Virus record (IMG/VR): IMGVR_UViG_3300044724_003874
Location: 1-24,647 of that record
Reading direction: 5' to 3' (one strand)
Length of the DNA stretch: 24,647 bases
Source: a virus
Taxonomy: Duplodnaviria; Caudoviricetes
Part shown: positions 1 through 24,647 of the stretch, piece after piece
Position numbering within the stretch: position 1 is the stretch's first letter
Layout of the letters: every line of letters begins with the position of its first letter
Notes under the pieces: model-generated
The model's input: only the letters and a program-made list of their open reading frames with translations
What the model was told of the DNA's origin: nothing
Database searches by the model: none
Position numbers and translations under genes: made by a program

Positions 1-143
1 TCGCCCTTCAATTCGTAGTAAGCAGCAAAATGAACAAACTCCGCATCGGTTAATTCCGTACGAAGTCTGCTCACTGTCATTCCTAGCTCGCAGGCCAGAT
101 GAAACTCAAAAAAGAGCCAACTATCCTGCGCTAGTCGTTTTTT
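1..143 (-). CDS. -1 frameshift extension of the tail chaperone (gpT-like part of gpGT), runs off the window
   Basis: After A AAA AAC (143-137) the -1 frame reads KRLAQDSWLFFEFHLACELGMTVSRLRTELTDAEFVHFAAYYELKG with no stop. Confidence 0.8.
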
Positions 144-490
144 GCTTCTTTGAGATCCTCGTCGCCGCCAAGGCCAAACAAGAACAGCTCAACTTCATTC
201 AATACTGACTCAGGCAACTGACGTTGCAGCTTCGGAGCATCAGCAGAAGCAAACGCTTTGGTTCCGTCCTCAAGCTCTGCCTTTTGACAAAGCATGTAAG
301 TGCTGATGTCTAGAGCTTCATCGCTTTGCGCCATTGTCTGGGCAACCTTGCGATCTGCTCTTGTGATCGGGCTGAAATACAAGTCAACGACAGAATCACC
401 CGCCGCATTCTTCAAAACAAACTTACGGCGTTGGTTGAGGTCAAACGCCCCAACCAACAAATCAACCGTGCGAGTCTTTGACGCTGACAT
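131..490 (-). CDS. Tail assembly chaperone (lambda gpG-like)
   Basis: 119 aa acidic ORF directly after the tail tube gene; ends GCA AAA AAC GAC TAG with a slippery heptamer. Confidence 0.8.
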   Translation of the reverse strand: MSASKTRTVDLLVGAFDLNQRRKFVLKNAAGDSVVDLYFSPITRADRKVAQTMAQSDEALDISTYMLCQKAELEDGTKAFASADAPKLQRQLPESVLNEVELFLFGLGGDEDLKEAKND

Positions 491-538
491 TCAGCAAACA
501 AAACATGTATGCCCTAAAGCATAATGCAAACGGCTCAA

Positions 539-961
539 TTACTCCAGATTGCCAGTGATTGCACCGCTAGTCACAAAGCTGCAACTGACAACAACAAGGT
601 CACCAACATTAGAGCTGATTTCCATGTCAGTAATGATGCCCGCAAAACTTACGGAATCAGTGCCGCTAGTTGTGCCAGTAGTAAACAGCTCAAAGGTAGC
701 GTCAGCAGGATCCGCAGCGGTCAAAACGTCCTCTAAGAAACCAGCCTGGCCGGTTGCGTCAGGGTCATAGACCAGCTCAACGGTGCCAGAACCTGAAATC
801 ATGCTGCCAACAAAGCTGCGGAAAGTATCACCGTGCTTTGAAGTGTCCAGCGTTTCTTTGGTTGTGGTCAGGCTCCAGCTGCGAGTTCCAACAATGGTGG
901 CATTGCTAGAACCTGCTGCGTCAAACTGAACGGCTCCTTGTTCGCCTCGGATTGTAGCCAT
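539..961 (-). CDS. Major tail (tube) protein
   Basis: 140 aa G/T/S-rich, ETLDTS..GDTFRSFV..G motif typical of tail tube proteins; position between terminator and chaperone genes. Confidence 0.8.
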   Translation of the reverse strand: MATIRGEQGAVQFDAAGSSNATIVGTRSWSLTTTKETLDTSKHGDTFRSFVGSMISGSGTVELVYDPDATGQAGFLEDVLTAADPADATFELFTTGTTSGTDSVSFAGIITDMEISSNVGDLVVVSCSFVTSGAITGNLE

Positions 962-963
962 GG

Positions 964-1389
964 TCAGAGTTCCTCGATAAATTCAAAGGTCACACGGACC
1001 TGAGTTTGAAAGTAGCCCTCGGGAACTGGTGAAGCCAGAACCGCTGGGCCGTTGGCTGCGTCGAAGAAAACCCCCGACACTATGACCCTATTGTAAAGGT
1101 CACGGATGCGTTTTCCAATGACATAGTTGGCCCCAGGGCCAACACCTTTTGGGGTAAAGATGCTGACAAGCAACAAACCCACGACGCGGTTTTGAGAGTT
1201 AGTCGTAAGACCTTGGCTTAAATACTCGTTAGCGCCAAAGCTGACAAGGCATTGAACCCACGATGAGTTTGGACTTGGCTCATATGCCATGTTGTGAAAC
1301 ACGACAGGAAGGACTGGAGAGCTTGCCAGTTCTGTAGCCAACCGGCTTTCAATGGTTGATCTAATCGTGTTGCGGCTAATTACTGGCAT
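964..1389 (-). CDS. Tail terminator/completion-like protein, copy 1
   Basis: 141 aa, N-x-x-Y-x-P...IFTPKGxG motif; immediately upstream of the tail tube gene. Confidence 0.65.
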   Translation of the reverse strand: MPVISRNTIRSTIESRLATELASSPVLPVVFHNMAYEPSPNSSWVQCLVSFGANEYLSQGLTTNSQNRVVGLLLVSIFTPKGVGPGANYVIGKRIRDLYNRVIVSGVFFDAANGPAVLASPVPEGYFQTQVRVTFEFIEEL

Positions 1390-1391
1390 GG

Positions 1392-1889
1392 CTAAAGCTG
1401 CTCAAAAACGTTGAAAGGCACGCTTATAGCGGTTTGAAAAAACGCCGATGGCTGCGGGGCTGCTATTACGCTTGGTCCCGATAATGGACCCAACTGAATA
1501 CCTTCGAAGATTTCGCGAGTGCAAAGACTGCAAATTCGATCAGCCAACTCATAATTGGCGCCTGGTCCTGTCCCTTTTGGAGTGAAAACGTTCGCTTTGA
1601 CGGTGCCAAAAACTTGATTCAAAGCATTACTTGCTAACCCCATTGTCAAGTAAGAGGTTTGATCGAACGTCACTAAGCACTGAACAAACGAATCATTTGG
1701 CGTTGGCTTGTAGTCTTGATTGTAAAAAACAAGAGGAGTAAGCCCTGGCTCAACTGATTGAGTCACAATGGTTAGACCGTTTTGACTTATGAGGATGTCA
1801 CCGCTTTGAAGTGCAATTTTTGCGCCAAAGCCAACAATGAAATGCGTTTCAATAGCTGCCCGAACAGTGTTGAGATCTACAGCAGCCAT
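1392..1889 (-). CDS. Tail terminator/completion-like protein, copy 2 (paralog with insertion)
   Basis: Start reassigned to MAAVDL at 1889 (TAATG coupling); shares VQCLVxF, FTPKGxGPGANY and GPxVxAxPxP..FQT with 964-1389. Confidence 0.65.
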   Translation of the reverse strand: MAAVDLNTVRAAIETHFIVGFGAKIALQSGDILISQNGLTIVTQSVEPGLTPLVFYNQDYKPTPNDSFVQCLVTFDQTSYLTMGLASNALNQVFGTVKANVFTPKGTGPGANYELADRICSLCTREIFEGIQLGPLSGPSVIAAPQPSAFFQTAISVPFNVFEQL

Positions 1890-2239
1890 TAGCCCCTCCT
1901 GACGATTTTTTGATATTGCTGTTGCGCCCAAGCTTCAAGCTCTTTGCCAATCAGCTCTGGGAAGCCGGGTCTAGTCCCTTGGCGGGTTCTGAACTTGCCT
2001 CCCCATGATGCAGGCAAGTTGGTGCCATAGCAAACCGGCTCTGCATACTCCATGTTGTTGGTCACTTCGCCAACATAAGGCTCAATTTTGTTTTGCCATG
2101 CGCCTTGAAGGCGTCCAGTATCAACCGGGGTTTCTTGTATGACTCGTCCCTCCCATTCAAGCGTTGTAGCTTTTACGAGCTTACGAATCTGCCCGTCCAT
2201 GTGGTTGCCGATCTGGTTTAGCGGGATCTGACGCGCCAT
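1889..2239 (-). CDS. HK97 gp10-like neck/tail completion protein
   Basis: TPVDTGRLQ..W and N.EYA motifs; position. Confidence 0.75.
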   Translation of the reverse strand: MARQIPLNQIGNHMDGQIRKLVKATTLEWEGRVIQETPVDTGRLQGAWQNKIEPYVGEVTNNMEYAEPVCYGTNLPASWGGKFRTRQGTRPGFPELIGKELEAWAQQQYQKIVRRG

Positions 2240-2241
2240 GG

Positions 2242-2598
2242 CTATGCCCTCAAAATCAGTTCGTGGGTGATTGCCTCATTATCCTGCTCATTCGTTTCAA
2301 CGCGAATGATTTGATGGACAACTCCGCCGATCACAACGCGATCTTTTGTCTCAGGAGCAGTGGTTAAGTCTTTTGCCGCAACAGTTAGACGCTTGTCGCT
2401 AGCTTGAATAAGTTCATTCACCTCCCGCAGATTTACATCCTCAAGCACTCCCTTGATAACTGCGTCGCTGGTTGTTTCAGCAATCACGCCCGTGGTGGCG
2501 TTATAACTGCCAGCCGAAACGTAACGCATAGTCACATTGCCCCCGAAACGGGTAACCACCTTGGCCGCAACTTTTTTTAGTGAGCTAGCAAGTGCCAT
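2242..2598 (-). CDS. Head closure / head-tail joining protein
   Basis: Start reassigned to MALASS at 2598 (TAATG); Y-N-x-x-T-G and D-R-V-V-I-G motifs; position. Confidence 0.6.
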   Translation of the reverse strand: MALASSLKKVAAKVVTRFGGNVTMRYVSAGSYNATTGVIAETTSDAVIKGVLEDVNLREVNELIQASDKRLTVAAKDLTTAPETKDRVVIGGVVHQIIRVETNEQDNEAITHELILRA

Positions 2599-2855
2599 TA
2601 GATGCGATAAGCGATGCACGCTCCGTTTTGGAGCTGAATACTGGTAAACACTCCAACGATATGGAAACCCGCTGGCATGGTTTCACCGTCCAATGAATTG
2701 CCTGTGTAGTTCTCGCTAACTAGCGCCGTAATATGCGTGCTTTCGTAAAAATCAATATGCTTGAATCGACCAGTATGAGCTGCCGTGTCAGTAATGACCT
2801 CAGCTCCTAGCGTGTAATCGATTCCAATGTCGCCCTGTCCAAAACCTTTTGACAT
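2598..2855 (-). CDS. Small putative virion protein, paralog A
   Basis: 85 aa beta-rich; GAEVITDTAAHTGRF...IAYRI. Confidence 0.6.
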   Translation of the reverse strand: MSKGFGQGDIGIDYTLGAEVITDTAAHTGRFKHIDFYESTHITALVSENYTGNSLDGETMPAGFHIVGVFTSIQLQNGACIAYRI

Positions 2856-2857
2856 GA

Positions 2858-3085
2858 TCAGAGCCTGTAAGCGATAACAGTGCCGCTAGTAAGAGTAACG
2901 CTTGTGATTACTCCACAGATTTCAGCCGAAGCACTAACAGGAATTGAGGAAAGCGTGTTGCCTGTAATATCTTCAGCCACCAAGGTGGCAATCACGGAAT
3001 CTTCAAGAGCTACAACTTTTCCAAAGCGTCCAGTGTGTGCCGCAGTGTCGTCTATAAATTCAGCGCCTGGATAGGAATAGCCCAT
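2858..3085 (-). CDS. Small putative virion protein, paralog B
   Basis: 75 aa; GAEFIDDTAAHTGRF...IAYRL. Confidence 0.6.
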   Translation of the reverse strand: MGYSYPGAEFIDDTAAHTGRFGKVVALEDSVIATLVAEDITGNTLSSIPVSASAEICGVITSVTLTSGTVIAYRL

Positions 3086-3087
3086 GC

Positions 3088-3648
3088 TTAGCTCCGTTTA
3101 ATAGCGATGTTTCCTGGTCCGCTAATTCTAAGCCCTGTGAGATAGCGTTCAAACAATGGTGGCACGCGATCTGCGCCAACCGCTCCAGTTTTGTCAGGCG
3201 TCACGCTCAGGCTGCCAATACTGACGCTTTTGTAATCCTCAAGACCGCTCAGGCCAATGCCGTCTTTATTGCTGTTCAGATAAATTGCCAGCACTACCTG
3301 AGCCCGTTTGATCTGGTCAGGGATTTCTGTGTCGGTGAAATAATCGTCAGAAATGCGAAAGGGAAAGCCCGTCGCGTAAGTGTTGACATAAGTGTCAGGC
3401 TTACGAACGCCAGTACGCGGCCACTGCAATGCCTGCGTATCTGTTGCCCGTGCGCCTAGAAATCTTTCGCGATCAAGTCGCTGCGTTGCCGTATAAAGAG
3501 CCCGATTTTTTTGGTCATCAGACGCGCTTTCCCATGCAACGCTGTCGTCGTCCTCAACCATGCCGTCAACAATGTCCTGAGCGTCACTCAGCGTCAAGTA
3601 GCTGTTTGCGCTTGCGCTGCCTACTGTTGCGTCGATCGTTACTGCCAT
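3088..3648 (-). CDS. Head-tail adaptor/connector (DnaT-like family of phage neck proteins)
   Basis: ANSYLTL..A and Q.LQWPR motifs; position after capsid genes. Confidence 0.7.
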   Translation of the reverse strand: MAVTIDATVGSASANSYLTLSDAQDIVDGMVEDDDSVAWESASDDQKNRALYTATQRLDRERFLGARATDTQALQWPRTGVRKPDTYVNTYATGFPFRISDDYFTDTEIPDQIKRAQVVLAIYLNSNKDGIGLSGLEDYKSVSIGSLSVTPDKTGAVGADRVPPLFERYLTGLRISGPGNIAIKRS

Positions 3649-3760
3649 CAGCCTTCACTGTTGATTTCTTAGTTGCGGGCTCTTCAGAAGCGGAGGCCAC
3701 TGCTGTAGCGGCAGCAGCAGCCTCACGTTCTTTTGCTCGCCTAAAAGCGAACAAACCCAT
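3584..3760 (-). CDS. Small hypothetical protein (58 aa, MGLFAFRRAKERE...), missed by the ORF track
   Basis: ATG at 3760 coupled TGATG to the upstream stop; fills the gap; overlaps the next gene by 65 nt. Confidence 0.55.
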   Translation of the reverse strand: MGLFAFRRAKEREAAAAATAVASASEEPATKKSTVKADGSNDRRNSRQRKRKQLLDAE

Positions 3761-4125
3761 CAGGAGCTAGCGCCCTTTAGAGCTACGAAAGAAACAACGA
3801 TTGCTTCTCCCAATGAACCTCCGGACAGGTTTGCAACCGTGATCGCGAACGAGCCATCAGCAATTGTGTTGGCTTGAACGAGATAGGCTCCAGCAGTTCC
3901 GGCGGAGCTGTGGTTGACCACAACAACGTCAGTAGCTGCGACTTCGCTGTTTGTGACAGCAAAGGTCACCTCAGCAGCAGCCGCCAAAGCAGCGTCGTCC
4001 AAAGTGATTTGGCCTGAAGCGGCGTTCAGAGTCACGCCTGTTGCCTTACTGGTGGCCTGAGTAACAGTGCCGCCAGTTGTTGGGCCAATAAGTTTGCCCG
4101 CTGTTGCCTCGAAAATGGATGCCAT
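3760..4125 (-). CDS. Putative capsid decoration/structural protein
   Basis: 121 aa A/T/V/G-rich beta protein directly after the major capsid gene. Confidence 0.55.
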   Translation of the reverse strand: MASIFEATAGKLIGPTTGGTVTQATSKATGVTLNAASGQITLDDAALAAAAEVTFAVTNSEVAATDVVVVNHSSAGTAGAYLVQANTIADGSFAITVANLSGGSLGEAIVVSFVALKGASS

Positions 4126-4140
4126 GGTTAATTACCTCGA

Positions 4141-5169
4141 TCAATCCATATTAGAAACGTTGGTTGCCCGAACGATTCCGAGGTTTTTAGTCTCGTAAAC
4201 TTTCGACCAATTGCCAACAGTTTGGAGTTGAGCCCGTGTTGGGTTCGCGTCGGTCACTGCCCACTTTGCACCAATTGGGTGATAGCAATAGTGAAGGTCG
4301 ATTGACATGGCGTCAGACTTGGCCAGGATGTCCCGGTCAGTTTCAGTCTGAAGTCCAAGCTGTTCGCCTGAACCAATGGCCCCTTCAGTAAAAAAGTAGG
4401 TGGCGTATTCAGTAGAAGAGCCAGTGCCGTTGGTGTTTACGTCGTCGGAAACAATCACGCGCAGACCCATGAAGGTTGGCACGCTAGGGCTTCCAAAAGC
4501 TTGAGCAATCGAACCGCCGGAAGCAGTAGCACTGCCGCCGTTGGAGTCAGTTGCCAAGACGTAATCAACAGCACGACGCTCGACAAGATCGTAGTAAACC
4601 TTGCTGTGCATACAAATTGCTGTCAACTTTTCGCCTTGATCACCAAGCAGAGCCTTAGCTTCTGCAACGTGGCGAGGGCTCAAAGCTGTGGGCGTATCTC
4701 CTGATTCACCATCAATGGTGAGAGGGAAGAACGCAGCGGATGAGCTGGTTGTGTGAACAGTGCCGAAAACACCAGCCAAGCAGGAAAGGAGGTCTTTCTG
4801 GCGTTGGTTAGCAATGTAATCAGCAATTTTGGCACCGATAGCGGCCATTGGGTCAGAACCAGCAGCAAGAGCTGCAAGGTCACGAGATTCAAAAGCGCGA
4901 CCACGATGCAGAATCACGCCAACTTGCTTGTCAGCTGTGATCTTGCCTGGAGTCAGTGAAGAGCTATCAGTGAGAACTTCAAAGTCACCGCTCAGGTTTG
5001 CTTTGTAAAACGGAACGTTTACAAAATCACCACCACCTTCTGCTGCATTTAGCTCCGCCATTGGCTGCACCACACCGCTAGCCAAAAAGGCATCACGCTG
5101 AGTTGTTTGCTCAATGACGTAAGGCGTAAATACCTCAGGGATGATGATGTCACTCCTTAGAGTTGCCAT
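4141..5169 (-). CDS. Major capsid protein (HK97 fold, SPP1 gp13-like)
   Basis: 342 aa, T..SD.I.PEVF..Y start, ETDRDIL motif; follows the scaffold gene. Confidence 0.9.
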   Translation of the reverse strand: MATLRSDIIIPEVFTPYVIEQTTQRDAFLASGVVQPMAELNAAEGGGDFVNVPFYKANLSGDFEVLTDSSSLTPGKITADKQVGVILHRGRAFESRDLAALAAGSDPMAAIGAKIADYIANQRQKDLLSCLAGVFGTVHTTSSSAAFFPLTIDGESGDTPTALSPRHVAEAKALLGDQGEKLTAICMHSKVYYDLVERRAVDYVLATDSNGGSATASGGSIAQAFGSPSVPTFMGLRVIVSDDVNTNGTGSSTEYATYFFTEGAIGSGEQLGLQTETDRDILAKSDAMSIDLHYCYHPIGAKWAVTDANPTRAQLQTVGNWSKVYETKNLGIVRATNVSNMD

Positions 5170-5243
5170 CTGTCAAAAAAGAGAATGTTTACGGTGTGGG
5201 CACAGCCCAACGGCTCAGCACAGCCTTGCCATTAGCTCACATG

Positions 5244-5915
5244 TTAACGGTTAGCCGCTGTTTTCAACCTTTCATACAAATCACGGTCGGTTTTGAACAA
5301 ACGTGATTGCTCTGTGAGGTTGAAAGATTCGGGCACAAATGGATTCTTGATCCCAATAACTGATTCGCCAGAGGTGCGGCCAGCAGGTGCTCCGCTGCCT
5401 TGTGGCTTGGGTTGCTTTTGCATCCATGCAGGCAAGGTCTTGGCCCATTCACTGACAGGCGTGCGCTGGTAGCCGTCAACGACAACAACCGTCCCGTCTG
5501 ATTCGCGCTCAATCTGATCGCTGGTGAGCTTAGTTTTCAAGATCAAATCAGGATCATGAACAACGTCAGCAAGGGCGCTAATCGCAGGCGTGATCAGTTC
5601 AAGCTCTCTCACACGAGCTTCTAACTCTGAGATGCGCTTGTCTTTTTCCGCCGACGCCTCACGGAACTGCTGCTCCAAAGCTTGGCGAGCTTCCCCGTAT
5701 TTGCCTTGTTGCTCCAGATCTGCTTGAACCGCCTTTTGCTTGAAGTCCAATAACTCTTGAACATCAACGCCCTCGGGAATGGCTTTGGCTTGAGCTTTTG
5801 CTTTTTTGTACTCATCAATCAATTCAGCGTTTTTACGCCGCATCGCTTCGAGTTCTGCTTGCAGTTTGCTGGTGTCAACAGATTGCTCCACAGGAGCAGT
5901 TTGTTCTTCAGACAT
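5244..5915 (-). CDS. Capsid scaffolding protein
   Basis: 223 aa coiled-coil, acidic, C-terminal GSGA...NPF...NLTEQ. Confidence 0.8.
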   Translation of the reverse strand: MSEEQTAPVEQSVDTSKLQAELEAMRRKNAELIDEYKKAKAQAKAIPEGVDVQELLDFKQKAVQADLEQQGKYGEARQALEQQFREASAEKDKRISELEARVRELELITPAISALADVVHDPDLILKTKLTSDQIERESDGTVVVVDGYQRTPVSEWAKTLPAWMQKQPKPQGSGAPAGRTSGESVIGIKNPFVPESFNLTEQSRLFKTDRDLYERLKTAANR

Positions 5916-5939
5916 GAATTAGCCACAGGCTAAATTGCT

Positions 5940-6218
5940 TCACCATTTTACTTTGTTTGCCCAATATGCGGCAGATGTTTTCCCTTTCGCGATGTTCTTT
6001 GCGTGACGGGCCTTGAAGGATGCACGCTTTGCTTTATCGGCTGCTGATTCGTTTTTGCGTGGTGGCTTGGTTTTAGCGCCTTGCATCCCGAAACGTATAA
6101 GCTTCGGGCTGCCTTTAACGTTGACAACAACAGCGTGCGACTTGCCGCTTGAATGGCTTGGCGTGCGGATTGGCTTGTCATAGCCCTCGAACGTGTGGCC
6201 ACCTCGCTTGATTTTCAC
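5940..6218 (-). CDS. Basic hypothetical phage protein
   Basis: IRFG.QG...SFKARH...SAAYWA.KVKW motif recalled from many phage genomes; GTGA overlap with the upstream gene. Confidence 0.7.
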   Translation of the reverse strand: MKIKRGGHTFEGYDKPIRTPSHSSGKSHAVVVNVKGSPKLIRFGMQGAKTKPPRKNESAADKAKRASFKARHAKNIAKGKTSAAYWANKVKW

Positions 6219-6439
6219 TTTCCCTTAGGCGCTGCTTTCAATTGTGAGCGACGCTTGAGAACAGGGTTGCCGGTGCTTTCTGATTTGACCCGAACAATCG
6301 GATCTTTGTCAGTTCCAACCCTGGTGATGGTGCCGCCAGATGGTCCCTTGACTGAGGCACGCTTCCCGCCGCTGCCGGTAACGACGCCAAAGGTTCGCTT
6401 GCCTTGATAGACCCAGCTAACGCGAGAACCCTTCTTCAC
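6215..6439 (-). CDS. DUF2945/Hva1 Tudor-like protein
   Basis: KKGSRVSW...G.V...TR.G...DP...VKS..TG..V.K....L pattern. Confidence 0.65.
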   Translation of the reverse strand: MKKGSRVSWVYQGKRTFGVVTGSGGKRASVKGPSGGTITRVGTDKDPIVRVKSESTGNPVLKRRSQLKAAPKGK

Positions 6440-6516
6440 TTTTTCTTGCCTCCTTTTTTCTTCTTCTTAGGCGCGGCCATTTGTGGCTTTTTGGGTCCGT
6501 AGTTCTTGCCGGGCAT
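6436..6516 (-). CDS. 26 aa lysine-rich peptide MPGKNYGPKKPQMAAPKKKKKGGKKK
   Basis: TGATG coupling upstream and GTGA overlap downstream. Confidence 0.55.
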   Translation of the reverse strand: MPGKNYGPKKPQMAAPKKKKKGGKKK

Positions 6517-6638
6517 CAGCCTTCCTCTTTTGCTTGCTTTTTGTCAGCCTTGGCCTTTGTAGGCTTTTTAGGTGGGCAGGACGCTGCTGATGCTTCCTCT
6601 TGAACCGTCAGCTTAAATTTACTGTGCAGTTTTGACAT
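6516..6638 (-). CDS. 40 aa lysine-rich peptide MSKLHSKFKLTVQEE...
   Basis: Fills the gap after the minor head gene; stop coupled to the next ATG. Confidence 0.55.
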   Translation of the reverse strand: MSKLHSKFKLTVQEEASAASCPPKKPTKAKADKKQAKEEG

Positions 6639-7821
6639 CGGGATACCGTTCTCTTAGCTGCTTCAAGGTTAGCTCTGACCCGTCTTGAGAGACGAACTTT
6701 CTGATCGCCTTGGTTGGGCCAACCTTTTTGACAAGGCTTTCAAAGTAAGGAACCTTTGATGCACCCAATACGTCATCCTTTACGGCCTTGGATTGATTCT
6801 CAAGCCATTGGCCATAGGTTTGATCTGATGGCACCAATCCATTGCGGCTGCTCCGTTTGCTTGGCGGTGGCGGATCAAAACCCAAGCCCTTGTAATCAAC
6901 GATCGGGACTGTTGTCGATCTGCAATTGAAATGCTGCGGCGGTGTTGGCCCTTTGCCGTAGACAAATTCCTTGCCGTCTAGTGACCTGCAAATAGGCGAA
7001 GTCCTGCTGTCCAACGTGGCGACATATCGATATTTTTTAGTCACATCTTGATTGGCCTCATAAACCTGTTGGCTTGAAGCGTTAGCCACTTGATTGATAC
7101 TGGTCCGCATTAAAGCCATCACCTGATGATTTGCCACCGCTGTGACTTCGCCACCGGCTTGAGCCATCTGACGCAAACTCATCGCAGGCTGGCCAAACCG
7201 TAAACGACCCTTTAAGCGACGCGCCAACTTATCCGTTGATTCGCCCGTTAACAATCCATTTCTGACCGTCATGCTGAACAGATCAGCTTGAGATTCAGCC
7301 AACCCTCGGAATGACTTTTCAAGCACCTTGCCATTTGGCAACGTAATAACTGAGCCTTGAGCTGCGGTTAAACGAAAAGTCGCAGGAGCCCCCGTAACCG
7401 CAGCCTGAAGGTCGTCACTTAACGTAACAACATTTAAAGCGGTTGGGTCAATAGTTGCCACCGCTTGAGCAAACTGCGGGCTGATCTGCACGCTTCTAAT
7501 CTGATTCGCCAGCTCAACAGGCAATGCCTTAGCCAGCTCACTGGTCACAAACTCGCTTTGCAATACAGCCAACCCTTGCAGCTCTTCAACCGCAAGCAAC
7601 GTGCTGGCCTCTGCCCAGTTATCAAGTGACCCCTTCAGTTGCGCAAGGATCGCCCGAAGCCGTGCAGCTTTGACAGGCGCTGCAAGCTCATCAATCCCAC
7701 GGAGCTGATCAACAGCATCCAAAATAAGATCGTTATATGTAATGGCAATTCTTTTTGCCACGCTGTTGCTAAAGCGGTTGAGATCGATGGCATTCCGATA
7801 CAGCTCCGCAGGTGTTGTCAT
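6619..7821 (-). CDS. Minor head / head morphogenesis protein (SPP1 gp7, Mu F-like)
   Basis: YVATLDSRTSPICRSLDG and PPQHFNCRST motifs. Confidence 0.9.
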   Translation of the reverse strand: MTTPAELYRNAIDLNRFSNSVAKRIAITYNDLILDAVDQLRGIDELAAPVKAARLRAILAQLKGSLDNWAEASTLLAVEELQGLAVLQSEFVTSELAKALPVELANQIRSVQISPQFAQAVATIDPTALNVVTLSDDLQAAVTGAPATFRLTAAQGSVITLPNGKVLEKSFRGLAESQADLFSMTVRNGLLTGESTDKLARRLKGRLRFGQPAMSLRQMAQAGGEVTAVANHQVMALMRTSINQVANASSQQVYEANQDVTKKYRYVATLDSRTSPICRSLDGKEFVYGKGPTPPQHFNCRSTTVPIVDYKGLGFDPPPPSKRSSRNGLVPSDQTYGQWLENQSKAVKDDVLGASKVPYFESLVKKVGPTKAIRKFVSQDGSELTLKQLRERYPDVKTAQ

Positions 7822-8108
7822 GGCTCTTCAATTCCTACAGCTTCGGGAGGTTCGGCGCAAATGATTGAGACATCTGCGCCACCTCTTAAGGCTTCCCCTA
7901 CAAGCTGACCAACCTCAGGAATAACGTCTTCATCGTCTTCCCTTAACTGCGACTCAACAACACCAATCGGCATTCCCTTTTCATGCCAAGTCACGCGGAT
8001 GACAGCGAACAAGTCACCTTCTAATGGCGTTTGCGCGTAATAAAGAACCTGCTGCCTTGACTCAGGCTCAGGCTCTGGTTGCTTTCGTGCAGGCTTGTTC
8101 CAAAACAT
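7818..8108 (-). CDS. Hypothetical protein
   Basis: 96 aa, translationally coupled on both sides. Confidence 0.65.
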   Translation of the reverse strand: MFWNKPARKQPEPEPESRQQVLYYAQTPLEGDLFAVIRVTWHEKGMPIGVVESQLREDDEDVIPEVGQLVGEALRGGADVSIICAEPPEAVGIEEP

Positions 8109-9550
8109 CAGCTAGGGATTTCAGGTTGATCTTCAGGCTCGGCTGACTCTTCAGGCATTGCCGGATTAGCCGCAGGCGTTGGCTGATCCATCTCAATCAA
8201 GCCGCCAACCTGTGTTGCCTCTAGCTCTTCCTCGACGTCAAATTCATCGCCAAGAACCTCGCCAGCTTCTAACTGGTTTAACAGCGTGCTTTGAGTGATA
8301 GTTCCTGCCGTGTAGAGCTGCAACAGTGATTGGATCTCTGTCGGCTCCAAACGTGCGGCCAAGAAATCACGGTTAACAAAACTGCTGCCAGCTTGTGGCT
8401 CTTGCAGATAGGCCGCATGAAACCGCAGGCAATTGTCGATCATGTCCTGCATTTGCTGGGCTATGACCATCATCGTTGAATCGCCTTGGCTACGGTCGAT
8501 GCGCTTGGCCTCAGCTGTTTCTGCCGATAACTTTTGACCCAGGACAGCAGCAAGCCCTAGCTCGTTGATCTGCGCTGCAATTTGCTCAAGCCGTTGAAAC
8601 TGCGCGTCGTAGCTTCTTCCACTTGGCTCGATGTATTCAGCGCGGCCTTCCGCTGGAAATGCAATCGCCTCCCCAGGTCCGGCACTTACCTCTTCTGCTG
8701 ACTGCGGGAAACCGTAGAAGGCAAGCAAAGGGACAGCACTCAGGTGCAATTGATTGTCGAGATCAGACTGGACCTGATATGCCTTGAGGTTGAGCTCTGC
8801 AATGTCGGCCATTGGTGGCCGCGACTCCATCAGATTGACGCGGTTGGAATAAGCAACAGAGAACGGGATCTCATCAAGACTGGTTGTGCCTTCATCGACA
8901 ACGCGGAAATCACCTTTTTGATCTTTCTGATGAATCTCAAATGCGCCTGGAGTTAAGACGCGAACCTGCTCAACCTCTTTCTCGCCGTAGTCACCGTCAG
9001 GAATAAGAATCTTTTCCATCAAGCGAAGCTGAGTCAACTTCTGTTGCCCGTCAGTCAGCTCTTGCTTAAACCCAAGAATGTCGCGAGGTGTATAGGTTGC
9101 CCAATAAGGCCGACCATTTGACCCTGCTTGAGGAGCGTCAACAAGAACGCCAACATGTCCATATCTGATGCACTTCCTGGCTGTGTCATAGGTCCAGACG
9201 TTTAGATCGTTGCCTTGAAGATCAACGTCAAAAAGCTGCTCTGTGATCAGATCGCTCACGTCTGTCAACCTGACGGGCTTACGGGTCAACATGCCAGCCA
9301 ACATCCGTTCGAGCCTGACGTAATACGGGGCCAACGTTGAACGAATCAACCTGTTGTCGTATGACTCATCAAGCTCTCTAGGCTCTTGCGGCAAATATTT
9401 TCGATGCTTCTTCCTGATGCCGTAGGTGCCTTGCAAAAGCACTTCAATCAGCTTCCAGTGCGGCTCCTGATTCACCCAGGCTGTGTTCGGGTCGTTGACG
9501 CGAGTAACGCTGCCAACCCGCTGCCTACCACCCGAAAAACCTGAATACAC
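8108..9550 (-). CDS. Portal protein (DUF4055-like)
   Basis: 480 aa after terminase; YLPQEPRE..ESY..RL and YGHVGVLVD motifs. Confidence 0.9.
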   Translation of the reverse strand: MYSGFSGGRQRVGSVTRVNDPNTAWVNQEPHWKLIEVLLQGTYGIRKKHRKYLPQEPRELDESYDNRLIRSTLAPYYVRLERMLAGMLTRKPVRLTDVSDLITEQLFDVDLQGNDLNVWTYDTARKCIRYGHVGVLVDAPQAGSNGRPYWATYTPRDILGFKQELTDGQQKLTQLRLMEKILIPDGDYGEKEVEQVRVLTPGAFEIHQKDQKGDFRVVDEGTTSLDEIPFSVAYSNRVNLMESRPPMADIAELNLKAYQVQSDLDNQLHLSAVPLLAFYGFPQSAEEVSAGPGEAIAFPAEGRAEYIEPSGRSYDAQFQRLEQIAAQINELGLAAVLGQKLSAETAEAKRIDRSQGDSTMMVIAQQMQDMIDNCLRFHAAYLQEPQAGSSFVNRDFLAARLEPTEIQSLLQLYTAGTITQSTLLNQLEAGEVLGDEFDVEEELEATQVGGLIEMDQPTPAANPAMPEESAEPEDQPEIPS

Positions 9551-9577
9551 GTTAAAACCCTGCCTAATCCCTTGAGT

Positions 9578-10927
9578 TTAGTAAAGCCTAATGCCAGTGC
9601 CTCGACCAGCACGCGCATAAAGAGGATTAAATTCGCGCCACACTAAATAGCCCAGGCCATCATTCATGTGGTCATAACCAGCGTCTTTGTCTGGATCGCC
9701 TTTCTCTGTATAACTTTGCAGCTCTAAGCATTCAATCGTTCGCTTGCAGTTGGCCGCGACTTGCAGTCTTACTTCGCCTTTCCCGTTTTCCAACAGAGCT
9801 TGAACAGCAGCCACGCGATCACGAACGGGAGGGTTTGATCTTGGCGATTGATTGGTAAAGCCATAGGACTCCAAGATTTGAATATCGGTTTGGCTGGCGT
9901 TCGTGCTGCGGTTACCGCCTGATGCGTCAGGGTAGGCATAGATGCGACGGTCGGGAAAACGTCGTCGTATTTCTTGAGCCAGTGCGTCAGTGTCATGGGC
10001 ACCGCTGACCTCATCGATCAGCAATAGTTGGTTGCCAAGACGGACAGCGATAACGGCTGACATATTTCCAATATTGAAGTCAACGCCTACGCGGAGGGGC
10101 TCATCTTCAACGTTGGGAATATTTGTGATTACGTGCTTTGCTCGGTCGAAACGGTCGTAGACCTGACCGGTCGTGAGATTGCAGAACTGGCCTTCTAGAT
10201 AAGCCTGCAACAGGCTTGGATCGTAGTTGGCTTGCAGCCGCTCGATGAAGTCTTGGGGCAGGTGTGGATTGTCTGCCGAACGCATCCTAATAAGTTTGCG
10301 ATCAGGGCGCTGCTGCGCCTCCTCTGTGCCAAACGTGCTCCACATCCAGCGAAAGCCTTCAGGCGTTGATGCGGCAGCAAACTGACGAACGTTGCCAGCG
10401 CGAAGACGGCCAAGGATCTTAGGAAACGCCTTTTCTGCTATTGATGGCGTCACCGTGTCAATTTCATCAGCAAGAACCCAAGCAAGGTTTAAGCCAATGA
10501 TGCGTGACCAATTCTCAAACGACCGGCATAGGATTTTGGTGTTGCCGCCAGGCAAATGCAGAACATATTCAGGAAGCGGTGATGCTCTAAACGTGTACGG
10601 GATTTCGTAGCTTTCCAAAAAAGCCTCGAAATCATTCATCCAAATATCACGGATTAATGGCCCTGTCGGCTCCATCACGCAACCCACAAACCCTTGATTC
10701 AAAGCAGCAAGAACCACAGCTTTTGCAGCTAAAGATCGCGTTTTTCCCGCTCCATAGCCTGCCGACAAGCCAATGATTTCAGTTGTATTGTCCTCTACAA
10801 AAGCAAGCTGGCCAGGGTGTAAATCAGATTTGATTTGAGTTACCAGGCTTTGTATATCAATTTCAGAGTTGTCTTCCCCGATTCGATGCAGAACAGAACC
10901 GGTTGAGATGTGATCAAGGATCGTCAC
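9578..10927 (-). CDS. terL: Terminase large subunit
   Basis: Walker A AGYGAGKT, Walker B WVLADE, STPEG, nuclease GVDFN and DHMNDG. Confidence 0.95.
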   Translation of the reverse strand: MTILDHISTGSVLHRIGEDNSEIDIQSLVTQIKSDLHPGQLAFVEDNTTEIIGLSAGYGAGKTRSLAAKAVVLAALNQGFVGCVMEPTGPLIRDIWMNDFEAFLESYEIPYTFRASPLPEYVLHLPGGNTKILCRSFENWSRIIGLNLAWVLADEIDTVTPSIAEKAFPKILGRLRAGNVRQFAAASTPEGFRWMWSTFGTEEAQQRPDRKLIRMRSADNPHLPQDFIERLQANYDPSLLQAYLEGQFCNLTTGQVYDRFDRAKHVITNIPNVEDEPLRVGVDFNIGNMSAVIAVRLGNQLLLIDEVSGAHDTDALAQEIRRRFPDRRIYAYPDASGGNRSTNASQTDIQILESYGFTNQSPRSNPPVRDRVAAVQALLENGKGEVRLQVAANCKRTIECLELQSYTEKGDPDKDAGYDHMNDGLGYLVWREFNPLYARAGRGTGIRLY

Positions 10928-11244
10928 TGAAGCACTTGCGCGATCTGCGCTGCGGTCTTAATGCAGCCCAGTGCAGCACCAAGGTTGTTCTGTTTCCTCG
11001 CTTCCTTTTGCAGGGTGGCAAGCTGGGCCAGGATCTCTGCTGTAAAAGTCAGCCGGTCCGTTTCCCAGTCAGCCCGGATAAGGTCGCGTGCCTTGGCGAT
11101 ATAGGTGTCTGTGGTGCGTTCTGCGGCCTCCCATTCCTTTGCTGCGTACTGCATGATTTCGGATCGCACAGCACCGTTGGACAGGAGACGGGCGACGCGA
11201 TTGACCCTCATGTCCATTTCAATTTTTGTTGACTTCTTACTCAT
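10924..11244 (-). CDS. terS: Terminase small subunit (putative)
   Basis: About 106 aa helical HTH-like protein overlapping the terL start (ATGA). Confidence 0.65.
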   Translation of the reverse strand: MSKKSTKIEMDMRVNRVARLLSNGAVRSEIMQYAAKEWEAAERTTDTYIAKARDLIRADWETDRLTFTAEILAQLATLQKEARKQNNLGAALGCIKTAAQIAQVLQ

Positions 11245-12749
11245 CAATCCTCCTTAGTTGCAAGAACCGCTTTTTCTCCAGTGAAGCTTTCCCACCTCTT
11301 CACGATAACGTCGCAATATTCAGCTTTGAGTTCCACGGTGTAGCAGCGTCGATTTGTGACCTGTGCGCCTATAAGAGTGGAGCCAGAACCGCCAAAGGGT
11401 TCAAGGCACAGCCCATTTTGTGGAAGGCTTGAAAGCATGACGCGCTTCATCATGTCAACAGGCTTTGGAGTTGCGTGGCCGTGCCTTTCGTCGCCATGAA
11501 CGCGGGAGAACTCCCAAACGTCGCGCATCGCTTCATGAGCATTGTCAAAATATGACCTAGCAGCTGTTGGACTTGCAGGCCCTCCTTTTACTTTTTTCCA
11601 TTCTGAATTAATCGACCGCCAGGGGCGTTGAAATAGGCCGGTGAATTTTTTCTGAAGAGTGACGTAATGCTTTTCAGGAATAAGCGTGAACTGAGAGCGT
11701 GTGAACCAATGGCCGTACATCTGAACACCGCATAGCTCTTTTAATTTGCCTGGATCCAATCCTGCGGCTTTTGCTTGTGTCTCAAGGTAAAAGCGAAGCG
11801 ATTCCCACGTTTCAGGAAAGTCTTCGGTGTTAATACTGCCCCGGAACTGGTTTCCAATTTGAAAGAACAAGCAATGCTCTGTTGTTGTTGGATATGTAAC
11901 TTGAGACGGTGACTTCATGCCAGGAATGCACTTTTTATCCCAAACGATTTGGTTGCAAAGTTCCATCACTTCTGAATCACCAAGACCAGCTTTATACCAA
12001 AGCCGCCAAAGTTCGGGAGCGTTTCCCCAGATGTAAGCGGAGGCGTTGTCCTCAAGGTATGGGCGAAAGGTTGCCCACCATTCCATTTGAAAGTTGTCGA
12101 GCTTCTCGTCATAGAGGTTGTCATTAGCTACACCTTCTGAAGCCTTGCCCATGCCATACGGAGGATCAGCATGAAGCAATGCCGCCTTTTCTCCACCGAG
12201 CAAACGCTCAATGTCGGTGGGGCAGGTTGAATCACCACAGAGAACGCGATGCTTCCCAAGGATCCAAAGGTCACCTGGTTTAGTGATGGGATCCTCTGGG
12301 GGTTCTGGTACGTCGTCAGGATCGGTGTTGCCTTCTTCTGGTTCGAGTTCAGTGACGGCTAGAAGTTCATCAAGGTCGTCTTGGTCAAACCAAGGGCTGA
12401 TGTCATGTTCTTCTGAGAGCTGATGCAGCATCTCCTGATCCCACTCGCTGAGATCAGCCGTACGGTTGTCAGCAAGAGCTAGGCCGACCTTTTGCTCTTC
12501 TGTTAGGCCCGTGCGTTTAACGGCGATGATCTCGTCACCGTTAGTTTCAATAATGCGTAGGTTCTTGATGCCTGCGGCTTTCGCCCCATCGATAGTGCCA
12601 TTACCCGCAAGAATGCGATTCTCTTCATCAATAACGATGGAACGTGCAGCTCCGTAACGCTGCAAGGATTCTTTGATGAGTTCTGAAGACCGATCAGTTC
12701 TACGTCGTGCGTTTTTGTGATCGGACTTGAGTTCGCTTATAAAACTCAC
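11244..12749 (-). CDS. ParB-like domain fused to an N6/N4 DNA methyltransferase (beta class)
   Basis: N-terminal NAR..I..SL..YG..RSIVID...LAGNG..ADNRTA; GDLWILG.HR..CGDS; DPPY before H.TPKPV and EPFGGSGST. Confidence 0.9.
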   Translation of the reverse strand: MSFISELKSDHKNARRRTDRSSELIKESLQRYGAARSIVIDEENRILAGNGTIDGAKAAGIKNLRIIETNGDEIIAVKRTGLTEEQKVGLALADNRTADLSEWDQEMLHQLSEEHDISPWFDQDDLDELLAVTELEPEEGNTDPDDVPEPPEDPITKPGDLWILGKHRVLCGDSTCPTDIERLLGGEKAALLHADPPYGMGKASEGVANDNLYDEKLDNFQMEWWATFRPYLEDNASAYIWGNAPELWRLWYKAGLGDSEVMELCNQIVWDKKCIPGMKSPSQVTYPTTTEHCLFFQIGNQFRGSINTEDFPETWESLRFYLETQAKAAGLDPGKLKELCGVQMYGHWFTRSQFTLIPEKHYVTLQKKFTGLFQRPWRSINSEWKKVKGGPASPTAARSYFDNAHEAMRDVWEFSRVHGDERHGHATPKPVDMMKRVMLSSLPQNGLCLEPFGGSGSTLIGAQVTNRRCYTVELKAEYCDVIVKRWESFTGEKAVLATKED

Positions 12750-12784
12750 GAAGTGATTTATATCTTATGAGCAGGGTAGCTTAT

Positions 12785-12994
12785 TTAAAGGGGCGTTTCG
12801 CCTTGAGCGAGGAGCCAGGCGCGTTGGAGTTGATGGATTTTACGGACGGCGAACAGGTGAGAGGGGCAAAAACCCTCAATCGTCCCAATGCGGATTCTGA
12901 GCGATCCATCGGGTTCTGTCGAGATTTTGGCATTGGGAATAGAGCTTGGCGATCCTGCGTTCATGGAGTTTGAAGGCTCTAAGGTCGTTAGCAT
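12785..12994 (-). CDS. Hypothetical protein (resembles 15142-15327)
   Basis: Operon strand; DGS..I...G...SHL...KI.QL motif; start uncertain. Confidence 0.55.
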   Translation of the reverse strand: MLTTLEPSNSMNAGSPSSIPNAKISTEPDGSLRIRIGTIEGFCPSHLFAVRKIHQLQRAWLLAQGETPL

Positions 12995-13027
12995 TTTGGA
13001 GGAGGCGGAGCTTGGTGTCGAGAGATT

Positions 13028-13267
13028 TCATAGGTCTTGAGTTGGCATTGGGTATAGATAGGCCTTGAGGTGTGCTTCCTTGAGGGCTTCAAGGTCAACA
13101 CCCTTAGCTATCAAAACAGCCTCGTAAAACTTGGTGAGAGCAGGTCGTGGCTTGCCGTTGCCTTTTGCCGGGATAACGTATCCGCAAGCTTCAGCTGCCT
13201 GCGATGCAGGCACATCGCCAAGTTTTTTAACTTTGTCAAGGAGGCTTTGGCTCGTAAGTTTTTGCAT
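13028..13267 (-). CDS. Truncated cyanobacterial AbrB-like (cyAbrB) protein, N-terminal domain only
   Basis: LT...LL.KVK.LGDV......ACGYV........R...T.FYEA.L.AKGV matches the recalled cyAbrB N-terminus. Confidence 0.75.
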   Translation of the reverse strand: MQKLTSQSLLDKVKKLGDVPASQAAEACGYVIPAKGNGKPRPALTKFYEAVLIAKGVDLEALKEAHLKAYLYPMPTQDL

Positions 13268-13303
13268 TTGCTTAGTGTCGAGGTAAATGTTTAAAAAGTG
13301 TGA

Positions 13304-13412
13304 TGCCGGGAGATGGATCGCGCCACTAACGCGCCCTGCTTTTCCTTTGTCACCTGTTCAAGGTTTTGTATAGCTTTCAGCCGGATGGGGTTCGGCATCG
13401 GGCTTCCCGGCA
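13304..13412 (-). ncRNA. Candidate structured RNA / leader
   Basis: Intergenic 109 nt closed by an 8 bp inverted repeat TGCCGGGA/TCCCGGCA, with internal hairpins. Confidence 0.45.
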
Positions 13413-13417
13413 AGTGT

Positions 13418-13612
13418 TTAGCCAAAGCCGTTAGCTGGCTTGCGGGTGGGTTTTAATTCTTTAGTTTTGAGTTTTTCGACCATACGTCTGGCTTGTCTAA
13501 TAGTCATTCCAGAGTTGCCGTCAGTCATTCCATCCTGACCAACTTTTTTTGCTCCGCGCCTTGGGCAAAGAATGCCTTCAATGCCTGATATGCCGTGATT
13601 GAGGTTAGCCAT
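13418..13612 (-). CDS. Hypothetical protein
   Basis: 64 aa, tightly packed on the operon strand. Confidence 0.6.
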   Translation of the reverse strand: MANLNHGISGIEGILCPRRGAKKVGQDGMTDGNSGMTIRQARRMVEKLKTKELKPTRKPANGFG

Positions 13613-13614
13613 GT

Positions 13615-13821
13615 TTAGAAGGGGCAGGTTTCGATTGTGTAGGCCAGGCCGTCGAGGATGGCGTCATCGGTTAGCTCTTTGAGTTCGTCTTGGTTCAGAG
13701 CCCATTCTTGCCAAGCTTCTGTGATGACAAAGAAGGTTGGTTCAACGGTTGGGACTGGTTGAGCGTCTTCTATGCGTTGAAGAGCTTCGTAAGTGCGTAG
13801 TGAGGCTTCGTGAAAATCCAT
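13615..13821 (-). CDS. Acidic hypothetical protein
   Basis: 68 aa, ends in CPF, tightly packed. Confidence 0.6.
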   Translation of the reverse strand: MDFHEASLRTYEALQRIEDAQPVPTVEPTFFVITEAWQEWALNQDELKELTDDAILDGLAYTIETCPF

Positions 13822-13841
13822 GGATGCTTCTCAGCGGTAAA

Positions 13842-13863
13842 GGGAAAAGGGGCCGAAGCCCCT
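13842..13863 (-). terminator. Rho-independent terminator
   Basis: AGGGGC-TTCG-GCCCCT followed by TTT, 5 nt after the stop of 13869-14090. Confidence 0.7.
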
Positions 13864-13868
13864 AATGA

Positions 13869-14090
13869 TCAAAAGGTCTGCGAGCAAGTGATGTCAACGG
13901 TTGCGTTGTTGAAAGGCTTAGCGGTTGCGAGGAATCGGGATGCAGCGCGGATACCTGTGAAGTGTCCACCGCAAAATTCAACTGCTGCTCTGTGTGCGTC
14001 GCGTTCAGCGGTGCTGCCTGAGAAGTAGAAAAGCACTGAGCTTTCCCAGGGCTGGGCAGTGTTGCGGAGGCGGACGGCGAACTCAGTCAT
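13869..14090 (-). CDS. Hypothetical protein in its own promoter-terminator unit
   Basis: 73 aa between the promoter at 14142-14170 and the terminator. Confidence 0.6.
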   Translation of the reverse strand: MTEFAVRLRNTAQPWESSVLFYFSGSTAERDAHRAAVEFCGGHFTGIRAASRFLATAKPFNNATVDITCSQTF

Positions 14091-14141
14091 TTTAAAAACC
14101 AGCTACAGGGCTGGAAGCGGTGCCATCTCTGGCTTGAACTA

Positions 14142-14170
14142 ATGGTAGACCATTGGCCAGGATTTGGCAA
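14142..14170 (-). promoter_or_regulatory. Sigma70-type promoter
   Basis: TTGCCA-17 bp-TACCAT. Confidence 0.65.
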
Positions 14171-14178
14171 GCACTTGG

Positions 14179-14502
14179 TCAGATCACTGTTCGCGTTTGA
14201 CTGTTGGGGTCAGAATCATCCAAAGCGTGGGCCTCAGGACCAAAGCCTTCGCGCTTGATTGCCTCTAGATCAAGAGCTGGTTGAGCCTTAGGCGCTTCTA
14301 AACCGTCCAAGAACGCATCAATAGCCTCACGGGTTGGCGTGCCTTTAGGCCACTTGATCCAACGCATCATCTCCCTGCGGTCATAGAACAGGCGAGAGGT
14401 GTGAGGCTTCCATGCGACGAAGTACGGGCTGGGCCCCTCCCTGACGATGTGCTGCTCAATAAGCAAGGCTCCAGGGACGTGAAAACTTTTGGGCTTGAGC
14501 AT
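14179..14502 (-). CDS. Hypothetical protein
   Basis: 107 aa, 2 nt after the upstream stop. Confidence 0.65.
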   Translation of the reverse strand: MLKPKSFHVPGALLIEQHIVREGPSPYFVAWKPHTSRLFYDRREMMRWIKWPKGTPTREAIDAFLDGLEAPKAQPALDLEAIKREGFGPEAHALDDSDPNSQTRTVI

Positions 14503-14504
14503 GA

Positions 14505-14771
14505 TCAGAGATCAACAAGTTGATTGGTTCCAGCTTTGACGATCTTGATTTGGCTCCCATTTGTTCGCCAATTGCCAAGAACGACTTTGTGTTCAGCTGG
14601 GTCGATGACCTCCTCACAAGACTGCAAGCTGTAAAAATTTTTACCGCATAGCTTGCATTTTCTGTATCTAACGATCTTGCCGTTAGGTGCGTAAAAAGTC
14701 CTTACAGCTTTGGTTTCATCCTGACCGCATCCTGGACAGGGTGGATGAGGGTAGAGAGTTTTAACGGCCAT
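14505..14771 (-). CDS. Zinc-ribbon protein (NrdR N-terminus-like)
   Basis: CPGC...T......VRYRKCKLCGKNF; start reassigned to MAVKTL. Confidence 0.65.
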   Translation of the reverse strand: MAVKTLYPHPPCPGCGQDETKAVRTFYAPNGKIVRYRKCKLCGKNFYSLQSCEEVIDPAEHKVVLGNWRTNGSQIKIVKAGTNQLVDL

Positions 14772-14898
14772 AGCCTCCTTTTTTGCGTTCTCTGTAAGCC
14801 TCAAGAAAAGCTTTCTCAAGGGTTGTTGGTTTGAGTTCTGGGTTTGCGTCTAGCTCTAAAACACGGCGACGCATAGCGAGTAAATTTTCCTCGTTCAT
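14761..14898 (-). CDS. Small hypothetical protein
   Basis: MNEENLL... start with ATGA overlap on the upstream stop. Confidence 0.5.
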   Translation of the reverse strand: MNEENLLAMRRRVLELDANPELKPTTLEKAFLEAYRERKKGGYGR

Positions 14899-15101
14899 GC
14901 CTTTGCCGCAGCCGTAGTTAGCCATTTGCGTGGAGTTGATGCAGAGACGCCATAGCGGGCAGCAATGGCCTTCCATGTGTAGCCATTAGAGCGCATACGT
15001 TTGATGCGTGCATTCCTTGACTCTGTTGCGTACAAAAGCAAGAGGACAGGGATTGTCAAAACTGCCAACAGGGTGGCAGCCAAACAGGTAAAAGTTGTCA
15101 T
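14895..15101 (-). CDS. Membrane-anchored helix-turn-helix protein
   Basis: Hydrophobic N-terminus followed by R..G.TWKAIAARYGVS.ST.RKW. Confidence 0.65.
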   Translation of the reverse strand: MTTFTCLAATLLAVLTIPVLLLLYATESRNARIKRMRSNGYTWKAIAARYGVSASTPRKWLTTAAAKA

Positions 15102-15138
15102 TGGGAAAAGCTCAGTGAACCCGTCTCCGGGGAATCAG

Positions 15139-15167
15139 ATATTACCTTGCTGGCATACCACTGTCAA
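15139..15167 (-). promoter_or_regulatory. Sigma70-type promoter with palindrome in the spacer
   Basis: TTGACA-17 bp-TAATAT; TGGTATGCCA in the spacer. Confidence 0.75.
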
Positions 15168-15327
15168 GTAGTTGAGCCTTGCGAGCAATGACGGCTTTTA
15201 ATTGATTGATCTTAGTTTCAGTGAGATGCATGGACGACACCCAGCCAAGCTCAGTCAGGCCGCTTTCAGCGTCAGTAACGACGATTTCAACAGTGCCGTC
15301 ATCCAAGGTGCGAGTGGTTGAAGTCAT
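15142..15327 (-). CDS. Hypothetical protein
   Basis: 61 aa; DDGTVEI...GWVSSMHL...KINQL. Confidence 0.6.
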   Translation of the reverse strand: MTSTTRTLDDGTVEIVVTDAESGLTELGWVSSMHLTETKINQLKAVIARKAQLLDSGMPAR

Positions 15328-15457
15328 TGTTCAGTAATTAGGCGAAGTGCTGGAGTAAGGCTCACGCGCCAAACCCCTTGCCGTTGGCACTTCAGGCAAC
15401 GGAGGACAAGCCAACTTTTGAATTGGCTTTGCGAGCATAGCCATCAAGACGCAAGGG

Positions 15458-15766
15458 TCAAGCCTTTTTGTTTTTGTTGGCAGCCATAGCGCAAATTACT
15501 GTGCAGACGATAGGTTCCACGCGGTGACGTGCAATGTCTGGAAACATTCGCGTTACGGCCAAAACAGCGCGATCGATCGTGTCTCGACCTGAGTCCAAGT
15601 GAACAGAGGGCTTGATTGATTTTTTGGCTGGAGGGTTAACAGCAGAGGCGATCGCTTCTTTGATCAAAGCTGAACGCGGCATCCGACGCTTATGAGCTTG
15701 CGCGTCAAGAAACTCCAGCTCTGTATCAGTCAGCCGAATGCTGACTCGGTTCAATTCGCTAGTCAT
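15458..15766 (-). CDS. Ribbon-helix-helix (CopG-like) domain protein
   Basis: RVSIRLT..E...LD..A.....RSALI..AI. Confidence 0.7.
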   Translation of the reverse strand: MTSELNRVSIRLTDTELEFLDAQAHKRRMPRSALIKEAIASAVNPPAKKSIKPSVHLDSGRDTIDRAVLAVTRMFPDIARHRVEPIVCTVICAMAANKNKKA

Positions 15767-17376
15767 CAGAAATCAAAAGGACCAAGGGATTCAGCCACCT
15801 TTGGAGCGGCTTGGCAAGGGCGAACGTCAATATCAAGGCGAAGGTTGCTGATCGTGACAGCAGGGCTGCCCAGCTTCTCAACGGTGATCTTGTCAGGGTT
15901 CGTTCCGTCTCGGACAACGTAGCCGTTGGCCCAGGAACCGCCTCTAAAGATCTCGACAGGAGTCTTTGGATCTATTGCAGCAGGCTTTGGATCTAATGGT
16001 TCAGCCAGTAGTTCGGCTGTACTGTCCTGAGAGTTAGATTTATTGGATCTAATGGATTTAATGGCAAAAGATCCAAGAGATCCAGAAGATCCAGCTTCTG
16101 AGCCTCCCAGGGACCATTCCATCGCAGCAGGGCTTGCCATCCAAAATTTCCGGGGTCTTGAGCCTGTGTCTTCCTCTCTGACGACCTCGGCCAAACCCTT
16201 TGCTTTGAGCGAGCGCAGCTCTCTAGCAACGTGGCCCATTTGCTTGTTCAGCTCGGTTGCAACCTCTTCAGGAGACACGTCAGCCTTAAGAGCGGTTCGC
16301 ATCGTCAAGTAATCAAAAACGCTTGCTCGCACGCCTCCCAGCTCCATGATGCGGCTGCCTGCTCGTTCAACTTTTTGAGCTGCCTCCAGGAGGTCGAGAT
16401 AGGTCCAACCGCCTTCGGGCATGTACTGACCCATGACGCCGCCGCTTTCGTTAGCGCCTCGACCCTTGCCTGCAAATCCAACCCGCTTATCTGTACGAGC
16501 TAGGCCGTCCTCCTCTTGCGCGACCCAGCGCATAAGGACACCCCAAGAGAAGACAGAACTGATGGAGCTGCTCCCCCTGCATTCGGTGATCCAATCCCAA
16601 GTGCTTGGCCGTTTGACCGAGTGATGGATGACCAGAAGAGTGGCCCCGGTCTTTCGCAGCTGACTGATTGCAGATCTGATCGGTTGGGCATAGCGAGACG
16701 TGTTCTCTTCAATGCCGGTCGGCTCCATCATTGAGCTAAGTGAATCGATGATCACGAGCGGAAACTGATGTTTTTCAATCTCCTCTCGCATCCGACGCAA
16801 ACCGTCTTTTGTGAAGTTGTACTGTTCGCCCGTCTCCATCGAGCAAAAGAAATCGATTGAATCGCTTTTCAGGGTTTGATCTTCTGCGACAAGCTCTTCC
16901 CGGTGCAACAAGTGCAACCAATCGCCTTCGCTTTGATCGGTGCCAAAGACGAGGACGGGCATCCGCTCACCAGGAATCGACAGATCACGGCCAAGGAATT
17001 GCGGCTGCTTGTCGCGTAGAGCTGCAATTAAGCCTGTTGAAAACGAACTCTTACCAACCTTGGGCTGACCAATGATCACGTTGGATTCGCCCAGCTTGAT
17101 CATGCCGTCAAGCAGGAAGACAGATTCGGTGGCCTGTAGTTTTTCGCCTGCGCGGTAAACCTTGCCTTTGTGAAGCCTGCGTTCTGCTGCGTCTAAATAC
17201 GCTTGGAGTTCAGGATCGCGTGCGTCGTCGTGGGCGCCTAGCTCGAAAGCTTTGTTTCGCATGAGAGGCATCCAATCCCGTTCCCTCTCCGCCTGGATTA
17301 CTTTCTCGGCGTGGAGGGCTAGAGCTGTTAATGACTCTTGAAGCGCGGGTTTTGAGTTGTTTGGAATAGGCTCCAT
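15766..17376 (-). CDS. RepA/RecA-like AAA helicase / replication protein with C-terminal winged helix
   Basis: Walker A GQPKVGKS, Walker B LVIIDSL, LLVIHH..K, RGSS; C-terminal EVA.EL......V.REL..L...GL. Confidence 0.8.
   Translation of the reverse strand: MEPIPNNSKPALQESLTALALHAEKVIQAERERDWMPLMRNKAFELGAHDDARDPELQAYLDAAERRLHKGKVYRAGEKLQATESVFLLDGMIKLGESNVIIGQPKVGKSSFSTGLIAALRDKQPQFLGRDLSIPGERMPVLVFGTDQSEGDWLHLLHREELVAEDQTLKSDSIDFFCSMETGEQYNFTKDGLRRMREEIEKHQFPLVIIDSLSSMMEPTGIEENTSRYAQPIRSAISQLRKTGATLLVIHHSVKRPSTWDWITECRGSSSISSVFSWGVLMRWVAQEEDGLARTDKRVGFAGKGRGANESGGVMGQYMPEGGWTYLDLLEAAQKVERAGSRIMELGGVRASVFDYLTMRTALKADVSPEEVATELNKQMGHVARELRSLKAKGLAEVVREEDTGSRPRKFWMASPAAMEWSLGGSEAGSSGSLGSFAIKSIRSNKSNSQDSTAELLAEPLDPKPAAIDPKTPVEIFRGGSWANGYVVRDGTNPDKITVEKLGSPAVTISNLRLDIDVRPCQAAPKVAESLGPFDF
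15965..16095. repeat. Iteron-like (T)GGATCT / AGATCCA repeats
   Basis: TTTGGATCTA twice, three 9 bp units at 16034-16060 and three inverted units at 16069-16095. Confidence 0.65.
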
Positions 17377-17635
17377 CTTTTGCCTTTGAAGGGGAATAGA
17401 AATCTGAATCTGAATAAACGCCTAGGCGCTCTAACTCTTTGAAAGCCATCAGCTCAGAGCTGCTGACGAAAGGATGATCATCATCCCAAGCCTTGAGGGC
17501 TGCATCTGACTTTTGAGCTTGAGTCTCTGTGTAGTAACCGATCACCGCCAAGTCATCGTCAAAGAAGCCAGGCAAGCTGTAGGGCACCCATTGGAGCAAG
17601 TCATAAGCCCGCTGTTCTTGGTGTAGATCAGTCAC
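17210..17635 (-). CDS. Hypothetical protein upstream of the replication gene
   Basis: Probable GTG start at 17635 overlapping the upstream stop region; 3' end overlaps the helicase by 167 nt. Confidence 0.55.
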   Translation of the reverse strand: MTDLHQEQRAYDLLQWVPYSLPGFFDDDLAVIGYYTETQAQKSDAALKAWDDDHPFVSSSELMAFKELERLGVYSDSDFYSPSKAKDGAYSKQLKTRASRVINSSSPPRRESNPGGEGTGLDASHAKQSFRARRPRRRTRS

Positions 17636-17792
17636 GAGCCAGGGGCTCAGGCTCTTGAGCAATGGCACGCTGGAGAAGCAAGTTCACCCAGCCAGTGCGA
17701 GAGACGCCGATGGGCTTCTTTCTGTCCACCTCGGCAATGACCCTTGGATCAATCTGAACGCGGACATCTTGGAACAAATCTGCTTCTGGCAT
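17628..17792 (-). CDS. Small ribbon-helix-helix-like regulator
   Basis: 54 aa VRVQID...IAEVD.KKP.GVSRT.WVNLLL..AI; first gene of the leftward unit. Confidence 0.65.
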   Translation of the reverse strand: MPEADLFQDVRVQIDPRVIAEVDRKKPIGVSRTGWVNLLLQRAIAQEPEPLARD

Positions 17793-17801
17793 GTTCTGGG
17801 G

Positions 17802-17844
17802 TTGATTCAGGTCTGAATATGGTGCATATTGACCGAGCACGCAA
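17802..17844. promoter_or_regulatory. Overlapping divergent promoters
   Basis: Plus strand TTGATT-17-CATATT (17802-17830); minus strand TTGCGT-17-CATATT (17844-17816). Confidence 0.55.
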
Positions 17845-17850
17845 GTCACC

Positions 17851-18489
17851 ATGTTAGATCCAATCCCTGAACTGTCCTTTGACAGCAAGCGTCATCTCTA
17901 CTCTTATAAGGGTGAATGGCTGGCCCACTCCGTTTCTGCCGTTACGGGCGTTGACATCACGCCTCAACAACGCGCTGGGTTTGAGAAGTACAAACACGGG
18001 CCTGATGGCTGGGCTATCCGGGGCCAGACGATTCACAATTGCCTTGACAAGCATTTGCGAGGCGAGCCGCAGATCTATGATGACAAATGGTCCCCGTGGG
18101 TTGAGACGCTGCTTGAAGATGATCTGTTCAAGAACGTCAACCTGATGGCTAGTGAGTATTCGCTCTGCTTGCGCAACAGCTCCCATTCCATTGGCGGAAC
18201 GCTTGACTTTCTGATCAGCTACGCAGACGACCCAACGTTTCTGATTTTGGGAGACCTAAAAACCGTTTCAAGAAAAAACGCCGTCTCAAGCCGTAAGGCG
18301 GCAACCGAGCAGCTTGGCGGCTACTTGACCATGATTAACCAGCACTGGCCCAAGCTCTACGTCAGTCAATGCGTCACGGTGGTGTCTGGCCCTGAAAAAT
18401 GCAAGGTGATCGAGCAAGAGCCTGACGAATGCCTTGAGGCATGGCGTGGAGCCCTGACTCGCTTTGATGCGCTGCAACCTGACTTTTAA
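17851..18489 (+). CDS. PD-(D/E)XK exonuclease (Cas4/RecB-like fold)
   Basis: RG..IH, E, GGTLDF, DLKT and QL.GY motifs. Confidence 0.8.
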   Translation: MLDPIPELSFDSKRHLYSYKGEWLAHSVSAVTGVDITPQQRAGFEKYKHGPDGWAIRGQTIHNCLDKHLRGEPQIYDDKWSPWVETLLEDDLFKNVNLMASEYSLCLRNSSHSIGGTLDFLISYADDPTFLILGDLKTVSRKNAVSSRKAATEQLGGYLTMINQHWPKLYVSQCVTVVSGPEKCKVIEQEPDECLEAWRGALTRFDALQPDF

Positions 18490-18490
18490 T

Positions 18491-18553
18491 CGGTCACGCC
18501 GGACACCTCGGACACCTCGGACACTTCGGACACTTCGGACAGCCTGGACAGAA
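18491..18553 (+). repeat. 9 bp tandem repeat (CGGACACYT), about 7 units
   Basis: cggtcacgc cggacacct cggacacct cggacactt cggacactt cggacagcc tggacagaa. Confidence 0.9.
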
Positions 18554-18557
18554 ACAG

Positions 18558-18680
18558 ATGAACTGGACCGCGATCTTGAAGCAAGGGCAGATCGAGGAAC
18601 CGCCCGGATACAAAGAAACGGTCGAGGTCATCAAGGCTGACCCATACCAAAAGCCAAAGAAGAAACAGAAGAAGCGTTGA
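18558..18680 (+). CDS. 40 aa hypothetical protein MNWTAILKQGQIEEPPGY...
   Basis: Manual translation; operon strand; basic C-terminus. Confidence 0.6.
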   Translation: MNWTAILKQGQIEEPPGYKETVEVIKADPYQKPKKKQKKR

Positions 18681-18705
18681 CAATTAATCACTGGTATGCC
18701 ATTAT
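18677..18705 (+). promoter_or_regulatory. Sigma70-type promoter with palindrome at -10
   Basis: TTGACA-17 bp-CATTAT with TGn extension; TGGTATGCCA at 18692-18701. Confidence 0.7.
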
Positions 18706-18742
18706 TCCTGCACGAGCGGAGATCGCTCACCACTTCAACAAA

Positions 18743-18946
18743 ATGACTTTCTACCAATCACAAAAGCTTCACTCGGGCTTTTACGGCAACAAGCGTTGTG
18801 TCAGCCTTGCGGCTCCCGTCGTGAGCGTTCTATTTGCTGCCCTGCTGTCAGGTGCTGCTTGGTACAGCCTGACTTCGACTCTTGATGACATGACCCAGCG
18901 CGATTGCAACGCTGGCATTCAGAAGGCTTGCGAGGCTCTTAAGTAG
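18743..18946 (+). CDS. Small membrane protein
   Basis: ATG at 18743 downstream of the promoter; one hydrophobic helix; C-terminal DC..G...AC. Confidence 0.65.
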   Translation: MTFYQSQKLHSGFYGNKRCVSLAAPVVSVLFAALLSGAAWYSLTSTLDDMTQRDCNAGIQKACEALK

Positions 18947-18948
18947 TT

Positions 18949-19266
18949 GTGTCTTTCTATAACACCAACAAAGAAAACCCTGAAGAATTTGCTGACTCTT
19001 TGCAAAAAGCCAAAAGGCAAGAGATTGTCATTTATGATCTCTTTCTTCTTTTTAATGAGCCCTTGAGCCCGTCAATGGTTTGCAAAGCTCTTAACGAAAA
19101 ATGGCCAATTACGTCAATTCGCAGAGCAATGACAAACCTCACTAATGACGGGGTAATTGTCAAAACTCAAGAGACCGTGAAAGGCGTTTACGGCAAAAAC
19201 GAGCATCTTTGGTCTTTGCCGGAAAAAACCTCGGACTCAAAACAGGCTTTATTGTTTGATTTCTAG
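18949..19266 (+). CDS. Winged-helix DNA-binding protein
   Basis: LSPS.V......PITSIRRAMTNLT..G...KT.....G.YG..E..W. Confidence 0.65.
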   Translation: MSFYNTNKENPEEFADSLQKAKRQEIVIYDLFLLFNEPLSPSMVCKALNEKWPITSIRRAMTNLTNDGVIVKTQETVKGVYGKNEHLWSLPEKTSDSKQALLFDF

Positions 19267-19278
19267 CCCTATGAAGCT

Positions 19279-19725
19279 TTGCCTGCCTCTAACAGTTTCA
19301 CCTTTACAGTTTTTGGCAAGCCAGCCCCTCAGGGCAGCAAGCGACACGTTGGCAGAGGCGTCCTTTTGGAGTCTTCAAAACGTTGCAAGCCGTGGCGACA
19401 AATTGTTGCCTTGGCTGCGCAAGAGTCATTACCTGATAACTGGTATGCCATAATGGATAGGCCGATGAGTGCATCAATCACTTTTGCCTTCGATCGGCCA
19501 AAATCCCACTACAAGGCAAACGGTGAATTAAAATCATCAGCCCCTGTTCACTGCGCTAAAAGGATTGGAGATTTAGACAAACTTTGCCGTGCTGTTTTTG
19601 ACAGCCTTGACACCGCAAATGTTGTCAATGACGATTCTCAATTCGTAAGCCTTTATGCCCACCGACGTTTCACCACCCGACATGAACACCCCTGCGCCAT
19701 CATCACCGTTACAGCCCTTTCCTAA
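19279..19725 (+). CDS. rusA: RusA-like Holliday junction resolvase
   Basis: G.PAPQGSK, DLDKL.RAV.D.L......DDSQ. Confidence 0.85.
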   Translation: MPASNSFTFTVFGKPAPQGSKRHVGRGVLLESSKRCKPWRQIVALAAQESLPDNWYAIMDRPMSASITFAFDRPKSHYKANGELKSSAPVHCAKRIGDLDKLCRAVFDSLDTANVVNDDSQFVSLYAHRRFTTRHEHPCAIITVTALS

Positions 19726-20425
19726 TCTTGGCAACGTCATCACAACCGATGACGTAAGCCAAAAAGGCACAGGCAGTTACAAAGCCGACTATGTCAACTG
19801 GTGCCGCACCATGCACCTGTTGCATGAGCACGCTCCAGGTTGGCAATTTTGCCTTGCTCACTACGTTGACGCTAGTCATGCGTGGAAAGCCCCAAACGGT
19901 ACGGCTTACGTTGTTGGCTACTTCACCGGCCCCAATGGTGAACGAACGCCTGACTTCCCTCAGGCAATCATGGATAACCGCAACAATGCGGTTGCTTATG
20001 AAAAAGTCAGCGCACGAGACCTTACGGACTCTCACAGAAGATGCCTGTGTACCGCAGCCGCTGCACAGTTTGGCCTCGCTTGGCAGCTATGGGCACGCGA
20101 AGAAGTTGAGAACCCTCACCGGGCTGAATCAACTCCAACCGCCAAACCTGCCGCAAAGCCAGCACGGATAGATGACAATCCCACTCCTGAAGACGTTGCG
20201 CCTGGTGAACCGTTTGCGCCCGGCGAAGAACCTCTTTCTGAGAACGATCGCAATCTCTGTCTTGGCTTGATTAAAGAGTTAACACCGGAGGGCCTTGCGT
20301 CCTTTTGTGAAAGCTTTCGACGGGACTTTAATTTAAAGCCCGATGCTAAAGTAGCTCCTGCTCTTACGAGTAAAAAGCACCAAGACTGGATGAATGCCAA
20401 TCTAAAAAATCACGTCAATGTCTGA
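19655..20425 (+). CDS. Putative single-strand annealing protein (Sak3/DUF1071-like)
   Basis: Y.NW..........P and IMD.RN......D..D...RCL...A...GL...L motifs; start may be 19682. Confidence 0.6.
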   Translation: MPTDVSPPDMNTPAPSSPLQPFPNLGNVITTDDVSQKGTGSYKADYVNWCRTMHLLHEHAPGWQFCLAHYVDASHAWKAPNGTAYVVGYFTGPNGERTPDFPQAIMDNRNNAVAYEKVSARDLTDSHRRCLCTAAAAQFGLAWQLWAREEVENPHRAESTPTAKPAAKPARIDDNPTPEDVAPGEPFAPGEEPLSENDRNLCLGLIKELTPEGLASFCESFRRDFNLKPDAKVAPALTSKKHQDWMNANLKNHVNV

Positions 20426-20612
20426 AGACAACAAGCCAAAAACCCGCTCTGAACGACAAGCTGAGCAAGACGACAAACGTGTTCACAACTTGTTTCAAGT
20501 TCGTCTTGACGAAAGCCTAGGCAACAAACTTCGCGACTTTATGAGGCAGCGCGATTACAACACCAATCAAGCGCTCAAAACCATCATCTCTCGTTTTTTC
20601 ACAGGTAAGTAA
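20418..20612 (+). CDS. Small ribbon-helix-helix-like protein
   Basis: FQVRLD..L...L..F.......NQAL..II. Confidence 0.6.
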   Translation: MSEDNKPKTRSERQAEQDDKRVHNLFQVRLDESLGNKLRDFMRQRDYNTNQALKTIISRFFTGK

Positions 20613-20613
20613 C

Positions 20614-20904
20614 ATGGCTGATTTTCCACAAGACGCATTTACCCTCTGGTTCACCTGTAATAAGGACTCGAAAACAGACGGAGCTTATTGGGCTTCCTCT
20701 GAGGTTCCTGTTGATGAGCTTCGCAAGCTTTTTGCATGGATCAAAGAAGCTCCAAAAACTGAAAACGACAAGGGTCAGGAATGCGTTCAGCTACGGGCTG
20801 GCCTTCGCCCTAGGGTGAGCAAAGCCGGTAATGATTACCTGTTGCTTGCAATTAGCGATCAGAAGCCACGCAAGCCGGAGGCAAACAACAACATCGATTT
20901 CTGA
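20614..20904 (+). CDS. Putative ssDNA-binding protein
   Basis: Beta-rich, SKAG.DYL.L motif, C-terminal IDF; next to the SSAP gene. Confidence 0.5.
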   Translation: MADFPQDAFTLWFTCNKDSKTDGAYWASSEVPVDELRKLFAWIKEAPKTENDKGQECVQLRAGLRPRVSKAGNDYLLLAISDQKPRKPEANNNIDF

Positions 20905-20989
20905 TGCTTGGGGCATCAAGTGGGCCAGGACCGAAAGGACTGGCGGGGGTGGAAGCCTGTTGACCGCTTCGTGTAAGTCCCCCACCACC
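20902..20989 (+). ncRNA. Candidate structured intergenic RNA
   Basis: Three consecutive GC-rich stems, one with a GAAA tetraloop. Confidence 0.35.
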
Positions 20990-21005
20990 GACCTAACTTG
21001 AGGAG

Positions 21006-21158
21006 ATGTCAAAACCAACTATCAAGCGCGTCTCAAAGAACGGTGAATGGGTTTGGGAAGTTACTTATGGCGGCACCGTTCGCTGGCACGCTCAAGACTG
21101 GCAAGCTCGTTGGATTTACGAGGAGGCGTTGCGTCTTTATTCCAAGCAAGTCAACTGA
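21006..21158 (+). CDS. 50 aa Trp-rich hypothetical protein MSKPTIKRVSKNGEWVWEV...
   Basis: Manual translation; purine-rich GAGGAG directly before ATG. Confidence 0.6.
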   Translation: MSKPTIKRVSKNGEWVWEVTYGGTVRWHAQDWQARWIYEEALRLYSKQVN

Positions 21159-21358
21159 GCATCCATATCCGCAATGCGGGTGACGGCTTGGCTAAGCAGC
21201 TTTCGCTGATGCCAATTCTGCCTAACCAGTGCGGCGCATAAGCCTTGGACCTCTCCGATGTCCGTAGTGTTGTAAATAGAGCGAACCGAACGCTCCATCA
21301 TTAGCTCTTCATGGAGACTCTGTTCTGCGATCATCCATTTCATGTCGTCCATTTTCAA
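21137..21358 (-). CDS. Hypothetical protein
   Basis: Helical ORF ending the leftward unit; start uncertain. Confidence 0.6.
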   Translation of the reverse strand: MKMDDMKWMIAEQSLHEELMMERSVRSIYNTTDIGEVQGLCAALVRQNWHQRKLLSQAVTRIADMDAQLTCLE

Positions 21359-21394
21359 GCCCCGTGTGGCTTCTTGCCCTACAAGCTAAGGTCA

Positions 21395-21625
21395 TTAACC
21401 GTTGCCTTGCAACCTTGAAATCAGGCGATCCAGATACCAACTTGCCTTGCCAGCGTCTTGAAGGCAGTTGCCCTTATGCCACATCCTAAGCAGATATTTC
21501 AACGCTTGGCCTTGCAAATAACCGCTTACTGCGTCGTCAGCCTTTTCCACTGAATCTTCAATGATTTCAATTGCTTCGATTCGGCCTTGGGTGTAATGAT
21601 CCGGCGAGTTGATTAAGTCTGACAT
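21395..21625 (-). CDS. DUF3310 protein (T7 gp1.7 nucleotide kinase-like domain)
   Basis: D.IN.P.HY..G.IEAI...G.ALKYL.R...KG...QD..KA.WYL. Confidence 0.85.
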   Translation of the reverse strand: MSDLINSPDHYTQGRIEAIEIIEDSVEKADDAVSGYLQGQALKYLLRMWHKGNCLQDAGKASWYLDRLISRLQGNG

Positions 21626-22146
21626 TAGCTAGCAATAGACGGCATAACCCGCAGATGGTTGTTGTAGTTGCCTGTCACCGCATAGCTAAGTGCTGGAACA
21701 TTGCTCATTCGATGAAAAACCATTTGTCCAATTTTCAGGTTGGGATATAAATGCAAGCCGTGATAACGGCGCTCATTCTTTAACTCAAGCGTCAGCTTGC
21801 TGTTATTCCAGCCAGGGTCACACCAACCAGCCAACAAATGATTTAAACCTTCTCTGGCACGGCTTGATTTCAATACGAACGCAGCCGATATGTCATCAGG
21901 CAGATTAAAAGTCTCAATGGTCTCAGCTAGTACAAACTCACTAGGTGCTAAATAATAAGGATCCTCCTCTGTTCGGTCTGAAATATCAATATCAATTAGC
22001 TCACGCTTATCGCTTACCTCAATCATCAAGCGATGGCCAAGACGAAGATCCAAGCTTGCCGGATTCAACAGTTCTGGGCAAAACGGCCAGACCATCTGAT
22101 GGCTATCGCACAAGGCACGGATTTCGTGATCGCACAGAACCGCCAT
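21625..22146 (-). CDS. dcd: dCTP deaminase / dUTPase-fold enzyme
   Basis: LNPASLDLRLG, KSSRAR.G, DPGW...LTLEL, KIGQ; start reassigned to MAVLCD. Confidence 0.9.
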   Translation of the reverse strand: MAVLCDHEIRALCDSHQMVWPFCPELLNPASLDLRLGHRLMIEVSDKRELIDIDISDRTEEDPYYLAPSEFVLAETIETFNLPDDISAAFVLKSSRAREGLNHLLAGWCDPGWNNSKLTLELKNERRYHGLHLYPNLKIGQMVFHRMSNVPALSYAVTGNYNNHLRVMPSIAS

Positions 22147-22213
22147 ACAGGTCAGCAAAAAATGGTTGACAGTCCCAACATACCCTAGTGCTCGCTTCCC
22201 CTATCCCGTGTTT

Positions 22214-23332
22214 TTATTTAACGTCAACGAGAATTGCCCAACCTGTCCCAGGCGCTTCACATTCCCAGCGGCGCAACCAACTCTTACGGCCATAGTGCAC
22301 GTACTCACCGCTTTTTTGACTGTTGCTTTTGTAGCCACCATTCAAAATGTCAGCTTGGCCATTAGGGTCATGAAAAATAAAAGCTTCTGGCGTATAGCCA
22401 ACACAACAATTCCAATGTCCTCCTCCGCTTGGGTTTGAAGCTGGCCCTTTATGCAACCAACCAACAGCAACTGGGCGATTATTGTTGATCTCCTCTTCCA
22501 GCATCTTTGCTGTGCCGTTAGTAATAAAGCGAGCTTTCAATCCGCATTCTTGCAGCGTACTAAGTTGCGCTTCAACAGACGTAGTATCGCCAAAATCGCT
22601 GCGAATATTGTTATAGACATCGTCGCTGCTGACTTTGCCGTAATACTGCGCGATCATTGCACAGCTGCTTGAAAAGCATTCGCGATAACCTGCGCCAGAT
22701 TCGTTGTCTAGCTGGTACTGATATGGGACATCTAAAACCTTTTCGCTTGAACCAGATGTTTCGTTTTCGTTCATCAAGCGGATTAACTTTTCTGCATAGT
22801 TTGGATCAGTAGCGTATCCCTCGCTTATTAAGTCGCGAGCACAATCTTCGCGGGTGGTTGCACTGTTGACACCTCGATAGCTTTTAAAATTCTTATACCA
22901 GCGAGTTGCTAAGTAATCAATGCAATCGCCAAGGCTTTCAAAATCAATAAAACTGTCTTTTATTGAGATGTATTCGCCGTTGATGTACTCCGTCGTTTTG
23001 ACTTCCGTACCATCGCCTTTCAACCCGAACGCATTCCACTTTCCAGAGAAATGCTTGCCCCAACCGGATTCAAGCGCCCATTGAGCTGCAACGCATTCAG
23101 GGAATTTAACTCCAGACTCTTTGGCTAGTCTCTTAACTCCGCTCCAGCTGTTGTCTGACTGTTTACCGGCTTGGCTCCATGTTGCAAACCACGGTCTGTC
23201 ACGCTGCATTGCAGTTTTGTAACCATTATCAGCAAGGTCTTCCTCTAGCAGCGGAATACTTGCTGCCTGATGAGGCAAGCCTTTGTAATACCTAAAAAGC
23301 TGCTCTAGGGTAATCGCTTTACTGTTCGTCAT
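22214..23332 (-). CDS. Modular endolysin: GH73 glucosaminidase plus C39-like cysteine peptidase
   Basis: AAQWALESGWG, N.FGLKG, GYATDPNY..KL; then VPY..Q.DN...RECFSSSCAM, GHW, HDP.G. Confidence 0.9.
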   Translation of the reverse strand: MTNSKAITLEQLFRYYKGLPHQAASIPLLEEDLADNGYKTAMQRDRPWFATWSQAGKQSDNSWSGVKRLAKESGVKFPECVAAQWALESGWGKHFSGKWNAFGLKGDGTEVKTTEYINGEYISIKDSFIDFESLGDCIDYLATRWYKNFKSYRGVNSATTREDCARDLISEGYATDPNYAEKLIRLMNENETSGSSEKVLDVPYQYQLDNESGAGYRECFSSSCAMIAQYYGKVSSDDVYNNIRSDFGDTTSVEAQLSTLQECGLKARFITNGTAKMLEEEINNNRPVAVGWLHKGPASNPSGGGHWNCCVGYTPEAFIFHDPNGQADILNGGYKSNSQKSGEYVHYGRKSWLRRWECEAPGTGWAILVDVK

Positions 23333-23549
23333 TATTCCAGGGTGATCTGATGTGTAGGTCGTCGATTTGAGTTGGTGGTGGCATCACTGGCGGCTGTAAT
23401 TTGTGCCAGCGTTCAACCTCAGCATCTAAGCGAGGTTTTAGGGTTGCCTCGAATTTGCGACGTTGAATTGCACGCTGAAAACCGTCAAGCGGTGATCGCG
23501 TTGAGAACCTAAATAACCACTTGCCATCAGCGGGAATCAGCCCTTTTTT
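23319..23549 (-). CDS. Start-less -1 frame extension of the holin-like gene
   Basis: Open frame KGLIPADGKWLFRFSTRSPLDGFQRAIQRRKFEATLKPRLDAEVERWHKLQPPVMPPPTQIDDLHIRSPWNNDEQ* entered at A AAA AAG. Confidence 0.6.
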   Translation of the reverse strand, partial: KKGLIPADGKWLFRFSTRSPLDGFQRAIQRRKFEATLKPRLDAEVERWHKLQPPVMPPPTQIDDLHIRSPWNNDEQ

Positions 23550-23686
23550 CCCTTTAAAGAACGCAGAACAGTAAACAGGAGTTGAAACACTGAGTTGTCC
23601 TTGAGCTTGCTCATTCCAATCAGCTCACTAGCGGCTGCGACCACAATCCAAAATGCAGGATGCGCTAAGACTTCTTCGATGCCCAT
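23537..23686 (-). CDS. Holin-like 49 aa membrane protein
   Basis: MGIEEVLAHPAFWIVVAAASELIGMSKLKDNSVFQLLFTVLRSLKGKKG: hydrophobic helix, amphipathic helix, basic end; upstream of the endolysin. Confidence 0.65.
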   Translation of the reverse strand: MGIEEVLAHPAFWIVVAAASELIGMSKLKDNSVFQLLFTVLRSLKGKKG

Positions 23687-23703
23687 TTGAATGTCTGTAA
23701 TTC

Positions 23704-23979
23704 TTAGTCAAGTCTAGCCTTAGAACTTTCCAAGACACTTATGCGGTTGCCATGATCGTTTAGGCGTTCGTAGATTTCGCGGCGATCAGCATTGGCCTGA
23801 ACTTTTTCCGCCTTCATGTCCTGATGCAAGTCTTCAAGTTTCGTTGCAATAGACTCGACACCGGCTGTGAGGCGAATAACCGCTTCACGGCTTTCGCTGG
23901 TGCGTCTGGTGAATCCAGAAACGCTCATCCCTGCAATACCAAGAGACGCGCCTAAAATTGCGGCGTAGATTTCAATCAC
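23704..23979 (-). CDS. Membrane protein with coiled coil (lysis-module, holin or hemolysin-like)
   Basis: N-terminal hydrophobic helix then heptad-rich region ending RL..H..RI..LE. Confidence 0.65.
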   Translation of the reverse strand: MIEIYAAILGASLGIAGMSVSGFTRRTSESREAVIRLTAGVESIATKLEDLHQDMKAEKVQANADRREIYERLNDHGNRISVLESSKARLD

Positions 23980-24000
23980 GGCTGACGCGCTCCTTCCCCG

Positions 24001-24129
24001 TCACTTTAGAGGGTCAGGCTTGCCATTCAATATTGTCACAGCTCGTCGATAGAACATGGAGTCAGTTTTCCCAGCACTTTCTAGAGCTTCTTTTACTTTT
24101 CTCCAATTCTCGTAAGTGCGGGAATCCAT
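24001..24129 (-). CDS. 42 aa hypothetical protein MDSRTYENWRKVKEALESAGKTDSMFYRRA...
   Basis: TGATG coupling; motif recalled from cyanophage small proteins. Confidence 0.65.
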   Translation of the reverse strand: MDSRTYENWRKVKEALESAGKTDSMFYRRAVTILNGKPDPLK

Positions 24130-24269
24130 CAGCCCTTGCCTTGACCGCGATACTTCCTCCCATTCTTGCGACCATGGGAAGATTTGCTGTTTAAACCGTT
24201 GCCTTGGCGTGTTTTCTTTGGCTTGCCTTTTACAAAATCAACCGCAAAAGCACCTTTGGGTTTAGCCAT
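24129..24269 (-). CDS. 46 aa basic peptide (KKTRQGNG...KYRGQG type)
   Basis: Manual translation; overlaps the upstream stop and is coupled to the next ATG. Confidence 0.65.
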   Translation of the reverse strand: MAKPKGAFAVDFVKGKPKKTRQGNGLNSKSSHGRKNGRKYRGQGKG

Positions 24270-24450
24270 TGATGCTCATCGTGTTGTAATGCTTCTTCGC
24301 CAACCCTGTGTACAGGCCGTGCATTGGATGATCCTTGTCATCACGACCTTCGTATTTGTAGAGGGCTTCAATCCAGGCGGATCTATTACGCATTGCCTCT
24401 TGGTCTTCCGCTCCAGGCTTGCTGGGCATCATTGGGTCAGGGCGTTTCAT
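24262..24450 (-). CDS. Hypothetical protein
   Basis: 62 aa, LY..EGR....HP.HGLYTGL motif. Confidence 0.65.
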   Translation of the reverse strand: MKRPDPMMPSKPGAEDQEAMRNRSAWIEALYKYEGRDDKDHPMHGLYTGLAKKHYNTMSING

Positions 24451-24504
24451 TAATTAAGCAGACCAGGGAACACCAACGCTTGTAGTTGGAGTGCGCTTTT
24501 GATA

Positions 24505-24645
24505 CTACTGCTCCTCGGGAAACGGGTACTTTGCCTTTACTGCAAGACAGGCAGCCTTGTATTCATCGATTTGGTCTTGATCGTCTTTGGCGGTCCCGTC
24601 TAGAAAATCCTGAATCGGTGGGTATTCCGCTGCTCGTTGCAATCT
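24505..24645 (-). CDS. 3' end of a putative tail-fibre-associated protein (partial)
   Basis: RLQRAAEYPPIQDFLDG......I..Y...CLAVKAKYP motif; open to the window edge. Confidence 0.6.
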   Translation of the reverse strand, partial: RLQRAAEYPPIQDFLDGTAKDDQDQIDEYKAACLAVKAKYPFPEEQ

Positions 24646-24647
24646 GA

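Follow-up and report, generated by a model that had tools for sequence, protein, structure and literature searches.

Organization of the locus

The window, that is, the whole stretch of DNA analyzed here, is a 24.6-kb virus record (24,647 nucleotides) in which head-like, tail-like, and terminase-like genes can be read by eye and in which no tRNA gene was found. A 49-aa protein encoded in it matches 15 phage records at E values of at most 0.1, and because most of these are named Synechococcus phage (11 records) or Cyanophage (2 records), we infer that the host is a picocyanobacterium; KBS-S-2A shows 80% identity to the 49-aa protein of the window. The phage is probably a picocyanobacterial siphovirus with a Synechococcus host. 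On the minus strand, a 91-aa gene (23979-23704) is followed by the 49-aa gene (23686-23537), an apparent gap of 205 nt, and an endolysin gene (23332-22214). The features at this locus are as follows.

23704..23979, minus strand: 91-aa gene with an N-terminal hydrophobic helix and a coiled coil (PHROG 26178), the second membrane protein of the cassette
23537..23686, minus strand: short product of 49 aa, holin-like (PHROG 22542, function unannotated)
23546..23558, minus strand: further in-phase heptamers T_TTA_AAG and G_GGA_AAA, present in the window, relatives showing no conservation
23543..23549, minus strand: slippery heptamer A_AAA_AAG, conserved in the heptamer survey, one codon 5' of the stop
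23319..23543, minus strand: -1 frame extension of 74 aa plus stop, its C-terminal half homologous to PHROG 3316 as judged by family profiles
22214..23332, minus strand: endolysin of 372 aa, with a noncatalytic conserved N-terminal domain, a glucosaminidase domain (PF01832), and a C39 peptidase domain (PF13529)

A slippery site and an open -1 frame

The 3' end of the 49-aa ORF reads TCT TTA AAG GGA AAA AAG GGC TGA on the minus strand and holds, as the initial annotation had reported, three overlapping in-phase heptamers, namely, T_TTA_AAG (23558-23552), G_GGA_AAA (23552-23546), and A_AAA_AAG (23549-23543). Of these, only A_AAA_AAG is conserved among relatives, the other two being present in some and absent from others. 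None of the 5392 codon positions in ATG-initiated window ORFs of at least 100 aa carries any of the three strong heptamers in frame, and A_AAA_AAG accounts for 7 of 373 Lys-Lys pairs in the ORFs flanking the loci surveyed below; its presence where the short gene ends is beyond chance. The -1 frame is open, stop to stop, from 23624 to 23319. Entered at A_AAA_AAG, it adds 74 residues to give a product of 122 aa, and it fills the gap before the endolysin gene, as had been noted. Its stop runs 14 nt past the endolysin start at 23332, so the overlap described earlier is likewise present. The frame also lacks any early ATG, GTG, or TTG, the first being the GTG at 23387 and the ATG at 23384; the only earlier near-cognate starts are a CTG at 23540 and ATT codons at 23537 and 23468.

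A homopolymer sequencing error had been raised as the finding that would undo this reading, and independent assemblies of three runs, which cross the junction without an indel, speak against it. Contigs of runs X2 and X5 have 0 differences and 0 gaps relative to the window across the junction, and for a contig of run X11 the differences number 4 and the gaps 0. The contigs of all four runs (4/4) are free of listed indels, although the fourth run, X20, lies outside the junction, being an RNA run that covers just the upstream gene of a relative. The junction is confirmed as genuine rather than an artifact of assembly or sequencing. The wider proposal, that a sequencing error or gene decay has split what is really one continuous ORF, can draw on a few in-frame long records (P0009, P0011, P0013, P0045, and P0047), those in one listing coming from a single contig each. 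Proteins of at least 92 aa, however, number 17 among 8000 scored and are mostly start extensions or read-throughs, against 1491 family matches of normal length; the independent assemblies agree at the junction, and 268 junctions, cultured phages included, share the same -1 phase. We consider that this proposal can be practically dismissed.

Conservation of the site and the extension

A total of 531 loci carrying the gene or the extension were collected, most scans covering the best 80 of, for example, 245, 518, 120, 168, 463, or 446 matches. The first 371 loci together with the window gave 371 matches to the short-gene profile (L333 being dropped) and 219 distinct junctions; the next 160 loci gave 105 further ones, for a total of 324. 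Among these 324 junctions, the counts of which are phylogenetically nonindependent, 268 combine the heptamer with the extension, 43 have neither, nine have the heptamer only, and four have the extension only. Leaving out the 56 junctions that were found through the extension itself (n = 268), the corresponding counts are 212, 43, 9, and 4. Because the first set supplied the extension profile, scores for the junctions of that set are circular; in the independent 105 junctions, scored with a profile from the earlier set only, 64 have both, 33 neither, six the heptamer only, and two the extension only.

Every match to the extension profile lies in the -1 frame, and the median open length after the site is 79 codons in that frame versus 11 in the +1 frame. 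The comparison of both frames in relatives that the initial annotation had suggested thus finds the heptamer and the -1 phase conserved and an own start for the second frame not conserved. The sites used are A_AAA_AAG (230 junctions), C_CCA_AAG (34), A_AAA_AAC (3), and G_GGA_AAG (1, in S-EIV1), and in 226 of 268 the site is followed by a G or C base. Of the nine heptamer-only junctions, five (L215, L403, L419, L427, and L428) have short or divergent extensions when inspected by eye, L228 is cut by a contig end, L200 and L374 are shrunken, and L530 has no extension. L212, L272, L420, and L484 keep the extension intact in the absence of a canonical heptamer, and in L080 the -1 frame meets a stop two codons past the site; these cases and L530 count against the frameshift reading. 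The extension is optional, 43 junctions being without both tail and site. A FastTree phylogeny of the short protein, built from 83 rows and about 45 columns and given without support values, shows 13 changes in the state of the extension, 14 in that of the heptamer, and 19 in the two jointly, a pattern that hints at repeated joint losses.

Selection on the site and on the second frame

In the Phe-Pro-Lys subfamily, the codons TTC CCA are found in 34 sequences with the extension and in one without it, and other Phe-Pro codons in one with and 30 without (Fisher p = 2e-16, a value that overstates independence because the sequences are related). The residues preceding Lys-Lys are of nine kinds, always on an A-ending codon. 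Judged by this codon-level pattern, selection acts on the nucleotides of the site. In 74 disjoint pairs, pN/pS of the extension is 0.16 in the -1 frame versus 1.50 and 1.77 for the two remaining frames, a value the same as that of the short ORF (0.16), and 560 of 854 substitutions fall at third positions of the -1 frame. These ratios indicate that the extension is under purifying selection. With regard to a start of its own, 198 of 264 extensions have no ATG or GTG upstream of their conserved helix. The codon lying over the stop of the short gene at 207 heptamer loci is CTG in 141, CTA in 46, TTA in 8, TTG in 6, and GTA in 6.

Stimulatory elements and host tRNA

We found no internal Shine-Dalgarno (SD) element of the dnaX type (10 to 14 nt upstream): the mean anti-SD duplex energy of 8-mers ending 5 to 17 nt upstream is -0.3 to -0.9 kcal/mol. 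Downstream folding exceeds that of shuffled sequences by a modest margin, with a mean z of -0.6 to -1.0 in windows starting 0 to 40 nt downstream (31 representatives); relative to synonymous resampling, z is -0.95 in the subfamily of the window and -1.85 in a 13-member subfamily. The CCGCU/AGUGG stem that had been pointed out downstream of the site is not a conserved feature, the consensus fold of 61 sequences from the window's subfamily amounting to two pairs. There is no consensus stem in those 61 sequences, and a universal 3' stem was not found; a 13-member LGKTW set does have a stem, with few compensatory changes. Because neither an SD-like stimulator nor a universal 3' stem was found, the slip rate could be low. 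As for the decoding tRNA, a pattern search, which may miss variants, finds tRNA-Lys(UUU) in 80 and tRNA-Lys(CUU) in 6 of 81 genomes from the family of G001, a Cyanobium genome in which the gene is present.

The mechanism that reaches the second frame

Taking conservation, phase, codon covariation, purifying selection, and the lack of a conserved start together, we consider it very probable that programmed -1 ribosomal frameshifting takes place at the heptamer and yields the 49-aa and 122-aa products, as the initial annotation had proposed. We envisage that the two Lys tRNAs on A_AAA_AAG would re-pair one base back, the slip being aided by the host's single tRNA-Lys(UUU), which would pair weakly on AAG, and that the ribosome would then read 74 more codons. 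The outcome would be two proteins of 49 and 122 aa with a common membrane anchor.

Two other routes to the second frame deserve mention, namely, that it is a separate gene re-initiated over the stop (at CTG in the window) or that it is reached by RNA polymerase slippage on the A run. A CTG does lie over the stop at 141 of 207 heptamer loci; L212 and L484, which have no canonical site, carry a GTG there and may be true exceptions that start on it; S-CBS1, S-CBS3, and S-EIV1 each have a gene annotated over part of the frame; and the myovirus version of the domain stands alone. A separate start is nonetheless unlikely, because the codon over the stop is a nonstart one (CTA, TTA, or GTA) at 60 of 207 loci and 198 of 264 extensions are without ATG or GTG, and an own start would leave the codon-level covariation unexplained. 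Polymerase slippage is unlikely too, since the run has six A's and two of the site types, C_CCA_AAG as well as G_GGA_AAG, have no run at all, efficient bacterial slippage having been shown on nine A's or T's (PMC5009743). We regard these two routes together as highly improbable. The shift might instead serve chiefly to meter translation of the endolysin, with ribosomes that have shifted stopping at the endolysin start and re-initiating there and the peptide itself incidental. In 186 of 227 motif-bearing extensions, the first frame-0 ATG or GTG indeed lies 1 or 4 nt past the conserved Trp codon, and at extension-less loci the endolysin start is right at the short-gene stop. The peptide, however, has a pN/pS of 0.16, and myoviruses have its module as a protein by itself; every synonymous codon for Pro and for Ala/Ser occurs in the terminal motif, and the next gene is sometimes a terminase, HNH, or coiled-coil gene. 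Hence, we give very little weight to metering as the main purpose of the frameshift; endolysin coupling may be a side benefit.

The short protein and its genomic neighborhood

The short protein is predicted to consist of a hydrophobic helix at about residues 6 to 25, a basic loop, an amphipathic helix (residues 32 to 44), and a basic end (pLDDT 80), with a KD19 of 1.61 and a hydrophobic moment of 1.81. The first helix is of moderate hydrophobicity and has a conserved Glu. Since there are 0.00 Lys/Arg residues before this helix and about 5 after it across the 324 junctions, the predicted topology is N-out/C-in. The family, which is unnamed, has 1491 matches at an E value of 0.001. Like a holin, the protein is small, has a membrane helix and a charged C terminus, and lies adjacent to an endolysin; no holin family match was obtained in Pfam or PHROGs with 50 family members. 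At E values of at most 0.001, there was no fold match in the PDB for the short-protein model or in BFVD for the extension model, and in the ESM Atlas the short protein recovers unnamed clusters only and the extension no usable match. From these traits, the short protein is a putative holin. As a candidate for the holin, the 91-aa membrane gene upstream is just as good. Its relatives have weak matches to PHROG 937 ("hemolysin") in 9 of 20 cases (best E 1e-4), and it gives a weak Rz-like match (E 0.087), the eight window proteins scanned being otherwise without a convincing spanin match.

Among loci with enough sequence, an endolysin N-terminal domain is encoded within 700 nt downstream at 206 of 251 that bear the extension and at 32 of 49 that lack it. 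The catalytic domains of these endolysins vary among loci, the gene staying beside exchanged endolysins. The 91-aa coiled-coil gene usually adjoins the short gene, 160 of 189 upstream ORFs forming one cluster; it lies downstream instead in L215, L216, and L219, and in L210 the short gene sits between two ORFs that look like lytic enzymes by eye. In the podoviruses S-B28 and WH11-B, the short gene and the coiled-coil gene are immediately 5' of the small terminase gene, the same position, before the small terminase, as that of the T7 holin, and in P60 the short gene follows the lysozyme gene. The place of the gene in a lysis cassette, as originally suggested, is thus supported by its neighborhood; which of the two membrane genes is the holin is not told by the neighborhood.

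The extension module and its myovirus homologs

The extension is predicted to comprise an aromatic segment, a long helix (residues 18 to 48 of the extension), a Pro-rich linker, and a terminal IxSPW strand (pLDDT above 90 for residues 21 to 50). What is left in the shortest natural extensions, down to about 40 residues (L382, L403, and L419), is just the last part of the helix, followed by the linker and an IxAPW-type motif. Among 8000 proteins scored, none of at least 194 aa holds the extension, a result of little evidential weight. In a complex prediction pairing the extension with the endolysin N-terminal domain, the score was 0.02 against a mark of 0.32, with unfolded controls; this speaks neither for nor against an interaction.

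Profile searches link the extension to PHROG 3316, a group of stand-alone 130-aa hypothetical proteins of T4-like cyanomyoviruses (S-PM2 p159, S-N03 QIN96827, and ACG-2014f AIX31555). The C-terminal half of PHROG 3316 is matched by 11 of 92 extensions (best E 8e-10), though with no direct match from the extension of the window itself; conversely, the extension profile matches 7 of 7 stand-alone PHROG 3316 proteins (E 7e-10 to 1e-3 at Z = 1000) and no reversed sequence, and hhalign gives a probability of 96.6 (E 6e-10). Both share an Asp-x-Ala-Ile helix, a linker, and an LGGxMxIxAPW strand. Unlike the extension, the myovirus proteins have their own gene and their own N-terminal hydrophobic helix (KD19 1.2 to 2.0), preceded by basic residues and unrelated to the short protein (probability 0.09). 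In five of seven genomes (ACG-2014f, S-N03, S-B68, S-CREM2, and S-PM2), the gene is one to a few genes from an endolysin, lysozyme, or lysin gene; it is not clearly so in B3 and not in S-CREM1. By eye, one of the seven (S-PM2 p159) has a canonical lipobox and one a near one. The basic N terminus and the lipobox of p159 predict that the shared module is periplasmic there, on the side of the membrane opposite to that predicted here.

A second group, PHROG 6464 (P-SSM4_112 type, 57 records), is more weakly linked: its hhalign probability is 7, podovirus extensions match it at E values of 1.5e-4 and 6.6e-4, and a further link runs through PHROG 22672. Unlike the case here, these are stand-alone genes without a membrane helix (KD19 0.33 to 0.65) and with an unrelated N-terminal helix. 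They lie by gp3/uvsY, nrdB, or nrdC, away from lytic genes in four of the four examined. Because stand-alone myovirus homologs exist, the -1 frame evidently encodes a real domain, which elsewhere has its own anchor and to which frameshifting here would supply one.

Proposed function in lysis

Judging from the neighborhood, both products likely take part in lysis, alongside the endolysin and the 91-aa coiled-coil protein. We propose, tentatively, that the short form would be the bulk membrane-lesion (holin-like) subunit and the long form a minority co-subunit with a cytoplasmic tail, presenting its terminal β-strand motif on the helix and Pro-rich tether. The long form would then restrain or time the lesion in the manner of an antiholin, with a ratio hard-wired by the slip rate. 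The broader combination of frameshifting, a function in lysis, and regulation of lysis by the long form, taken in a wide sense, is one that we favor on balance. A further, distinct possibility is that sipho-, podo-, and myoviruses of picocyanobacteria share an unrecognized lysis factor, a membrane-tethered helix-linker-β-strand module, which would have its own gene in T4-like phages and be made by frameshifting in small phages.

The tail might alternatively point the other way: with the frameshift real, the long form could extend beyond the inner membrane and reach the wall or outer membrane via its helix, Pro-rich tether, and an amphipathic β-strand, doing a spanin-like job in phages with no recognized spanin. 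The basic residues and hydrophobic helix of the myovirus homologs, with a lipobox in one of seven and a near one in another, would fit such a role, as would the location of the stand-alone homologs beside lytic enzymes in five of seven genomes and the lack of a convincing spanin among the eight window proteins scanned. Against it, the charge bias of the short protein predicts a C-in topology, the extension can shrink to about 40 residues, and PHROG 6464 is without a membrane helix; a lipobox in 0 of 324 short proteins and the lack of a C-terminal membrane helix lower only its membership among spanins. On these grounds, the spanin-like role, the chief competitor of the antiholin-like one, is unlikely. 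Quite improbable, in our estimate, is that the pair is a G/GT-like assembly factor (e.g., for tail fibers) or a host interaction protein that merely lies in the late region. The gene does follow tail fiber genes in S-CBS1 and S-CBS3, PHROG 6464 members are away from lysis genes, and S-B28 and WH11-B have the gene without an adjacent endolysin, a single-sequence query having found no endolysin N-terminal domain there. The S-CREM2 homolog gp172, however, is absent from the available rows (160, 165, 174, and 176) of the virion proteome table (PMC10665884), and the gene is not 5' of the tape measure gene. The membrane-helix makeup of the protein and the retention of its gene beside exchanged endolysins also argue against a role outside lysis.

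If the reading of a lysis factor shared by these phages is true, recoding off a holin-like gene would build a second lysis component, a timer or an outer-envelope breaker, at a fixed ratio.

Relationship to known systems

In lambda S105/S107 and phage 21 S68/S71, a holin and an antiholin are made from one gene by dual starts, and their N termini differ. As in those systems, two products of one lysis gene at a set ratio would be made here; unlike them, it is a 74-aa C-terminal domain that is added by frameshifting, antiholin action being our proposal. A second start with an extra N-terminal basic residue is absent, there being 0.00 Lys/Arg on the N side in 324 junctions and a single Met in the window. 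XhlA/XhlB is a two-protein holin-like cassette. In dnaX, the shift shortens the product, whereas here it would lengthen it; also unlike in dnaX and the IS3 family, neither an internal SD nor a conserved stem was found.

The heptamer itself is the A_AAA_AAG of Escherichia coli dnaX and the IS3 family (PMC5009743 and PMC4066793, in the parts available), and here a single host tRNA-Lys(UUU) is seen in most genomes searched. The tail chaperones G/GT of lambda and other phages, as described in the accessible parts of PMC5009743 and PMC3483164, resemble the present case in having a heptamer immediately before the stop, a short product and a C-terminally lengthened one with a shared N terminus, a ratio set by slippage, and sites of the G_GGA_AAG type. 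They differ in lying 5' of the tape measure gene, the protein here being a small membrane protein whose gene neighbors that of an endolysin or a small terminase, with no sequence or family match to them. Two small membrane genes with an endolysin are also found in the mycobacteriophage LysF1a/LysF1b system, where one product is predicted to be N-out/C-in with one N-terminal helix, like that of the 91-aa gene; there is no demonstrated homology, frameshifting is unmentioned in the available part of that report (PMC13056207), and the host here is a Gram-negative cyanobacterium. The phage frameshifts covered in the available part of PMC5009743 are tail chaperones and capsid or tail extensions, with lysis present only as old MS2 references; "holin" and "cyanophage" have 0 occurrences in it, as do "frameshift" and "holin" in that of PMC6157547. 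In the accessible parts of the literature searched (PMC4066793, PMC3483164, PMC10665884, and PMC9964418 included), we found no description of this frameshift, and a mention in a supplement is possible.

A case of lysis frameshifting in a double-stranded DNA phage was likewise not found in print. If true, it would add to dual starts and separate genes another means of making two lysis proteins at a fixed ratio. Among cultured-phage records examined, none annotates the shift: parts of the extension are called as S-CBS1 gp23, S-CBS3 gp22, and S-EIV1 AHV82131, and nothing is called there in KBS-S-2A. The finding thus corrects cyanophage annotation and is testable in cultured S-CBS1, KBS-S-2A, S-B28, and S-PM2; the profile-based link of the extension to PHROG 3316 is added here. 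In phages that infect major primary producers of the ocean, burst size is set by the timing of lysis; the holins and spanins of these cyanophages have mostly yet to be identified, and the short gene, the long form, and PHROG 3316 are now candidates. If true, the reading of a shared lysis factor would give an entry point to the way in which cyanophages get through the envelope of cyanobacteria. In comparison with the known systems, the locus works like the recoding of G/GT with the heptamer of dnaX and belongs to neither of those cassettes; it is not a dual-start holin and does not have the features of a spanin.

Variant junctions at the slippery site

In one relative (L005:3001-3419), the short gene encoding the holin-like membrane protein is 94% identical to that of the window but is joined to a -1 frame extension of a different subtype (40% identical), a combination that points to a recombination event in the slippery site or close to it. 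Another relative (L080:3001-3400) has an intact heptamer and extension, and yet a TAG lies two codons into the -1 frame; its close relative L196 has CAG at this position, and the TAG may represent an error, a recent loss or a codon that is read through. In two further loci, L212, from a contig of Cyanobium sp. N5-Cardenillas, and L484, the extension is retained, the canonical heptamer is absent, and a GTG overlaps the stop codon, possibly reflecting a switch from frameshifting to a separate, coupled gene.

A homologue of the short protein in a microvirus

A 4.3-kb ssDNA phage, Microviridae sp. SD_MC_44 (MH572431.1), encodes a homologue of the short protein that its record leaves unannotated (L125:2501-2641); this homologue was recovered with an E value of 2e-12 by a profile built without that sequence. 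It sits between the scaffolding and Rep genes; in this single record, neither the heptamer nor the extension is present at the homologue, and the annotation contains no endolysin. It is a candidate single-gene lysis protein, represented by one record only.

The endolysin and other features of the window

23332-23150, minus strand: endolysin N-terminus, a conserved 55-aa noncatalytic domain (LxDLFRYY...HQ...W)
21625-22158, minus strand: dCTP deaminase, directly after the endolysin
11244-12749, minus strand: 501-aa ORF, just upstream of a small-terminase-like gene
964-1389 and 1392-1931, minus strand: two adjacent ORFs
about 18495-18545: short tandem repeat (SEV x4 in one frame), amid small ORFs

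The N-terminal domain is common to endolysins that differ in their catalytic domains, with weak matches also in short open frames (63 to 71 aa). On visual inspection, the 501-aa ORF resembles a fusion of a ParB-type N-terminal part with a DNA methyltransferase, and the two adjacent ORFs look like paralogous tail-terminator-type proteins.

PHROG 3316 proteins of myoviruses

Among the seven PHROG 3316 proteins examined, which share the C-terminal module of the extension, two possess a lipoprotein-like signal: S-PM2 p159 (L540:3001-3399), with a canonical lipobox, and S-CREM1_30 (L541:3004-3423), with a near match to it. The other five differ in this respect. In S-CREM2, a truncated PHROG 3316 paralogue seen by eye to lack the terminal strand (gp171; L546:2349-2627) immediately precedes the full-length copy, gp172. 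On visual inspection, these look like a short/long pair generated by duplication and not by frameshifting.
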